64,000 nt of DNA. Origin: an uncultured Chthonomonadaceae bacterium. GTDB lineage: Bacteria > Armatimonadota > Chthonomonadetes > Chthonomonadales > Chthonomonadaceae. Where the stretch lies: assembly GCA_963817895.1 (NCBI GenBank), contig CAWFQB010000007.1:128001-192000 (forward strand), in the 5' to 3' direction. The notes beneath the pieces are model-generated. The model did not search any database, was not told the DNA's origin, and saw nothing but the letters and a program-made list of their open reading frames with translations. Positions 1 to 64,000 of the stretch are shown piece after piece; the stretch's first letter is position 1; every line of letters begins with the position of its first letter. A program made the translations under genes and the position numbers.

Positions 1-1334
1 GCGTTGGCGCAGGCGAGTTTGGCGTTGGCGGATTCCAGTTGCTCCTGCTGGTGTTTCGCTTCCGTACGGTCGCGAATGGTTCCAAACAACCGAATGGCTT
101 TGCCCCCGGCGTCACATTCCGCCTGCCCGATGGCGTGAAACCAGCGCAGCGAGCCGTCGTTCATAATCCCGCGCAGATCAAATTCGTAGGGCGTTCCGTC
201 CTGAATACACTTTTGAATGTGGGCATTATGCGTCGGCACATCGTCGGGATGGTAGCGCCGCGTCAGTTCCTCGTAGGTGGGCGCGGGCTGCAGGGGATCG
301 AAATCGAACAGGCGAAACGTTTCCGCCGACCAGATAATTTGCCTGGAAGCGATGTCGAATTCCCAACTGCCTACATGGGCGATGCGCTGCGCTTCGGCAT
401 ACCGCGCCTGACTGCGCAGTAATTCCTGTTCGGCAATTACGCGCTGTGTAATATCTACGGCGACGCCGCCCACGCAGGGCTGCCCGGACGCATCGGCAAG
501 GGGAAACCTATAGACGGTCCAGGTACGCGCCTGACCGTCGGCGGTGGGTACGGTTTCGGTTGTTTCGAGCGGTTCGTCCCACGCGCGCACAATGTCATCA
601 TTGTGTCGAACTTGTTCAGCAATCTCGGCGGGAAACCAATCGGCGTCCGTTGTCCCCCATATATCTTCCAATTCCACGTTGAAGTGCCGCTCGAAAGGCT
701 TGTTGATATAGAGATAGCGCCCGCCCGCATCTTTGAGGAACGCGATCAGGGGGCTTGTGTTGATAAAGGCTTCGAACCGGGCGTGGCTGTGGCGCAGTTC
801 CAGTTCGCTGTGCAGTCGCGCGGCCATAAGGCGGGCCTGGTCGCTGATTTTCTGCCGCAGTTCCAGTTGCGCGACGATCTGGCGCGAAAGAACCTGCAAG
901 GCGTCTTTTTGAAGCGGCGTTAGTTCGCGCGGGATGCGGTCAATCACGCACAGGGTTCCCAATGCGTGGCCGGAAGCGGTACACAGGGGCGCCCCGGCGT
1001 AAAAGCGGATGTGCGGATCGGCAGTGACAAGAGGATTGTTGACAAAGCGCAAATCTTCCAACGCATTGGGAACGACAAGCACATCGGGCTGCATGATGGC
1101 ATGGGAGCAGAACGCGAGGTCGCGGTGTGTTTCCGTCGCGTCAAGGCCGACGCGCGCTTTGAACCATTGCCGCAACTCGTCGAGCAGGCTGACCAAGCTG
1201 ATGGGCGTCCCGCAGATGGCGGAGGCGAGGCGCGCGATATCGTCAAAGGCGTCTTCGGCGGGCGTGTCGAGAATGTCATAGCCGCGCAAAACATTCAGAC
1301 GCGCGGCTTCGTTGTCGGGTAAAGGAAAAGTCAA
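1..1334 (-). CDS. GAF-PAS-PAS sensor protein, N-terminal part (output domain outside the window; diguanylate cyclase or histidine kinase)
   Basis: Manual translation from TTG 1334 is open to base 1. It gives [30 protein letters not shown]...RQWFKAR...IRFYAGAPL (GAF), then two PAS domains ([22 protein letters not shown]...HPDD). Not in the ORF track because there is no stop in the window. Confidence 0.9.
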
Positions 1335-1658
1335 GATGCAAACCTCTTTCAAATTTTTGTATGCGCGACATGGCTACAGTGCAGAGGCGCATCAGGGCAA
1401 ATCTCCCTATCATCCGGCACATATTTGTCACTTTCAGGGGATTTTCGGCGCATATACCGGGTAACTTGAGAATTCGGCGCAATGATTTTCCAAACCACGC
1501 ATTTCTATAATCTACAGATCAAGAAGAGTTCTGCCCATGAGGTAAACTGATAAAACCTGCGCGAATGTCCGGCTGTAAATGGAGTGGCGTGGTAGTTTCG
1601 CGGGGATGCCGCTGAAAGGAACAGCGGGAAAAGTACAAAACAAAGGAGATTTTTCACG

Positions 1659-2176
1659 ATGCCAACGGAACAGAGTTCGGAGGAACAGACCACGATTGCG
1701 CCCGGGTCCATTATCGTTACGCCGGATGAGGGCAAGATACTGGAAGCGTTTGGCGACACGGTACAGGTCAAAATCAGCGGGCAGCAGACGAATGGCGCAA
1801 TGGTCGTTCTTCTGGATACCACTCCGCCGGCAGCGGCCCGCCGCCTCACATTCATCACAATGAGGACGAATTGTTCCTTATTGTGGAGGGGAGTTACCGT
1901 TTTCTGGTGAACGGGGAGTGGTCCGAAATTGTGGGAGCGGGAACGGCTGTGTATACTCCGCGCGGGCTGCGCCACACCTTTCAGAACGTCGGCGCGACAC
2001 CGAGCCGGCACTGGATCATTGCCACGCCTAGCGGGTTTGAGCAGTTCTTCGCGCAATGCGCGGCTGTGTTTGCCACGCCGGGACCGCCGGACATGGCGCA
2101 AATCTTGAGTATCTCCGCGCAACACGGTCTTGAATTTGTGCCGCCGCTGGCAGGCCCGCCTTCTGAAGCGGCCTGA
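1659..2176 (+). CDS. Cupin-domain protein (quercetinase-like), frameshifted near 1835
   Basis: Joining ORFs 1659 and 1871 gives GPPPHIHHNEDELFLIVEG...PRGLRHTFQN, the cupin motifs. Confidence 0.8.
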
Positions 2177-2177
2177 T

Positions 2178-2711
2178 TCAGCCAATCTGCAGGGATACGA
2201 ATTGCACCCGCATGTCGGCCCGCACTTCGGCCCTAAACGCGCTCACCTGCACGTCTTTGTTGGCCTTCAGCACGGTTCTGACGGCTTCCTGTAAATCCTC
2301 CTGCTGCTGTCGGTATATCTCCAGCGTGTTGGCCCCGTACATTTTGCGGCGGTAGTCGGCGCAGGTAGCTTCGAGTGGACCCTCGCGGTTCATCGGGCCG
2401 TGAAAGATGAAGATGATCTCTTCCAGTCCGTGCGCGTCCACCAGAAAGGCGGCCTCCTGTCGGAAGTGTTCACCGCGAAAGTAGGAGAGTGTGCTGGAAG
2501 CCAACGCGCCCGGTCCGCCGGGCGCGTACAGGCGGTCGTAGTGGGTTATGCCCAGATGGTCGTTGAGAAAATCATCCAGACTCTGCTGGTAGCGCCCATC
2601 GGAGCAGGCGACAATCAGGATACGCGGGCGGGCGGCCTGCCATAAGCGCGTACTGACAAACGGTTTTTCGGCTTCCGCATCGGGCGGATGTATCTGGTTA
2701 GTTTGTTCCAT
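2178..2711 (-). CDS. Beta-carbonic-anhydrase-like protein
   Basis: C-terminal part of the 641-aa track ORF, from ATG 2711. Motifs CSDGR, PGGPG and H...C. Confidence 0.6.
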   Translation of the reverse strand: MEQTNQIHPPDAEAEKPFVSTRLWQAARPRILIVACSDGRYQQSLDDFLNDHLGITHYDRLYAPGGPGALASSTLSYFRGEHFRQEAAFLVDAHGLEEIIFIFHGPMNREGPLEATCADYRRKMYGANTLEIYRQQQEDLQEAVRTVLKANKDVQVSAFRAEVRADMRVQFVSLQIG

Positions 2712-2807
2712 ATCGCTAAATTCCGCGTCCGCTTTCAGGTATCCTTTATTCACTCGTACCCTCTTGCCCGTGTTCTGCTCTGAAAGTCTTTTCTGGAGTT
2801 TGCCCTT

Positions 2808-5800
2808 ATGCCGACACCCGCCAGTGTGCTTGAACTTGTGCAGCGCTTTACGGACAACATCGCCAACTACAAATCCGGCCAATACAACGAGACGCAGGCG
2901 CGCGTGGAGTTTATTGACCCGCTTTTTGTCGCGCTTGGGTGGGACGTACACAACGCGCAGGGCTACGCCGAAGCCTACAAAGATGTTATCCACGAGGATA
3001 AGGTGAAAGTTGGCGGCATTATGAAGGCTCCCGATTATAGTTTCCGTATCGGCATGACGCGCAAGTTTTTTGTGGAAGCGAAAAAGCCCGCGCTCGATCT
3101 CAAAAGCGATGTTGACCCCGCGTTTCAACTCCGGCGCTATGCGTGGAGCGCGAAACTCCCCCTGTCCATTCTGACCGACTTTGAGGAGTTCGCCGTGTAT
3201 GACGGGCGCATCCCGCCCAACGCCAACGATGGCGCGGGGGTGGCCCGCATCAAATATTATGCCTATACCGACTACCTGCACAAGTGGGACGAGATCGCCG
3301 CGCTGTTTTCCAAAGAGGCTGTGCTGAAAGGCGCGTTCGACCGCTTTGCCGACGACAAAAAGGCCAAGCGCGGCACGACGGAAGTGGACGCGGCTTTTCT
3401 CGCGGAAATCGAAGGCTGGCGCAGCGCCCTTGCCCTCAATCTTGCCGCTAAAAACCCTGCCCTCTCCATTCGGCAACTGAACTTTGCCGTGCAGAAAACG
3501 ATTGACCGCATCATTTTTCTGCGAATTTGCGAGGACAGGGGCATTGAGGAGATGGGCCGGCTGCTGTCCCTCCTGAACGGCAAGAACGTTTACGAGCGTC
3601 TCATGGTTCAGTTCCGCGAGGCTGATGAGCGCTATAATTCCGGGCTGTTCCATTTCCAGACGGAGAAGGGGCGCGATGAGGGCGAGCGCGATACTCTTTC
3701 CCTGACGCTGAAAATTGAGGATGGCGTTCTCAAAGACATCCTCAAAAGCCTCTACTACCCCTCGCCCTACGCTTTCGAGGTCTTTCCCGCCGACATTCTG
3801 GGACAGGTGTATGAGCAGTTTCTCGGCAAAGTGATCGTTCTGGACAGCAAACACCGCGCCACTGTGGAGGAGAAGCCGGAGGTCCGCAAGGCGGGCGGCG
3901 TTTATTACACGCCTACCTACATCGTGGATTATATCGTGGGGCAGACGGTGGGCAAACTGCTGGAAAACAAAACGCCGAAACAGGTGGAACCGCTCAAAAT
4001 CCTCGATCCGGCCTGCGGTTCCGGTTCTTTTCTCATCGGGGCGTACCAGAAACTGCTGGATTGGCATCTGCACTGGTACGAGACGGAGGGCGCGGAAAAA
4101 CACGCGAAGGGCAAGGAGCCGAAAGTGTATCAGACATCAGGCGGCGGCTATCGCCTGACCACGACGGAGCGGCGGCGCATCCTGCTCAACAATATCTACG
4201 GCGTGGACATTGACCCGCAGGCTGTAGAGGTGACGAAACTTTCGCTGCTGTTGAAAATGCTGGAGGGCGAAACGCGGCAGACGGTACGGACGCAGACAAG
4301 CCTCTCGTTGGGGCGCGTCCTGCCCGACCTTGCCGGAAACATTCAGTGCGGCAACTCCCTCATCGGTTCCGACTTTTACGACAACCGGCAGATGACGATG
4401 CTGGACGAGGAGGAGATGTACCGCGTGAATGCCTTCGACTGGCACAAAGCGTTTTCAACTGTTTATAGCAATAAAACGGGGGGGGGTATTAGCGGCTTTG
4501 ACGCAATTATTGGCAACCCTCCCTATGTGCGGCAGGAATCGCTCGGAGAACAAAAGGCGTATCTTGCGCAACGTTACAAGACAGCGCATGGGGCTGCCGA
4601 CCTCTACGTTTACTTTATTGAAAAGGGCGTCAGCCTGCTCAAACCGGAAGGCCGCTTTGCTTACATTGTTGCCAACAAATGGCTACGAGCCAATTATGCC
4701 GAACCGATGCGAAAATGGCTGAAAACCCAGCGCGTCACCGAGATTGTAGACTTTGGCGATCTGCCAGTCTTTCAGAACGCGACGACCTACCCTTGTATCC
4801 TGCAAATAGAAAAAAATCACGCTGTAACGTCGTTCCGCGTTGCGCAGATAAAGTCCCTTGATTTCACCGATTTAAGCGAAACAGTAGAATCCGCGCAATT
4901 TCCCGTAAGCGTGGAGGGATTGGAAGATAAAGGCTGGACGCTGACACATGGGAGTGGGCAAACTCTTCTCAAAAAACTGCGTGAGGTGGGCGTTCCACTT
5001 GAGAAGTATGTCAACAAACAAGTTTATTATGGAATCAAGACGGGTCTAAATGAGGCGTTCGTGATTGACGCAGCGACGCGAACGCAATTGCTTGCGGAAG
5101 ACCCGAAAAGCGCCGACGTTGTCAAGCCCTTCCTCATTGGGCGTGAGGTAAAGCGGTTCACTGCGCCTGTCGCCCGTCAGTTTCTCATTCTGATGCCGCG
5201 TGGCTGGACGCGCCAACACAGCGCAAATGCAAAAGATGCCTGGGTGTGGTTACGCGAAAACTATGCCGCCGTCGCAAACTACTTACAGCCTTTTGCGGAC
5301 GCTGCCGAAAAGCGTTGCGACAAGGGTGAATACTGGTGGGAACTCCGCGCCTGCGATTACTATGACCGCTTCGAAGAGGCTAAAATCATCTATCCCAATA
5401 TTTGCAAACGCCCTGAATTCACTTTTGATACGAGCGGTTTGTACACGAACCAGAAATGTTTTATCATTCCGGTTGCGGATAAGTACCTTCTCGGCGTTCT
5501 TAATTCGTCGTTGTGTTTCTATCTGTTGCGGCACATTTTGCCTAAGTTGCGCGGCGATTTCTACGAACCAAGTTACGTCTATTTCAAGGATTTCCCCATA
5601 CGCCATATTGACTTCAACAACGCCGCCGATGTAGAACGCCATACGAAGATGGTTAGCCTTGTGGAGCAAATGCTCAGTCTCCACGCGAAACTTGCCGTCG
5701 CCGACTCGACCTCACGGACGGTTTTGCAGCGCCAGGTCGAAACGACCGACGCGCAGATTGACCGCCTTGTGTACGCCCTGTATGGTTTATCCGCCGAGGA

Positions 5801-5828
5801 GATTGCCATTGTGGAATCGGTTGGCTGA
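2808..5828 (+). CDS. Type IIG restriction-modification enzyme (Eco57I-like: nuclease + N6-adenine MTase + TaqI_C-like TRD)
   Basis: PD...EAK nuclease motif, GVYYTP, DPACGSGSFL, GNPPY, C-terminal specificity region. Confidence 0.92.
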   Translation: MPTPASVLELVQRFTDNIANYKSGQYNETQARVEFIDPLFVALGWDVHNAQGYAEAYKDVIHEDKVKVGGIMKAPDYSFRIGMTRKFFVEAKKPALDLKSDVDPAFQLRRYAWSAKLPLSILTDFEEFAVYDGRIPPNANDGAGVARIKYYAYTDYLHKWDEIAALFSKEAVLKGAFDRFADDKKAKRGTTEVDAAFLAEIEGWRSALALNLAAKNPALSIRQLNFAVQKTIDRIIFLRICEDRGIEEMGRLLSLLNGKNVYERLMVQFREADERYNSGLFHFQTEKGRDEGERDTLSLTLKIEDGVLKDILKSLYYPSPYAFEVFPADILGQVYEQFLGKVIVLDSKHRATVEEKPEVRKAGGVYYTPTYIVDYIVGQTVGKLLENKTPKQVEPLKILDPACGSGSFLIGAYQKLLDWHLHWYETEGAEKHAKGKEPKVYQTSGGGYRLTTTERRRILLNNIYGVDIDPQAVEVTKLSLLLKMLEGETRQTVRTQTSLSLGRVLPDLAGNIQCGNSLIGSDFYDNRQMTMLDEEEMYRVNAFDWHKAFSTVYSNKTGGGISGFDAIIGNPPYVRQESLGEQKAYLAQRYKTAHGAADLYVYFIEKGVSLLKPEGRFAYIVANKWLRANYAEPMRKWLKTQRVTEIVDFGDLPVFQNATTYPCILQIEKNHAVTSFRVAQIKSLDFTDLSETVESAQFPVSVEGLEDKGWTLTHGSGQTLLKKLREVGVPLEKYVNKQVYYGIKTGLNEAFVIDAATRTQLLAEDPKSADVVKPFLIGREVKRFTAPVARQFLILMPRGWTRQHSANAKDAWVWLRENYAAVANYLQPFADAAEKRCDKGEYWWELRACDYYDRFEEAKIIYPNICKRPEFTFDTSGLYTNQKCFIIPVADKYLLGVLNSSLCFYLLRHILPKLRGDFYEPSYVYFKDFPIRHIDFNNAADVERHTKMVSLVEQMLSLHAKLAVADSTSRTVLQRQVETTDAQIDRLVYALYGLSAEEIAIVESVG

Positions 5829-5857
5829 CGGTTTTTGCCTTTTCAGGCATTGCCTGT

Positions 5858-5977
5858 GCCGGGTATTGAAAATACCCGGCAGGAAAGTGCAAGCGTCTTT
5901 CAGACGCGGGAGTTCTGGTAGAGAGTTGCGTCCGAAGGACGATTGTTTTGTTGAGGCGGGGATTTTCAATCCCCGGT
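5858..5977. repeat. REP-like multi-hairpin element
   Basis: GCCGGGTATTGAAAATACCCGGC hairpin, GCGTC..GACGC hairpins and a GGGGATTTTCAATCCCC mate. The first 40 bp recur at 57399-57438. Confidence 0.75.
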
Positions 5978-6023
5978 AAGCCCCGAACCACGTAAGCGCC
6001 TTGAATTTGAAACGCATCCGTAA

Positions 6024-7496
6024 TCAGGAGAGTGGCAGATCAGGGCGGGCGGTGTAGGTCAGGCAGCCGAGGGTTTCGGGGCGGCGCAGGACGCGATGCG
6101 CGAGGAAACGTCCCCAACGGGCGCGGGGCTGCATGAGGAGCCTGCCCGTAAAATGCAGTTCCTCCCCGCCGTCTTCCGCCACGCCAACCCCGCTCTCAAA
6201 TTCAACGCGCAGGCCCAGCATCGGCAGGCGCAGGCTACACCAGTATACGGCGCGCGAATGTACCAGTAATCCGCCTTCAGGAAGCGGCGTCACGTTGAAT
6301 GCCATGACGACATGCAGGCGCGGGAAAACTTCGCATAGAGTGAGCTGTCCCCCTATCCGGCGTATGACAAAGTCGGCGTCGAAAACGCGCAGGTGGCTGC
6401 CGCAGTAGAGTTCCCGCAGAAAGCGCATGGAGCCGTCGGGACGGCGAAACACGCGGAAGCGGGCGGCAATATCGCTTTGTCCCTGCTCGTACAACCCTTG
6501 TCCGGTCACAAAGGTAGCAAGGCGCGACAGCAGACGAATGGGGCCGGTGCGCAGATCGAGCGAGGCGGTCACGTCGTAATGCGAGGGGTTCTGATAAAAG
6601 CGGTCAATGGCAGGATGCACTTCGTGGACTCGTTCGCGCAACACCTGCGTTAGAAGCGGCCAGCGAATCTCATCGGTCAGCCGCCCCCGCTCTTTTTGCC
6701 GCATCCCCTGCCGGTACACGCGGGCCGCCATCCACGCCAGAACGGTATAGCGCAGCAACTCCCACGCGCAGGCGCGGTAGCCGACAGCCCCACTCTCCAC
6801 TTTGAGCGCGGGCGTGACAAAGGCGCGGGCGGTTTCGCGGGCAAAGCGGCCCATCAGCGGCCACCCGGCTTTGAGTAAATGCGGCACACTGCGCAGCATG
6901 GTTTCGGCCATCGCGGTTTCGTAGGGAACGCGGCCTGCCAGCGCGTCAGCGTCGTAAGCGCGCGCCCCAAGCGTGACTTCCAGATGCAGGCGCAGGGCTT
7001 GCCAGGTCGGATCGTCGGGATGCAGGGCGGCGTCACGAACAAAGGATTCGAGTTCACCTGCCGCGCGCGCCTGTTCCAGGTCCGCGATATGGGCCGCAAC
7101 CCACAACTCCTCTATCACTTCCCAGGGACGCCCAAGTTCGCAGGCGTGGGCATACTGTTCCCACGCGGGCGTTCGGGGCTTGCCGTCTGGTCCGGCGGGA
7201 TTAACCACTTCGCCGATGCGGTCGAACGTGGGGGAATAGCCGCAAAAGCGACCGAGCGTGAGGGCGCAGGCGGCAAGCAGGTGAGTGCGGGCCATGAGGC
7301 TGGGATAGGCGCGATAAAAGCGCGATATCCGCGCCTGCCGCTGTCGCGCCCGCAACTGCCTGCGCGCGAACGCTTCCCGTTCTTCCGGCGTAGCGTGCGG
7401 CAAAAACCGCCCGACTTCGCGCAGGCACTCTGCCCATGCCGCCGTATCAACAGGGGCGGAACTTTCCTGTCTGTTTTCAGAAAAAGCCTTTTCCAT
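6024..7496 (-). CDS. Hypothetical protein; C-terminal region resembles the YndJ-like C-terminal domain
   Basis: Long ORF with a VHPAIDRFY motif; family assignment is from memory only. Confidence 0.5.
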   Translation of the reverse strand: MEKAFSENRQESSAPVDTAAWAECLREVGRFLPHATPEEREAFARRQLRARQRQARISRFYRAYPSLMARTHLLAACALTLGRFCGYSPTFDRIGEVVNPAGPDGKPRTPAWEQYAHACELGRPWEVIEELWVAAHIADLEQARAAGELESFVRDAALHPDDPTWQALRLHLEVTLGARAYDADALAGRVPYETAMAETMLRSVPHLLKAGWPLMGRFARETARAFVTPALKVESGAVGYRACAWELLRYTVLAWMAARVYRQGMRQKERGRLTDEIRWPLLTQVLRERVHEVHPAIDRFYQNPSHYDVTASLDLRTGPIRLLSRLATFVTGQGLYEQGQSDIAARFRVFRRPDGSMRFLRELYCGSHLRVFDADFVIRRIGGQLTLCEVFPRLHVVMAFNVTPLPEGGLLVHSRAVYWCSLRLPMLGLRVEFESGVGVAEDGGEELHFTGRLLMQPRARWGRFLAHRVLRRPETLGCLTYTARPDLPLS

Positions 7497-7604
7497 GCAA
7501 TCACGTCTTCGCGCCGACCACTTTCCGACAGTATTGCGGTTTGAAGTGGCGGACACATCCTATGTTATAATAGTACCAGCAAATACAGAACGCGCGCCTA
7601 TCGC

Positions 7605-8063
7605 GTGACGGATGAGGAGGCAAACGGTATGGAAGTGGAGATAGAAGTAAAAGCGGAGACGCGACGTTTTTTGAAGAAGGGTGAGCGCGGGTTAAAAAGT
7701 AAGAAGCCCTCGCCGTCAATACCCGTTCCAACGGCTTCCCCTGTCAAAAGCGGGGATACCATTGTACCGACAACCCCCGCGCCTGCGCAAGTGGAGTCGC
7801 AAACGCAAATTGCCAACCGCATTTTCCGGCAACGGGCAGAAAAGATTGCCGACGCGACGGTGACGGTACGCCCCGGCGAAAACGAATGGGAACCAATTCA
7901 CCGCGTCGAAATACCTGAATTGCGAAGCGAGGCGTTTGATAAAATCGTCAAACTGCGCAGCAATCTGTATCGCAAGTACCCGGACGCAACCATCAATATA
8001 GAGTTTCGCGGCAGGCGTGAACTGGACGAAGCCAATAACACCTCACGCTACGCCAATCTTTAG
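7605..8063 (+). CDS. Hypothetical protein, putative partner (antitoxin) of the downstream HEPN protein
   Basis: 152-aa ORF with upstream TATAAT near 7566, directly before the HEPN gene. Confidence 0.5.
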   Translation: MTDEEANGMEVEIEVKAETRRFLKKGERGLKSKKPSPSIPVPTASPVKSGDTIVPTTPAPAQVESQTQIANRIFRQRAEKIADATVTVRPGENEWEPIHRVEIPELRSEAFDKIVKLRSNLYRKYPDATINIEFRGRRELDEANNTSRYANL

Positions 8064-8078
8064 AGAAAGCAGGCGTTC

Positions 8079-8493
8079 ATGCCTTCCAGACAACCGCCGA
8101 GACTACAGTCGGGAAAGCAAGCGCGCAAGCATATTGACGGGGCGCAGGAGAACTATCAACGGTACGAACGCTTGCTGCAAACGCCGGAAGATGCGGCATG
8201 GTCAATTGTAGCCCTGTTCTATACCGCGTTGCATCTCGTGCAGGCTCATGCGGTAGCAAAAAGCGGGTTGCTAACAGGAGCCGGTTCCCGATAACCACAA
8301 TGAGCGAATCAAGTATATAACAAAGCATTTGGGCCGTATCGAACGGGATTACATCAGGCTCGAAGAAGCAAGTAAATATGTTCGGTACGATCTCTGGCGG
8401 GCAACGCCAGAAGAGGCGACAGAGTATCACGAACTGGAATTTTCGCGCATTCGAACGCACCTTGCCGCGCAAAACATAGCATGGAGCGAGTGA
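8079..8493 (+). CDS. HEPN-domain protein, frameshifted near 8283
   Basis: WSIVALFYTALHLVQA joins VPDNHNERIKYI...DYIRLEEASKYVRYD, which fits the HEPN pattern. Confidence 0.7.
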
Positions 8494-8574
8494 GGTTCGG
8501 CGCCCGATTGGTTTCTTGTTTGTCAGCAACGTTCAACATAACACCATACGCTTAACGCCTTGCAAGGAGAAGCT

Positions 8575-8769
8575 ATGCGACTGAACTTGAGCGAAGAATG
8601 GTATGCGCGGGAGTTTCGCAAAGATGCCGGGGAACCCGCCGTCTCGGTAGCCGCAGGACGCGCCAATGCGCAAGCTCCGTTAGTAGAAGAGCCGACAGCG
8701 CAAGCGGATAACAAACACGTCCAAGAAACAGTCCCTCAATCAACACAATTACCACCTAATAACATATAA
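8575..8769 (+). CDS. Small hypothetical protein
   Basis: AAGGAG RBS and ATG; 64 aa. Confidence 0.4.
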   Translation: MRLNLSEEWYAREFRKDAGEPAVSVAAGRANAQAPLVEEPTAQADNKHVQETVPQSTQLPPNNI

Positions 8770-8829
8770 CATTCAAAAATATTATTTGAATATGGATTGC
8801 AGAATATATTCTACACTACCATAAATTCT

Positions 8830-9319
8830 TTAGGTTGCCAAATTATTACAATCCGTAGTTGTTGATGCCATCTGTTTATGACGTTCTTCAATGTCATAGT
8901 CAGGGTCTTCCACTCTTTTTGGGGAGATGCGTACTTACTTCATTGGATACGCACCAGTCATTGCCAACCTTTAGCAATAACCTTTCCGTCAGTTCAGGAA
9001 CAAAGTCCTTGATTTTTGCCGGACCGAGGCCATTCTTATCCTTATTGGCATCAGAATGAATCATCGGAAAGGTTTTCAACATGTATCCTTCCTCTTCAAT
9101 CAGGCGAATATGCTCTCTGGATTGCTTGTAGCCTGCTCTCCTTTTACCAGAATCGTCCGTCTGCCAACTTTCACGGAGTATAACTGTTGTGTTGCCTTCT
9201 GTTTCTTTATCCCAAGCCCCAAAGATGACTACCTTTTCTTGTGAGTTGATAAATGACCAACTCCAAATCCAATTATCACAAGTGGCTCCTTGTGCTTGGA
9301 TAAATCTTTTTCTGTTCAT
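8830..9319 (-). pseudogene. Truncated McrA-like HNH endonuclease (N-terminal domain only)
   Basis: MNRKRFIQAQGATCDNWIWSWSF...VIFGAWD resembles the N-terminal domain of a family of HNH restriction proteins. A frameshift near 8915 is followed by a stop; no HNH motif follows. Low GC. Confidence 0.6.
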
Positions 9320-9340
9320 TTGATATCCTCTTGTAGCAAG

Positions 9341-10816
9341 CTACTTGCCGCCGAGCAGTTCGCGCAGGCGGCGCAGTCCGGCTCCGTTTCCGGCTCCCTG
9401 TCCGTTGCCAGTACCGGCTCTCCGGCGGTTGCCGAATTCGGGCAGGTTTTCTACGGTTTTGCCCTGCGTCAGATGTTCGGCGTCTATGGTGTAGCTGACG
9501 AAGGCGAGACACATCTCATCCGTTGTCTGTTCGCCCCAATGCACCAGTTTAGGCGGGCTGCTCGGATTGCGCGGGTTGCCGGTGGAATTGTCGTAACGGG
9601 CCAGCAGGTTGATGTCGGAACCTTTCGGCAATTGAATCGGCTGCTTGAACTGGTAGGTGGTCTGCCAGTTGAAATCCCAATCCGGCACGTTGACGAGGGT
9701 TTGCTTTGCCCCGTCCGGGCGGGTCGCGGTCACTTCCATCGCCCGTCCGATGAGGTGCATGTGCGGCATCACGTCCAGAACGGTAATGTCCTGATTGATT
9801 TTCAGCGGGCGAATGGCGGGAATGGCGTAATCGGCCTTTCCCGGCGGAATGTACAGCAGGGGATTGATGACCATGCTGACGCGCAGGCGCTTGTCTACGG
9901 GCGTTTTGCAGAAGTGCAGGCCGATTTTGGTTTTGTCCTGCTCCGGCTTGCCGTCCTTGTGGTAGTGAACCTGAAGCACCACGTCCGCGCCTTTGGGCAG
10001 CAGGATTCCCACGCCCTCGGGCAGGCGGCGCGGCATGTTTCCGGGCGCCCATCCGCCGAGCGACCCGGACGGGGTAATTCCCACGCCGCCGTGTGAGGTG
10101 TAGCCGGGGCCGGGATCGGCGGCGTCCAGTTCGCGCGCTTTGCCGCTGGTGTCCAGAAACGCGATGACATGATGGACGACTTTGCTGTTGCCGGGACGCA
10201 CTTCCACAGCAGACACATAGCGGTCTTCATTATAATTGGCGGGAAGCACGAAGCAGCGGTACACGTCGCTGCCCTCCGCCGCAAGCGTATACGGTTCGTC
10301 GGAGCCTAACACAACGTCCGGCTGTCCGAGCGTCCAGCCCTCCGTGAACTTCGGCGGCGCGGGAGCCTGCTTCAGATTGCCCGGTTTCGCGCCTTCGTCC
10401 GCCCACTGTGACAGCAATCCGATTTGTTCCGGCGTCAAATGCCGCGCGTCGTAAAAGGCGGAGGGGGCGGGTTCGGTGGCTTTCCAGGGCGGCATGAAGT
10501 GGGATTGCGTCACGGTGGCGATCTGTTTGGCCCGTTTTTTCACGTCGTCGTATGTGAGCAGAGAAAACGGGGCCACTTCGCCGGGGCGGTGGCAGCTTGC
10601 GCAATTGGCGTTGATGAGCGGCGCGATGTCATGCGAAAACGTGAGAGCGCCTTTAGGCCGGGGTACATACGCCGGTTCTTTGAGTGTACTCGCGTCTTTC
10701 GGCGCATCCGGGTTGATTCCGGCATGAGCGGCGGGAACGCTGCTCCTCCACAATCCGCCCGCCAGTCCGGCGAGGCTCAACAGCGTCAACAGCAATGCAG
10801 GTTTGCGAAGGGACAT
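9341..10816 (-). CDS. Secreted copper type II ascorbate-dependent monooxygenase-like protein with cytochrome c motif
   Basis: Signal peptide, CASCH, VVHH, QVHYH, PHMH, DEMC. Confidence 0.85.
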   Translation of the reverse strand: MSLRKPALLLTLLSLAGLAGGLWRSSVPAAHAGINPDAPKDASTLKEPAYVPRPKGALTFSHDIAPLINANCASCHRPGEVAPFSLLTYDDVKKRAKQIATVTQSHFMPPWKATEPAPSAFYDARHLTPEQIGLLSQWADEGAKPGNLKQAPAPPKFTEGWTLGQPDVVLGSDEPYTLAAEGSDVYRCFVLPANYNEDRYVSAVEVRPGNSKVVHHVIAFLDTSGKARELDAADPGPGYTSHGGVGITPSGSLGGWAPGNMPRRLPEGVGILLPKGADVVLQVHYHKDGKPEQDKTKIGLHFCKTPVDKRLRVSMVINPLLYIPPGKADYAIPAIRPLKINQDITVLDVMPHMHLIGRAMEVTATRPDGAKQTLVNVPDWDFNWQTTYQFKQPIQLPKGSDINLLARYDNSTGNPRNPSSPPKLVHWGEQTTDEMCLAFVSYTIDAEHLTQGKTVENLPEFGNRRRAGTGNGQGAGNGAGLRRLRELLGGK

Positions 10817-10830
10817 TGGGAACTCCAGGA

Positions 10831-10939
10831 GGAAGGGATGAGATACGAGATACGAGTATTCATTATCAATGAACTGTTTATTTAACACAAGGGTATATAG
10901 GAATGACTCATATCTCGTATCTCGTATCTCATCCCTTCC
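10831..10939. repeat. (GATACGA)n inverted-repeat hairpin element
   Basis: GGAAGGGATGAGATACGAGATACGAG and its perfect 26-bp reverse complement. Confidence 0.9.
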
Positions 10940-11549
10940 CCATCGGTGGCAGAAAACAGCCGATAGCGCGCCCAGAAGCGGGCGGAACAGGTTTGCCCTG
11001 CGCGATGGCGTCCAGAGCGGCGCGTAAATCGCGCGTGGTCGGTTGGGAACGGGCTTTGCCGAAATCCACATAACGGTCGTCAATGCGGCCCCGGTACAGC
11101 ACTTTGCCGTTCGCGCCCACAATCGCGGCTTCGGGCGTTACGGTTGCGCCTGTGAACTTTGCCAGAATCTGGGTTCGGTCTAGCAGAGCAGGAAATGTGT
11201 AGCCGTAATTGCGCGCATGTTGTTTCGCCGCTTTCGGAGTGAGGGACGGGTCTACATACACGAGATAAAAGTCGAATTTCGCCCCGGCATACGCTTTCTG
11301 GATACGCTGGATTTCCGGCGCGTAGCTGTTGGCGATGGGGCAGTCGTTGGTGACAAAAAGCAGCACGGCGGCGCGATTGGCGGCAGTCCCTAAGGGCGTC
11401 CGGTCATGCCCCTCCACATCTCGCACATGAATGGCAGTCGCAATAACAGGGCGGGAATGAGGCGTGTTGCTTTTGCTCCCCTCGCCCACACATGGCGAGA
11501 TAAGGCTGCAAGCCAGAACTACAGAAAAACCGGCAATCATTGTTCTCAT
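10929..11549 (-). CDS. Redoxin (AhpC/TSA-like) protein
   Basis: DCPIANSY, ATVTPEA, YRGRIDD, AIGC. Confidence 0.85.
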   Translation of the reverse strand: MRTMIAGFSVVLACSLISPCVGEGSKSNTPHSRPVIATAIHVRDVEGHDRTPLGTAANRAAVLLFVTNDCPIANSYAPEIQRIQKAYAGAKFDFYLVYVDPSLTPKAAKQHARNYGYTFPALLDRTQILAKFTGATVTPEAAIVGANGKVLYRGRIDDRYVDFGKARSQPTTRDLRAALDAIAQGKPVPPASGRAIGCFLPPMGKG

Positions 11550-11683
11550 ACTGTGTCCCCGCGCGTTTACTGTTTCTCCCTACCTCTAAATAATAGATTT
11601 TTTATTGTACCGTAAAACGCGCGCTTTCGCAGACACGAATTCAATCATGCGCCATTGGTACAGCAATTCTTTTCAAGAGCAAC

Positions 11684-11794
11684 CCCGTAGGGACACAACT
11701 TGTTGTGTCCGCGCTCGCTAATGGCAGGTTGCCCTCCCAATTGGCAGATTGCGGACATAAAAGGTTGCGGACACAACTTGTTGTGTCCCTACGG
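11684..11794. repeat. REPIN (inverted pair of GTAG-type REP palindromes)
   Basis: CCGTAGGGACACAACTTGTTGTGTCCGC ... GCGGACACAACTTGTTGTGTCCCTACGG. Confidence 0.85.
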
Positions 11795-11835
11795 AGATTT
11801 ATTTGAATGGTAGTGGGTTCAGGCGGGTACGGAAC

Positions 11836-12387
11836 CTACGCGAGATCGGCGAGGTCGTCATCGTCGTCATCGTCATCCGTTTTCTTGCTCCCGGTGGCGA
11901 CAGAGCCGTTACCCGGAGATGTAGCCGCCCCGGTTTTGGGGGAGGCGGGCGTGACGGGAGAGGCAGTACCCGGAGTCGCTGCCGTACCGCTTCCAGTTTT
12001 CGCCGCTTTGCGTTGCGCGATCAACTGCTTCAGTTGCTGTTTCTGCGCGGGCGTCAGGACGGCCACAATCTGCTTGCGGGTCTCTTTGCCCAGCGCCTTT
12101 TCCTGCGTCTTCTTATCGGCTGCGGACAGCGAGGCGTTCTGCTTGATGCTCATGCTCTGTTTTTTCGCGCCCTGCACAATAACGCCGATCTGTTTCTTCT
12201 GATCCGGCGTCAGGTTCAGCTGCGCCAGCATCTTCGCCATCGCGCCCTCGTGTTTCACGCCCGTTTGTTTGAGCGCGCCGCCTCGCAAGGCTCCGCGCTT
12301 GCCCTGCGCGTGCGTCGCGCCCGTACCTGCCAGAATCAAACCACAAACCACTGCCGCCATGCCGATGTTCGTCAATTTCATTGTCAT
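11836..12387 (-). CDS. Spy/CpxP-like periplasmic protein (LTxxQ motifs) with acidic tail
   Basis: Signal peptide; LNLTPDQK and VLTPAQK. Confidence 0.65.
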   Translation of the reverse strand: MTMKLTNIGMAAVVCGLILAGTGATHAQGKRGALRGGALKQTGVKHEGAMAKMLAQLNLTPDQKKQIGVIVQGAKKQSMSIKQNASLSAADKKTQEKALGKETRKQIVAVLTPAQKQQLKQLIAQRKAAKTGSGTAATPGTASPVTPASPKTGAATSPGNGSVATGSKKTDDDDDDDDLADLA

Positions 12388-12470
12388 TGCTCCTGCTCAA
12401 GTGGAAAGAAAATACGCTTAAAGCGTTGTCGGCTTTCAGACGCAGGCGCAGGATAATAGTTCACTTCGCG

Positions 12471-13643
12471 CTATTTATCTTGTTTGGGTGGGTCAGCCTG
12501 CTTTTTCTGGTCGTCCTTTTTCGTAGCATCCGGTTTAGGGTTGGCATTGTCGGCGGGCTTGCTTTTGTCTTCGGGGACTGTGGCGTCGCCGCCCTTGAGT
12601 TTGCCTGCCAGCCACTCTACAGCGCGGGCGCGGATGGCGTCCGGCACATCATGGCCGCCGTTGTACCAGACAATCTCTTTGGATTGCGGCGCGGCCACTT
12701 GCAGCAGTTTCGCGGCAGGCGGCACAACAACCACGTCCGTCAGGCCGTTGAACATAATGATGGGCCTGTTGCTGATATGCCCGATGTACAGGCTTGGACA
12801 CACCTGCAATTCGGCCTGCCGTATCTTATCGTCGGGCGTGGCGTGGGCTATAGGCAGAAACGGGTCGCCGCCCACGCACAGCGCGAACGCTCCGATGCGC
12901 TCATCTACCGCGCCCAGAATGGAACCTGTGATGGAACCTAAACTGTAACCAAGCAGGCCGATATGCTGCATATCCACATCGGTACGGGTGGCGAGATAGT
13001 CTAAGGCGCGACGATAATTGCGCCCGCCCTCATGCACGGCAACCGTAATCACCTGCTGATTCCAGTAACTCTTATTGGGTGATTGGCCCTGTCCGTGTTC
13101 GGGCGCGTCCAGCGCGAGAATGGCGATGCCTTTGGCGACAAGCGCGTTCCCGAACATCCTGATGGCGATCTCTTTGTTGTTGGTCAAGCCATGCGGCACA
13201 AGGGCGCAGGGGTACGTTCCATCGGCTTTGGGACGTATAAACGTGCCGGCGACCGGCTTTCCGCCCGGCCCCGTAAACGACAATTTGATGAGGATCGTGT
13301 CGCCCTTGTAAAACGTCTCTTCTTTCACATTCGGCGCACTTGCATCATAATCGTAGGCCGAGCGCAGTTTTTCCCATTCGGGGGTTGCCAGCATTTTACC
13401 GGCGGCGGCAGTGGTGACGCGGACCGCTCTGCCCGCTGTCGCCGTCACTTTGCGCGCGGTACGCCGGCCCGTATTCGTGGCTTTGGCGACGGCTTTGCTG
13501 ATGGTTTTGCTCGCCGTATTGGCGGCTTTCTTAGCCTGCGTCTGGACGGATTGCGCGTGTGACGTTGTAATGGTCAAAGCGGACAGGCAGGCGCAGAAAG
13601 TAACCAAACGAAAACTGGTATTGCGAGAGGATGAGGGTTTCAT
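12471..13643 (-). CDS. Secreted alpha/beta hydrolase (esterase)
   Basis: GYSLG nucleophile, D..V, GGH; signal peptide. Confidence 0.85.
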   Translation of the reverse strand: MKPSSSRNTSFRLVTFCACLSALTITTSHAQSVQTQAKKAANTASKTISKAVAKATNTGRRTARKVTATAGRAVRVTTAAAGKMLATPEWEKLRSAYDYDASAPNVKEETFYKGDTILIKLSFTGPGGKPVAGTFIRPKADGTYPCALVPHGLTNNKEIAIRMFGNALVAKGIAILALDAPEHGQGQSPNKSYWNQQVITVAVHEGGRNYRRALDYLATRTDVDMQHIGLLGYSLGSITGSILGAVDERIGAFALCVGGDPFLPIAHATPDDKIRQAELQVCPSLYIGHISNRPIIMFNGLTDVVVVPPAAKLLQVAAPQSKEIVWYNGGHDVPDAIRARAVEWLAGKLKGGDATVPEDKSKPADNANPKPDATKKDDQKKQADPPKQDK

Positions 13644-13756
13644 AGTTCTATATTCCATAAACATCGGCAGGACTTCTGCCGGGGAGTTCTTGCGGCGGTT
13701 TAGAACCAGACTTTTGCGCTCGCTCGTTTGTTCCTGAAAGTGGGAAGCATCAACAT

Positions 13757-13793
13757 ACAAACAGCCTTGCAATTAGATTGCAAGGCTGTTTGT
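13757..13793. terminator. Hairpin terminator downstream of rhlE
   Basis: ACAAACAGCCTTGCAAT-TAG-ATTGCAAGGCTGTTTGT. Confidence 0.7.
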
Positions 13794-13845
13794 ATGAGGG
13801 TACTCTTTTGCCTGAACCAGTTTAGACAAACCTATTTAGACAAAC

Positions 13846-15267
13846 CTACGCATTATCGTCATAGCGCGGGCGGGCCGGACGCTGGACATTGCGCGGGGTT
13901 TGCGGGCCTCCCATATAAGTACGGTTGGGTCGGTTTCCCGTCGCGCCGGAGCCATTCGGCCCGGAAGCAACGTCACGCGGAGCCTGGCGCGGAGCGGACG
14001 CGCCGTAAGCAGGCGCGGGGCGGTTGCTGGAACGGGGCGCAAAGGACGGATTTGATTGCGGACGGGAAGGCCGCGCGCCCTGTGGCTGCCGCATGGGGCG
14101 CTCTGCGGGTTCGTCGGCGCGAGCGGGAGCCGCCACAAAACCAACCGCGTCCCGACGCAAAATCCGCTTCTTCATCAGCCGTTCGATGCTTGCCAGATAC
14201 GCCTGCTCGTCCGAACTGACAAGCGAAATGGCGTTGCCGGTCACGCCCGCGCGTCCTGTACGCCCGATGCGATGGACATAATCTTCCGGCACATTCGGCA
14301 GTTCGTAGTTGATGACATACGGCAACTGATCAATGTCCAATCCGCGCGCCGCGATGTCGGTGGCTACCAGAATCCGCGTTTTGCCGTCCTTGAAGTCGGC
14401 AAGGGCGCGGGTTCGCTGCGGCTGGCTGCGGTTGCCGTGAATCGGAACGGCGGAAATGCCGTCGCGCTCCAACTGCTTCACAAGCCGATCCGCGCCGTGC
14501 TTGGTGCGCGTGAAGACGAGGGCTTGCTCGATCTTCTCTTCCACCAGCAGATGCACCAGCAGGTCGCGCTTGCTGTCCTTTGTAGCCGGGTAGTACGCCT
14601 GCGTGACAAGCGCGCTTTCCATGTTCTGACGCGCCACTTCTACCCGCGTCGGGGCATTGAGAAGGTCGTCGGCAAGCGTTTTGATTTCATCGGAAAACGT
14701 CGCGGAAAACAGCAGATTCTGACGGCGCGGCGGAAGCAAATCGAGAATTCTGCGTATATCGCGAATAAAGCCCATGTCCAGCATCCGGTCGGCCTCATCC
14801 AGAACCAGTATCTCGACATGGCGCAAATCCAGGGTGCGCTGCTGAATATGATCCAGCAAACGCCCCGGCGTGGCAACAAGAATATCCACGCCCCTTCTCA
14901 GGGCGGCGATTTGCGGGTTGATATTGACGCCGCCGAAAACAACAGTGGAAGTCAGCGGCATATATTTGCCATAAGTACGGACACTCTCTTCCACCTGCGC
15001 GGCGAGTTCGCGGGTGGGCGTCAAAATCAGGGCGCGAACCTTGCGTTGCCCGAAGGGCTTGGGCGCGGTCTGCGTCCGCAACCGCTGCAACAGCGGCAGG
15101 GTAAAGCCCGCTGTTTTGCCGGTTCCAGTTTGTGCCGCTGCCAGCACATCGCGGCCCTGCAAAATCACGGGAATGGCCTGCGCCTGAATGGGCGTGGGAA
15201 TCTCGTAGCCCTCTTCGGCAAGGGCGCGTAAAAGTTCGGGACAGAGTCCCAGTGTGGTGAACGACAT
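13846..15267 (-). CDS. rhlE: DEAD-box RNA helicase RhlE
   Basis: [31 protein letters not shown]. Confidence 0.9.
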
Positions 15268-15491
15268 GAAAATACAAACTCCTGAATATCGGCCTGTTTT
15301 CGCGTAGCGCGAAGAACCGGTTCAGGCAGATGAATGGGCGGGTGCAAACGTCGGGGTTAAATCTGTAAGATACCGCGAACAAGTGGCAAAGCCTACCGGA
15401 GGGCGAAACAACCACAATGCACATAATTATAAGAAACTTTTCCAATTTAGTGTACCACATTTGACGCGCGTATGCCGGGGAGTTATCTAGC

Positions 15492-16220
15492 ATGACAATA
15501 CATATCGGCACATCGGGGTGGAGCTATGACCACTGGCAGGGGATTTTGTATCCCGAAAAAACGCCGGTGGGCAAGCGGCTGCCCTACTATCTTGCCCAAT
15601 ACGATACGGTCGAGGTCAACAACACGTACTACCGCTGGCCTGCTGACAGCGTGTTTGCGGGCTGGCATGACAAATTGCCGCCGGGGTTCGTGATGAGCGT
15701 TAAAGCGGCGCGAGGTTTGTCGCACTACGCCCGCCTGAACAATCCGCAGGAGTGGATGGATCGGATCGCGCAGGGAATGTCCGGGCTGCGCGAGCATTTA
15801 GGCGTGTTTCTGGTGCAGTTGCCGCCGCAATTCGCCTGCCATTACGAGCGGTTGGAGGGGTTTCTGCGCGTGATTCCTCCCGGTTTGAAAGTGACGCTTG
15901 AATTTCGGCATCCGAGCTGGGACGTGGAGGAGATTTATGCGCTTCTGGAGCGGTACGGGGCGGCGTACTGCGTGATGAGCGGCGCGAACCTGCCCTGCGT
16001 CCTCCGCGCCACGGCCCCGTTTGTATATGTCCGCTTTCATGGCCCCGACACCAACTGGCTGTACGCCGGGTCGTATTCCGACGACGATCTGCGCTGGTGG
16101 GCCGACCGTTTCCGCGACTGGCAGGCGCAGGGCCGCGACATCTACGCCTACTTCAACAACGACGGCGGCGGCAACGCCCTGCGCAACGCCAACACGCTGA
16201 AACATCTGCTTTCAACGTGA
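15492..16220 (+). CDS. DUF72 family protein
   Basis: IGTSGWSY, VEVNNTYY, QLPP, EFRH, YVRFHG, YFNND. Confidence 0.92.
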   Translation: MTIHIGTSGWSYDHWQGILYPEKTPVGKRLPYYLAQYDTVEVNNTYYRWPADSVFAGWHDKLPPGFVMSVKAARGLSHYARLNNPQEWMDRIAQGMSGLREHLGVFLVQLPPQFACHYERLEGFLRVIPPGLKVTLEFRHPSWDVEEIYALLERYGAAYCVMSGANLPCVLRATAPFVYVRFHGPDTNWLYAGSYSDDDLRWWADRFRDWQAQGRDIYAYFNNDGGGNALRNANTLKHLLST

Positions 16221-16402
16221 TGCCCGTTCCTATGCCTTGCCACAATTTTCTCATTTCGGCTGTTTTCATAGCAGGCGCGGGTATGCCTGCCTCCCCTCTT
16301 CTAAACTGCTGTTGTCGTCGGATGCAATCTGTGACAATTTGCACACTCTAATTGTGTGAAATATCACATTCATCTTTTAACCTGGGGAGCTGTTACAGCA
16401 AC

Positions 16403-16882
16403 AAGCCACTTGAACGGGGGTACGTGTTCAAGTGGCTTAAAGGTGTTGCGTGATTTGAAATCTATTTCGGCGCGTGAGGTTAGCGCGTCGGACACACGGC
16501 GGCGCATTGACAAGACTTGACTGTGTTAGCGCGCTGTTTTGTAGCGCGGACATTGTGTACAGGGCGCGGAACAGGCTTTGATTTCTCAATTGCCTGTGGC
16601 GGGTTGTTGTACTTCACGCTTGTCTTGTGTCTGAACCTTGCCTCAATTGCTGCGATCCGGTGGCGTCATCGTGTCTCATCCTTCCAGGTAATGGGCCGTC
16701 CACAGCATCATGCGATGCCATCCTCTCGGTTTCGTGGTCCGTACCTCCCCTTGTTTGGATTTCGTAATCGGCGCGTTAAATCGCGAACCTTTCGGCTTGC
16801 CCTCGCGTCATGCCATACGCGGGTTTGTCGCGCCTGCCGGAAGAGTATGAAAGCCTTGCGACTTCAGCCTCTCCCTTATTAC
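16403..16882 (-). ncRNA. Candidate structured non-coding RNA or long leader
   Basis: Consensus promoter upstream, 5' hairpins with GCAA/GAAA loops, no minus-strand ORF of 60 aa or more, and a 13-bp stem hairpin at 16403-16438. Confidence 0.45.
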
Positions 16883-16888
16883 AATTCC

Positions 16889-16917
16889 ATGATACACCTC
16901 TATTTGCCGGATGTCAA
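16889..16917 (-). promoter_or_regulatory. Sigma-70 promoter
   Basis: TTGACA-N17-TATCAT on the minus strand. Confidence 0.75.
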
Positions 16918-17057
16918 GGGCATTTGCGACATTTTTCCAAAATATTTGCAACGTGTTGTGGAATATATGCAGCGTCCTTATCATTCTCTGGCATGCGCTT
17001 TCGCGGCAATAGCATCGCGCCTGCTTTATCGCGTTGTCAACTCTTTCCCAAATAGCC

Positions 17058-18704
17058 TTACTGAACCTGATAGATCGTCAACAAAGGGCCGGGCCTGCGA
17101 ACCGCGCTGACATTCGAGAACGGCAGAAACCAGGCGTCCTGAAACTCTACAATCAGGGGCGGGTGGGGAGAATCGTCCGCGAACGGCGTAAATACAGCCA
17201 TTCGGCGGCACTGTGGATCGGTTTGCAACTCTCGCAGCAGGGTCGGCGGCGTCACCATCGGCATTTGCGGCGCGTACTCGACCGTCATCACGTAGGCCGC
17301 GCCGTTGTGGCGTATCGTCTTCAAGTCCAACTGATTCAACGTTGTAACCTGAGCCGCTTGCAGCGGCAGACTATCCGGGTAGCCCAGGAACAGGCCGCAA
17401 ACGGCTGTCTGCTTCCCCGGCGGCGCGTTTTGCTTGAGCCAGCGCAGAGCGAGAACGCGGGTATCCTCCTGCGGCAGAACGCGCAGCAGTTCAAGGGAGT
17501 TTTTCAGGTTCCATCCCAAACAGAGCAGGGCCAGTCCCCCGGCCACAAGCATCGCGCCGTTTGCCTTCCATCGGCTCTCCACAGCGCGATAGACCGCGCT
17601 GACGCCAAAGGCCGACAGCAGGCATACGCCCGGCAGAATGGGGTTGAGGTGACGCGAAAAGATGCCGTGCTGTCCCCCCGCGAACAGATAGTACAGGCCG
17701 CATAAGCACAGGGCCAGTTGCAGCGGGCGGTGGCGCTGCCGAATGGCCGCAATGCCCCCGAGGAGGGCGGCGAGCATCACGGGCAGACCCATGCCATAAC
17801 GCAGGGAGAACTGAAAAAAGTAAATCCAGCCTATGGGAAGCAGGCCCGTATACGTCCGGTTCCAGACGCGTTGCGCGCCTAATACGTGCAGAAACGCCCA
17901 GGGACGGAAGGCAAATTCCGGCGTCAACACCACTATCGCGGCGACACACGCAAGAAGCAGCATACGCGCCATGCGCCCCCAACGCTGTTCCGGTGGGCAG
18001 TTCCAGAAGTGCGCCACCAGCATCAGCAAACCGCAGGCAAACACGTATTTGGACGCAATCGCCCAGCCCACGCAAATCCCGGCCAAAATTGCCGCAGAAG
18101 CGGCACGTTTCTGATGATACTCGATGCAGGCCAGCAGCGCCCATGTTGCCGATAGCGCGGCCATCTGATCCACGACCCCAAAATGGGCGTCGCGCACCGG
18201 TATGTAAGCGACTGCCCAAAGCGCTACAGCCAACAGCGCGGTACGCCGGCCCCGCGCCATCATTCCCAGCCGGAACAGCGGAAAGGCGACCAGAACGCCG
18301 CAGGCGGCGGAAAGCAGGCGTTCGCTGAGATGAACGGCAGGCTGTATCGCGTCGCCGGTGAGGAACCCGAAGTAGGTCAAACCGGGAAGCGCGGCTTTCG
18401 CGAGCAGATAGCGCGGAAACCAGTAAAGGCCGAGTATATGCGCGAAGTGGGTGGGATAATACAGGAAAAACGTAAAAGTCAGTCCGGCGCGGGGCGCGTA
18501 CCATAGGCTTGCCACTTGCGCCAGAACCGCCTCTTCATCCGGGCGCGTGTAGCAAGGCAGTCCGAAATCAAGGGCATAAAAACGCAGCCCCGCCGCCAGC
18601 AACAGCAGCAGCCAGAACGCCGCGCCATACGATACAATCCAGCGTTGGCTACTGTTTTTCCAATCCCTCAAGGAGTAATTCAAGCGCATAGCGTTGTTCC
18701 ACAA
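17058..18704 (-). CDS. GT-C membrane glycosyltransferase (ArnT/PMT-like)
   Basis: GLRFY..DFGLP...RPDE, multiple TM segments, ASKY. Confidence 0.85.
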   Translation of the reverse strand: MWNNAMRLNYSLRDWKNSSQRWIVSYGAAFWLLLLLAAGLRFYALDFGLPCYTRPDEEAVLAQVASLWYAPRAGLTFTFFLYYPTHFAHILGLYWFPRYLLAKAALPGLTYFGFLTGDAIQPAVHLSERLLSAACGVLVAFPLFRLGMMARGRRTALLAVALWAVAYIPVRDAHFGVVDQMAALSATWALLACIEYHQKRAASAAILAGICVGWAIASKYVFACGLLMLVAHFWNCPPEQRWGRMARMLLLACVAAIVVLTPEFAFRPWAFLHVLGAQRVWNRTYTGLLPIGWIYFFQFSLRYGMGLPVMLAALLGGIAAIRQRHRPLQLALCLCGLYYLFAGGQHGIFSRHLNPILPGVCLLSAFGVSAVYRAVESRWKANGAMLVAGGLALLCLGWNLKNSLELLRVLPQEDTRVLALRWLKQNAPPGKQTAVCGLFLGYPDSLPLQAAQVTTLNQLDLKTIRHNGAAYVMTVEYAPQMPMVTPPTLLRELQTDPQCRRMAVFTPFADDSPHPPLIVEFQDAWFLPFSNVSAVRRPGPLLTIYQVQ

Positions 18705-18736
18705 TCAAATTTAGTTGCAACAAACATAAACTTCGA

Positions 18737-21700
18737 TTAGTTTTTTGTAATGGTTTCGTCCAGATTGAGAACGGTGCTGGCGATTATGGCCCAGGCGGCG
18801 AGTTCGGGCGCGTTCAATTTATCATTGCGCTTTGCTTCGCCAATGGCAAGCAGTTGTTCCGCGCCTTTGGGATTGCCGCGATACACGGCAAGCTGATCGT
18901 TAAGCAGGCCGGTTAAAATTTTCTGCTCCCCAACTGTGGCGGAACGGGACACGCACAAATGGTACGCGAAATTGATGCGGTCATTGACACTGTTGCCGCC
19001 TTCGGTCAATATCCGCTCGGCCAGTTTGCGGCTGGCTTCCACATACGTCGGATCGTTCATCAGGACAAGCGCCTGTAGCGGCGTGTTCGTGACCGAACGG
19101 CGCACCATGCAGAACTCCCGTTCGGGCGCGTCGAAGGTTTGCAGCGAGGGCGGCGGAACCGTGCGCTTCCAGAAGGTGTACATGCTGCGGCGATATAAAT
19201 TCTCGCCGTGATCCTGCTCATAATACTGCGCGGAAAAACTACCCTTGAAAGAAATCTCTTCCCACAACCCGGCCGGCTGATACGGCTTCACGCTTGGCCC
19301 GCCGATTTTCGGCACAAGCAACCCCGCCACGTCCAGCGCCTGATCCCGAATGAACTCCGCCGGCAGCCGAAAACGCGGGCCACGCGCCAGTAATCGGTTT
19401 TCCGGGTCTTTCACCATCAATCGTGGCGTCACCCGCGAAGATTGCCGATACGCCGCCGAAGTAACGAGCAGGCGCAGCAGGGCCTTGACATCCCATGGAA
19501 GGGATGAGGGTTGAGGGTTGAGGGAGGCAAGTTCTTCTTTTCCCTTTTCCCTTTTTCCTTTTCCCTCCACGAAGTTGCAGGCAAGCCAATCCAGCAGTTC
19601 GGGATGGGAGGGGCGTTCGCCCTGTGTACCGAAATCTTCCGCCGTTTTCACCAGCCCGGTTCCGAACAGCATTTGCCAGTAGCGGTTCACGGCCACGCGG
19701 CTTGTCAGCGGTTGCGTGGGGCTGACGAGCCATTGCGCCAGTCCCAAACGGTTGGGCGCGTATTCGCCCTGCACGGGCAGGAATTCGGGTATACCGGGCA
19801 TCACTTTCTCGCCCTGTTTGTCATACTGGCCGCGCAGGAGAATAAAGGTATCGCGCGGCTTCGCCATTTCTGACATGACCATTGTGGTGGGAATGGCTTT
19901 GTCCAGATCGGCCTGCTTCTGCTTCCACGTATTGAGTTCCGCCGTAATCGTTTTGTTGGGCATGTCAATGTTGTCGAAGTAGTAGGCGGCGAGTTGAACT
20001 TTCTGCGCTTCTGAACGCTTATTTTCGGTTGTCGCCAGCAGTTGCTTGAGGTTATCCGAATTGGCAAGCGCGGCAACGTCATTCGCGCTGAGTTCGCGGT
20101 CGTAGGCGCGAACATCATCAATCAAGCCCTTGAACGGCGCTCCGGGCGTACGGCGCCCAATCGTGAACGGCGCGGTTGACGTTTGAATGGTATCGGTCAG
20201 TTTGTCGTGTGTAACATCTAAATCGGCGGGCTTGCCGTCTACGTAGATATGAACACCTTTCGCTTTGCTCGAACCGTCGTAGGTGACGAACAGGTGGTGC
20301 CACTTGCCCGCTTCCATGACCATTTTCGTGTTGACGCGAATGGCGTTGTCGTCCCACTTGTGGATGAGATGGACGAAAGCTCGCCCGCCCATCAAATACA
20401 GATCGTAGCCCCGGAAGCCATCTGTCTCGTTCATGCGCGATAACACGGTCATGCTGTCCATGCCGCTCGGATTGATCCACGCGCCATACGAAAATTTGTC
20501 GGTTCGCTCCCATCGCAGCGTTTTGTCACTCGCGTTTCCGATTTCGACATAATTGCCGCCGTCGAAACTGAGCGCGTTGCCGATTTTGCCCGGTTTCCAA
20601 ACCACATTCCCTCTGATGGTTCCACCCGGCTGTTTGCCCACTGTATCCTGAACCTGCGCGCCTGTGTTTTCATCCAGCGCGTAGTTGGCGACAAGCCCTT
20701 CCATCGCGACGGGCGTTTTATCCGCATTGGCGGACGCGGTTTTGATCCAGTCCGTCATGGCCTGCTTCGCTTCCGCCTGCCGATTCTTGCGCGCGTTTTC
20801 CAGTCCGGCGACTTTGCTGGCGTACTCGATGGTCTGCGCCTCCTGTTCGGGCGAGGGCGCTTTCAGGTACGGCATCGCGTTGCCGACTGTTCCGTCCAAC
20901 CCGGCTTCGGGAACGTTGTGGAACAGGGCATAGAAACGGTAATAGTCTTTTTGGGTAATCGGGTCGTACTTGTGGTCGTGGCACTGGGCGCAGCGAACGG
21001 TCAAGCCTAAGAACGCGGTTGCTGTCGTATCAATGCGGTCAAAAATGTAGGCGGCGGCGTACTCTTCGGGAATCGCGCCGCCCTCAAAATTGATGGGGTG
21101 GTTGCGATTGAAGCCGGACGCGATTTTCTGGTCAAGCGTGGCGTTGGGAAGCATGTCGCCCGCGAGTTGCTGAATGACGAACTGATCGTAGGGCAGGTTG
21201 GCATTGAAGGCGTTGATGACCCATTCGCGCCACCGCCACATATCGCGCTGGCTGTCAATGTGGTAGCCGTGCGTGTCGGCAAATCGGGCCAGATCGAGCC
21301 ACGCCAGCGCCATGCGCTCGCCATAATGCGGATTGGCAAGCAGGCGGTCTACGGTTTTCTCATAAGCGTCTTTGCTGTTGTCGGCAAGAAACGCGGACAC
21401 ATCGGCGGGCGTGGGCGGCAGTCCGGTCAAATCCAGCGTAACGCGGCGCAACAGGGTAATTTTGTCGGCTTCGGGCGAGGGCGTCAGTCCCTCTTTTTCC
21501 AGCCGTGACAGGATAAAGCGGTCAATGGGATTGCGTACCCATGCCGTATTCTTCACGGGCGGAAGGGCGGGAGAAACAGGCGGCACAAACGCCCAGTGTT
21601 TCGCATACTTTCCGCCCTGCGCGATCCAGCGTTTCAGGGTTGCCATTTGTGCGCCGGACAGTTTTTTGCCACTGGCGGGCGGCGGCATTTGTCCCGGCCC

Positions 21701-22129
21701 GGTCACATACACGCGCGCAACCAGTTCGCTGTCTTTGACATTTCCCGGCAGCACGGCAAACCGCCCCGAATCCAACTTCTTCAGCGCGCCTGCTTCCTGA
21801 TCCAGCCGCAGCCCCGCCGCCCGCTTGTTGGCATCGAAGCCGTGACACGCGAAACAGTTTTCGGACAGGATAGGCCGAACGTCGTGGTCGAAGTCAATGG
21901 TGGTTGGTGGTTGGTGGCTGGTGGTTGAGGACGCAGGCGTTGAGCGTTGAGCATTGAGCGTTGAGGTCTGCTCTTTTCCCTTTTCCCTTTTCCCTTTTCC
22001 CTCTATTCCCTGCGCATGGGCGGACGTGCCGGACGAAAGCGCGGCAAGGCAGGCAATCAGCAAAATGGAAACAGTCAATCGGCTACAAAGCGGGCGGCGA
22101 AAGTTGAATGGGTGAATAATTGCGTTCAT
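18737..22129 (-). CDS. Planctomycete cytochrome c / DUF1549 / LamG / DUF1553 (PSD1) protein
   Basis: CFACHG, NPIDRFI, WLDLARFADT, CAQCHDHKYDP, LamG insert, HPELLDWLA, TPLQAL. Confidence 0.92.
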   Translation of the reverse strand: MNAIIHPFNFRRPLCSRLTVSILLIACLAALSSGTSAHAQGIEGKGKREKGKEQTSTLNAQRSTPASSTTSHQPPTTIDFDHDVRPILSENCFACHGFDANKRAAGLRLDQEAGALKKLDSGRFAVLPGNVKDSELVARVYVTGPGQMPPPASGKKLSGAQMATLKRWIAQGGKYAKHWAFVPPVSPALPPVKNTAWVRNPIDRFILSRLEKEGLTPSPEADKITLLRRVTLDLTGLPPTPADVSAFLADNSKDAYEKTVDRLLANPHYGERMALAWLDLARFADTHGYHIDSQRDMWRWREWVINAFNANLPYDQFVIQQLAGDMLPNATLDQKIASGFNRNHPINFEGGAIPEEYAAAYIFDRIDTTATAFLGLTVRCAQCHDHKYDPITQKDYYRFYALFHNVPEAGLDGTVGNAMPYLKAPSPEQEAQTIEYASKVAGLENARKNRQAEAKQAMTDWIKTASANADKTPVAMEGLVANYALDENTGAQVQDTVGKQPGGTIRGNVVWKPGKIGNALSFDGGNYVEIGNASDKTLRWERTDKFSYGAWINPSGMDSMTVLSRMNETDGFRGYDLYLMGGRAFVHLIHKWDDNAIRVNTKMVMEAGKWHHLFVTYDGSSKAKGVHIYVDGKPADLDVTHDKLTDTIQTSTAPFTIGRRTPGAPFKGLIDDVRAYDRELSANDVAALANSDNLKQLLATTENKRSEAQKVQLAAYYFDNIDMPNKTITAELNTWKQKQADLDKAIPTTMVMSEMAKPRDTFILLRGQYDKQGEKVMPGIPEFLPVQGEYAPNRLGLAQWLVSPTQPLTSRVAVNRYWQMLFGTGLVKTAEDFGTQGERPSHPELLDWLACNFVEGKGKREKGKEELASLNPQPSSLPWDVKALLRLLVTSAAYRQSSRVTPRLMVKDPENRLLARGPRFRLPAEFIRDQALDVAGLLVPKIGGPSVKPYQPAGLWEEISFKGSFSAQYYEQDHGENLYRRSMYTFWKRTVPPPSLQTFDAPEREFCMVRRSVTNTPLQALVLMNDPTYVEASRKLAERILTEGGNSVNDRINFAYHLCVSRSATVGEQKILTGLLNDQLAVYRGNPKGAEQLLAIGEAKRNDKLNAPELAAWAIIASTVLNLDETITKN

Positions 22130-22252
22130 AAGCGTTTTAGAAGCGGCGCGGGTTGGAAGGTGACAGCAAATGCGTTGCTTTTGTCTTGAACCAAGAAGTA
22201 AACTACACCAAAAGTATACAACACAAACGCGCCGAACGCGCAAAATAGAGTT

Positions 22253-24634
22253 TCAGCGTTTTGCGCCTGCGGCAAGCAGAATATCAATGACGTGCTGTGC
22301 CTGCTTGCGATGTTCGTCCGTTTCGCATTTGGCAAGGATGAGTTTTGCCCAATCCAGCGCGGTAGTATTCTGTTTGTCCTGCGCGTTGATGTTGGTTCCC
22401 TTACGCAGCAGCAGGCGCAGGCAGTCCTCGCGGGGCGGTGTAAAAGAAGGGGGTTTCTGTTCGCCTTCATTATCCCGATAGCTGTGAATATAGTGGGAAG
22501 AAGCATCCCACAGCAGATGTATCAAGGGAGTGCGGCCTCCGTTGTCGCGGGCATTGACGGACGCGCCCTTTGCCAGCAGCAGTTGCAGCAGGGCGACATC
22601 AGGATTGGTGACGTTGGCGGCAAGCATGAGCGGCGTTCCGCCCCATTTGTTTCGCACATCGGGGTCGGCTCCAATGGAAAGCAGGAGGCGCGTCATAGGC
22701 ATAAGGTCATTATCAACAGCAAGGTGCAGTGCCGATTGGTTTTCACTGTTAAGCGTATTTATGTCGGCCCCATGTCGAACCAAAAACCGCATACGGTCAG
22801 GCTCGAGCATGTTGTAGCGCGTTAGCAGCATCAGGGGCGTATCGCCAACGCGGTTGCGGACATTCATGCTCAATCCTGCCGCCAGCAAAGTACGCATGAT
22901 GGAATAAGAGCCGCCGATTGCGGCATAGTGCAACGCCGTTGTACCATCTGGCGCGCGAATATAAATATTCGCATGATGGTCAAGAAGAGAGTGGAAGGTT
23001 TTGGGCGCGCGAGAACTCGCCGCCAGCATCAGTGGCGTCCGGTCGTAATCGGGCAGCAATTTGTTGAGCGGAATGCCTTGCTGTAATCCTTTGCGAACGC
23101 CTGCAATATCGTCTTTTTCAATCGCCTGATAAAAATTCCAGAGGATATTACGAGAGATCGGTTTCGGATTTGTGGCGGCAGGCTTTGAGGCGGTTGGAAC
23201 GCGCGTCAAAATGGAGTGAGCGCGTGGCGCAGGTACAGGAACGGGCGGGTTCAGGTGGGGCATGTCGTAAGCCGCTATCGCGCCGTCGCTATGAACAGTA
23301 AACAGGTCTTTGCCTGCAACAAGAAAATTTTCGCAGGCGGGCAATTTCCCACAGGATTGCTTCTGCCCGGTTTGCGCGTCTATGTACAGTAATTGCCCGG
23401 ACTCCATCAGCGCGAAACAGCCCCGCTCGTAAGCCCGCAGAAAACGTATCGCGCCTGAGGGGTTGCGCCATAGGACGCGGCCATCTGTCGCTCGCAACCC
23501 GGTTATTTTGCGTTGCTGCGCCTGATAAGGTGTGCCGCTGACGACAATCGCCATCTTGGAAGCCGCAACGACCTGCGCCTGCAACACATCCTCAAAGTCG
23601 CGCCCGCTCTGTCCCTGTGCGCTGTTGAAAACTTTGCCGGTTGCCATGTCGAAGTCCGCGCCGGGAAGCAGGCTGAACGTGGGAAACCGCCAAACCGATT
23701 TACCCATTTCATCCACGCTATACACATAATGCGGCCACACGGAATGACCGGCGTAATCGTCGTCCATGTTGACGAGAATCACGCCCCGGTTTGCCGTCAT
23801 GCCGACCAGATTTGCATAGCCACGCAGCGTTTGCAGGTTTTGCGCCATTCCCGTATCCAGATGCAGCAGGCGGGGCTGGTCGGGGTAGGGAAAAGACATC
23901 GCAAGAGATGTGCCATATTGCTCTCCGGCCTGTTTTATGGCGGCTTTTCCCTCCGGCGTGGATAGGAGTACCGGTTGTCCGGTGAGCGCGTCCAGAAAAT
24001 TCGCGTGACCGTCATTCATGAGCGCGATGACACTGCCGTATACGCCGATTGGCGCTCGATTCTCTAAATTAAAACGCCATATTTCGCGCCCTGAATCCGC
24101 TTCTATACAATGCAGCGCGTACTCCAGCGTGGTTCGCTTCCCCGGCTGTGTGTCATCATAGAAAGCGAATACCAGAACAACAACGCTTCTGCCATCCTGC
24201 CGTGACGCCGTTCCCAAAAGTTGTAAGTACACATTCGTCTGCTTCGTCTGCGCGTTGCGGGGCATTATTTCCGCGCCGGAAGCGTCGTTGCCGAACAATT
24301 CGTTTGCTTCTGAGTTTGCCGGCCTTGCCTTCCGCCACAGTTGCCGCCCTGTATCTCTGTCAAATGCCACGAGTGCCACCGACTGGTCACCGTGACCATG
24401 CGAGACAACTATAATCTCGCGCGGCGTGACGGCTATGTTCCAATTTCGCGTTTCTTGCTCAGAAATGCTTTGATTTCGCGTGTCTAATTTGTCCTGCGCT
24501 TCCATACGGTAGGTTTGCCGGGGAACGAGAACGGCTTTTGCGGCGGGCGGTTTCTGGCGCGGGGCGGCAAAACCTGCCCTTAACGCGCCGAACAGGAGAA
24601 TTGGCAATACAACAAGGACAAACAGCGGTTTCAT
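22253..24634 (-). CDS. Secreted PQQ-like beta-propeller + ankyrin-repeat protein
   Basis: Signal peptide, TGRQLW-type repeats, several TPLMLAA/TALHYAA ankyrin repeats. Confidence 0.85.
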   Translation of the reverse strand: MKPLFVLVVLPILLFGALRAGFAAPRQKPPAAKAVLVPRQTYRMEAQDKLDTRNQSISEQETRNWNIAVTPREIIVVSHGHGDQSVALVAFDRDTGRQLWRKARPANSEANELFGNDASGAEIMPRNAQTKQTNVYLQLLGTASRQDGRSVVVLVFAFYDDTQPGKRTTLEYALHCIEADSGREIWRFNLENRAPIGVYGSVIALMNDGHANFLDALTGQPVLLSTPEGKAAIKQAGEQYGTSLAMSFPYPDQPRLLHLDTGMAQNLQTLRGYANLVGMTANRGVILVNMDDDYAGHSVWPHYVYSVDEMGKSVWRFPTFSLLPGADFDMATGKVFNSAQGQSGRDFEDVLQAQVVAASKMAIVVSGTPYQAQQRKITGLRATDGRVLWRNPSGAIRFLRAYERGCFALMESGQLLYIDAQTGQKQSCGKLPACENFLVAGKDLFTVHSDGAIAAYDMPHLNPPVPVPAPRAHSILTRVPTASKPAATNPKPISRNILWNFYQAIEKDDIAGVRKGLQQGIPLNKLLPDYDRTPLMLAASSRAPKTFHSLLDHHANIYIRAPDGTTALHYAAIGGSYSIMRTLLAAGLSMNVRNRVGDTPLMLLTRYNMLEPDRMRFLVRHGADINTLNSENQSALHLAVDNDLMPMTRLLLSIGADPDVRNKWGGTPLMLAANVTNPDVALLQLLLAKGASVNARDNGGRTPLIHLLWDASSHYIHSYRDNEGEQKPPSFTPPREDCLRLLLRKGTNINAQDKQNTTALDWAKLILAKCETDEHRKQAQHVIDILLAAGAKR

Positions 24635-24658
24635 AAGGGTTTCCTTTACAGGCGCATT

Positions 24659-24763
24659 TTGTCTTGAACCATGATTTTTCATGATTACGATGATTACCAT
24701 GATGAACGCGCCTTTTCAATCATGCCAATCACATAAATCATGCAAAATCATGGTTCAAGACAA
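24659..24763. repeat. Inverted-repeat element with internal CATGATT-like repeats
   Basis: TTGTCTTGAACCATGATTTT ... AAAATCATGGTTCAAGACAA. Confidence 0.8.
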
Positions 24764-24765
24764 GT

Positions 24766-25440
24766 TTAGCCATTTTCCTGCGATAACGTTGTGTCCGGTT
24801 CCGGTGTGACAGGAACTTTCAACGCTTCCTCGTTGCGCCAGTAGATGCTGTTGGCGCGAGTCATTAATTTGTTGTCTACGAGGTAGCGGCGCAATGTGGC
24901 GAAATCCGGGTGGAAGCCTTTTAGAATTTCGTTCACCTCTTTTTCCGTGTAGTGGCGGGCTGTCTCGAACTCCTGCGCCAATCGCCGCAAAACAATAACC
25001 TGCTTCTTGCGCTGTGTCGGAATCTCTTTCAAGCGGTGATGAACCACTTCAAACGTTCCTTCCGGCAATTTCACCTGTTCCACGCTTGCCCGCTGAAAGA
25101 ATGTATTGAGTATATGCTTCTCGTACTCGTCTTCTGTTTCTTGCGCTTCTTCTGCCCCGGCTTTGGTTTTCAATTCTTTCAGGAGGGCGTGTACCCCCTC
25201 CTGCGCCAGTCGGTAGTAGTGCGACGTGCCCTCCTGCCGCATCTCCACCATGTTGTTGTTGCGCAACATGGTGAGATGCCACGAAACCGTCGGCTCTTTC
25301 AACTCCAGAACTTCCGCCAGTTCCTTGACCGCGTATTCTCGTTCCGACAGCAATGCCAGCAGGCGAAACCGACTTTTATCCGCCAGCACTTTCAAAAACT
25401 GCAAAATCCGATCCAGTTCCTTCGCATCAATTTGCACCAT
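24766..25440 (-). CDS. ArsR/SmtB family regulator fused to DUF2087
   Basis: LADKSRFRLL...TVSWHL HTH; YTEKEVNEIL..FHPDFATLRRYLVD. Confidence 0.9.
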   Translation of the reverse strand: MVQIDAKELDRILQFLKVLADKSRFRLLALLSEREYAVKELAEVLELKEPTVSWHLTMLRNNNMVEMRQEGTSHYYRLAQEGVHALLKELKTKAGAEEAQETEDEYEKHILNTFFQRASVEQVKLPEGTFEVVHHRLKEIPTQRKKQVIVLRRLAQEFETARHYTEKEVNEILKGFHPDFATLRRYLVDNKLMTRANSIYWRNEEALKVPVTPEPDTTLSQENG

Positions 25441-25451
25441 ATTCTTGTTCC

Positions 25452-25512
25452 CATCTAATTAGATAATTGTCTAATTAGATGGGATTCTAACATAACGCTT
25501 GCCCTTTGTCAA
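25452..25512 (-). promoter_or_regulatory. Promoter and palindromic operator of the ArsR gene
   Basis: TTGACA-N17-TAGAAT, followed by the near-perfect palindrome CATCTAATTAGATAATTGTCTAATTAGATG. Confidence 0.75.
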
Positions 25513-25527
25513 GAGGACGCTGATGAA

Positions 25528-25568
25528 AATCCTGTGTAATCCTGAAAATCCTGTTAATCCTGTCTATT
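25528..25568. repeat. (AATCCTG..)n tandem repeat; reverse-complement copy at 29441-29481
   Basis: AATCCTGTGTAATCCTGAAAATCCTGTTAATCCTGTCTATT versus AATAGACAGGATTAACAGGATTTCTCAGGATTGACAGGATT. Confidence 0.8.
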
Positions 25569-25683
25569 TCCTCCTCTTCTCCCTATCTCCATGTCTCCTG
25601 TTCTTGTATCAGCGAGAAGGAAAGCAGGCAGAAAGCGGCGAACAAAGCGGTATACCGCATTGAAATCTGTTATGGAGGCCATT

Positions 25684-26586
25684 ATGCCTTTAGCCGCTTT
25701 TCCCAAGTGTTTTCTGGATGCTCTTAGTGTGGAACACAGCATGAGCGCGGAAGAATGGATTGATCTTGCCGCGAACGAGTTGGATATTGACGGGCTGGAA
25801 TTTTACTGGGGCTTTACTCCCGCCGGGGATGCCGAGCATTTACAGCGATTGCGCAAGCGCGTTGCAGGACATGGCCTGCAAATTCCCATGATGTGCTACT
25901 CGCCCGACTTTACCAAACCAGACGAGGAAGCGCGTCAGGAAGAGATCGCCAAACAGCAAAAGGCCATTGAGGTGACGGCGGCATTGGGCGGGAAATATTG
26001 CCGCGTGTTGTCGGGACAGCGAAGGCCGGATGTGTCTGTCGAAGACGGCGTTCGTTACGCGGCGGAGTGCATTACAGCGTGTTTGCCATGCGCCGAACGA
26101 AACAACATTGTCCTTATTCTCGAAAACCACTACAAGGACGGCTACTGGCAATACCCCGAACTGGCGCAAAAGCGGGATGTGTTCCTGCAACTGCTTAATG
26201 CCATTCCCCAATCCCCCTTCTTCGGCGTCAATTACGACCCTTCCAACGCCATTATTGCCGGTGATGACCCGATTGAACTGCTGGAAGCCGTGAAATCGCG
26301 CGTCGTGACCATGCATGCCAGTGACCGGTATCTGGAGGGCGCGACGCTCGACGACCTGCGCAAACTGGAAGCCCACCCGACGCAGGGCTACGCTTCCATT
26401 CTCAAACACGGGGTCATCGGGCAGGGCTTCAACGACTACGACCAAATCTTTTCCATCCTCAAAAACGCGGGTTTCAACGGCTGGATCAGCATCGAAGACG
26501 GACAGGACCCGACCGTTGGCATGGAACATCTCAAACAATCCGCTGAATTTCTGCGAACCAAAATGGCGCAGCACGGACTCCAGTAA
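25684..26586 (+). CDS. Sugar phosphate isomerase/epimerase (TIM barrel)
   Basis: DGLEFY, LENH, NYDPSN, MHASD, ISIED. Confidence 0.85.
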   Translation: MPLAAFPKCFLDALSVEHSMSAEEWIDLAANELDIDGLEFYWGFTPAGDAEHLQRLRKRVAGHGLQIPMMCYSPDFTKPDEEARQEEIAKQQKAIEVTAALGGKYCRVLSGQRRPDVSVEDGVRYAAECITACLPCAERNNIVLILENHYKDGYWQYPELAQKRDVFLQLLNAIPQSPFFGVNYDPSNAIIAGDDPIELLEAVKSRVVTMHASDRYLEGATLDDLRKLEAHPTQGYASILKHGVIGQGFNDYDQIFSILKNAGFNGWISIEDGQDPTVGMEHLKQSAEFLRTKMAQHGLQ

Positions 26587-26639
26587 GCAAAGCGGGGTAT
26601 GCCCTGCGGTACAATGATTGTAGAAAGGAAGGAACCTCT

Positions 26640-27320
26640 ATGTCTGCGGAAACCATACCCTTTGCGCCTGCGCCTTCACGGTTTGCGCCGCCCTACCTGC
26701 CGCCGGGGGCAATTGTTATGTCGGTGGAGGAGTACCTCGAATTTGAGCGCGAATCGGAAATCAAATACGAGTACGTAGACTTTTACGCCATTCCCAGAGA
26801 AGGCGTTGAGATACTGGAAAACGGCGAGATACGCGCCATGTCGGGTGTTGCGCCTCCGCATAACCGCATAACCCTGAACATTACTACGAAGATGGATAAC
26901 ACGATTGGTGAGCGCCCCTGCGACGTGTACACCTCCGACATTAAGGTGCGCGTTTCAAATGTGAAATACCGTTATCCTGATGTTGCAGCCTTGTGCGGAG
27001 AGGCGCAGTTTGATGATGCCGACCCGCCTTGCCTGCTGAACCCTTCCGTGCTGATGGAAGTGCTGTCGCCGTCTACACAAAACATAGATATGGGCCAGAA
27101 ATTCAAGGAGTACAAGCAAATTCCCACGCTAAGAGACTATGTTCTCATCGCGCAGGATCGCATGGAAGTCACTCACTATTCCCGCCGCGATGTGCTGGCA
27201 TGGGTAATTGAGGACTACACGCAGCCGACGGATGTATTAACGCTTGCAACGCTTGACGTGTCCATGTCTCTTGCGGAGATATACCGCAAAATCGTATTCC
27301 CATCCCCTGTAGTCTCGTAG
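26640..27320 (+). CDS. Uma2 family endonuclease-fold protein
   Basis: EEYLEFE..S..KYEY, RYPDV, EVLSPST, K..EY..IPTLRDYVLI. Confidence 0.9.
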   Translation: MSAETIPFAPAPSRFAPPYLPPGAIVMSVEEYLEFERESEIKYEYVDFYAIPREGVEILENGEIRAMSGVAPPHNRITLNITTKMDNTIGERPCDVYTSDIKVRVSNVKYRYPDVAALCGEAQFDDADPPCLLNPSVLMEVLSPSTQNIDMGQKFKEYKQIPTLRDYVLIAQDRMEVTHYSRRDVLAWVIEDYTQPTDVLTLATLDVSMSLAEIYRKIVFPSPVVS

Positions 27321-27370
27321 CGGCTTGTCTGCGTCAATCTCTGCGCCTCTCCATTTTGACAGGAACCTTT

Positions 27371-28087
27371 ATGAAAACCATTGTGCAGATATCGCTGGAT
27401 ATAACCAACATTCCCGAAGCGCTGGAAACGGCGCGTATGGCGTTGCGGGCGGGCGTGGACTGGCTGGAAGCAGGGACACCGCTGATTATCGCGGAGGGCG
27501 TGAACGGCATCCGCGCTCTGCGTTCCGAATTCGGGCCGGAGGTTCCCATTGTCGCCGATCTGAAAATCATGGACGGCGGCTGGCTGGAAGCGCAGCTTAT
27601 GGCGGAAGCGGGCGCGAATTACGTAGTTGTCATGGAACGCGCCCATGCGGAAACTATCAAGGTTGTCGTCAAGGCGGGGCGCGATTTTGGCGTACAAATC
27701 ATGGGCGACAATCTGGCCGCGCCGGATATGGTGGCATCGGCGAAACGTCTGGAAGATCTGGGCTGTGATTTCGTCATACACCATATCGGCTTCGATGAGC
27801 GGCGGGGCATTGCCGCTATGGGCCAACCCATGCCTAGCCCGCTGGACCAACTCCGAAAGATTGTGCAGGCTGTGTCCATTCCCGTGCAGGCGGTTGGCGG
27901 GCTGACAGTGGAACAGGCGGTTCGGACGCCGGAATATGGCGCTCCGCTTGTCGTCCTCGGCGCTCCGCTGACCATTGACGCCGACGCCTTCAAAACCGCG
28001 TCGGGCGACGTGGAAAGCAAACTGCGCCTCATCTGCGACAAAGTTCACGCTTACGGCGATGTTGGCCCGAATACGAAGACAGGTTAG
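27371..28087 (+). CDS. hxlA: 3-hexulose-6-phosphate synthase family (OMP decarboxylase superfamily)
   Basis: VQISLD, WLEAGTPLI, VADLKIMDGG..EA, AVGG. Confidence 0.8.
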   Translation: MKTIVQISLDITNIPEALETARMALRAGVDWLEAGTPLIIAEGVNGIRALRSEFGPEVPIVADLKIMDGGWLEAQLMAEAGANYVVVMERAHAETIKVVVKAGRDFGVQIMGDNLAAPDMVASAKRLEDLGCDFVIHHIGFDERRGIAAMGQPMPSPLDQLRKIVQAVSIPVQAVGGLTVEQAVRTPEYGAPLVVLGAPLTIDADAFKTASGDVESKLRLICDKVHAYGDVGPNTKTG

Positions 28088-28116
28088 CCGCGAATGAACG
28101 CGAATACACGCGAATG
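28085..28116 (+). repeat. TAGCCGCGAAT(nnACGCGAAT)n repeat; further copies at 29411-29435 and (minus) 42561-42591
   Basis: Direct sequence comparison; about 10-bp period. Confidence 0.85.
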
Positions 28117-28198
28117 AGAACAAGGAAATCTCACCACAGAGGCACAGAGACACAGAGGGGCCACAGAGAAAACCAAGAGGGAAACAAGAGAAAGCGCT

Positions 28199-29413
28199 AT
28201 GGCGGATTTATCGAAAGGCAATAGCCCGTTTTATCCGGGGCATCCCGTGCCGCCGGAGTTTTTTGTCGGCAGGCAGGCGCAAATTGACCGCATTTTACAG
28301 CGCGGCGTGGGGCAGGTGGCGGCAGGCAAGCCTGTTTCGATGTTTATTCAGGGCGAGTACGGCATTGGCAAGAGTTCGATTGCCAATCTGGTGCAGCGGA
28401 TTGCGGCAAAACAGCACAGTCTCTACCCAATTTATGTCACGCTTGGTGGGGCGCATACGGTTCAGGAAATGGCGGCTTCGCTTCTGGAAGCGACGGTCCG
28501 CTCGGAAGGCTACGAAACCACCAACACCGAAAAGGTGCGCGGCTGGCTGGCGAAATACATCGGCAAGCAGAGTTTGTTTGGAGTTTCGCTGAACCTGAAA
28601 GCCTTGCAGCAGGACGCGCCCAATCTGGCGACGCCGCTTGCCCTGCTGGAATTTCTGGCGCAGTTGATTGAACGCTTGAAAGATACGGGCGTCAAGGGCG
28701 TGTTTTTGGTGCTGGATGAAATCAACGGTATTGCCGCCGATCCGCAGTTCGCGCAGTTCATTAAGGGACTGGTGGACGCGAACATGCTGGCGCGCAGCCC
28801 CGTACCCCTGTTGCTGATGCTGTGCGGCGTGGAACAGCGGCGGCGCGACATGATTCAGAAGCATCCGCCCGTAGACCGCATTTTCGACATTCTGGACATC
28901 GAGCCGATGAGCAAGCCGGAAATGGAGGAGTTCTTTCAATCCGCGTTTGCCGCCGTAGACGTGGCGATGACAAAGGAAGCGCTGGATTTATTTACGTTTG
29001 TGTCGGCGGGTTTTCCCAAAATCATGCACGTTGTTGGGGACGCGGGTTTTTGGACAAATCAGGATGCCACGCTGGATTTGCAGGACGCGCAGCAGGCTGT
29101 CACGCAGGCGGCAGATGAGGTCGGCAAGAAGTTCGTGGAAGCGCAGGTTTACGCGGCTCTGCGCAGCAGCGATTATCGAACTCTGCTCGGCAAAATCGCC
29201 ACTGCGGGCGATACGTTTACCCGCGCCGCCGTTGCCGCCAATCTTGCGGACAGCGAAAAGAAGAAACTGGACAACTTTCTGCGCAAAATGGTCAGCCTGA
29301 ACGTCATTCGACGGGGCGAGTCATCCGGGGAATACGTGTTCAACGTTCGCATGGTGTAGCTATACATTCTTCTGCAAAGCCTCAAAGACCAATCGGGGAT
29401 GCAGGCAATTTAG
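28199..29413 (+). CDS. AAA/STAND-like ATPase with C-terminal winged helix; TAG at 29357 precedes 17 further in-frame codons
   Basis: FVGRQAQI, GEYGIGKSS Walker A, LVLDE Walker B. Confidence 0.8.
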
Positions 29414-29535
29414 CCGCGAATACACGCGAATACACTCCAGAATAGACAGGATTAACAGGATTTCTCAGGATTGACAGGATTATGGGGTAAAGTAAGGCGG
29501 CAGACAGTTACTTTTTGCGAGGAGAAGATAGCGGT

Positions 29536-30696
29536 ATGAAGATACATGAGTATCAGGCGAAGGAAGTGCTGGCGAAATACGGCGTGGCCGTACCGAAGAA
29601 CGCCGGGGTTGCGAGTACGCCGGAAGAGGTCAAGGCGAAAGTGGCCGAATTAGGCGGGCGGGGCGTGGTGAAAGCGCAGGTGCATACGGGCGGGCGCGGC
29701 AAGGCGGGCGGCATCAAGGTCGCCAACTCGCCCGAAGAGGCCGAAACCATCGCCCAAACCATGCTCGGTATGCTGCTCAAAACCCACCAGAACCCGGACG
29801 GCCTGACGGTTGAGAAAGTTCTCATTGAAGAACCCATCAAGATTGTGCAGGAATACTATTTGGGCATCGTGCCGGACCGTGACACGCAGCGCGATATTCT
29901 GATTGTCAGCGCGAAGGGCGGCATGGACATTGAAGCGGTTGCGGAAGAGGACCCGGACGCGATTGCGCGTTTGCCCGTTGACCCGCTCGGTGGTCTGCGC
30001 GACTATGAACTGCGGCAAGTCTGCTACGACGCCAAACTCGATCCGAAAGTGATTAACAAGGCCGTCGTGTTTCTGCGCCAGTTATACAACGCATACGTCG
30101 GCTCGGATGGCTCGCTGGCGGAAATCAACCCGCTTGCCGTGACCGAAGACGGGCGCGTACTGGCGGCAGACGCCAAATTTCAGATTGACGACAGCGCGAT
30201 GTTCCGGCATCCCGAATTCGCCGGGTACGTCGAAGGCAGCGAAGAGGATGAAATCGAAGCCGAAGCGCACAAACTGGACATCGCGTATGTGCGGTTGGGC
30301 GGTGATGTTGGTATTATCTGCAACGGCGCGGGCCTGACCATGACCACGATGGACGAGGTGCAACGCGCGGGCGGCCATCCTGCCGACTTTCTGGACGTGG
30401 GCGGCGGGGCGCAAGCCGAGCGGGTGAAAGCCTGTCTTGGCATTGTCCTGTCCGACCCGAACGTGAAGGGCGTCCTCATCAATATCTTCGGCGGCATCAC
30501 CCGCTGCGACGAGGTTGCCAAAGGCGTGATTTCCGCAACCGAAAGCATGGAAATCAAAGTTCCTATCGTGGTTCGTCTCGCCGGTACGCGGGCGGAGGAG
30601 GGAATAGAAATCCTCTCCCAATCCAACCTCATTCCCGCCGGCACGATGCAGGAAGCGGCGGCGAAAATCGTTTCGCTTGTGAACAAAGCCGCGTAA
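29536..30696 (+). CDS. sucC: Succinyl-CoA synthetase beta subunit
   Basis: MKIHEYQAK, KAQVHTGGRGKAGG, EINPL, NGAGL, NIFGGI. Confidence 0.96.
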   Translation: MKIHEYQAKEVLAKYGVAVPKNAGVASTPEEVKAKVAELGGRGVVKAQVHTGGRGKAGGIKVANSPEEAETIAQTMLGMLLKTHQNPDGLTVEKVLIEEPIKIVQEYYLGIVPDRDTQRDILIVSAKGGMDIEAVAEEDPDAIARLPVDPLGGLRDYELRQVCYDAKLDPKVINKAVVFLRQLYNAYVGSDGSLAEINPLAVTEDGRVLAADAKFQIDDSAMFRHPEFAGYVEGSEEDEIEAEAHKLDIAYVRLGGDVGIICNGAGLTMTTMDEVQRAGGHPADFLDVGGGAQAERVKACLGIVLSDPNVKGVLINIFGGITRCDEVAKGVISATESMEIKVPIVVRLAGTRAEEGIEILSQSNLIPAGTMQEAAAKIVSLVNKAA

Positions 30697-30698
30697 AG

Positions 30699-30818
30699 AG
30701 ATACGAGATACAAGATACGAGATACGAGTAAGGATGCTTCCTTACGGCACTTATCTTTGTTGTAGAGGATAAAGTGATCGTTACAAGACTCGTATCTCGT
30801 ATCTTGTATCTCGTATCT
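30699..30818. repeat. (GATACGA)n inverted-repeat hairpin element
   Basis: About 31-bp perfect inverted repeat, including a shared variant unit (GATACAA/TTGTATC). Confidence 0.9.
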
Positions 30819-30833
30819 TCCCCGGAGGGCATC

Positions 30834-31460
30834 ATGGACGAACTGGACCCCATACATAAAGTGGAACTCGCCATGCTGCGCGCCGAGCATCAGAAGAGGT
30901 TCCAGACGCTGATTACCTATCTCAAAGACAAGGTGGGGCCGGGGATCGAGTACCGCAACGCCGTCGCCCGCGTGGTGGTTTCGGAACAGGGCGCGTATTA
31001 CGAACTCAACGACCTGCCCGAAGAGTTTTCCGGGGCGGTGGGGCCGGATGTGGAACAGCGGTATGTGACGCCGAATGAGGCGGTTGGACTGCTGGCGCGG
31101 GCGGTGGAAGCGGTCAAACAGGCGAATCGGGACAATGCGCGGCAGTGTTCCATTTTGGCGCTTTACTCGCGCCGGGGCATTATTGATCGCAAGAACTGCT
31201 ATGTTTACGAGTACCGCAGCGTGGGCGAACAGGCCGCCTCAGAGCCGCTTGTTATCGGGCAGTTTCAATCCGGCGTCATGCCCCTGTTCTTCAAAATTAA
31301 AATGGATGCGGATTTCAGTCCCGATGTTCTGGATATGCCGCGCGGCATCGTGTTTTGCATCGCCAACCCCGGCGACCGGCATCTGCTCATCCGCCTGCCC
31401 TTCACCGGCGATCAGGTGACAAATCTCACGGAAGCGACTTCGGCGGAGAGGGTTCAGTGA
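30834..31460 (+). CDS. Hypothetical protein
   Basis: GGAGG RBS and 208-aa ORF. Confidence 0.7.
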   Translation: MDELDPIHKVELAMLRAEHQKRFQTLITYLKDKVGPGIEYRNAVARVVVSEQGAYYELNDLPEEFSGAVGPDVEQRYVTPNEAVGLLARAVEAVKQANRDNARQCSILALYSRRGIIDRKNCYVYEYRSVGEQAASEPLVIGQFQSGVMPLFFKIKMDADFSPDVLDMPRGIVFCIANPGDRHLLIRLPFTGDQVTNLTEATSAERVQ

Positions 31461-31548
31461 GATACGAGATACGAGATACGAGATACCAGGCATGGCTCTG
31501 TTCAACTCGCGCATTGTCCTAATATCTCGTATCTCGTATCTCATATCT
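31458..31548. repeat. (GATACGA)n inverted-repeat hairpin element
   Basis: TGAGATACGAGATACGAGATACGAGATAC ... ATATCTCGTATCTCGTATCTCATATCT. Confidence 0.85.
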
Positions 31549-31551
31549 TCC

Positions 31552-31602
31552 TTGCTTTTTCGCGCAGTACAGGATATAATAAGTTAGGACGTAGCCGTAC
31601 TA
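31552..31602 (+). promoter_or_regulatory. Promoter and probable TetR operator
   Basis: TTGCTT-N17-TATAAT, followed by TAGGAC-N6-GTACTA. Confidence 0.6.
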
Positions 31603-31650
31603 GACTGTAATTTAGATTGAGAATAGCGCGGCAAAAAGGATGTGGATCGC

Positions 31651-32283
31651 ATGGCGACCCCACGCAGCAAAGAGAAAATATTGCGGTGCGCCCGCGAGAT
31701 GTTTTATCATCTGGGCTATCATGCGACCAGCGTAGATGACATCATCTTTCGGACGGGGGTTGCCAAAAGCAATTTCTACTACCATTTCAAGACCAAAGAG
31801 CAGCTTGCGCTTGCGGTTCTGGAAACGCAGATAGACGAGTACGAACTGTGGATCGGGCAGTCGTTGCGTAATCCGATGCTTCGGCCTACAGATCGCCTGC
31901 AAAGTTTTTTCGCGCAGTTGTGTTCGGCGCAGCAGGAGATGCAGAAGATGGCGGGCTGCCCGTTCGGCAATTTCGCCGCCACTCTGCCCGGTGAAGATGA
32001 GTTCGCGGGCGAAGACAAGAAACAGCGCGAACGCTACGAGCAGAGCGAAATGTTTCGCAAGCACATCAGCCGCATGTTCCGGCATCTGGAACTGGCGCTG
32101 CACGATTGTCTGGCTGAAGGCGCGGCGTGTGGCGAATTCCGATGCGATATTGCGCCCGAAGAACTGGCCTCTTATCTGCTGGCAACCATTGAGGGGCTGC
32201 TGATTTTGACCAAGACGCACAAAGACATGGCGCACATGCTCGGCGGTTTCAGCGTGGCGCAGCGACTGCTTTGCGCGCGCTGA
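31651..32283 (+). CDS. TetR family regulator (NemR-like C-terminus)
   Basis: GYHATSVDDI...GVAKSNFYYHFKTKEQL; GCPFGN. Confidence 0.92.
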   Translation: MATPRSKEKILRCAREMFYHLGYHATSVDDIIFRTGVAKSNFYYHFKTKEQLALAVLETQIDEYELWIGQSLRNPMLRPTDRLQSFFAQLCSAQQEMQKMAGCPFGNFAATLPGEDEFAGEDKKQRERYEQSEMFRKHISRMFRHLELALHDCLAEGAACGEFRCDIAPEELASYLLATIEGLLILTKTHKDMAHMLGGFSVAQRLLCAR

Positions 32284-32655
32284 ATTCGGAAAGAGCATCA
32301 GACGCGAAATACCGCAATTGAACTGTGGAGCGCGGCGAACTATCCGCAGTAGCCATGCAGTCATTACAGCATCTAAGAGTTGATAACACAGGGGCGTTCC
32401 AAAGAACGGGCCTTCTTTTTTATCCTGTGAGTAGGACTAACCCGTCCTACTCGAACAGTGAAACCGATGTTGTTTTTCGGCGTCTAACGCTTATCACGAC
32501 GCGCTGATATAGCTGGGCAGCGACGCGAAAAACACGATATAATAAGAGTATACACGTAGACAAAGACGCAGACAAAACGAGTGTCCCCGGTTGGGCGAAA
32601 AGTAATACAGGGCGAGTCTAGTAACGCAGCGCAGGCTGTGGAGGGAGAGCGCGCA

Positions 32656-33306
32656 ATGGCTAACATCAAGACGTGGGAACCGCAAGCGGCTAATGGAGCC
32701 GACCATGCGGAATTTCAGAAACTTATCGCGCGCACACAGCGCCAGGCATACAACATCGCGTATCGCATGACGGGCAACCGCGACGACGCTGAAGACTTGA
32801 CGCAGGAGGCGTATCTGCGGGCGTACCGCTCGTTTGCAACATACAATCGGCAGATGCCGTTTGAAAGCTGGTTTTTCCGTATTTTATCGAACCTGTTTAT
32901 TGACCTGCTGCGGCGGCGTCCCAAACAAAAGCCGCTTTCTATAGATCAGTCAATGAGCGACGAGGAGAGCGACGATAACCTGTTGCTGCAATTGCCGGAC
33001 GAGAACTCCAACCCGGAGCGCAATCTGCTGGAAACCGTTATGGACGAGAAACTGCAGACCGCGCTTGCCCGTTTGCCCGAAGCGTTCCGCGTGGCGGTTC
33101 TGCTGTGCGACGTGGAAGACAAGTCGTATGAGGAGATCGCCGTTATTATGGGATCGTCTATCGGCACGGTGCGTTCGCGCATCCATCGCGGGCGGTCGCT
33201 GTTGCGCCGCATTATGGACAGCCAGAACGCGCCCGTAAAAGAGAAGAAGCGCCGGATGCCGAAAGTGTCCGTGCCGCTTCCCGCCCTGAGCGCGGGGATG
33301 GTGTAA
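32656..33306 (+). CDS. ECF sigma-70 factor
   Basis: DAEDLTQE, WFFRI..N..ID, SYEEIA..MGSSIGTVRSRIHRGR. Confidence 0.93.
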   Translation: MANIKTWEPQAANGADHAEFQKLIARTQRQAYNIAYRMTGNRDDAEDLTQEAYLRAYRSFATYNRQMPFESWFFRILSNLFIDLLRRRPKQKPLSIDQSMSDEESDDNLLLQLPDENSNPERNLLETVMDEKLQTALARLPEAFRVAVLLCDVEDKSYEEIAVIMGSSIGTVRSRIHRGRSLLRRIMDSQNAPVKEKKRRMPKVSVPLPALSAGMV

Positions 33307-33309
33307 CCA

Positions 33310-33530
33310 CCTCACCCCCGGCCCCTCTCCTAGCGCAACGCGCTAGGAGAGGGGAGCGCATATACGTAAACTGATGCTGAGAACGGGAGGAACTATACAT
33401 AGTGCCTCCCGTTTTTGCTCGTTTTACCTGGTACGTCCATCACCGTCAACTCGTTTACAGGATATTGTTAAATGAACGGCCTCCCCTCTCTTGGCGCGTT
33501 GCGCGGCCAGGAGAGGGGCCGGGGGTGAGG
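33310..33530. repeat. Inverted pair of CCTCACCCCCGGCCCCTCTCC...GGAGAGGGG palindromic repeats between convergent genes
   Basis: Copies at 33310-33356 and 33480-33530; related hairpins at 37420-37466 and 56261-56288. Confidence 0.85.
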
Positions 33531-34850
33531 TTATTTTCCCGTCGGCGGAAGGAAGGCAAAAGGCTTCCAAAGGTGACGCGCCACAAGGTCGCCGGGAGAA
33601 CCATCGCCGGGGCTTTTTTGCGGCGTCGCATGATCGTCCTGTTGGTCTGCGCCTACGCTGTACAGAACGTAATCGCGTCCGTTCTTTGCAGTCCGATAGT
33701 GCAGGGGCGCATTGAGGAAGGGATCGAGCGGAACGGCGCGCAAATAGGCGTGTGACAGCGTGTTCAATGCCGCCGGATAGTGTCCCTGCGCGCGTTTGTA
33801 ACGCTCAAGCGCCACTTCCACGCCGATGATGGCCTGAACCGCTTCCATTGAAACAAATTTCTGGCGGGCAGCCGCGAATACTGGAGCCGTTAAACTTAGA
33901 AGAGGGTCGCTGTTGGCAGGAACTTTTGATACGCCCGTATACGGCTGCCGCGCCTCTGCCGCAAGCGCTTTGTAATACTCCTGCTGATGCCTGACAAGCG
34001 CTTCCCTGCTGGTGAACATGAGCTGTAGCGACATCAGCCGTTCCTGCCAGGTAATTGCGCTGCCGGAAGTTCCTGTTAGTTCCTGAATGTTGAAGGGTTG
34101 TCCATTTTTGCCCGGTTTGCGCAGCATTTCCAGCAACAGAGCGGTACTCTGGTTGCCCTCTTCGTCAATGAGATCAGCGTATGGCACGCGCTTTGCGGCA
34201 ATGGTATCCAATCGTTGCGCCACATGGGCCAATTCCACGTCATTCAATTTTGGGAAAAGTTCTTCCATACTATGGATACTGATGGCTTCACAGGCGATGC
34301 CAACCAACCCCGCGATGAGCGAACCGCCGCGTGGAATGGTTACGCCCTCCTCCAGCATGTCGAGCATGGTGTCCGCCGCCTGTCCCGGTTGCCCGCTGAT
34401 GACTTCATAACCCGCTTTGCCGACCATCGCGCGCGCCGTTGCTCGAAACAAAGCGAATTGCGGAAACTGTAAGGCGTTGGCGGTGCGGACGGGGGGACAC
34501 AGGTACGCTTTTTTCAATCCCGCCTGAACCGCGCGCTGCACGGGGATTGCATCGGGGGCGCAGGCTTTGTAGTTGGCGTAGGTATAGTTTTGCGCGGGAG
34601 TGCCAGCCATATTGGAAGGGCTGAGGTGCGCCATCTGCCCCGCCAGTTTGCCCGCCCGCACAAAGTCATCATAGCCGTTGTCCGCAGGCATTGTGGGCGT
34701 GGAAATGACTATATCGGGCGTTCGGCTGTTTCTCAAATAAACAGCGCCAATTGTTAAAAGCGTGAGAGACAGCAACAGCAGCCCCGCCACAAACACGCGC
34801 ATAAGGCGGCTAGGACGACGTGGAAACCCGGAAGCGGAAGGGGCAGGCAT
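33531..34850 (-). CDS. Membrane-anchored hypothetical protein with GspG-like C-terminal motif
   Basis: N-terminal TM; ALERYK...G.YP..L..L...P.DPF...LYSVG.D..DD. Confidence 0.65.
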   Translation of the reverse strand: MPAPSASGFPRRPSRLMRVFVAGLLLLSLTLLTIGAVYLRNSRTPDIVISTPTMPADNGYDDFVRAGKLAGQMAHLSPSNMAGTPAQNYTYANYKACAPDAIPVQRAVQAGLKKAYLCPPVRTANALQFPQFALFRATARAMVGKAGYEVISGQPGQAADTMLDMLEEGVTIPRGGSLIAGLVGIACEAISIHSMEELFPKLNDVELAHVAQRLDTIAAKRVPYADLIDEEGNQSTALLLEMLRKPGKNGQPFNIQELTGTSGSAITWQERLMSLQLMFTSREALVRHQQEYYKALAAEARQPYTGVSKVPANSDPLLSLTAPVFAAARQKFVSMEAVQAIIGVEVALERYKRAQGHYPAALNTLSHAYLRAVPLDPFLNAPLHYRTAKNGRDYVLYSVGADQQDDHATPQKSPGDGSPGDLVARHLWKPFAFLPPTGK

Positions 34851-34979
34851 AACGTTTCTCCCTGAATAAAGCTTTCGTGCGGCAATGCAGTACAATAACG
34901 CGCGAAACAAGGCTAATCTTACCATACAACTGTAAAATTATACTGTTCCATTCACGAGGACTGGTAGAGAACACCAATT

Positions 34980-35756
34980 ATGCTTATTGATACGCATTGT
35001 CACTTCAACAATAAACAATTTGCGGACAATTTGCCCGAATGCATTGCGCGAGCGCAGGCGGCGGATGTGCGTCGGATGATCGTGGTGGGCTATGATATGC
35101 CGAGCAGCGAACACGCGGTACAACTGTCGGAAACCTATCCGGGCGTGTTGTTTGCGGTTGTGGGCGTTCATCCGCACGACGCGAAAGATTGGAACGGGGA
35201 AGCGGACGCGCGGCTGCGCCAGTTGAGTGACCATCCCCATGTCGTCGCCATCGGCGAAATCGGGCTGGACTACCATTACGATTTTTCGCCGCGTGACCAA
35301 CAGGAATCCGCGTTTCGGGCGCAAATGCGAATTGCGCGGGAGGTGGGTTTACCCGTTGTGATTCACTGCCGCGAAGCGTATGGCGACACGCTGCAAATTC
35401 TATCGGAAGAGGGCGCGGACGAGACGGGCGGCGTGATGCACTGTTGGGCGGGAACCGTAGAAGAAGCGGATAAAACCGTCGCGCTCGGACTCGCGCTCGG
35501 CTTCGGCGGGACGCTCACCTTCAAAAACGCCGAAGCCACCCGGCAGGCGGCGCAGCGCGTACCGCTCGAAACCCTGCTGGTAGAAACCGACGCGCCCTAC
35601 CTTGCGCCCGTCCCCCATCGCGGCAAGCCCAACGAACCCGCCTACACGCGCCTTGTGGCGGAAAAACTGGCCGAACTGCGTGGACTGACCCTGCCCGAAA
35701 TCGCCACGCTCACGACCGCCAACGCCCGCCGCATCTTCCCCCGCGTCACAGATTAA
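34980..35756 (+). CDS. tatD: TatD family DNase
   Basis: DTHCH, GVHPH, GEIGLDY, IHCREA, ETDAPYLAP. Confidence 0.95.
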   Translation: MLIDTHCHFNNKQFADNLPECIARAQAADVRRMIVVGYDMPSSEHAVQLSETYPGVLFAVVGVHPHDAKDWNGEADARLRQLSDHPHVVAIGEIGLDYHYDFSPRDQQESAFRAQMRIAREVGLPVVIHCREAYGDTLQILSEEGADETGGVMHCWAGTVEEADKTVALGLALGFGGTLTFKNAEATRQAAQRVPLETLLVETDAPYLAPVPHRGKPNEPAYTRLVAEKLAELRGLTLPEIATLTTANARRIFPRVTD

Positions 35757-36759
35757 TCCTTGTGGGGGCCTTGCTGGACGACAATGTTGGTATCAACAAG
35801 GGCGACAATATAGACTACGAGGGTCAGGATGATGCAGGCGATCTGCGTGAAGCCGATGGGGTGGCGCGACCCAAAGCCGTAGGGGGAACGCAGCAGAAAG
35901 AAACAGAGCGCGTCCAGACCGAGGAAAAACACGCCCTTGCCGATCTCACTGTTATGGAACTGCCCCAGTCCGGGCAGAATGAGGGACAGCAGCCGGGCGA
36001 ACCAGGGATTGCGGTCAACGGCTTCAGGGTCGGCCATGCCCCAGTTCTGCTGCAAAACGAGCAGTTCGCCGTACTTGCGCTCTGCCGAAGAGCGTTTCGG
36101 GTCGGCTTCCAGCGCGCGTTTGTAGGTGGCAAGCGCCTCATCCGTGCGGGCAACGCCCTGTAAAATATCGCCAAGCAGTTCCAGCGCGGCGGCGTCTTTG
36201 GGAACGAATTGAAGCGCTTCGCGGACTTTCACTTCGGCGTCGCGAAACTTCTCCTTGCGCCGCAGCATCGCTGCATCGCGCAACAGCGGTTCCGCCTGCA
36301 TGATCTCCTGAATGGAGGACTCGCGAAAGGGCGGCAGATCGAGCGACACTTCCCGAACGGCCTGCACCTGCGCGGCGGCTTTTTGCGCCATCAGTTCCGC
36401 CGCATACGCCTGCATCGAATCTCATTGAGGGCTTCGCGCTTTTAGCGTTTTTGGCGGGCAGTGGCGGCAGCGGCAGGGACGGCATGGCAGCGGTGACATT
36501 GGAAGCGCTTTTGGTAACGGCAACAGGCAGGCGCGTCCGCGTCGAATGTATGCGAATCGGCATTGAGCAGCTTTTGAACTTCCAGCGGCGACATGCCCAT
36601 GCGCCGCAAATCGTCCTCGATCTTTTTGCGCTTCGCCGCATCCGCCAGCAGTTTGTCCGCATCCCCGCCAATGGGCAGGGGATCGTTTTCGATTGTGGAT
36701 TGTGGACTGACGATTTTCGATTGAGGATTGCCGATTATCGATTGCGGTTCTGTATCCAT
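35753..36759 (-). CDS. TPR-containing membrane protein with TM2-like C-terminus (frameshifted in the 5' part)
   Basis: TPR (AALELLGDIL...ALATYKRALEADP), LSLILPGLGQF; start is approximate. Confidence 0.7.
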
Positions 36760-36835
36760 GTTTACTGTGCCGCCTTCTCTGCCGTTCATACCCTGATCTA
36801 CACCATACTACCCGACTACCTATCTTACTTCTGCC

Positions 36836-37396
36836 GTCAAGCGTTTCAAAGCGCGTGGGAATGGCGCGGACGTTGCGGGATTCGTCGGGCAGCAGTTCCA
36901 GCTGCAGGCGGGGCGCTGCGTTCCAGAACTCTTCCAGATTGTAAAAGTCGCGCTGTTCGGCAGCCATCAGGTGACATACAATGTCGCCGTAATCCAGCAG
37001 TATCCAGGTGGCTTCCTGATAGCCCTCCATGCGCGGCTTGCGGATGCCCTCTTCGCGCATCCGCTCATCAATGCGGTCGGCAATGGCGCGCAGTTGGATA
37101 CTGGATTTACCCGTGCAGATCAGAAAATAATCGGCAATGATGGTCAGGGTTCGCAGGTCGAGAACTTCAATGTCCTCGGCGCGTACCGCATCGGCGGCGG
37201 CGACCATCAGGCGCAATCTCTCCTCGGTATCCAGATTGGAAGCGGGACGCGGCGGGGCCGTGATTTCCTCTGCCTGCGGCTCATCTTCCTCCTCCATTTG
37301 CAGCAGCTCGTCCTCAATGTCGAAATCAGCGTCCTGCGCGTCCAGCGTGTCGGTATGGTCGGGCATGTTTGCGCCCCTTTCCTGTGTATCGCTCAT
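36836..37396 (-). CDS. rsfS: Ribosome silencing factor RsfS (3' end uncertain)
   Basis: AEDIEVLDL...IADYFLICTG.S..Q, WILLDYGDIV.H...R.FYNLE. Confidence 0.9.
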
Positions 37397-37422
37397 AAAG
37401 TACCTTCTAACGAAAATAGCCC

Positions 37423-38122
37423 TCAACCCCCGTCAGGTCTCCCAAGAAAGCCTGGGAGAAGGGGGACTGATTTATACGGAGTGTCCGCGAGAATAGCGGT
37501 TGTCTCGTTGCTGCGGATCGGCGGCGCGGTTCCGGCATATAGATTGTGTTTGCGAATGTATTCCACCACGCTGTCCGGCGTCATATAGCGCGCGGGCAAA
37601 CCCTGCGCCATGCGCTGCCGCATATCCGAAGACGAGATACCGATGGCGGTGGAACCCAGCAGCAGAATGCGCGACAGATAGGCGGCGGGCAAGCGCTCTT
37701 TCAGGCTGCGAACATCGAAGCCGGGACGGGTGGCGGCGATAAACGTTGCCAGTTGTATCACGTCTTCATGCCGCTTCCATGTAAGAATATCTGCAACCGC
37801 GTCTACGCCGCTGATGTAAAAAAGTTCCGCATCCGGGTGCTGCTGGCGAAGCTGCGTCAGCGTGTCTACGGTATAAGAGGGGCCATTGCGCGTAATCTCA
37901 ATGGGCGAACATCCGAACGCGCCGTTGGCATGCGTGGCGAGCAGGGTCATGTTGTAGCGATGGGTCGGCGCGGTAATCGCGTACCCTTTCTTATGCGGCG
38001 GCACGCCATTAGGCACGAACAACACCTTGTCCAGCCCGAAACGGCAGCGCGCCTCTTCCGCCACAAACAGATGCCCGAAATGAATCGGGATCGAATGTGC
38101 CGCCCATGATACCCAGTCGCAT
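37423..38122 (-). CDS. nadD: Nicotinate-nucleotide adenylyltransferase (frameshift near 38085)
   Basis: MRLGIMGGTFDP/IHFGHL, PPHK, SYTVDTL, ISSSDMR. Confidence 0.93.
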
Positions 38123-38123
38123 T

Positions 38124-39685
38124 TTAAGGATCAACCTGCAAAAATCGAACGCCCGTTTTGTCTATTTCAATACCCGCCCACGTTTCCGCGCTAATGGCAA
38201 TAGTTCGGAGGGATAAGGGGTAAGGGATAAGGGATAAGTTACTTGTTGTATGGAAGTTCTCCTCGCTTACCCCTTTTCCCTTACCCCTTATCCCTTCCTG
38301 TAAGTTTGCCAGCGGGATCGCCGCTTCCAGCAGGCGGTCTTGGTAGGCGAGGCGGACGCCGTCGGGCAGGGTTGTGCCGGGTTGGGCGGGGCGCAGATGC
38401 GCGACGTAGGCGCGGGCAGGAGTGTTGCCCTGCGCATCGAACGGGCGCAGATGCAGCGTGTAAGTTACGCGGCGGCTGACGGGTTGGCGGCAATCCAGGC
38501 GCGACGTACAGATAACGGCTGTCCCGGCAGGCATATAGGGCGCGAATGTCGCCGCTGCCCTGCAGGTCGCGCAGTACGTTGTCGCGCACGGGGTCGAGCA
38601 GGCAGGGCGGCAGGCTTTGCCAGTCCGCGTCGTTGGCGTCCACGCGAATAGCGTTGTCCGGCACGATGGGCAGGCGCGTGTCGGCAAGGTCGCCGTACAG
38701 TTCGGTGCTGCGGGCAAAAGCGTTCAGAAACCGGCCCATCATGGCTGTCTGACTGGGATACAGGCTGATGCTTTGCGCCTTGCGCCGGGTCTGTTCGGGC
38801 GTGAGCGGCAGTGTCAGCCAGCGCGTATCGGTTTGCGCCAGTTCTATGGGCGGCGTGAGCGGCGTGGCAGTTCCGGCTTTTTGCGGCAGGGGCCAGTCGC
38901 CCCGATGCACCAGATAGTATTCCAGCCGGGTCTGTTTCGCCCAACTCGCTTCCTGTGGATCGGCCTGCAACTCCTGCAGGGCGCGGGCCACAAACGCGGC
39001 AGTGGCGGCGTGGTCGGCATGGTCTTCGGCGGGATGCGTGACCGTAACAAGCGTTGGGTGAAACGCTCGCAATGTGGCTTTCACGTCCTCAAGAACGTTC
39101 TGGCCGCAGTACGCGGTTTTCGTATGAAACACGGTCGCATAGGGCGCATGGTCGCAGCGCGTAGTTGCGGACGTATACAGATTGGCGGGCGTCCAGTTGT
39201 CGTTCCACAGCGCCTGCAACCCCTGATCCGGGTAGCCCAAAAACTGAACATTGTCTGCGGTGACGCCCAGATTGGCAAGGGCGCGTAACGACTCCTGCTG
39301 GCGCGTATCCGCAAAGCGAACATAGTCCTGCGGCTCTACGCGCAATCGCCCCGTTTGCAATTCAACAGCGGTACGGAAGCCGTCGCCATTGGTCACGATC
39401 ATGGCCTGCGCTTTGCCCCCGGCCTGCAGGGTCTGCTGTATCAATCCCGCGCAGCCCAGCGTTTCATCGTCGCAATGAGGCGCGAAAACCATCAGGCGCG
39501 TGGCCGATGTGGGCGCAGGCAGAACGGGCAGGCGCAGGGCGGCATAATGCGGCATTGGCCTGATGCTGGCGCAGGGAAAAGGCAAGCCTCGCCGCGCCGA
39601 TATAAACGCCGGGCAGGGCAAGGCCAAGCCAGGCATAGCGGCGAAGCAGGCGAAAAGCGGTACGAAGGGCGAAACGCAAGGGCAA
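38124..39685 (-). CDS. PIG-L/LmbE family deacetylase with C-terminal extension (frameshifted)
   Basis: APHCDDE, TNGD, LGYPD, DHADH. Confidence 0.85.
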
Positions 39686-39766
39686 CGGTTCTCCTGTAAA
39701 ACGAAAAAAGGGATGTGGCATAGCAAAGGCCACGCCCACCCCTGTATCTAAATCACCACTGCAAAA

Positions 39767-39855
39767 CGGAGTGAAAGGGATTCGAACCCTTGATACGCTT
39801 TTGACGTATACACGATTTCCAGTCGTGCTCCTTCGACCAACTCGGACATCACTCC
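39767..39855 (-). tRNA. tRNA-Ser(GGA)
   Basis: GGAGTGA acceptor stem, CACGA-CTGGAAA-TCGTG anticodon arm, long variable arm, GGTTCGAATCC; CCA not encoded. Confidence 0.96.
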
Positions 39856-39868
39856 CTACTCACCTCTC

Positions 39869-39897
39869 ATTATAGCATGACAGACGGGTTGTGTCAA
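39869..39897 (-). promoter_or_regulatory. tRNA promoter
   Basis: TTGACA-N17-TATAAT with extended TG. Confidence 0.85.
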
Positions 39898-40032
39898 ATG
39901 TTGCGCAGGGATAAAATTTCATTTCATGCTCGCATCTGCTATTTAAGGAGCAGGGCGCAGAAAACTACGCCCCGCAAACTATTCTGAAAGAGTGTTGGAA
40001 GTGACAGCGATGCAAAATGCGCGTGGTAAATG

Positions 40033-41592
40033 TTACAGCGTGGCGGCGAAAGTGGCGAGAGGGATGAAATCGGCGTCGGGCGGGGCTTCCTGCGGGCCGA
40101 AGTGCGCTCCCCCAACCTCGCCAATCGCGCCGTCGCTTGTCGGTTCCAGCAGACGGACGCGCGCCGTTGTGCCCATCAGATGTGATCCGCCCGTAAACTG
40201 CACCCGGATATAGTTGCTCGTGTAACCGCTGAGGAGTTGCGTGTTGAGAGTTGAGAGTTGAGAGTCAGAAATCGCCAATGCGCGGTCTTTGTCGGCGTTG
40301 TCTTCCGCCTCCTCTTCTCCTTTTCTCCTTTTCTCCTCTTCTCCCCTCCCCTCTTTTCCCTCTACCAGCACTTCCAGTTCACGGCCTAAATGCCGCTGAA
40401 TGAACTGCTGTTGCGTGACGCGACAGGCAACGGCAAGTTCCTTGCTGCGGGCCTCTTTTTCCTCTTCGGCAACCTGCGCGTAACCGGCGGCGGGCGTGTT
40501 GGGGCGGGGCGAGTAGCGGAACAGATGGGCGCGGGCGTAGCCGACTTCGCGCGCCACTTTCAGCGTGTTTTCAAACGCGGCCCGGTCTTCGCCCGGAAAA
40601 CCCACCATGATGTCGCTCGTAATCGCCAGATCGGGAATACGCGCCTGCGCCGTCCGACAGCGTTCCAGATAGAAATCCTGATCGTAGGGCCGGTTCATCG
40701 CCTGCAAAATGCCCGTGTCGCCGCTTTGCAAGGGAATGTGCAGATGGCGGCACAGTTTCGGCTCACTTGCGAAAGCGTCCAGCAGGCGATCCGTTACCTG
40801 CGTGGGTTCGATGGACGACAGGCGGACGCGCTCGATACCCTCTACCTGCGCCAGCATCAACAACAAATCGGCAAGGTCGGGGCGGGCATACGTTTGATCC
40901 TTTGTCCAATGCTGCGACTGCGTGGTGACGCGCAAAACGTCCCCGTCCGGTTCTGGTAAACCCTGCGCGTAGGCCGTATTGCGGGCCGTGAAATCGGCTT
41001 CCTGTCCGTATGCGCCCACCAGTACGCCCGTAATCACCACTTCGCGATACCCCTGCCCCGCCAACCGCTCCACTTCCGCAACCACTTCTCCAACCGGGCG
41101 TGAACGCATCACTTTGCGGGTGTAGGGAATCGAGCAGAACGCGCAGAATACATTGCAGCCGTCCTGAACTTTAATCGTGGCGCGGGTGCGGCGTACAAAC
41201 GGGCGGGCATCCGGCAGGCGCGGATTACTGGCAATGTCGCGCTCCAGATGAGGATGGGCGCGAAGCACATGCGACAGGGTTTGCAGTTTCTGGTGGTTGG
41301 GAACCAGCAGCGTTGCCTCCTCGACTGTTTCCCCTTTGATCTGCGCCATCTCGCCGTAGCAGCCGGTCATTACGACAACCGCTTCGGGATTCTGGCGCGC
41401 CACTTTGCGCACCATCTGGCGGGACTTGCGCTCTGCCGCCTGCGTCACCGAACAGGTATTAATCACGTACACGTCAGCGGGCGTGTTGAACTCGGTTATG
41501 GTAAACCCACGCGCTTCAAAGTCGTCCAGTATGCGCTGAGTCTCATACTGGTTCACTTTGCAGCCAAGCGTGGTAAAAGCGGCGGTCGGCAC
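40033..41592 (-). CDS. mtaB: tRNA t6A37 methylthiotransferase MtaB
   Basis: LGCKVNQYET, NTCSVT, QDGCNVFCAFC, TRAM domain. Confidence 0.92.
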   Translation of the reverse strand: MPTAAFTTLGCKVNQYETQRILDDFEARGFTITEFNTPADVYVINTCSVTQAAERKSRQMVRKVARQNPEAVVVMTGCYGEMAQIKGETVEEATLLVPNHQKLQTLSHVLRAHPHLERDIASNPRLPDARPFVRRTRATIKVQDGCNVFCAFCSIPYTRKVMRSRPVGEVVAEVERLAGQGYREVVITGVLVGAYGQEADFTARNTAYAQGLPEPDGDVLRVTTQSQHWTKDQTYARPDLADLLLMLAQVEGIERVRLSSIEPTQVTDRLLDAFASEPKLCRHLHIPLQSGDTGILQAMNRPYDQDFYLERCRTAQARIPDLAITSDIMVGFPGEDRAAFENTLKVAREVGYARAHLFRYSPRPNTPAAGYAQVAEEEKEARSKELAVACRVTQQQFIQRHLGRELEVLVEGKEGRGEEEKRRKGEEEAEDNADKDRALAISDSQLSTLNTQLLSGYTSNYIRVQFTGGSHLMGTTARVRLLEPTSDGAIGEVGGAHFGPQEAPPDADFIPLATFAATL

Positions 41593-41618
41593 GGGCGGTA
41601 TCCTCGGTATTCAGGTAT

Positions 41619-41709
41619 TACGGTGATAATCTTCATCGCGCGGTTTTTAGAATCCATCAGCAAACTTGTCAAATGTTCCTTCTTCAAGTCGCGCATCTCC
41701 GGCATCAGG
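41619..41709 (-). pseudogene. radC: Diverged internal radC fragment (LMPEMRDLKKEHLTSLLMDSKNRAMKIITV)
   Basis: Aligns to 42861-42949; most differences are synonymous. Confidence 0.85.
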
Positions 41710-41715
41710 CAAGAT

Positions 41716-41934
41716 TTACTTTGCTATGACGGGTTCCTGCACAGCCTCAAATTGGATGCCATGATCGCCGGGATAGGGCTGGCTGTGTGAGTTCTCGCCC
41801 ATCCAGATGGTTAGCGGTATGCCGTCGGGGAAAGCAGCGCAAGCGCGTTTCACATTTGGATTCCAATGCCGGCAGAAAGCGCAAACTTCGCTAAAAGCTG
41901 GAATTTCGTGATCCCTGTCAATTGTTATGGGCAT
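41716..41934 (-). CDS. Small CxxCxH...C metal-binding protein (CAAFPDGIP...GDHGIQFE)
   Basis: 72-aa ORF with GGAGGAG RBS; the motif resembles small proteins seen beside phage minor-head genes (recollection). Confidence 0.7.
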
Positions 41935-41939
41935 GACGC

Positions 41940-42488
41940 TTACTCCTCCACTCTATTGTAACGCAGCCCAACCAATTCTGCAACCTGTACCCATATTTCA
42001 TGATCAAGCCGGGCAGATGCTTCTTGTGGACTGATGGCGTGGCGCAATGCCGCGCTGTATAATTCGGCCTTGACTTCCTGGTAAACCAGATCGTAGAGCG
42101 GGCGTATCTCCTGATTCCAGGTAAGTTCCGTCCAGCCCAATGGCGATGGCCGCATAGAATTAGGTGAACTTCGGACCAACAGCGCGGATTTCCGCCATTT
42201 CCGCGTGGCAGGCCAGAAGAATATCTTCCGGCGAAAACGAATTGCCGACATGACGGGCATCAGTTGGATCGTAGTTCCATCCTCGCGGATGATTATGCGT
42301 GAAAGTGATATCGGAAATTGTTCTCAGTATATCTACTTCTGCGTCCGTAAACTCAATTTCGTAATCTTCATCCGGCTTTGAACTTTTCTGTAAAATCACA
42401 TTGCCATTGCGGTCATAAGCGATCCCGACCTCGGAACGGAGCAGGCGCAGTTCCCGCTCTTTTTCCCGCACAATGTCAATCAATGCCA
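41940..42488 (-). CDS. JAB/MPN-like domain protein (E...THNHP...SFSPED), frameshift near 42160
   Basis: JAB metal motif HxH...S..D; removing one base joins the two ORFs as KFTYSMRP. Confidence 0.7.
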
Positions 42489-42610
42489 TCTTTTCCTCAC
42501 AACTGCCATATCTGAATGACCTGGCTGAAAACAAGCCTGTGTCTTTAGCCTTCAATGGCAATTCGCGTTCATTCGCGTGTATTCGCGGCTAAACACTCCT
42601 CTCATTCTTC

Positions 42611-43080
42611 TCAAATCACGCCGCGCTCTTTGAGTGAAATCCAGCGGTTGTCGCCGATAACGATGTGATCCAGCAGGTCAATGCCGATAAGCTGGCCCGC
42701 CTCGTACAAACGTTGCGTAATGCGCTTGTCTTCCGGGCTGGGCGTGGGGTCGCCGCTCGGATGGTTGTGCGCGATGATGAGAGACGCGGAACTGGCGAGG
42801 ATCGCATCCTTGAAAACTTCGCGGGGATGGACGAGGCTGCTATCCAGAATCCCCACGCTGACCGTGATAATCTTCATCACGCGGTTTTTAGAATCCATCA
42901 GCAGTGATTTTAGATGTTCCTTCTTCAAGTCGCGCATTTCCGGCATCAGCAGGTTCGCCACATCCTGCGGGCTGCGGATGCACGGGCGTTCCTCGTTGCT
43001 CAGAGCGGACAGGCGCTTGCCCAGTTCCACAGCGGCGATAATCTCCACCGCTTTCACCGGACCGATTCCTTTGACAGAGG
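42611..43080 (-). pseudogene. radC: radC 3' part (HhH end + JAB domain), interrupted by the prophage
   Basis: SVKGIGPVKA...VHPREVF...AHNHPSGDPTPSPED...LLDHIVIG. The N-terminal part is missing and there is an in-frame stop just upstream. Confidence 0.92.
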
Positions 43081-43103
43081 GGCATGTACTGTACCGGTCA
43101 AAG
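43069..43103. other. Putative att junction
   Basis: CTTTGAC-N21-GTCAAAG inverted repeat straddling the radC breakpoint. Confidence 0.6.
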
Positions 43104-43347
43104 CATTAGCACACACTTGTGGAAATGGGTTGGTTCAAGTCTGCGCCTCCTACTTGCGCGCTTACATTTCAATTCAAGTAGAACCAAAACACGTTTAGAT
43201 AGCCCAAGTTGCTACCTAGATTTAGCAATCTCGAAGGTTCAAGCGCAAAGTGCTACATTTGACAAGTCGCTATGCCAAAAGTGGTTAGAGGTAGCATCTT
43301 GGGTAATCAATGTTATCAAGGGGAGATCACTGTCGTAGGTGGTGAAA

Positions 43348-44455
43348 TCAGCCGATAAGTCTTAAGGTGACATCATCCTGCGTGTAAGTGCGTTGCGGCG
43401 CAGGCTCGGCAGGCTTGGGCAAGTACGCTTGTACTGTCGGCATGATAACCAACAGATTTTGTGTGGACAGATGCAGACTTCGCGCAAAGTCTGCGGGCGA
43501 CTCCTGTTTGGCAGCCATGCTGTCAAAAGCCATCTTGTGCAGCAGCGAGTGTTCGCGTGGGATCGCAACCGGCTCTTTCATACGCCAGCCATTCATGGAA
43601 AGCTGTTTGAATGCCTTCTCGTAGTACCAGTCGTCAAACAGTCCCAAATCGCGCCCGCGCCGAATCATAGCCTGAATAGACACCTTCCAACGTGCTCTTG
43701 AGACGCAGATACTCATTAAATGCCGGAAGCCGTGGCGACTTGTAACGGAACTGTTCGGCAGGCATCAAGAAAGCGGCGGCAAAGGCGTTGGCCTCGTCTT
43801 CAATTTGCGGGCCATCCACTTCGACTGCATGGCGATGCAACACCAAATGTCCAAGTTCGTGCGCAGCATCAAAGCGCGCTCGGTCGCCTGCCTGCGTATG
43901 GACGTTGAGAAGCACATAAGGAATATCGTTGCGCCACAGGCAGAAAGCGTCCAGATTGGAAATCGGTTCGCCCGTCCAGTACACTTCCACGCCCTTACTT
44001 TCCAGCAGATGCACCATATTGTGAATGGGGCCTAATCCTAACTGCCAGGCGTCGCGCAACAGCTGCGCGGCCTGGGTGGGCTTCTCCTGCGAGAGATCGG
44101 GCAGGTTTTTGACTGGCATTTGAAAACGCTGCCCCAGACGCGGGGATATAATTTCGGTAGCAAGCGCGCCTGTAGCACGGGCTTTGCCCCGATGCGCAGC
44201 TTTGAGGGAGTAGCGCGAACGGAAACTCACGACCTGCTCATTGGGCAGCTCTATCGGCCCGGCAGAAAAGAAGGTTTCGGCAAAGTCCAGACGAAACGCC
44301 ATGCGGCGCACTATTTCAGGCGGTGGTATACGCTTGCCTTCCTCATAGTACGTGATACTTTGCGCCGACAACTCCAGTTCTTCGGCAAGCGTTTTGCGGT
44401 GAAGCCCCGCGTATTCACGCGCCAGCGTCAAGCGCTTCCCATAAAAGACGGACAC
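43348..44455 (-). CDS. XRE HTH + ImmA/IrrE metallopeptidase (RmrA-like), frameshift near 43715
   Basis: RLTLARE...LAEEL...YYEEG; RFDAAHELGH; EDEANAFAAAFLMP; WKVSIQAMIRR. Confidence 0.88.
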
Positions 44456-44467
44456 ACGATTTTCCTC

Positions 44468-45190
44468 CTATCCTTTGGTTCCGGTTTGGTCGTCCTGTTC
44501 CGGTTGTCGGTTTCCTTCACTCCCCTCATGAGGCTTCTCCGGGAGTATAAACGTGCTAGGCGTACTGTCGGGCTGATGTTCCTGCGAAACAGGAGCTCGG
44601 TACGCGCTCATGTCTATCGCGCCGAGGAACTCAATGTCGCAGCAGTAATACTCGCCTTTGCGGATGATGCGCGTAGGAACAACGGCATAAATGCGGAGTT
44701 GGTTCTGTTTTGTGCGCTGACTAACGATCATCACATTGAGCGCGCGAATCAGCGGCGGCTGTGCCCCGTGCAAATCTTCCAGAGGTATTTGCGTCTGTCC
44801 CTCCGGGTCCCAAGAGTGATTTGCTAGAATGAACCGCTTGGTGACAATCCCCTTCCTCTCTCCCAGAAAGACATGTTTTCCCTTGATCTCACCCGTAACA
44901 ACGATGAAGGTCGTTTGAATGTCATTTTTAGGTGGCGCAAGCAGGCGGGGTTGATTCATTTCGGGCTTGTAGAGATACCCTAAATCGTAGGTTTCCTGTG
45001 CCAGATATTGACAACGATAACTCCAGCTATCGAAGCCAGGCGCAGTAGGGGGATAGAATTTGGTTTCTGCGCGCAACAAACCGATGTAATCGCCGTGCGG
45101 CATGGCTCTGCGAATGGCGCTCAACAAAAGCGGATCGTCACGAACCATGTCCAGTGGAAGCGGTACATCTTCAGGAAGCGCTAACTGCAT
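44468..45190 (-). CDS. Hypothetical protein, putative toxin partner (RmrT-like position)
   Basis: Immediately upstream of and co-oriented with XRE-ImmA; own promoter TTGATT-N17-TATACT near 45223-45251. Confidence 0.5.
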   Translation of the reverse strand: MQLALPEDVPLPLDMVRDDPLLLSAIRRAMPHGDYIGLLRAETKFYPPTAPGFDSWSYRCQYLAQETYDLGYLYKPEMNQPRLLAPPKNDIQTTFIVVTGEIKGKHVFLGERKGIVTKRFILANHSWDPEGQTQIPLEDLHGAQPPLIRALNVMIVSQRTKQNQLRIYAVVPTRIIRKGEYYCCDIEFLGAIDMSAYRAPVSQEHQPDSTPSTFILPEKPHEGSEGNRQPEQDDQTGTKG

Positions 45191-45298
45191 AAGGCGTGTT
45201 CTCCAGTCGAGTATTTTCACACAGTATACAGAAAAAGTTTGAAAAAATCAACAGTGGTATATTTGTCTACGTTTGCAGGATGTGTAAGTTCCCATACC

Positions 45299-45511
45299 TT
45301 ACTTCTCAAAGAGATCGCCAAACGCATTGAATTCTTTCGCCGCACCCACAGGACGCAGCCATTGTCGGGCGGCGTCCTTGCCGTAAATGCTTTGCCAGCC
45401 ATCCGGCCAGGTGACATGCGCCTGACCGCCGGGGGTAACATGCGTGACGCGCCCCTGGGTACGCTCCCGTTCCGCGTCCTGTACCAGATTGCCGACATAG
45501 GGCCGGTTCAC
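45299..45511 (-). CDS. Small SH3-like phage protein
   Basis: 70 aa; GRVTHV...AHVTWPDG. Confidence 0.5.
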   Translation of the reverse strand: MNRPYVGNLVQDAERERTQGRVTHVTPGGQAHVTWPDGWQSIYGKDAARQWLRPVGAAKEFNAFGDLFEK

Positions 45512-45795
45512 GCTTGTACCTCCTGTGGAAGCGGGTAGTCGGGAAAGTCGGCTTCACGCTCCAGCCGGCTCACGCCGACCGCGTACTGACGGCCATCCTC
45601 ATCGAAGCGTACCAACGCCTGCCCGTTGCTCTCGCTTTGCGTTACAATGCCGCGCTTCCCATCCAGTTTCGGATCTGGGGTTGTCAGTATCACGCGGGTT
45701 CCCTCGGTCAGCATGTTCATCTCCTTTTTAGCCGCTTCCTCTTCACGCAGGAACTGCTCAATCCACTCGTCTAAATCGCCTGTCTCATCAAACAT
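45508..45795 (-). CDS. Small KOW/SH3-like phage protein
   Basis: GTRVIL...GKRGIV...VRFDE; overlaps the next start. Confidence 0.55.
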   Translation of the reverse strand: MFDETGDLDEWIEQFLREEEAAKKEMNMLTEGTRVILTTPDPKLDGKRGIVTQSESNGQALVRFDEDGRQYAVGVSRLEREADFPDYPLPQEVQA

Positions 45796-45842
45796 GAAAA
45801 CCTCTTGCCGGGGAAACCGCCCCGGCTCGGTGTTCGGTCAAG

Positions 45843-46208
45843 TTACGCGGCGAAGCGGTTGTCGCGTAGGCCGCAGGCCAGTTCCAACAGGCGCAGGTCG
45901 CTGTTGACCTGCTGTACGCGCAATCGCGCCGTTTCGATTTGAAACTTCAGCACCGCCTTGCGATTTTCAAGCCGCTGCACGTCGCGCAGTTCCGCGCTTG
46001 TCAGGGAGGCTAATTTCGCTTCCCGCTGCTGCTCGTTTTTGCCGAGGTCAGCCGGTTCAATTGTCAGAATGAACTGCGTCCGGGCGTTCGTCAGCGCGGT
46101 TTGCGCTTCCACGAGGTCAGCCTCCAGCGTCGCCGCTTCGCACAGGAGGGTCGTCAGGCTGTTGTACGCGCTATCGTTTTCCATAGCCACCTCATTCACG
46201 GTTTTCAT
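45843..46208 (-). CDS. Coiled-coil hypothetical protein
   Basis: Helical; LGKNEQQREA. Confidence 0.55.
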   Translation of the reverse strand: MKTVNEVAMENDSAYNSLTTLLCEAATLEADLVEAQTALTNARTQFILTIEPADLGKNEQQREAKLASLTSAELRDVQRLENRKAVLKFQIETARLRVQQVNSDLRLLELACGLRDNRFAA

Positions 46209-46251
46209 CAGAGTTCCTTTCCCGCGTGTCGGATGCGCGGCCCCCACTTTG

Positions 46252-46485
46252 TCAGCCCCGGTAACGCTCTTCAATGCAAGGGAAAAACGCCTCTGCCTGC
46301 TGCTGCGTCAACTTGTCGCCGCGCTCGGCCACGAGGGTTTCCGCCTCCTCTTTCGGCATGTCCTCGGACGTTGCGCCGATGTAGGCAGCCCAGTCGCACC
46401 CCTCATGGATAACCGCCAGAATGGTGGCGCGTTGACCGCGCATGTGGAAGTGCAGCGGGATCGTCGTTTTGTCGTGTTTTGCCAA
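46252..46485 (-). CDS. Small hypothetical protein
   Basis: DWAAYIG...VAERGDKL...AEAFFP; AGGAG RBS. Confidence 0.55.
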   Translation of the reverse strand: MAKHDKTTIPLHFHMRGQRATILAVIHEGCDWAAYIGATSEDMPKEEAETLVAERGDKLTQQQAEAFFPCIEERYRG

Positions 46486-46494
46486 TTCTAACTC

Positions 46495-46773
46495 CTATTC
46501 TCTCGCAAACATTTGAACTGCTTCCGCGTCGGAAAGGGGTTCGTCTCGCTGCATCAGGGCTTGCATTTCGGGCAGTGTGTGCCAGGGTTTCGCGCCGACA
46601 ATCGCGCATAAGAGGAAGTGGCCCCTGCCGGGAAATCGCGCTTCAAGGGATTGTTCCGCTGCGGCATACCCGCGTCGGCACTCCTCATTCGTGAAGTTGT
46701 GTCGCCTGTCGTCATACCCTGCTTTGAACTTGCCTTTGAATTTGTACTTGCCTTCCTGCGCGCCTTCCTGCAT
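46495..46773 (-). CDS. Small hypothetical protein
   Basis: First gene after operator 1; GKFKAG...RHNFTNEECRRG. Confidence 0.55.
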   Translation of the reverse strand: MQEGAQEGKYKFKGKFKAGYDDRRHNFTNEECRRGYAAAEQSLEARFPGRGHFLLCAIVGAKPWHTLPEMQALMQRDEPLSDAEAVQMFARE

Positions 46774-46807
46774 CTGCTTGCCCTTCCCTGCGTGTTATAC
46801 TTATATA

Positions 46808-46825
46808 CTACCTAACGCTAGGTAG
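46808..46825. promoter_or_regulatory. Operator 1, CTACCTA-ACGC-TAGGTAG, inside a leftward promoter
   Basis: 7-bp inverted repeat; TTCCTG-N17-TAGTAT on the minus strand. Confidence 0.75.
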
Positions 46826-46892
46826 AACAGGAAAAGAAAAATAGGGAATTTCAGATTATTTTGAAATTCCCTTTCGCGTTCAGGTGTTCAGG

Positions 46893-47156
46893 TTAGCGGT
46901 TGCGGCTCAGGTATTCGGGTTCGGGCGCGCCATGAAAGCGGGGCGGCATCGGGCAGGTACAGGCGTCGCCGTGATTGCGGCAGTTCGGGCAGAACCCGTG
47001 TTCATCCTCTTCCGGCTGAACGTAGCCGCCTTTGGGCCATGACAAGTTCATTCCGGCACAGGTGACAACAATCGGCAGCGGGGCGTCCAGCGCGAGGGCG
47101 GCTGTAACAAAGCGACGGCGGGGGCGAATCGTAACCATTGTTTTTGTTCCTTCCAT
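46893..47156 (-). CDS. Small Cys-rich protein
   Basis: CPNC...CTC. Confidence 0.45.
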   Translation of the reverse strand: MEGTKTMVTIRPRRRFVTAALALDAPLPIVVTCAGMNLSWPKGGYVQPEEDEHGFCPNCRNHGDACTCPMPPRFHGAPEPEYLSRNR

Positions 47157-47257
47157 TGGGTAAAATGGAACCGTTCAGCTCGCAAGGTTTGAACGGTTCC
47201 CGGTTTTCGGGAGGGGCTTAGGGGATGTTATCAGCATCATCCTAAGCCCTCTTTTGT

Positions 47258-47632
47258 TTACAGCAGGTAGTCAACCCCTGCCGTACATTCGGCCTCTTCG
47301 ATGAGTTTGTAGGCCGCTTCAAACTGCGCGATGGCCGCTGTTTCCTTTTGGATTTCTTCCCATGCCAGCGTATGTTTGCAGTAATCGTTGTGCTTTGCGA
47401 AGTCGGGGCAGCTACAACCATTCTTGATTTCAGGAGCGGAGAAGTTTTCGTGAATCCAGTAGGAGGGAGCATCCTGCGCGTCGGTGGGTTTGCGGACGGC
47501 CACCAATTTTACCGGGCTGTCGGGAAGCGTGCATTCGATGAATTGGTAGCCCTCTTTGAGAAGAGACTGGGCTTTTGTCCACGAGTTGGCGAGTCTGCGA
47601 ATGGCGGTCAGGTTGGTGGGTTGGCTGTTCAT
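47258..47632 (-). CDS. SWIM zinc-finger protein
   Basis: CSCPDF...CKH. Confidence 0.8.
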   Translation of the reverse strand: MNSQPTNLTAIRRLANSWTKAQSLLKEGYQFIECTLPDSPVKLVAVRKPTDAQDAPSYWIHENFSAPEIKNGCSCPDFAKHNDYCKHTLAWEEIQKETAAIAQFEAAYKLIEEAECTAGVDYLL

Positions 47633-47683
47633 TTCGGTTCCTTTTCGATGCAGAAGGTGTCTGCGCGTTGTTATACTCTCATA

Positions 47684-47774
47684 CTACCTAGCGTTAGGTA
47701 GAACCGGAAAGCGACGCGGAAAATAAATAAATATCTTTTTCCGCTTGACACTACCTAGCGATTAGTTGTATACT
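47684..47774. promoter_or_regulatory. Divergent promoters with operators 2 and 3
   Basis: CTACCTA-GCGT-TAGGTAG at 47684-47701; TTGACA-ctacctagcgattagttg-TATACT at 47745-47774. Confidence 0.78.
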
Positions 47775-47798
47775 TGCGAGACACAGGAGGGAATCAAG

Positions 47799-48043
47799 AT
47801 GAGCCGTGAAGCAGGGCAGGAAATGCAGAACCCGGATGAGGAAACGCGCCGTAATGCCGCCCGCGTTCTGGGCAGCATCAAACGGAGAAACGCGCCGCCG
47901 CCAGTCGGGAGAACGGCAAACAGGGTGGGGTCCGCAATCCTACGGACGACTACCGCGCGAAACTCAGTGCCGGCCAACAAGCCCGCCGCGAACGGGAGCG
48001 CCTCGCCAAACTGGGAACGGGAACGGAGGAGCCTGCAAAATGA
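47799..48043 (+). CDS. Small basic putative DNA-binding regulator (LGSIKTEKRAAASRENGKQGG), frameshift near 47880
   Basis: AGGAGG RBS; adding one A in the A-run restores an approximately 81-aa ORF whose TGA overlaps the next ATG (ATGA). Confidence 0.6.
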
Positions 48044-48306
48044 AGATGTACGCGAACTTGAACGACTACGCCGACCACATGCGCCAGGAAACGGGTTCGA
48101 TCCTCGCCGGTCTGTGCCGGGAACTGGGGCCGGAGCATGACATCACGCTGCGCGTCGCCGGTCTCTGCACCGAAGCGGCCACCGTGTTAAATCAGCGCCA
48201 GATGCAGCAGGAGAGCGGGGACGCGGAACGGTACAACCTAACGGCCCTGGTGGTGGACCCGGAGACGGCGAGCAACTCGGAGACGGGGTGGGAACAGGAG
48301 GACTAG
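48040..48306 (+). CDS. Small acidic hypothetical protein
   Basis: GGAGGAG RBS; ATGA coupling; 88 aa. Confidence 0.6.
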   Translation: MKMYANLNDYADHMRQETGSILAGLCRELGPEHDITLRVAGLCTEAATVLNQRQMQQESGDAERYNLTALVVDPETASNSETGWEQED

Positions 48307-48310
48307 CCTT

Positions 48311-48511
48311 ATGGGGATGTATTCGGTCGTATGGCGGCGTTTGTTGGGCGTGGTCAGTTTGTCTATCGGCCTGCTCCTGGGAATTCTCATTTTGAAGGCG
48401 GAGTTGTTGGGAGCGCAGGGACACCGAGATTTTCGCGCGCTGATTATGCCGGTACTGCTGATCGCAGTCGGCGCGAACTGGATGCGCGGCAAGACGGTAC
48501 ATTTGAAATGA
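48311..48511 (+). CDS. Small two-TM membrane protein
   Basis: Two hydrophobic segments; AGGAGG RBS. Confidence 0.6.
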   Translation: MGMYSVVWRRLLGVVSLSIGLLLGILILKAELLGAQGHRDFRALIMPVLLIAVGANWMRGKTVHLK

Positions 48512-48627
48512 AACCCGAACAACCCCCAAGGCCGGAGGAAGCGCCGCTCCTGTGTCCTATCTGCCTGCACCCGATTCCCTACAGCAAGAAGTTGCAGTGT
48601 CGGCGTTGCGGCTACATGCCGGGTTGA
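48508..48627 (+). CDS. Mini zinc-ribbon protein (39 aa)
   Basis: CPIC...CRRCGY; ATGA overlap. Confidence 0.5.
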   Translation: MKPEQPPRPEEAPLLCPICLHPIPYSKKLQCRRCGYMPG

Positions 48628-48672
48628 AGCAATGGCGAAGGCTGCTAGTCTGGCAGCAGGAGTAGACTACGG

Positions 48673-49332
48673 ATGCATCCCACGAACGCCGAACTTTCCC
48701 GCCATTTGCGCCCGCGCCGGCCTTCGCGCTGGTACGGACTTGCCGCGCTGACGGTTATAACAGGCTTTTGCTCCGTCGTACCCCGCGCCGTATCCTTTGC
48801 GGCGGACGGACGGTTGAACGCCTTGCGCCCTGTGCCGTCGGATGCAAGCCTGCGCCACTCCCTGCTACTTGTCGCGCGCCCGAAAGTGGAGGCGCTGCGC
48901 CACAAACTCAGCAAACGCGGGGCTGTCGGCGAAAGCAATGGCGTGTTTTTTCGCGCTCCTGAATGTCAGGTCGGCAGTATTGCGGGCAGCCGGATCACGC
49001 GCAACGGCCCCACCATTGCGGGACTGGTGACGGTTTCCTGCGTCTGGAAGTCTACAGCAGAGCGGACGTTTCGGGATCAGGATGAGGCGGAACAGGCGGA
49101 GTTGACTGAGCGCGAACCGGGCCGGTTGCGTCTGACGTTCGCGTGGACAGAGGGCAAGTGGCTGTACAAGGGCGCAAAGAAAGAGATGAGGGACTTGTAC
49201 CGCCCCGACAACCCGGCGACATTTTGCGTCTGCATGTTTCCCATTGGCGATGTAGAGCTGGATACCTACAAAGGAGATCATCATGTCACTCAATGCTGGT
49301 TTTGTGAAAAGAAATCGGGAAATCACAATTGA
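48673..49332 (+). CDS. Hypothetical protein
   Basis: 219-aa ORF with AGGAG RBS. Confidence 0.45.
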   Translation: MHPTNAELSRHLRPRRPSRWYGLAALTVITGFCSVVPRAVSFAADGRLNALRPVPSDASLRHSLLLVARPKVEALRHKLSKRGAVGESNGVFFRAPECQVGSIAGSRITRNGPTIAGLVTVSCVWKSTAERTFRDQDEAEQAELTEREPGRLRLTFAWTEGKWLYKGAKKEMRDLYRPDNPATFCVCMFPIGDVELDTYKGDHHVTQCWFCEKKSGNHN

Positions 49333-50326
49333 AGAGTGTAATACAATGTTTAAGTGCGGGAAATGAAGACGTCTCGACCTTTGTTCAGTTCCCCCTCAAC
49401 ATCAGACGAAATATGAGCCTGATAGGTCTCGATCCACGCTGTGGGGACTGTGAATCCTGTTACGCTCGCATGGCTGCAGCACCGACGGCTCTCCAAGTGC
49501 GCCGTGAGGTATGCGGGCTTTTCTTCGGCTCTTGTTTTTCTATGGACCTGATGCGTCTGCGAAGGCGTACTGCGTAAATCGTCGCTGTTATCGCGCGCAT
49601 TTGGGCTAGCAAGCCGGACGCCCTGCTCTCCAGCGCGTGAAAGCCAGCCATTCCTACAAAACCAACGTCGGCGACATCCTGAACGCCTGCCCATGCCCGT
49701 CTATTGGAAATGGCTCCAAGTTGAGGAGTACCGCGAAGGGCATCTGCGGTTCCTGCTCTCCATCGGCGATACGTCGCGTGTATGCCCCGACACAGAAGAG
49801 GACATCGTGAGAGATCCTGCGCTTTTTTAATCATAATCTGCGCCATGCTCTTATTGGCTTTAATGATATGGTTGCCGTTACATGAGGCAGGAGTCAATGG
49901 ACGTCTTGCGATAGACCAAGCGGAAATCGAAGGCGGCTGCGCCTGGTGAGTTTTATTCTTTTTTGGTAGCCGGTCGCAACTTTTAGTATATACTGCAAAA
50001 AACATGGAGAAAGGAAAGATGAAGCGATGTGGCATCACAGTTATTGTTACGGATGCCGCTGAAGGCGGATCGACGTGGATGTCAAGGAGTGACCAGTACA
50101 CTCATTGACGTGGACATGGCGGACTTGTGCTGGTTCTTGGAGACGGGGCTGCGGATGGATCCGACTCGGTATTGATGAATAATCCGCATACATGCGACAC
50201 AGTAGAATTCCTTGCGCTACTCTTCGTGTACTCGTGTGCTTCCCTCTCTTCCCTTCTCGTGTACACCTCTCTACACTGAAAAAAATACCTGAGTTTTCTT
50301 TCCTGTTTCACCGACAACAAGGGTGA

Positions 50327-50346
50327 TTTGGCATGAATCTTGCAAT
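50327..50346 (+). promoter_or_regulatory. Sigma-54 (-24/-12) promoter motif, copy 1
   Basis: TTTGGCATGAATCTTGCAAT. Confidence 0.6.
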
Positions 50347-50400
50347 AGCCAAGTTTATAACCCCATTTTAGAGGTAGCCCCGCCTCAGTTGGAAGTTCCG

Positions 50401-52362
50401 ATGCCCACGACCAAAAATGAACGTCTCACCGAGCAGATCGTAAGAAACATACTGCGACAACTTGGATATTACGACATAGTAAATAACATTCTTGTGGAGG
50501 AGCAGAAGAGTACAATTGAGGCAGTCAAAAGACTCCTCAAGAGTGCCAGCAAGTCGGGCAAAGGGGGAACCGGAGCGCCTGAGTTCATCATCAGCTCTCT
50601 CACAGCACCTGACTTCTTAATCATTATCGAATGCAAGGCCAGTACGGGGGATCAAGCAAGTCTACTCTACAAGAGTTCTTCACTGTTGGACGTGGATGCA
50701 GAAGAACAAGAGACGCCTGAGCAACAGGCCAAACGCATTCAACGCTATGCCGTAGATGGGGCATTACACTACGCACAGCAGTTGTCGAAAGCGTTCAATG
50801 TCATCGCCATTGCCATCAGCGGCCAAACAGAAGATGAAGTAATCGTTTCCACTTTCCTCCATCCTAAAGGCGCTTACAGCCCCAAAAAACTGCTGACCAA
50901 AGACCAGCAACCTATTAATTGTCTTATCTCGTGGTCAGATTATATAGCCCATGGCACCTATGACCCGACTGTTCAGAAACTGCGGTTCGATGAACTTATG
51001 GCGTTTTCAAGAGAACTCCATGATTTCATGCGCAATTATGCGAAATTGACGGAAAGTGAAAAACCGCTTGTCGTCAGTGGGACGTTGATTGCACTGCGCC
51101 ACAAACCCTTTGGCCATTCGTTTGAACAGAACTCCCCCGAGGATCTGCAAAGCGCATGGATGCACGTTATTCGCACGGAGATTCAGAAGGCTCACATACC
51201 CAACTCAAAGAAAAGGGAGAGTATGGTGCAGCCCTATTCCAGCATTGCCGTACACCCTGAGCTTGGAAAATCCACAAAGGCGTATCCAAAAGGGATATTA
51301 CATGAACTAATTTCTAGGCTTAATGAAAAGGTTTACCCCTTTATCAGTATTTACCATGACTTTGATGTGGTGGGACAGTTTTACGGTGAATTCCTGAAAT
51401 ATACCGGTGGGGACAAGAAGGCTTTAGGGATTGTCCTCACTCCACGTCATATTACGGAATTGTTTGCCTTACTTGCGAATGTCAACAAAGATAGTACCGT
51501 TCTAGATATATGTGCGGGAACAGGAGGATTTCTCATTTCCGCCATGATGCAGATGATGCGTACAGCCCAGACGAAAGAGGAAGAAGAGCGCATCAAGTCT
51601 GAAGGACTCGTAGGGGTAGAGCAGCAGCCAAATATGTTTGCTCTGGCCGCATCGAATATGATTTTACGTGGTGATGGGAAAGCCAATCTCTACCAGGGCG
51701 ACTGCTTTGATGATGAGATCATTGCACAAATCAAAAAACACCGATGCGACGTTGGATTGTTGAATCCTCCCTTTTCCCAGGGCGAGTCAAGCCTACACGA
51801 ATTATATTTCATCAAGCAACTACTGACTTGCCTTGAAAAAGGTGGCACAGGCGTCGTTATAGTTCCCATGTCCTGTGCGATCAATCGTCATCCTGCCAAG
51901 GCAGAGCTTCTTAAAGAACATACTTTAGAGGCCGTAATGTCTATGCCGGATGATCTGTTTTACCCGGTGGGTACAGTAACTTGCATCATGGTTTTTACGG
52001 CTAAAATTCCTCACGCTCACAGCAAACGCAAAACATGGTTTGGCTATTGGAAACGCGATGGTTTTCTAAAGACAAAGCATCGAGGCCGTATTGATGTCTC
52101 AGAGAACTGGGCTACTTTGCGTGACAAATGGGTTGACCGATTTCGGAATCGCGAGGTGCATGCGGGCGAAAGTGTCATGCGAATGGTGACAGCGGATGAT
52201 GAATGGTGTGCTGAAGCCTATATGGAAACGGACTACGGCACCATTACTCAGGGCGAGTTCGAGAAAGCAGTGAGGAACTACGCGATATACCGCTTACTCG
52301 GTACGTCCCCTCATTCATTGGATAATGAAGAGATCGTAGATGAGGTTATGCAGGATGCCTAA
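50401..52362 (+). CDS. Type IIB (BcgI-like) R-M alpha subunit: nuclease + N6 MTase
   Basis: PEFII...IECKA, ALGIVLTPRHITELF, DICAGTGGFL, NPPF, EWCAEAY. Confidence 0.85.
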   Translation: MPTTKNERLTEQIVRNILRQLGYYDIVNNILVEEQKSTIEAVKRLLKSASKSGKGGTGAPEFIISSLTAPDFLIIIECKASTGDQASLLYKSSSLLDVDAEEQETPEQQAKRIQRYAVDGALHYAQQLSKAFNVIAIAISGQTEDEVIVSTFLHPKGAYSPKKLLTKDQQPINCLISWSDYIAHGTYDPTVQKLRFDELMAFSRELHDFMRNYAKLTESEKPLVVSGTLIALRHKPFGHSFEQNSPEDLQSAWMHVIRTEIQKAHIPNSKKRESMVQPYSSIAVHPELGKSTKAYPKGILHELISRLNEKVYPFISIYHDFDVVGQFYGEFLKYTGGDKKALGIVLTPRHITELFALLANVNKDSTVLDICAGTGGFLISAMMQMMRTAQTKEEEERIKSEGLVGVEQQPNMFALAASNMILRGDGKANLYQGDCFDDEIIAQIKKHRCDVGLLNPPFSQGESSLHELYFIKQLLTCLEKGGTGVVIVPMSCAINRHPAKAELLKEHTLEAVMSMPDDLFYPVGTVTCIMVFTAKIPHAHSKRKTWFGYWKRDGFLKTKHRGRIDVSENWATLRDKWVDRFRNREVHAGESVMRMVTADDEWCAEAYMETDYGTITQGEFEKAVRNYAIYRLLGTSPHSLDNEEIVDEVMQDA

Positions 52363-53443
52363 AGTAGAAGACCTCTTTGAAGTAAAGTATGGCGTCAATT
52401 TAGAGTTGAATGCTCTGAAAAGAGATGAAAATGGGATCAACTTCGTTTCTCGCACAGACCGTAATAACGGTGTCTCTGCAAAAGTCGCTCTCATCAACTC
52501 CGTGTCGCCTATACCAACAGGAACGATTTCCGTAGCAGGAGGCGGCTCAGTAATGGCAAGCTTCCTGCAATTGGAGCCTTACTATTGCGGGCGCGATCTA
52601 TATTACCTTTGTCCAAAATCGGCTATGACCGATGCGGTTAAATTGTACTATTGTTCTTGCCTACGGGCAAACCGGTATCGCTTCAACTATGGCCGTCAAG
52701 CAAACCGCACACTTCGAGAAATTCTGATTCCTGGACTTGATGAGATTCCAGAGTGGGTAGAAATGCAAAGAATTGATGTGTTTCACGGAAAAGAAGTATC
52801 GGCAATTCCGCAGAAACACATTCCCCTGAATACAACCTCCTGGCGAATATTTCTGATTTCGGATCTGTTTGAGTTGAGGAAAGGCACACGTCTTACAAAA
52901 GCAGACATGATCCCGGGCGGTACACCTTTCATTGGAGCCATAGACAGCAAAAACGGCATTAGTGGCTTTGTAGGACAACGCCCTCTTCATCCCGGCAATA
53001 CGTTGACCGTAAGTTACAACGGAAGTGTCGCCGAAGCATTTTATCAACCTCAACCCTATCGCTGCTCGGATGATGTGAATGTTCTCTATCCGAAATTTCA
53101 ACTAAATGCGGCTATTGGTTTATTCATTGCTACGGTAATTCGCCATGAGAAATACCGTTTCAATTACGGGCGAAAGTGGCATCTGGAGCGTATGGAAGCG
53201 TCTGAAATTCGCCTTCCTGCGACTTCCGCAGGTGTCCCTGACTTTGAATTCATGGAAGCCTACATCAAGACATTGCCATTTAGTGCCGAGTTGATGAACG
53301 TGACTGAGGAAGAAAAAGCACTTCATTACAATCCGCCAACCCTAGAGAAACAGCCAAGTAGGGAGGGGAAGGAAGTTCCGTGGGAACACATCCAACCGGA
53401 ACTTCCATATACCGTTGAAAATGTCAACACAGTAAGTCATTAG
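52355..53443 (+). CDS. Type IIB R-M specificity (beta) subunit with two TRDs
   Basis: Two repeated halves ending RFNYGRQ and RFNYGRK; overlaps the alpha subunit stop. Confidence 0.85.
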   Translation: MPKVEDLFEVKYGVNLELNALKRDENGINFVSRTDRNNGVSAKVALINSVSPIPTGTISVAGGGSVMASFLQLEPYYCGRDLYYLCPKSAMTDAVKLYYCSCLRANRYRFNYGRQANRTLREILIPGLDEIPEWVEMQRIDVFHGKEVSAIPQKHIPLNTTSWRIFLISDLFELRKGTRLTKADMIPGGTPFIGAIDSKNGISGFVGQRPLHPGNTLTVSYNGSVAEAFYQPQPYRCSDDVNVLYPKFQLNAAIGLFIATVIRHEKYRFNYGRKWHLERMEASEIRLPATSAGVPDFEFMEAYIKTLPFSAELMNVTEEEKALHYNPPTLEKQPSREGKEVPWEHIQPELPYTVENVNTVSH

Positions 53444-53710
53444 ATGTGGATCACAAGCAAAAGGTCCCTCCCGTCCGATGGGCTGGACAGGAGGGCTATT
53501 TGCCGGTATGAACGCACTTATCTTCGGCACAATCGCCCGCTTCCTTAGAGCCGCTCCCGCCGTGCCTGAACCCCCGCCCGCTTATCCTGTGTCAACTTGT
53601 GTCCAGGGCTCCCCAATCTTTGGACTTCTGCGTTATGCCTGTCTGCTGGCGATTACCTGTTTTCTTCTCCAAATGTTGCAATTTCGTGCAAAAAGGGCGC
53701 AAACGGGCAG

Positions 53711-53730
53711 TTTGGCATGAATCTTGCAAT
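53711..53730 (+). promoter_or_regulatory. Sigma-54 promoter motif, copy 2 (PEP-CTERM gene)
   Basis: Identical 20-mer TTTGGCATGAATCTTGCAAT. Confidence 0.7.
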
Positions 53731-53807
53731 GAGTATAGGCAACGGTAGTCTTTTTGATACCCTCACTCCTTCTGTGCTTTCATGTTCTCATCAAGGAGAC
53801 CTTCTTC

Positions 53808-54407
53808 ATGCGTTTTGCTAACCTGGCTCTTGCCGCTCTTGCCGCCCTCGCCTGCTGCGTTGCCCCATCCGCACAGGGGCAGGTCGTCCTCAACATCTTT
53901 CAGAACGGCACGGAGGTGGACGCCCTCGCCACTGGTACGCTCAACATCACCGGCTTGATCAATCCTGGTGCCACTGCCAGCGCTAATGATCAGGTTGTGG
54001 GAGTGGTCGCTTACGCGCTTGTGGGCAGTAACAGCACGTCTTATGATGTTTACACAGGCATGTTTACAACAGGTCAGGTTTCGTTTGGCAGCGGCAGTGG
54101 AACATTCGCGACCAGCGGCTCCGGCGACCGCTTTGGCATATTTGGCGGTGTCAATTTCCTTTTCCTGCCACAAGGCTACGTATCGGGAACTCCCATCAAC
54201 GGCAGCGCGGTGTTTACGAACAACACCCTCAGCGGGTTGGGCCTGACGCCCGGTACGTATGTCTATACGCTCCCCAACGACACCGTTTCTGTCCTGATTG
54301 GTACCGCGCCTGCTGCTGTTCCCGAACCCGGCAGCATCGCCCTCCTCACCGGCCTGAGCCTCACCGGAGCCGCTTTCCTGCGCCGACGTAAACAGTCTCG
54401 CCATTAA
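53808..54407 (+). CDS. PEP-CTERM sorting-domain protein
   Basis: Signal peptide; VPEPGSIALL-TM-RRRK. Confidence 0.92.
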   Translation: MRFANLALAALAALACCVAPSAQGQVVLNIFQNGTEVDALATGTLNITGLINPGATASANDQVVGVVAYALVGSNSTSYDVYTGMFTTGQVSFGSGSGTFATSGSGDRFGIFGGVNFLFLPQGYVSGTPINGSAVFTNNTLSGLGLTPGTYVYTLPNDTVSVLIGTAPAAVPEPGSIALLTGLSLTGAAFLRRRKQSRH

Positions 54408-54471
54408 CAACGGCAGAACCAACCGACCTGAAGCCGGGCAGAGTATTCCACTACTCTGCCCGGGGCCTTGT

Positions 54472-55356
54472 TCACGCGATTCGCTCCAGCCGTTCCCGCG
54501 CAATCGTCCGGTACTCTTCATTCAACTCGATGCCTACAAAGTCCCGCTGATGCTTCAACGCGACCGCGCCCGTTGTGGCCGTTCCGGCAAACATGTCCAG
54601 CACCGTGCCTCCAACCGGACACGACGCGAGGACGCAGGGCGTGATCAGGGCCTCGGGATAGGTGGCGTGGTGGTTACTGCCCCGGATTCTTCCGCTGGAG
54701 CAAGTCCAGACAGACCGCTTGTTTCTCCCTCGTGCCGCAATCTCTTCCGCTGGCGTATTGCGGTACTGCGGCCTGACCGAGTTCACCAGAGCGTCCGGTT
54801 TGTAGGTTTCATCCTTCTGTCTGCCAGAGGCTTTCTGAGCGGTTCTGTGACGCTTCAGGGTGCTTTCTGCAACGGGTTCTCGAATGGCGTCCCCATCGTA
54901 GTAATAGCGCCGCGACGCCGACAACAAGAACAGGTACTCGTGGCTTTTGGTGGGCCTGTCCGTGACGCTTTCCGGGCAGACGTTGCTGCGGTTCCAAATC
55001 ACGCTGGAACGCAGGAACCAGCCGTCATCGCGCAGCGCCAACGCCACGGCCCACGGAACGCCCGCCAAATCGCCCTTTTTCAACCCCTGCCGTTTGTTGT
55101 CGGAGCGGACGTAGCAATCTCCAAGATTCAGCCAGATTGACCCGTCGCTTTTAAGGACCCTGCGAACCTGACGAAAGACGGCCACCAGGTTGCTCACATA
55201 CGCCTCGAGAGTACGCTCCTGGCCAAACTGGCCCTTGACGCCGTAATCACGCTGCCGATGATAAGGCGGCGAGGTTATGCAAGTGTGGATCGAGCTGACC
55301 GGCAGCAAGGGCAAAACATCCAAACACGAACCGTGATGCAAGGTAAAGCGGCTCAT
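54472..55356 (-). CDS. Orphan beta-class N4-C/N6-A DNA methyltransferase
   Basis: TSPPY, WLNLGD, HHATYP, LDMFAGTATT. Confidence 0.9.
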   Translation of the reverse strand: MSRFTLHHGSCLDVLPLLPVSSIHTCITSPPYHRQRDYGVKGQFGQERTLEAYVSNLVAVFRQVRRVLKSDGSIWLNLGDCYVRSDNKRQGLKKGDLAGVPWAVALALRDDGWFLRSSVIWNRSNVCPESVTDRPTKSHEYLFLLSASRRYYYDGDAIREPVAESTLKRHRTAQKASGRQKDETYKPDALVNSVRPQYRNTPAEEIAARGRNKRSVWTCSSGRIRGSNHHATYPEALITPCVLASCPVGGTVLDMFAGTATTGAVALKHQRDFVGIELNEEYRTIARERLERIA

Positions 55357-56114
55357 CGTCGCCCCTCCTGCGCTTCCCTCAGGCGATGATGGGCGATGGC
55401 GAAGTATTCTGGATCCAACTCCATACCGACAAAACGCCGGTTCTCCAAAAGGGCTGCCACTCCTGTGGAGCCGCTGCCCATGAACGGATCGAGAACCACG
55501 TCGCCCGGATTGCTGAAAGATTTCAAAAGTTTAATCAAGAGGTCGAGCGGCTTCTGGGTTGGGTGCAGTCCGTTGGGATCGCGCCCGAAGGTCCAGACGC
55601 TGGTAGGATGGCGCGTCCCCGGATTGTCATAATCCTGGTCATTCATGCCGTTATTGTAATGGCGGCAGGGTTTCGTCCGCTTCCGATGGTGGTACGGTTT
55701 GCCCTCCGTCATCTGTGCGTTGTAGGTGGATTGCATCACGCCATTCACGCGGCCGTACTTGCGGCAAAAAATCAGGATATCCTCATGGGAACGCAAGGGA
55801 CGCATGTTGGCGCTCAGGAAGCCCACGCTTTGGGTCTTTTGCCAAATAAGACTATAACGGTATGACCGTCTGTTGCTGTTGATGAGGTCCGTCGTGAAGG
55901 GTTGCGCGGCAAAGGAGATTTGTACGGCGGAAGGCTTGCACACGCGGTCGGCTTCCAGCCAGAAGGCTTTCCAGTCAATGCGCTGTTTGTCAAATGGGAG
56001 ATTGGTTGTACGGTAGGGAGGGTCCATCAACAAAAAATCAACGGAGTTGTCGGGGAGTGGCGCTAAAGCGGCGAAACAATCGCCATGAATGATGTTAAAC
56101 TTTCGGTCTGTCAT
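55353..56114 (-). CDS. Orphan beta-class N6-A DNA methyltransferase
   Basis: DPPY, HPTQKP, LDPFMGSGSTG. Confidence 0.9.
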   Translation of the reverse strand: MTDRKFNIIHGDCFAALAPLPDNSVDFLLMDPPYRTTNLPFDKQRIDWKAFWLEADRVCKPSAVQISFAAQPFTTDLINSNRRSYRYSLIWQKTQSVGFLSANMRPLRSHEDILIFCRKYGRVNGVMQSTYNAQMTEGKPYHHRKRTKPCRHYNNGMNDQDYDNPGTRHPTSVWTFGRDPNGLHPTQKPLDLLIKLLKSFSNPGDVVLDPFMGSGSTGVAALLENRRFVGMELDPEYFAIAHHRLREAQEGRR

Positions 56115-56437
56115 GGAAAAACGTAATCGGAAGGCGGCGCGTGTTCGTTGCACAAACCGTGTTCCAGTCCGCTCTCTCTCTCATCCAGAGGGGGCGGGCG
56201 CTATTCCTCAATTCCTTTCAAATGTAAATAAGGCACTCGTGATGGTCTTGACATAGTTTAGCCCCTCTCCCAAAATCGGGAGAGGGGCTGTTCAGGTATT
56301 CGGTAATGGGTGTTAGGTGTCGGCTCTCAGTTTTTGCGCAAAAACTCAAAACCAGATTTTGCGCAAAAACTCAGGCGCGGTTTGTTGACGATCTGTTGAC
56401 AAATCGGCAACATCTGGAACTGGGCAAAACTCTGCGT

Positions 56438-56974
56438 CTACGCGGGCAAAACGTAGGGGCGCAGCAGCGTCAGGCAGGAAAGCGGTTCCACGCTACGGGC
56501 CACGCTGTCATGGCAGTTGCCGCTCACAAGATGCGCGACACCCGCTTCCAAGTCCACGCGCTCCAGCACGGTCGTATGGTGGTAGGAAAGGCCGTTCTTG
56601 GCCGCTTCGCCCGTTCCGCCTTTCAGTACCGCCGTATCACCCGGAACCGCGCTGTGTGGGGTTTGCAGGGTTCCGTGCTGGATGCCGAAGTTTACCATCT
56701 CATGCGAGGAGGCCGTTCGCGCATGCGGGAGTGAAGACAGCCCCAGATCGTCGAGAACATGCCCGATGTCGAAACTGTCCTCCCCCGCGCACCATTGCTT
56801 CTCGTCGGCAGGCAAAGACAAGTCCACGCCCACATACAAAAGTTTCGGATCCACGTCCGGGCCGCTGTTGCTGCCCATCGGCTCCTCATGCTGTCCGAGG
56901 TGGCTGATGATCTTGTCGAGGATACGCTGCCCGATCTGCTGCGCTTTCCACTGCGTTTGCGTTGCTTGTGCCAT
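56438..56974 (-). CDS. CHAP-like endolysin
   Basis: GSNSGP.V...QWCA...HHT..V...SGN. Confidence 0.7.
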   Translation of the reverse strand: MAQATQTQWKAQQIGQRILDKIISHLGQHEEPMGSNSGPDVDPKLLYVGVDLSLPADEKQWCAGEDSFDIGHVLDDLGLSSLPHARTASSHEMVNFGIQHGTLQTPHSAVPGDTAVLKGGTGEAAKNGLSYHHTTVLERVDLEAGVAHLVSGNCHDSVARSVEPLSCLTLLRPYVLPA

Positions 56975-57104
56975 TTGAGTTGTTCCTTCCGCACCACCAA
57001 AAAAAGAAGCATTACCAGTCCCATCAACAGGCCGGGCAACGCTTTGTACCAGGGCAGCAGCCCCTCCGATACATAACTAAGCAGTTCCGCGTCCACACGC
57101 CCTC

Positions 57105-57365
57105 CTAAGCGGAAGGCGTGCCCGGGGCGTCAGAAGATGGCGGCCCTTCGGCAGAGCCTTGCGCGTCCTGCTCTTTCTGTGTTTTATCCGGGTCCGCCTT
57201 GAACGCTTTGTACGCCACTGCCGCCGCCGCCAGAGCGCTCACAACGACGGCGGGCGCGTGTACCGCTTGCGCCACGTCGGCGAGATGCGGTATCACGTAG
57301 GGCGCGAGGACGGACGCCGCTGCGCCTGCCGTGTACAGCCACTTCCGCGCTTTGTCGCTTTTCAT
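57105..57365 (-). CDS. Putative holin
   Basis: Small two-TM protein (RKWLY...) in the lysis cassette. Confidence 0.6.
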   Translation of the reverse strand: MKSDKARKWLYTAGAAASVLAPYVIPHLADVAQAVHAPAVVVSALAAAAVAYKAFKADPDKTQKEQDAQGSAEGPPSSDAPGTPSA

Positions 57366-57379
57366 GGTTCGTTTTCTCC

Positions 57380-57477
57380 TTAGAGCCTATCCCAATAGGC
57401 CGGGTATTGAAAATACCCGGCAGGAAAGTGCAAGCGTCCTGCGGACGCGAATTCGCGCCTATTGGGATAGGTTCTTA
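57380..57477. mobile_element. MITE with IS5-like terminal inverted repeats and TTA target duplication
   Basis: TTA-GAGCCTATCCCAATAGGC...GCCTATTGGGATAGGTTC-TTA. Confidence 0.75.
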
Positions 57478-57840
57478 TTTGTTCGCGCGTCGCTCCGCCA
57501 AGTAGGTGAGCTTGGCCTTGATTTCCGCCAGATCGCTCTTAAAGCCTGAAAAACCGTCGCGCAGATTGCTCACGTCGCTCCGTATTTTTTCCCGGTCGGC
57601 AATACTAACCGTGGCCTGCCCTTCCAGGATGGTCACCCGCGTGTTCAGCGTCGCATAGCCGATACAGGCCGCGACGAGCATCATAATCCAACTGGGCGCT
57701 TTGTCCAGCATCTTTTCCACCAGTGTCGACCCCGGATGCGATTCGCTCGAAGACAAGCGCGCCGGAGGGCCAGAGCGCTTGTTCTGGTGATGCTCTTTCC
57801 ACAGCATAAAATCTTCGTAGTCGTCCTGATCGTCACGCAT
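57475..57840 (-). CDS. Phage membrane protein with coiled coil (lysis-module associated)
   Basis: One TM followed by a coiled-coil C-terminus. Confidence 0.6.
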   Translation of the reverse strand: MRDDQDDYEDFMLWKEHHQNKRSGPPARLSSSESHPGSTLVEKMLDKAPSWIMMLVAACIGYATLNTRVTILEGQATVSIADREKIRSDVSNLRDGFSGFKSDLAEIKAKLTYLAERRANK

Positions 57841-57955
57841 AGCGACACCCCTGCCGCCTCAGAACCGCGTGGGCAGCAGGAGGCGTAAAAAGAAGCCTGG
57901 TGGGAAACTCTCCACCAGGCCGAATATTACAAGATTACAAGATTACAAACCGGAG

Positions 57956-58447
57956 TTAAGACCCGCCCAACGCCTTGCTGATGACAAACAGCACGTTGCC
58001 ATCACTGGGGAAGTACAGCGTATCGCCATTGCTTTGCACCACTTCGATTTCCAGTGAAAACGTCCCCGCAACGGCCACATCCGCGCGCGCCAGGTGGTAG
58101 CCGACAATCCCGCCGTCGGCGTAGTCGAGCGTCATAACATCCTCAATCAACAGCGTCGCGCCAATCAGCGTCGCCAGCCGTAGCGTCACCGCCGCGCCCG
58201 CAAGCTTCATGGGCAGGCCGCTGCCGTCTATCAGCCGGAACTGGAACCGGGGCGCGGTCTGGAACTGCTTCCAGTCCAGACGGGTGAGCGCCCCTGCGCC
58301 CTGCTGAACTTCGGCAATCTGGAGGGGAAGGGTACAGTACATAATAGTCTCCACTCCTGTCGAAGGTACAGACGGGGGTGCAGGCGCAGGGTCGGAACTG
58401 TTGGCTCCGCCCGGATCGGTTTCGCCACTGCCGGGAAAGTCGCTCAT
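57956..58447 (-). CDS. BppU-like baseplate upper protein domain
   Basis: L.D.SG.P..L.GA.V.L...G.V.Y...D....G....EIEV....G....FPSDG. Confidence 0.65.
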   Translation of the reverse strand: MSDFPGSGETDPGGANSSDPAPAPPSVPSTGVETIMYCTLPLQIAEVQQGAGALTRLDWKQFQTAPRFQFRLIDGSGLPMKLAGAAVTLRLATLIGATLLIEDVMTLDYADGGIVGYHLARADVAVAGTFSLEIEVVQSNGDTLYFPSDGNVLFVISKALGGS

Positions 58448-58459
58448 TACGTCCTCCTA

Positions 58460-60187
58460 CTATGGCAGATTGGAAAACGTCGGTTTCGCCCGCCCGCCCG
58501 GAGCCACTTTGCCGAACGTGCTGTCGGTATACGTGGTCGGCTGCACGGCCAGCGGCGTGGTTCCGTCGAAGCGGAAGTACGTCACGGTTCGCACATAGGG
58601 CGAAGAGGTGCTATCGGAAATGGTGAAGCGCCCGTTCATAAAAGCTTCCGACAAGGCTTGTACCTGCTTGAAGGTCAGACTGCCATCTATTGTGGCTCCC
58701 AGAACGCCGGTCGCAATGGCCGCAATGTCGCCTGACGACAGGCCGCTGAAGCCGTAGCCGGTCGGCGGTGTCACCGGCAACTGCACGGGCTGACCGCGTT
58801 GCTGGTAGTCGTTCGGCACGGCATTGGCTAACTGAAGCGCGAAGTAATTTCCCCACGTCCCCGCGCCATACGTGCCTTTTGCCGCTGCGAACACGTCCGA
58901 GGGAGCCGTGTACCAGGAGGGAGCCGTGCCGCGCTGCGCGTATGCCTGTGTCATGCCGTACATTAGCGCTCCGGCCTGATTGCCCGAATAGCCGGTGGCG
59001 ATGTTGGTGGTCCAGGGATCGCCCGCGCTGCCCGCCGCGTTGAGCTTTTGCCCGAACGATCCCGCCGTGTTGAAGGAGGCTGCCGTTGCGCCGAATACGT
59101 CGCCCGCGAACAATCCATGCTCGGTTGGCGTCAGCACCAGCCGCCCGGAAGCGTCAATCGAAAGCAGGTTGAAGTTTGTCGGGAAAGTGATACCGCTGAT
59201 GCCGCCCACATTGCCCGTCACGCTGGTAGCCGACCCAACGTTTTGCCCGACTGCAAACGTGCTGGTTCCGATAGTAGTTGGAAATGTTACTGCCGCCGCC
59301 GCATTTGCCGTCTGTCCGGCGATCTGCGCGACGTTAGCCGGCAGATTGCCCGTCACATCCCCACTCGCCAGTGTTGCCGCCTGCTTGGTTGTCTGGCCCA
59401 AATTGTTGTACGTCTGCGTCGCACTCAGGCCGTACCCGTTTTTGTCCAGGTTAGTTTGCACTGTGGCGTAAGGAACCGGTTCAATCCAGAACACGCTCGT
59501 GGCGTCCGGGGTCGTCGTCCACTGCCCGGGTCCAGGGCGCGTGATCGTGGCGACCTTTGTGCTGCCGACATAACTCAGAATGGTCGCGAACTGCCCCGCT
59601 CCCGTCCCTGAGCTGATGCGGATGCCGTGACTGGCATAGATGTTATCCACTGCCGAAGCCGCGGCGTCGAGCGTGATCGTCGAAACCGTGCCGCCCTGCG
59701 CCGTACTCTGCCGTCCAACGCGCTGCGCCGCTCCGAAAAACGCCTGTCCGACCGTATTGGTCGTAGGTAGAGCTGGAAGAACTTGCGTAAAATCGTGGCC
59801 GACGGTTGCGCCGCTGACGAGTGACGCGACTGTGTTGCCGTTCCAGTCTATTGCGCCGGAGGATACCAGCACATCCGTGACTGCCGGAGCGCCGCCTTGC
59901 TGTTCATAAACCAGTACGGTATAGCGTCCTGCGGTAACAATCGCAGGCGGGAAGGTTCCGTAGTAAATCCTGGTCGTTCCCTGCTCCGACATGGCGGCAC
60001 TGCTTTGCCAGTTGGCATTGTTGAGCGTGACGTTGCCGCCTGCCGTGTAAAGCAGGCCTGTGGGCGTGAGAATTAGCTGATAGAGCGTTTTGCCGCTCGT
60101 ATCCGTCGCCTTGATCTCGTTGCTGCCCCACGCCACGCAGGAGAGCAGCAGGATGCACAGTGCCAGCGTTGTGCGTAAATAGCGCAT
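58460..60187 (-). CDS. Phage tail or structural protein
   Basis: TAQGG..STITL..AASA.D..Y...I.I.SGTGAGQ...Y.GSTKVATI module; G/T/A-rich. Confidence 0.65.
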   Translation of the reverse strand: MRYLRTTLALCILLLSCVAWGSNEIKATDTSGKTLYQLILTPTGLLYTAGGNVTLNNANWQSSAAMSEQGTTRIYYGTFPPAIVTAGRYTVLVYEQQGGAPAVTDVLVSSGAIDWNGNTVASLVSGATVGHDFTQVLPALPTTNTVGQAFFGAAQRVGRQSTAQGGTVSTITLDAAASAVDNIYASHGIRISSGTGAGQFATILSYVGSTKVATITRPGPGQWTTTPDATSVFWIEPVPYATVQTNLDKNGYGLSATQTYNNLGQTTKQAATLASGDVTGNLPANVAQIAGQTANAAAAVTFPTTIGTSTFAVGQNVGSATSVTGNVGGISGITFPTNFNLLSIDASGRLVLTPTEHGLFAGDVFGATAASFNTAGSFGQKLNAAGSAGDPWTTNIATGYSGNQAGALMYGMTQAYAQRGTAPSWYTAPSDVFAAAKGTYGAGTWGNYFALQLANAVPNDYQQRGQPVQLPVTPPTGYGFSGLSSGDIAAIATGVLGATIDGSLTFKQVQALSEAFMNGRFTISDSTSSPYVRTVTYFRFDGTTPLAVQPTTYTDSTFGKVAPGGRAKPTFSNLP

Positions 60188-60189
60188 GA

Positions 60190-61683
60190 TTAGAGTAACC
60201 TCCCCGGCACTTTGATGGCGGCCGCGACCTGCGACGCGAGAGACGTGATTTGCCCCCCCGACAAACTGACACTGCTTGGAACATCGAACGTTTCCACATA
60301 AGGACTGCCGCCCGAAGGCGCATCACACACAATCACCCCACTCCACGCCGAGTCGAGCGTCAACTGCGTGATGTACGCGCCGATCCCACCAATTTCAGAC
60401 AAGCCTCCCACTGTGTAGGGGACCAGCACGGCTCCATTCGCATCGTAGACCGTCAGGCCCAGCGTCGCGGCCAACCCGCTGACGCCGTAGGGCGCGATGG
60501 ACGTATGCGCGTAAGTTGTGCCCGAGGCGGTGATACCGCTGGTCGCGCTTTTGACCTCATTCGAGGCTGCTGACAGATTGCCTCCGCTGTCTACCGCTTT
60601 CACTGTGTAGTAGAAGTTCTGTCCGGCTGTCGGGCGGGTCTGCGCGGCGAAGGAAGCGGGAAATGAACCCGGCGTAATGGTGGCAACTGCCGTCGCGCTC
60701 TCCCCTCCGGGCGTTGTTCCCTTGTAGAGTTTGTAGGACGCGACCGCGTTGGTTCCTGCCGCGACTGCTGCCGGAATCGTAATTATGTCGCCGCCCGCAG
60801 TCGGCTTGAAGGTGACAACGGGCGTACCCGGCGCAACCAACACATAGACCGAGATGGTTGTGGTTGCGCCACTCCCCGTATCCGTGATAGTCAGCGTACC
60901 GGCTGTCGAGCCGGGATTGATGCTGACCGTTGCTGCTGTCGTGCTTGTCGCATTGGGACTGCTCAGGCTTGCGCCAGTTGTACCGACGCCTGAAAGCGTG
61001 AATTGCGAAGACGTGCCAACCGCAAAATTCGTACCCGTACCCGTCAGGGTGACGGCCTGTGCGCCACTGCCCGCCGCAAGGGAATTGGGCGAGGGCGAGA
61101 GGGAAGCGGTGACTGGATAAGTCGCCAGAAACGATTTCCAGTGGTTGCCCGTTGATGCGGTCGGCGCAACCGCGCAATAGTCCATCATGCCGATTTGCGC
61201 GGAGTAGGACAATCCAAAATTGTAGCTGGCAATGGTAGCCGTAATCTTTTGGACACCATTGATGAACCCTGTCACGATGAGACTGGTTCCAGACTTTCGC
61301 GCCTGGATATGGAACACATCACCACTGACAGGAGTATAGGCGGCGGTTGGACCTCCTGACAGATCACTGCCGTTGTACCCGAACAATAAGCCCGCAGTGG
61401 ACGGTCGGTAGCGAAATTCCACCGTTCCCCACATTATACCGATCATCGCATTGTTGTTATCATCAATGTGATATAACGTGGCGTAAACGTCCGCGTCGAA
61501 ATTTGGTGGAGCAGTGGCGTTGGCGCAGTAGTTTTGTCCACTATTGAAGAAGTAGGAGTCAGCGTTACTACCGACCTTAATCTGTCCAGTCGGCCACGCG
61601 CCGCCAATCGCAGGCAGACGACTACCAATATCGGTACCCGCCGCGTCGGGAAAAGCATCAGAGATAAACGTCACATTCGACAT
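60190..61683 (-). CDS. Phage tail-associated protein with Ig/FN3-like domains
   Basis: YKLYKGTT.G.E...YYTVKAVDSGGNLS..SNEV. Confidence 0.65.
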   Translation of the reverse strand: MSNVTFISDAFPDAAGTDIGSRLPAIGGAWPTGQIKVGSNADSYFFNSGQNYCANATAPPNFDADVYATLYHIDDNNNAMIGIMWGTVEFRYRPSTAGLLFGYNGSDLSGGPTAAYTPVSGDVFHIQARKSGTSLIVTGFINGVQKITATIASYNFGLSYSAQIGMMDYCAVAPTASTGNHWKSFLATYPVTASLSPSPNSLAAGSGAQAVTLTGTGTNFAVGTSSQFTLSGVGTTGASLSSPNATSTTAATVSINPGSTAGTLTITDTGSGATTTISVYVLVAPGTPVVTFKPTAGGDIITIPAAVAAGTNAVASYKLYKGTTPGGESATAVATITPGSFPASFAAQTRPTAGQNFYYTVKAVDSGGNLSAASNEVKSATSGITASGTTYAHTSIAPYGVSGLAATLGLTVYDANGAVLVPYTVGGLSEIGGIGAYITQLTLDSAWSGVIVCDAPSGGSPYVETFDVPSSVSLSGGQITSLASQVAAAIKVPGRLL

Positions 61684-61693
61684 AAAAACTCCT

Positions 61694-63867
61694 CTAGGCT
61701 ATGAAACCTGTGCCATAATCGCTACGCGGCGTCAGTCCGCTGCTGGTAGTGAATGTCACCGGGAGGCTGTCCCTGCTGACATTGCCATTCACGTCAAAGG
61801 CGCGAACCGTGAAGGAATAAGCCGTCGAGGGCTGCAAATCCTGATAGGTGTAGGCGGTGCTGCCAGAGACAACCCCGACCAGCAAACTGCCATTCAGCCA
61901 AATCTCGTACCCTGCAATCGTGTATGCGCCAGCATTGGGCGCAGTCCAGGTGAGCGGCACAGTATAGCCACTGACCGCGCCTACGGCTAAATTGGTTGGG
62001 ACACAGGGCTGTGTGGCCGGGTTGGGCGCGTAGCCCCCATACGCCGCTTGCAGGCCGGCATTGTTGAGCAGGCTCGGCGGCATCGTCGTCAGTTGCACGT
62101 TGATTTTGAACAGGTTGGCAGCCGTTGTTACCCCACCCGCCGACACGTTCCGGGGCGAGTTGCCCGTGCCACTGCCCACGCGATCCACAAAATTAAACGA
62201 GAGTTCATTCCCCGCCACATTATCGTTTTCGCGGAACATGCCCCCACCGATGATATTGAACACGCAGTTGTTTTGCACCAACTCGTTATTACTGCCGTCG
62301 TCCAGATAGATGCCGCCCGGAGGATAGTTCTGCGGAGTCGCCCATATCTGCGAATGGATCGTGTTGCGCGCGACGCGCAGGCCGGGAATCACACTGTTGC
62401 AGTAAATGCCGCCGCCGTCTTGAAGCGCCTGCATGTGGTCGTGAATGTCATTGTCGTGGACATAATAATTGCTGCGCGGATTGGTCGCTTGCAGCGCCAC
62501 CGTCCAGCCCCATCCGATGTGGATGGGGACATACCCGTGATTGTAGGCGTGGTTGTGATCTATTTCGAGATTCGACGCGAACGGCGCAACCACACAGGGG
62601 CAGCACGTATATTCCACGCCGCAGGAGGAGAACACGTTGTTCGTGACGCGGTTATTGTTGGTCTGATAGGCCGTGCCAAGCGTGTTATATTCATGGGGCG
62701 TGGAAATGTCTACACCCGCCCCTGATATATCTTGAAAAGTGCAACCGCGCACAAGGCTGTTTTTCGTGCCTTCGCACAACAGTACCGCCGAGCCGCCCAA
62801 ATGCTTGAAGACACATTTTTCAAGGGTAATCCCTGCACACTGGTAAAAACTCAGCGCATCGGGAACAATGGGGTTGTCCCACACACTGCCATTGGAGTCC
62901 GAACTGCCCGTATAGGCACTGAACGCGCGTTGCCCTGTGGACAGGTTGACATTGGCCTGCACGTTAATAAAGCCGTAAATGCCGCCCGCATCATTCCATG
63001 ATGTATGCGCGAAGGTCAAGCCCTGAAGTGTCAGGTTGCTGACACCGTTAAACGTCAGCAACTGTGTCAGCAGTGGCGCAATCGCCTGCGCGGTCGCCAT
63101 ATTTTCGCCAACGCGGGGAATGTAGTAGACCGTATTTGTGGTACGGTTCAGGTACATCGAGCCGGGAACCGTGAGCAGTTCGTAGGCGTTTTCAATCCAC
63201 AACGGAATGTCCGTGATATGGATATACGATGGTCCGGTATTCAGCCCATTCGTCCACGCCGGGTTTTTCATAGCGATTGCGCCGCTGCTGACGCTGGCAA
63301 CCGCCACACGATGATGCGCCCACGCGAGATTGTACGAAAACTCTATGTCGGTCGGGTTGCCCCATCCCGCCATAACTCCAAACGAGCCGCTATACCCGCT
63401 GCTGTTAATCGTGGCTCCGCTCAGATAGTTTGTTCCTGACGTCTTCGGACGCGCAGCGCGTTGGTCTTGCACATAAATCTGGCGAAAGTTTGTACCTGCG
63501 GGTACACTGGCTTGCCAGATGTTCAGGTTAAGAATCGTGGAGAAGTCCAGCCGGCAAGAGCAAACCCACCCGAAAGCACCGGGACTTCGCCCGGATAAGC
63601 CAGATAGCGAACGACATTTCCATTCAAACCGCTATCTGCCGACGTAAACGCGACGGTACTGGTCAGCGTGTGAATCCCGCCGCGCAGCACCACGTTGATA
63701 TTGCCTTGCGCGGACGGCAGAAGGGCGCGTACCACTTGCCGCGCTTTGTCCAGCGTGGCAAACGGGGCGGACAGACTGCCGTTGTTCAGATCACTGCCCG
63801 TTGGCGCGACAAACAAGTTGAACGCGGCTACAGGCAGAAGTGGGTGGAGGGTGGAGGGTTTGCGCAT
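61694..63867 (-). CDS. Right-handed beta-helix (GH141-like) protein with C-terminal FN3; putative depolymerase; frameshift near 63530
   Basis: FVAPTGSD.N.GS...PFATL..AR...LRGG; ENAYELL; DGGGIY; GIYLDDGS; FN3. Confidence 0.75.
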
Positions 63868-63870
63868 AAG

Positions 63871-64000
63871 TTAAATGTTCCGTATCTGGTCTTCAACCGC
63901 CGTTGCCGTCGCCCCTTCCACACTGTTGACCGCGCCCGTCGCCAGTCCCGTAACCACCTGATCCACCCCATTGCCGGGATTGTGCAGTTCAGACGGCGTT
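63871..64000 (-). CDS. 3' end of an upstream phage gene
   Basis: Open frame ...VEDQIRNI* ends 3 bp before the next ATG. Confidence 0.5.
   Translation of the reverse strand, partial: TPSELHNPGNGVDQVVTGLATGAVNSVEGATATAVEDQIRNI

Follow-up and report, generated by a model that had tools for sequence, protein, structure and literature searches.

A radC remnant behind a predicted toxin-antidote cassette in a Chthonomonadaceae genome: a probable scar of one-sided homologous recombination

The radC locus and its cassette

Why does a genome carry, behind the 3' part of its radC gene and two small genes, a second short piece of the interior of the same gene? The question was raised by the 64,000-nt stretch of DNA analyzed here (the window), which belongs to the genome of an uncultured Chthonomonadaceae bacterium (G000). 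G001 is a genome of the same genus, other G-numbers are further genomes, L-numbers are DNA loci, and X1 and X2 are sequencing runs. The radC end, the two-gene cassette and the radC remnant together are probably a scar left when DNA of a close relative recombined homologously on one side only.

A sequence-only reading of the window had described a copy of the radC interior of approximately 90 bp. The copy was confirmed as a direct repeat of 89 nt, 41620-41708 versus 42861-42949, in which 79 of the 89 positions are identical (89%). The repeat spacing is 1241, the pair is the longest repeat listed for 36000-50000, and the gap of 1153 nt between the copies is taken up by the remainder of radC together with two cargo ORFs. 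The gene order given for the minus strand was also correct: radC 3' part, repeat arm, JAB-like gene, CxxC gene, radC remnant, mtaB. The radC 3' part with its JAB domain (42611-43075, minus strand; PF04002, E 2e-45; NF000642) contains the intact repeat copy at 42861-42949 and displayed amino acid identities of 97% to G002 and 89% to G001. The remnant (LMPEMRD...KIIT; 41620-41708, minus strand) begins 7 nt past the CxxC stop and covers the stretch from -339 to 250 nt before the radC stop; the rest of the old tail is gone and a piece of the mtaB leader repeat follows. The gene mtaB (40033-41592, minus strand), encoding a tRNA methylthiotransferase, matched TIGR01579 above the cut-off.

An arm of a genome-wide tandem-repeat (REP-like) family is located in the radC-JAB spacer (42561-42592). 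The family has many copies in the genome (86 exact-pattern matches), and the arm is absent from the corresponding spacer of G001. Short tandem-repeat arms and hairpins were also observed between and inside genes at 36686-36741, 38209-38296 and 40240-40360, one of which puts a low-complexity insert in mtaB. ORF and profile searches gave no recombinase or integrase match between the two radC copies, and the three PF07508 matches of the genome lie on other contigs. The repeat is longer than 30 bp, it is a single-copy pair in the genome scan and not a dispersed one, and the insert is shorter than 20 kb and has no mobility gene.

That this layout is an assembly chimera is scarcely credible. The assembly is indel-prone, with frame changes in 7 of 45 orthologue checks, but a 205-nt contig from X1, which may be the source sample, corresponds to 41531-41735 with zero differences across the CxxC-remnant-mtaB junction. 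Furthermore, the 10 differences in 89 nt are codon-aware and G001 displays the same layout.

The first cargo gene (41940-42489, minus strand) is a stand-alone gene with the JAB motif E...HxH...S..D, encodes a predicted toxin domain and is 80% identical at the nucleotide level to an intact 182-aa gene of G001. The motif is that described for JAB/MPN+ proteins (PMC3239186). Compared with G001 and two X2 contigs, the gene has one extra base near 42158-42160, which may indicate a pseudogene or, given the frame-changed orthologue checks, an assembly error. The second cargo gene (41716-41934, minus strand; phrog_33375) is a small CxxC..H gene of 72 aa, a predicted immunity or antitoxin partner.

The JAB protein of G001 carries the motif as E...HNHP...SFS..D, and E20, H65, H67, S84/S86 and D89 were invariant in 12 homologues. 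Its predicted model (pLDDT 93) was nearest, at modest Z, to JAMM1 (Z 6.9, rmsd 3.7, 111 aligned) and RadC (Z 6.6, rmsd 3.4, 101 aligned), all matches being below Z 8, and the best Foldseek E was 0.025. The JAB gene had no Pfam match, DUF4329 included, and PADLOC returned no match for JAB or CxxC. Among 101 JAB homologue loci, many of them near-identical loci of gut Bacteroidales, a long open frame is located upstream in 76, the gene is stand-alone in 18, and seven are cut by a contig end; a CxxC gene follows the JAB match in 86. In locus L074, the JAB domain forms the C-terminus of a phage head protein whose gene follows those of terminase and portal, and a small CxxC gene comes next, while the JAB genes of the window and of G001 are stand-alone (182 aa) and have no N-terminal MuF domain. 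The domain was found in 6 of 42 genomes of the family at unrelated sites, mostly with CxxC behind. Judged from these sequences, JAB and CxxC would be a freed, phage-derived toxin-antidote pair, and we regard the stand-alone pair as an unnamed toxin-antidote candidate. A metagenome scan with one protein gave no match, and an alignment scan gave distant homologues only, none of them at radC. Three more CxxC genes without a JAB partner were observed in G000 (C2:698972, C3:478306 and C5:76421), the C3 copy lying behind a 217-aa gene of unknown function.

Scars at radC in relatives and at other genes

A total of 68 radC loci were surveyed, comprising the 30 best matches, 17 loci picked for second hits, 20 from further kin and one second copy. 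The arrangement of radC, about 1 kb of cargo and a radC remnant was detected in eight of them (G000, G001, G033, G373, G353, G307, G365 and G369), a count from a biased sample with flanks of 0.2-4 kb and hence not a frequency; three scars were among the first 30 loci. Neither a weak 35-nt match in G222 nor a 23-nt tandem in G029 was included in this count. Five cargo types were distinguished: JAB+CxxC, a pair of 69 and 195 aa, a small gene with HNH, TacA+GNAT, and an opposite-strand pair. HNH was a frequent cargo, and cargo types were also located behind radC without a remnant in G021, G126 and G255. No cassette was present behind the radC of G002, the genome with 97% amino acid identity to the window's radC.

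The remnants started at different distances from the radC stop even behind the same cargo. Behind JAB+CxxC they began at -339 nt in G000 and -174 in G001, and behind the small gene with HNH at -45 (G373), -172 (G365) and -255 (G307). Relative to the stop of the last cargo gene, the junctions fell at -5 to +21 nt in all seven co-directional radC cases, and in G373 the stop codon of HNH is supplied by the remnant. In G001, a whole radC is followed by JAB, CxxC, a different remnant (IIAHNHP to the stop) and a GH95 gene, and an X2 contig carries a junction of the G001 type. In G369, new cargo is located between radC and a 31-nt radC tail, which is followed by an HNH cassette and spacer that are found behind intact radC in G126. 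This order indicates that the G369 remnant is the old radC end.

Several smaller observations were made at these loci. Near the end of the G001 remnant (L031 9030-9080), a 15-nt unit has expanded, giving four copies in tandem. Just past the radC stop in L170 and L250 (G365, G184), the spacer contains degenerate copies of the radC end of 12-15 nt, which suggest older, layered scars. In G032, a different contig carries a radC tail (L035 6376-6576) that is nearest to the second radC copy of that genome and follows type I restriction-like genes; this may be a larger insert of the scar kind seen here.

A comparison of radC-mtaB loci had been proposed as a check. The adjacency is not inherited: it was absent from 29 radC loci of relatives (flanks up to 1.5 kb) and from five mtaB loci. 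Among 67 other genomes of the class, none matched the radC-mtaB junction DNA as a whole, and neither an empty radC-mtaB site nor a close relative was found.

The sequence-only reading had explained the locus by an island whose integration near LMPEMRD restored radC with the island's allele and left the resident 3' end. The part that concerns a displaced resident end is likely to stand; the site-specific island is not supported. The insert has no integrase, and fixed integration near LMPEMRD is contradicted by different remnant starts behind the same cargo. Elements restoring the gene they enter are known, and this very radC holds a prophage. Tn554-family elements are known to target radC (bioRxiv 2020.09.30.320143). 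Nevertheless, an island that restored radC and then lost its integrase has a very low probability, since the insert holds only two ORFs and no recombinase, and such an island would have to accommodate variable remnant starts, lineage-specific remnants and unrelated genes with the same scar.

The prophage-like DNA (43076-64000) cuts radC just before VKGIG and extends beyond the window as far as the end of the contig. The radC homology of G001 and G002 stops at 43075, which puts the break at 43075/43076, and tape-measure and Dit matches were located just beyond the window. No radC 5' half was found by PF20582 or tblastn in the 81%-complete assembly, nor was the other prophage end, and at this end of the prophage, in which the contig ends, no integrase was seen. 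The prophage DNA (43076-64000, and L043) encodes a type IIG restriction-methyltransferase with a specificity gene (50323-53443), two DNA methyltransferases and an HTH-IrrE gene, and one further gene is presumably PEP-CTERM-like. Three related palindromic operator-like sites (46793-46834, 47669-47710 and 47751-47772) overlap promoter-like hexamers between divergent prophage genes. The earlier view that the scar is independent of the prophage was borne out: in G001 the cassette and its remnant sit behind a whole radC, therefore the two events were independent.

The same scar was detected at other genes. Comparison of the G000 genome with itself yielded 124 local direct repeats. Of these, 56 were single-copy, for which the extra copy lay downstream of a gene in 27 cases and upstream in four, 15 had no called gene, seven were paralogous and three intragenic. 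In a controlled scan of 3164 genes, from which the radC fragment was excluded by its short length, 20 tails were copied downstream and five heads upstream, compared with one and zero in the control geometries. The junction lay within 45 nt of the cargo stop in 10 of 14 genome cases versus 4% at random, the genome-wide gene calls being our own, so that some of the cargo stops could belong to truncated ORFs. Among the 98 of 130 ORFs between repeats (40 regions) that were compared with Pfam, PIN occurred in five regions, methyltransferases or restriction enzymes in three, DUF4365 in two, and PemK, XisI and acyltransferases were also found. Transposases or an integrase were present in 4 of the 40 regions, and most ORFs had no Pfam family.

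At an MFS gene, G002 provides an empty site, in which the bases after the stop match the G000 remnant and not the intact copy, indicating that the remnant is the old gene end there. This was the one empty site among six scars other than radC at which one was sought; at the remaining five the neighbours were non-syntenic. A kdpD-like gene of G002 (L230 3065-4061) has its own HNH-like pair on the opposite strand and an 89-nt tail remnant; in G000 the same gene is followed by a PIN pair together with a remnant.

Origin of the two copies

Most differences between the copies had been read as synonymous, and this was the case in 5 of the 7 changed codons among 29 compared (intact radC/remnant: GAA/GAG, CTA/TTG, TCA/AGT, CTG/TTG and ACG/ACC), the two non-synonymous changes being AAA/ACA and GTG/GCG. 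The claim that the copies had been functional alleles before they met was strengthened by the seven gene-remnant pairs, in which the share of non-synonymous codons was 12 of 44 (0.27), compared with 0.55-0.66 expected from duplication and neutral decay. In none of the six settings did any of the 4000 simulations attain this share, and for G000 alone P was 0.002-0.03. The pooled pN/pS was 0.14 for the seven radC pairs; for 27 genome pairs it was 0.21. The mostly synonymous differences between gene and remnant thus indicate that the copies were two working alleles.

Each remnant was nearest to the radC of its own genome or of near kin. The G000 remnant matched its own radC at 79 of 89 positions versus 72 for G002, and the G001 remnant at 144 of 152 versus at most 122. 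Remnant pairings were 99/95 for G001, 92/86 for G033 and identical for G307, while the remnant of G365 paired with G353/G255 (95/85). These relationships suggest repeated, lineage-specific events.

A tandem duplication of the radC tail with its cassette within the genome, followed by deletion of the second cassette and neutral decay of the remnant, would also place each remnant nearest to its own genome's radC. Moreover, the JAB cassette and radC have diverged equally between G000 and G001 (80% and 78%), so that their linkage may be old. However, this course of events predicts the high non-synonymous share given above, requires two events per locus and leaves the empty site of G002 unexplained, and we consider it very unlikely.

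It was asked which copy is closer to the vertically inherited radC. The intact copy matched G002 at 76 of 89 positions and the remnant at 72; only a Ser codon points to the remnant as the resident (AGT in the remnant, AGC in the congeners, TCA in the intact copy). The phylogenetic breakpoint expected near 42950 was not seen in 60-nt windows against G002 and G001, nor was a breakpoint seen at the radC of G365. A dip at about 42920-42800 was rejected as a breakpoint, since it was also present between G002 and G001 and thus reflects a variable part of the gene. The G000 remnant is likely the displaced resident radC allele; that the remnant is the old gene end was demonstrated at other loci (radC of G369 and the MFS gene).

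The cargo itself might have driven the insertion. JAB and HNH proteins are predicted nucleases, and a break made by them could be repaired with duplication of the gene end, a course that has been proposed for restriction-modification units. The two copies would then be identical at first, the working copy being later replaced by alleles from the population. Double-strand breakage has been suggested as a common property by Furuta et al. (PMC2853133), HNH is frequent as radC cargo, and the G307 copies, 99.6% identical, fit a copied target equally well. Still, the same scar is found with non-nuclease cargo (TacA+GNAT; acyltransferases), and the two-allele signal would need an extra replacement step at most loci. 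We regard this origin as unlikely, and the data favor recombination with DNA of relatives over breaks made by the cargo.

Recombination with relatives' DNA could have proceeded as follows. The donor DNA would have carried a radC 3' end and the cassette, and its radC part would have paired with the resident radC. The far end, trimmed just past the last cargo stop, would have been joined illegitimately to a point within radC, through HFIR-like joining or through a single crossover after recircularisation, giving donor tail, cargo and resident tail in this order. Under a toxin-antidote logic only whole cassettes would be retained, and poor synteny behind gene ends may often deny a second crossover. 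A later deletion or rearrangement would have joined the remnant to the mtaB leader repeat and removed the rest of the old tail with the mtaB promoter, and separately the prophage would have inserted at VKGIG. Both ComEC and DprA were found in G000, DprA in two frames.

The resident 3' end had been thought to have eroded later. The native mtaB leader stub (41593-41619, minus strand), a piece of 8-mer repeat with a ribosome-binding site, matches the repeat array and ribosome-binding site of the G002 mtaB leader. A promoter TTGACG...TAAACT/TAGAAT precedes mtaB in four of five relatives and is missing in G000. Since the remnant is joined to the leader 8-mer repeat and the native promoter is lost, simple erosion does not describe this end, and a deletion or rearrangement would have cut the old tail.

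A weak candidate for a replacement mtaB promoter, TTGACA-17 nt-TAAAAA, was read from the sequence within the remnant (41644-41672, minus strand). Two changed codons (CTN AAA to TTG ACA) build its perfect -35 box; two of the ten repeat differences form TTGACA and so may postdate the event; the -10 hexamer lacks the final T. A promoter scanner called none in the remnant, and hexamers starting with TA but lacking the final T were hardly enriched upstream of genes (13 of 520 versus 109 of 5901). The remnant may, weakly, serve as the mtaB promoter now. A wider proposal is that the displaced tail was kept as this promoter, and that conserved Armatimonadota gene ends like that of radC are integrase-free, stacking landing pads that spread toxin-antidote pairs by gene-tail swaps, a MuF-type JAB toxin freed from a phage among them; this is tentative and rather doubtful. 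A 13-nt word over the cluster of changes in the remnant occurs only at 41664-41676 and, on the other strand, at 43255-43267, where the prophage end carries a dispersed inverted-repeat element that contains it. The match was noted post hoc and is left as chance or short-patch templating.

Relation to known systems

Toxin-antitoxin modules without mobility genes are scattered through bacterial chromosomes, and their route of arrival has mostly been assumed. The data make this route testable, with repeated independent arrivals at one gene end, variable junctions, divergence at the level of alleles, a stacked case and an empty site. Judged from listings, with subscription papers outside the scope, no paper was found on such a scar with toxin-antitoxin cargo or in Armatimonadota. 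The scar type is already in print, however, and the locus does not represent a new system.

Insertion with long target duplication was described by Furuta, Abe & Kobayashi (2010, PMC2853133), who cite Nobusato et al. (2000). As in their cases, the insert is small and without mobility genes, and the direct repeats are long, variable and imperfect; their repeats often span the stop codon, the gene being kept intact, and most of their hosts are naturally competent. In contrast to their restriction-modification cargo, the cargo here is toxin-antitoxin-like and has no R/M homologues. The copies also behave as two alleles, one gene end was hit repeatedly across the phylum, and the remnant was later truncated. 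One homologous end together with one illegitimate join, with recircularised trimmed DNA, gave anchor duplications of 109-950 bp in 56 of 60 clones (PMC3240628). Those came from laboratory conjugation of E. coli with a plasmid, whereas the present case is known from its end product alone, and classical HFIR deletes rather than duplicates (PMC3240628).

For the cargo, locus L074 resembles the MuF polymorphic toxins (PMC5576092) and Tox-JAB-1/-2 (PMC3482391), in that the JAB domain ends a head protein and a small CxxC gene lies downstream. The JAB gene of the window differs from MuF toxins (PMC5576092) in being stand-alone without a MuF domain, and the term 'JAB' does not occur in the main text of the MuF paper (PMC5576092).

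Among toxins, the nearest parallel is found in Vibrio, in which T6SS effector-immunity modules are displaced sequentially (PMC5361080). There, too, the incoming module anchors on a conserved upstream gene, the old 3' end is pushed downstream, and modules are stacked as in G369. Unlike in Vibrio (PMC5361080), where the anchor is the carrier gene of the toxin, the anchor here is a conserved gene unrelated to the toxin, and the cargo forms an operon of its own, for which no secretion carrier is visible.
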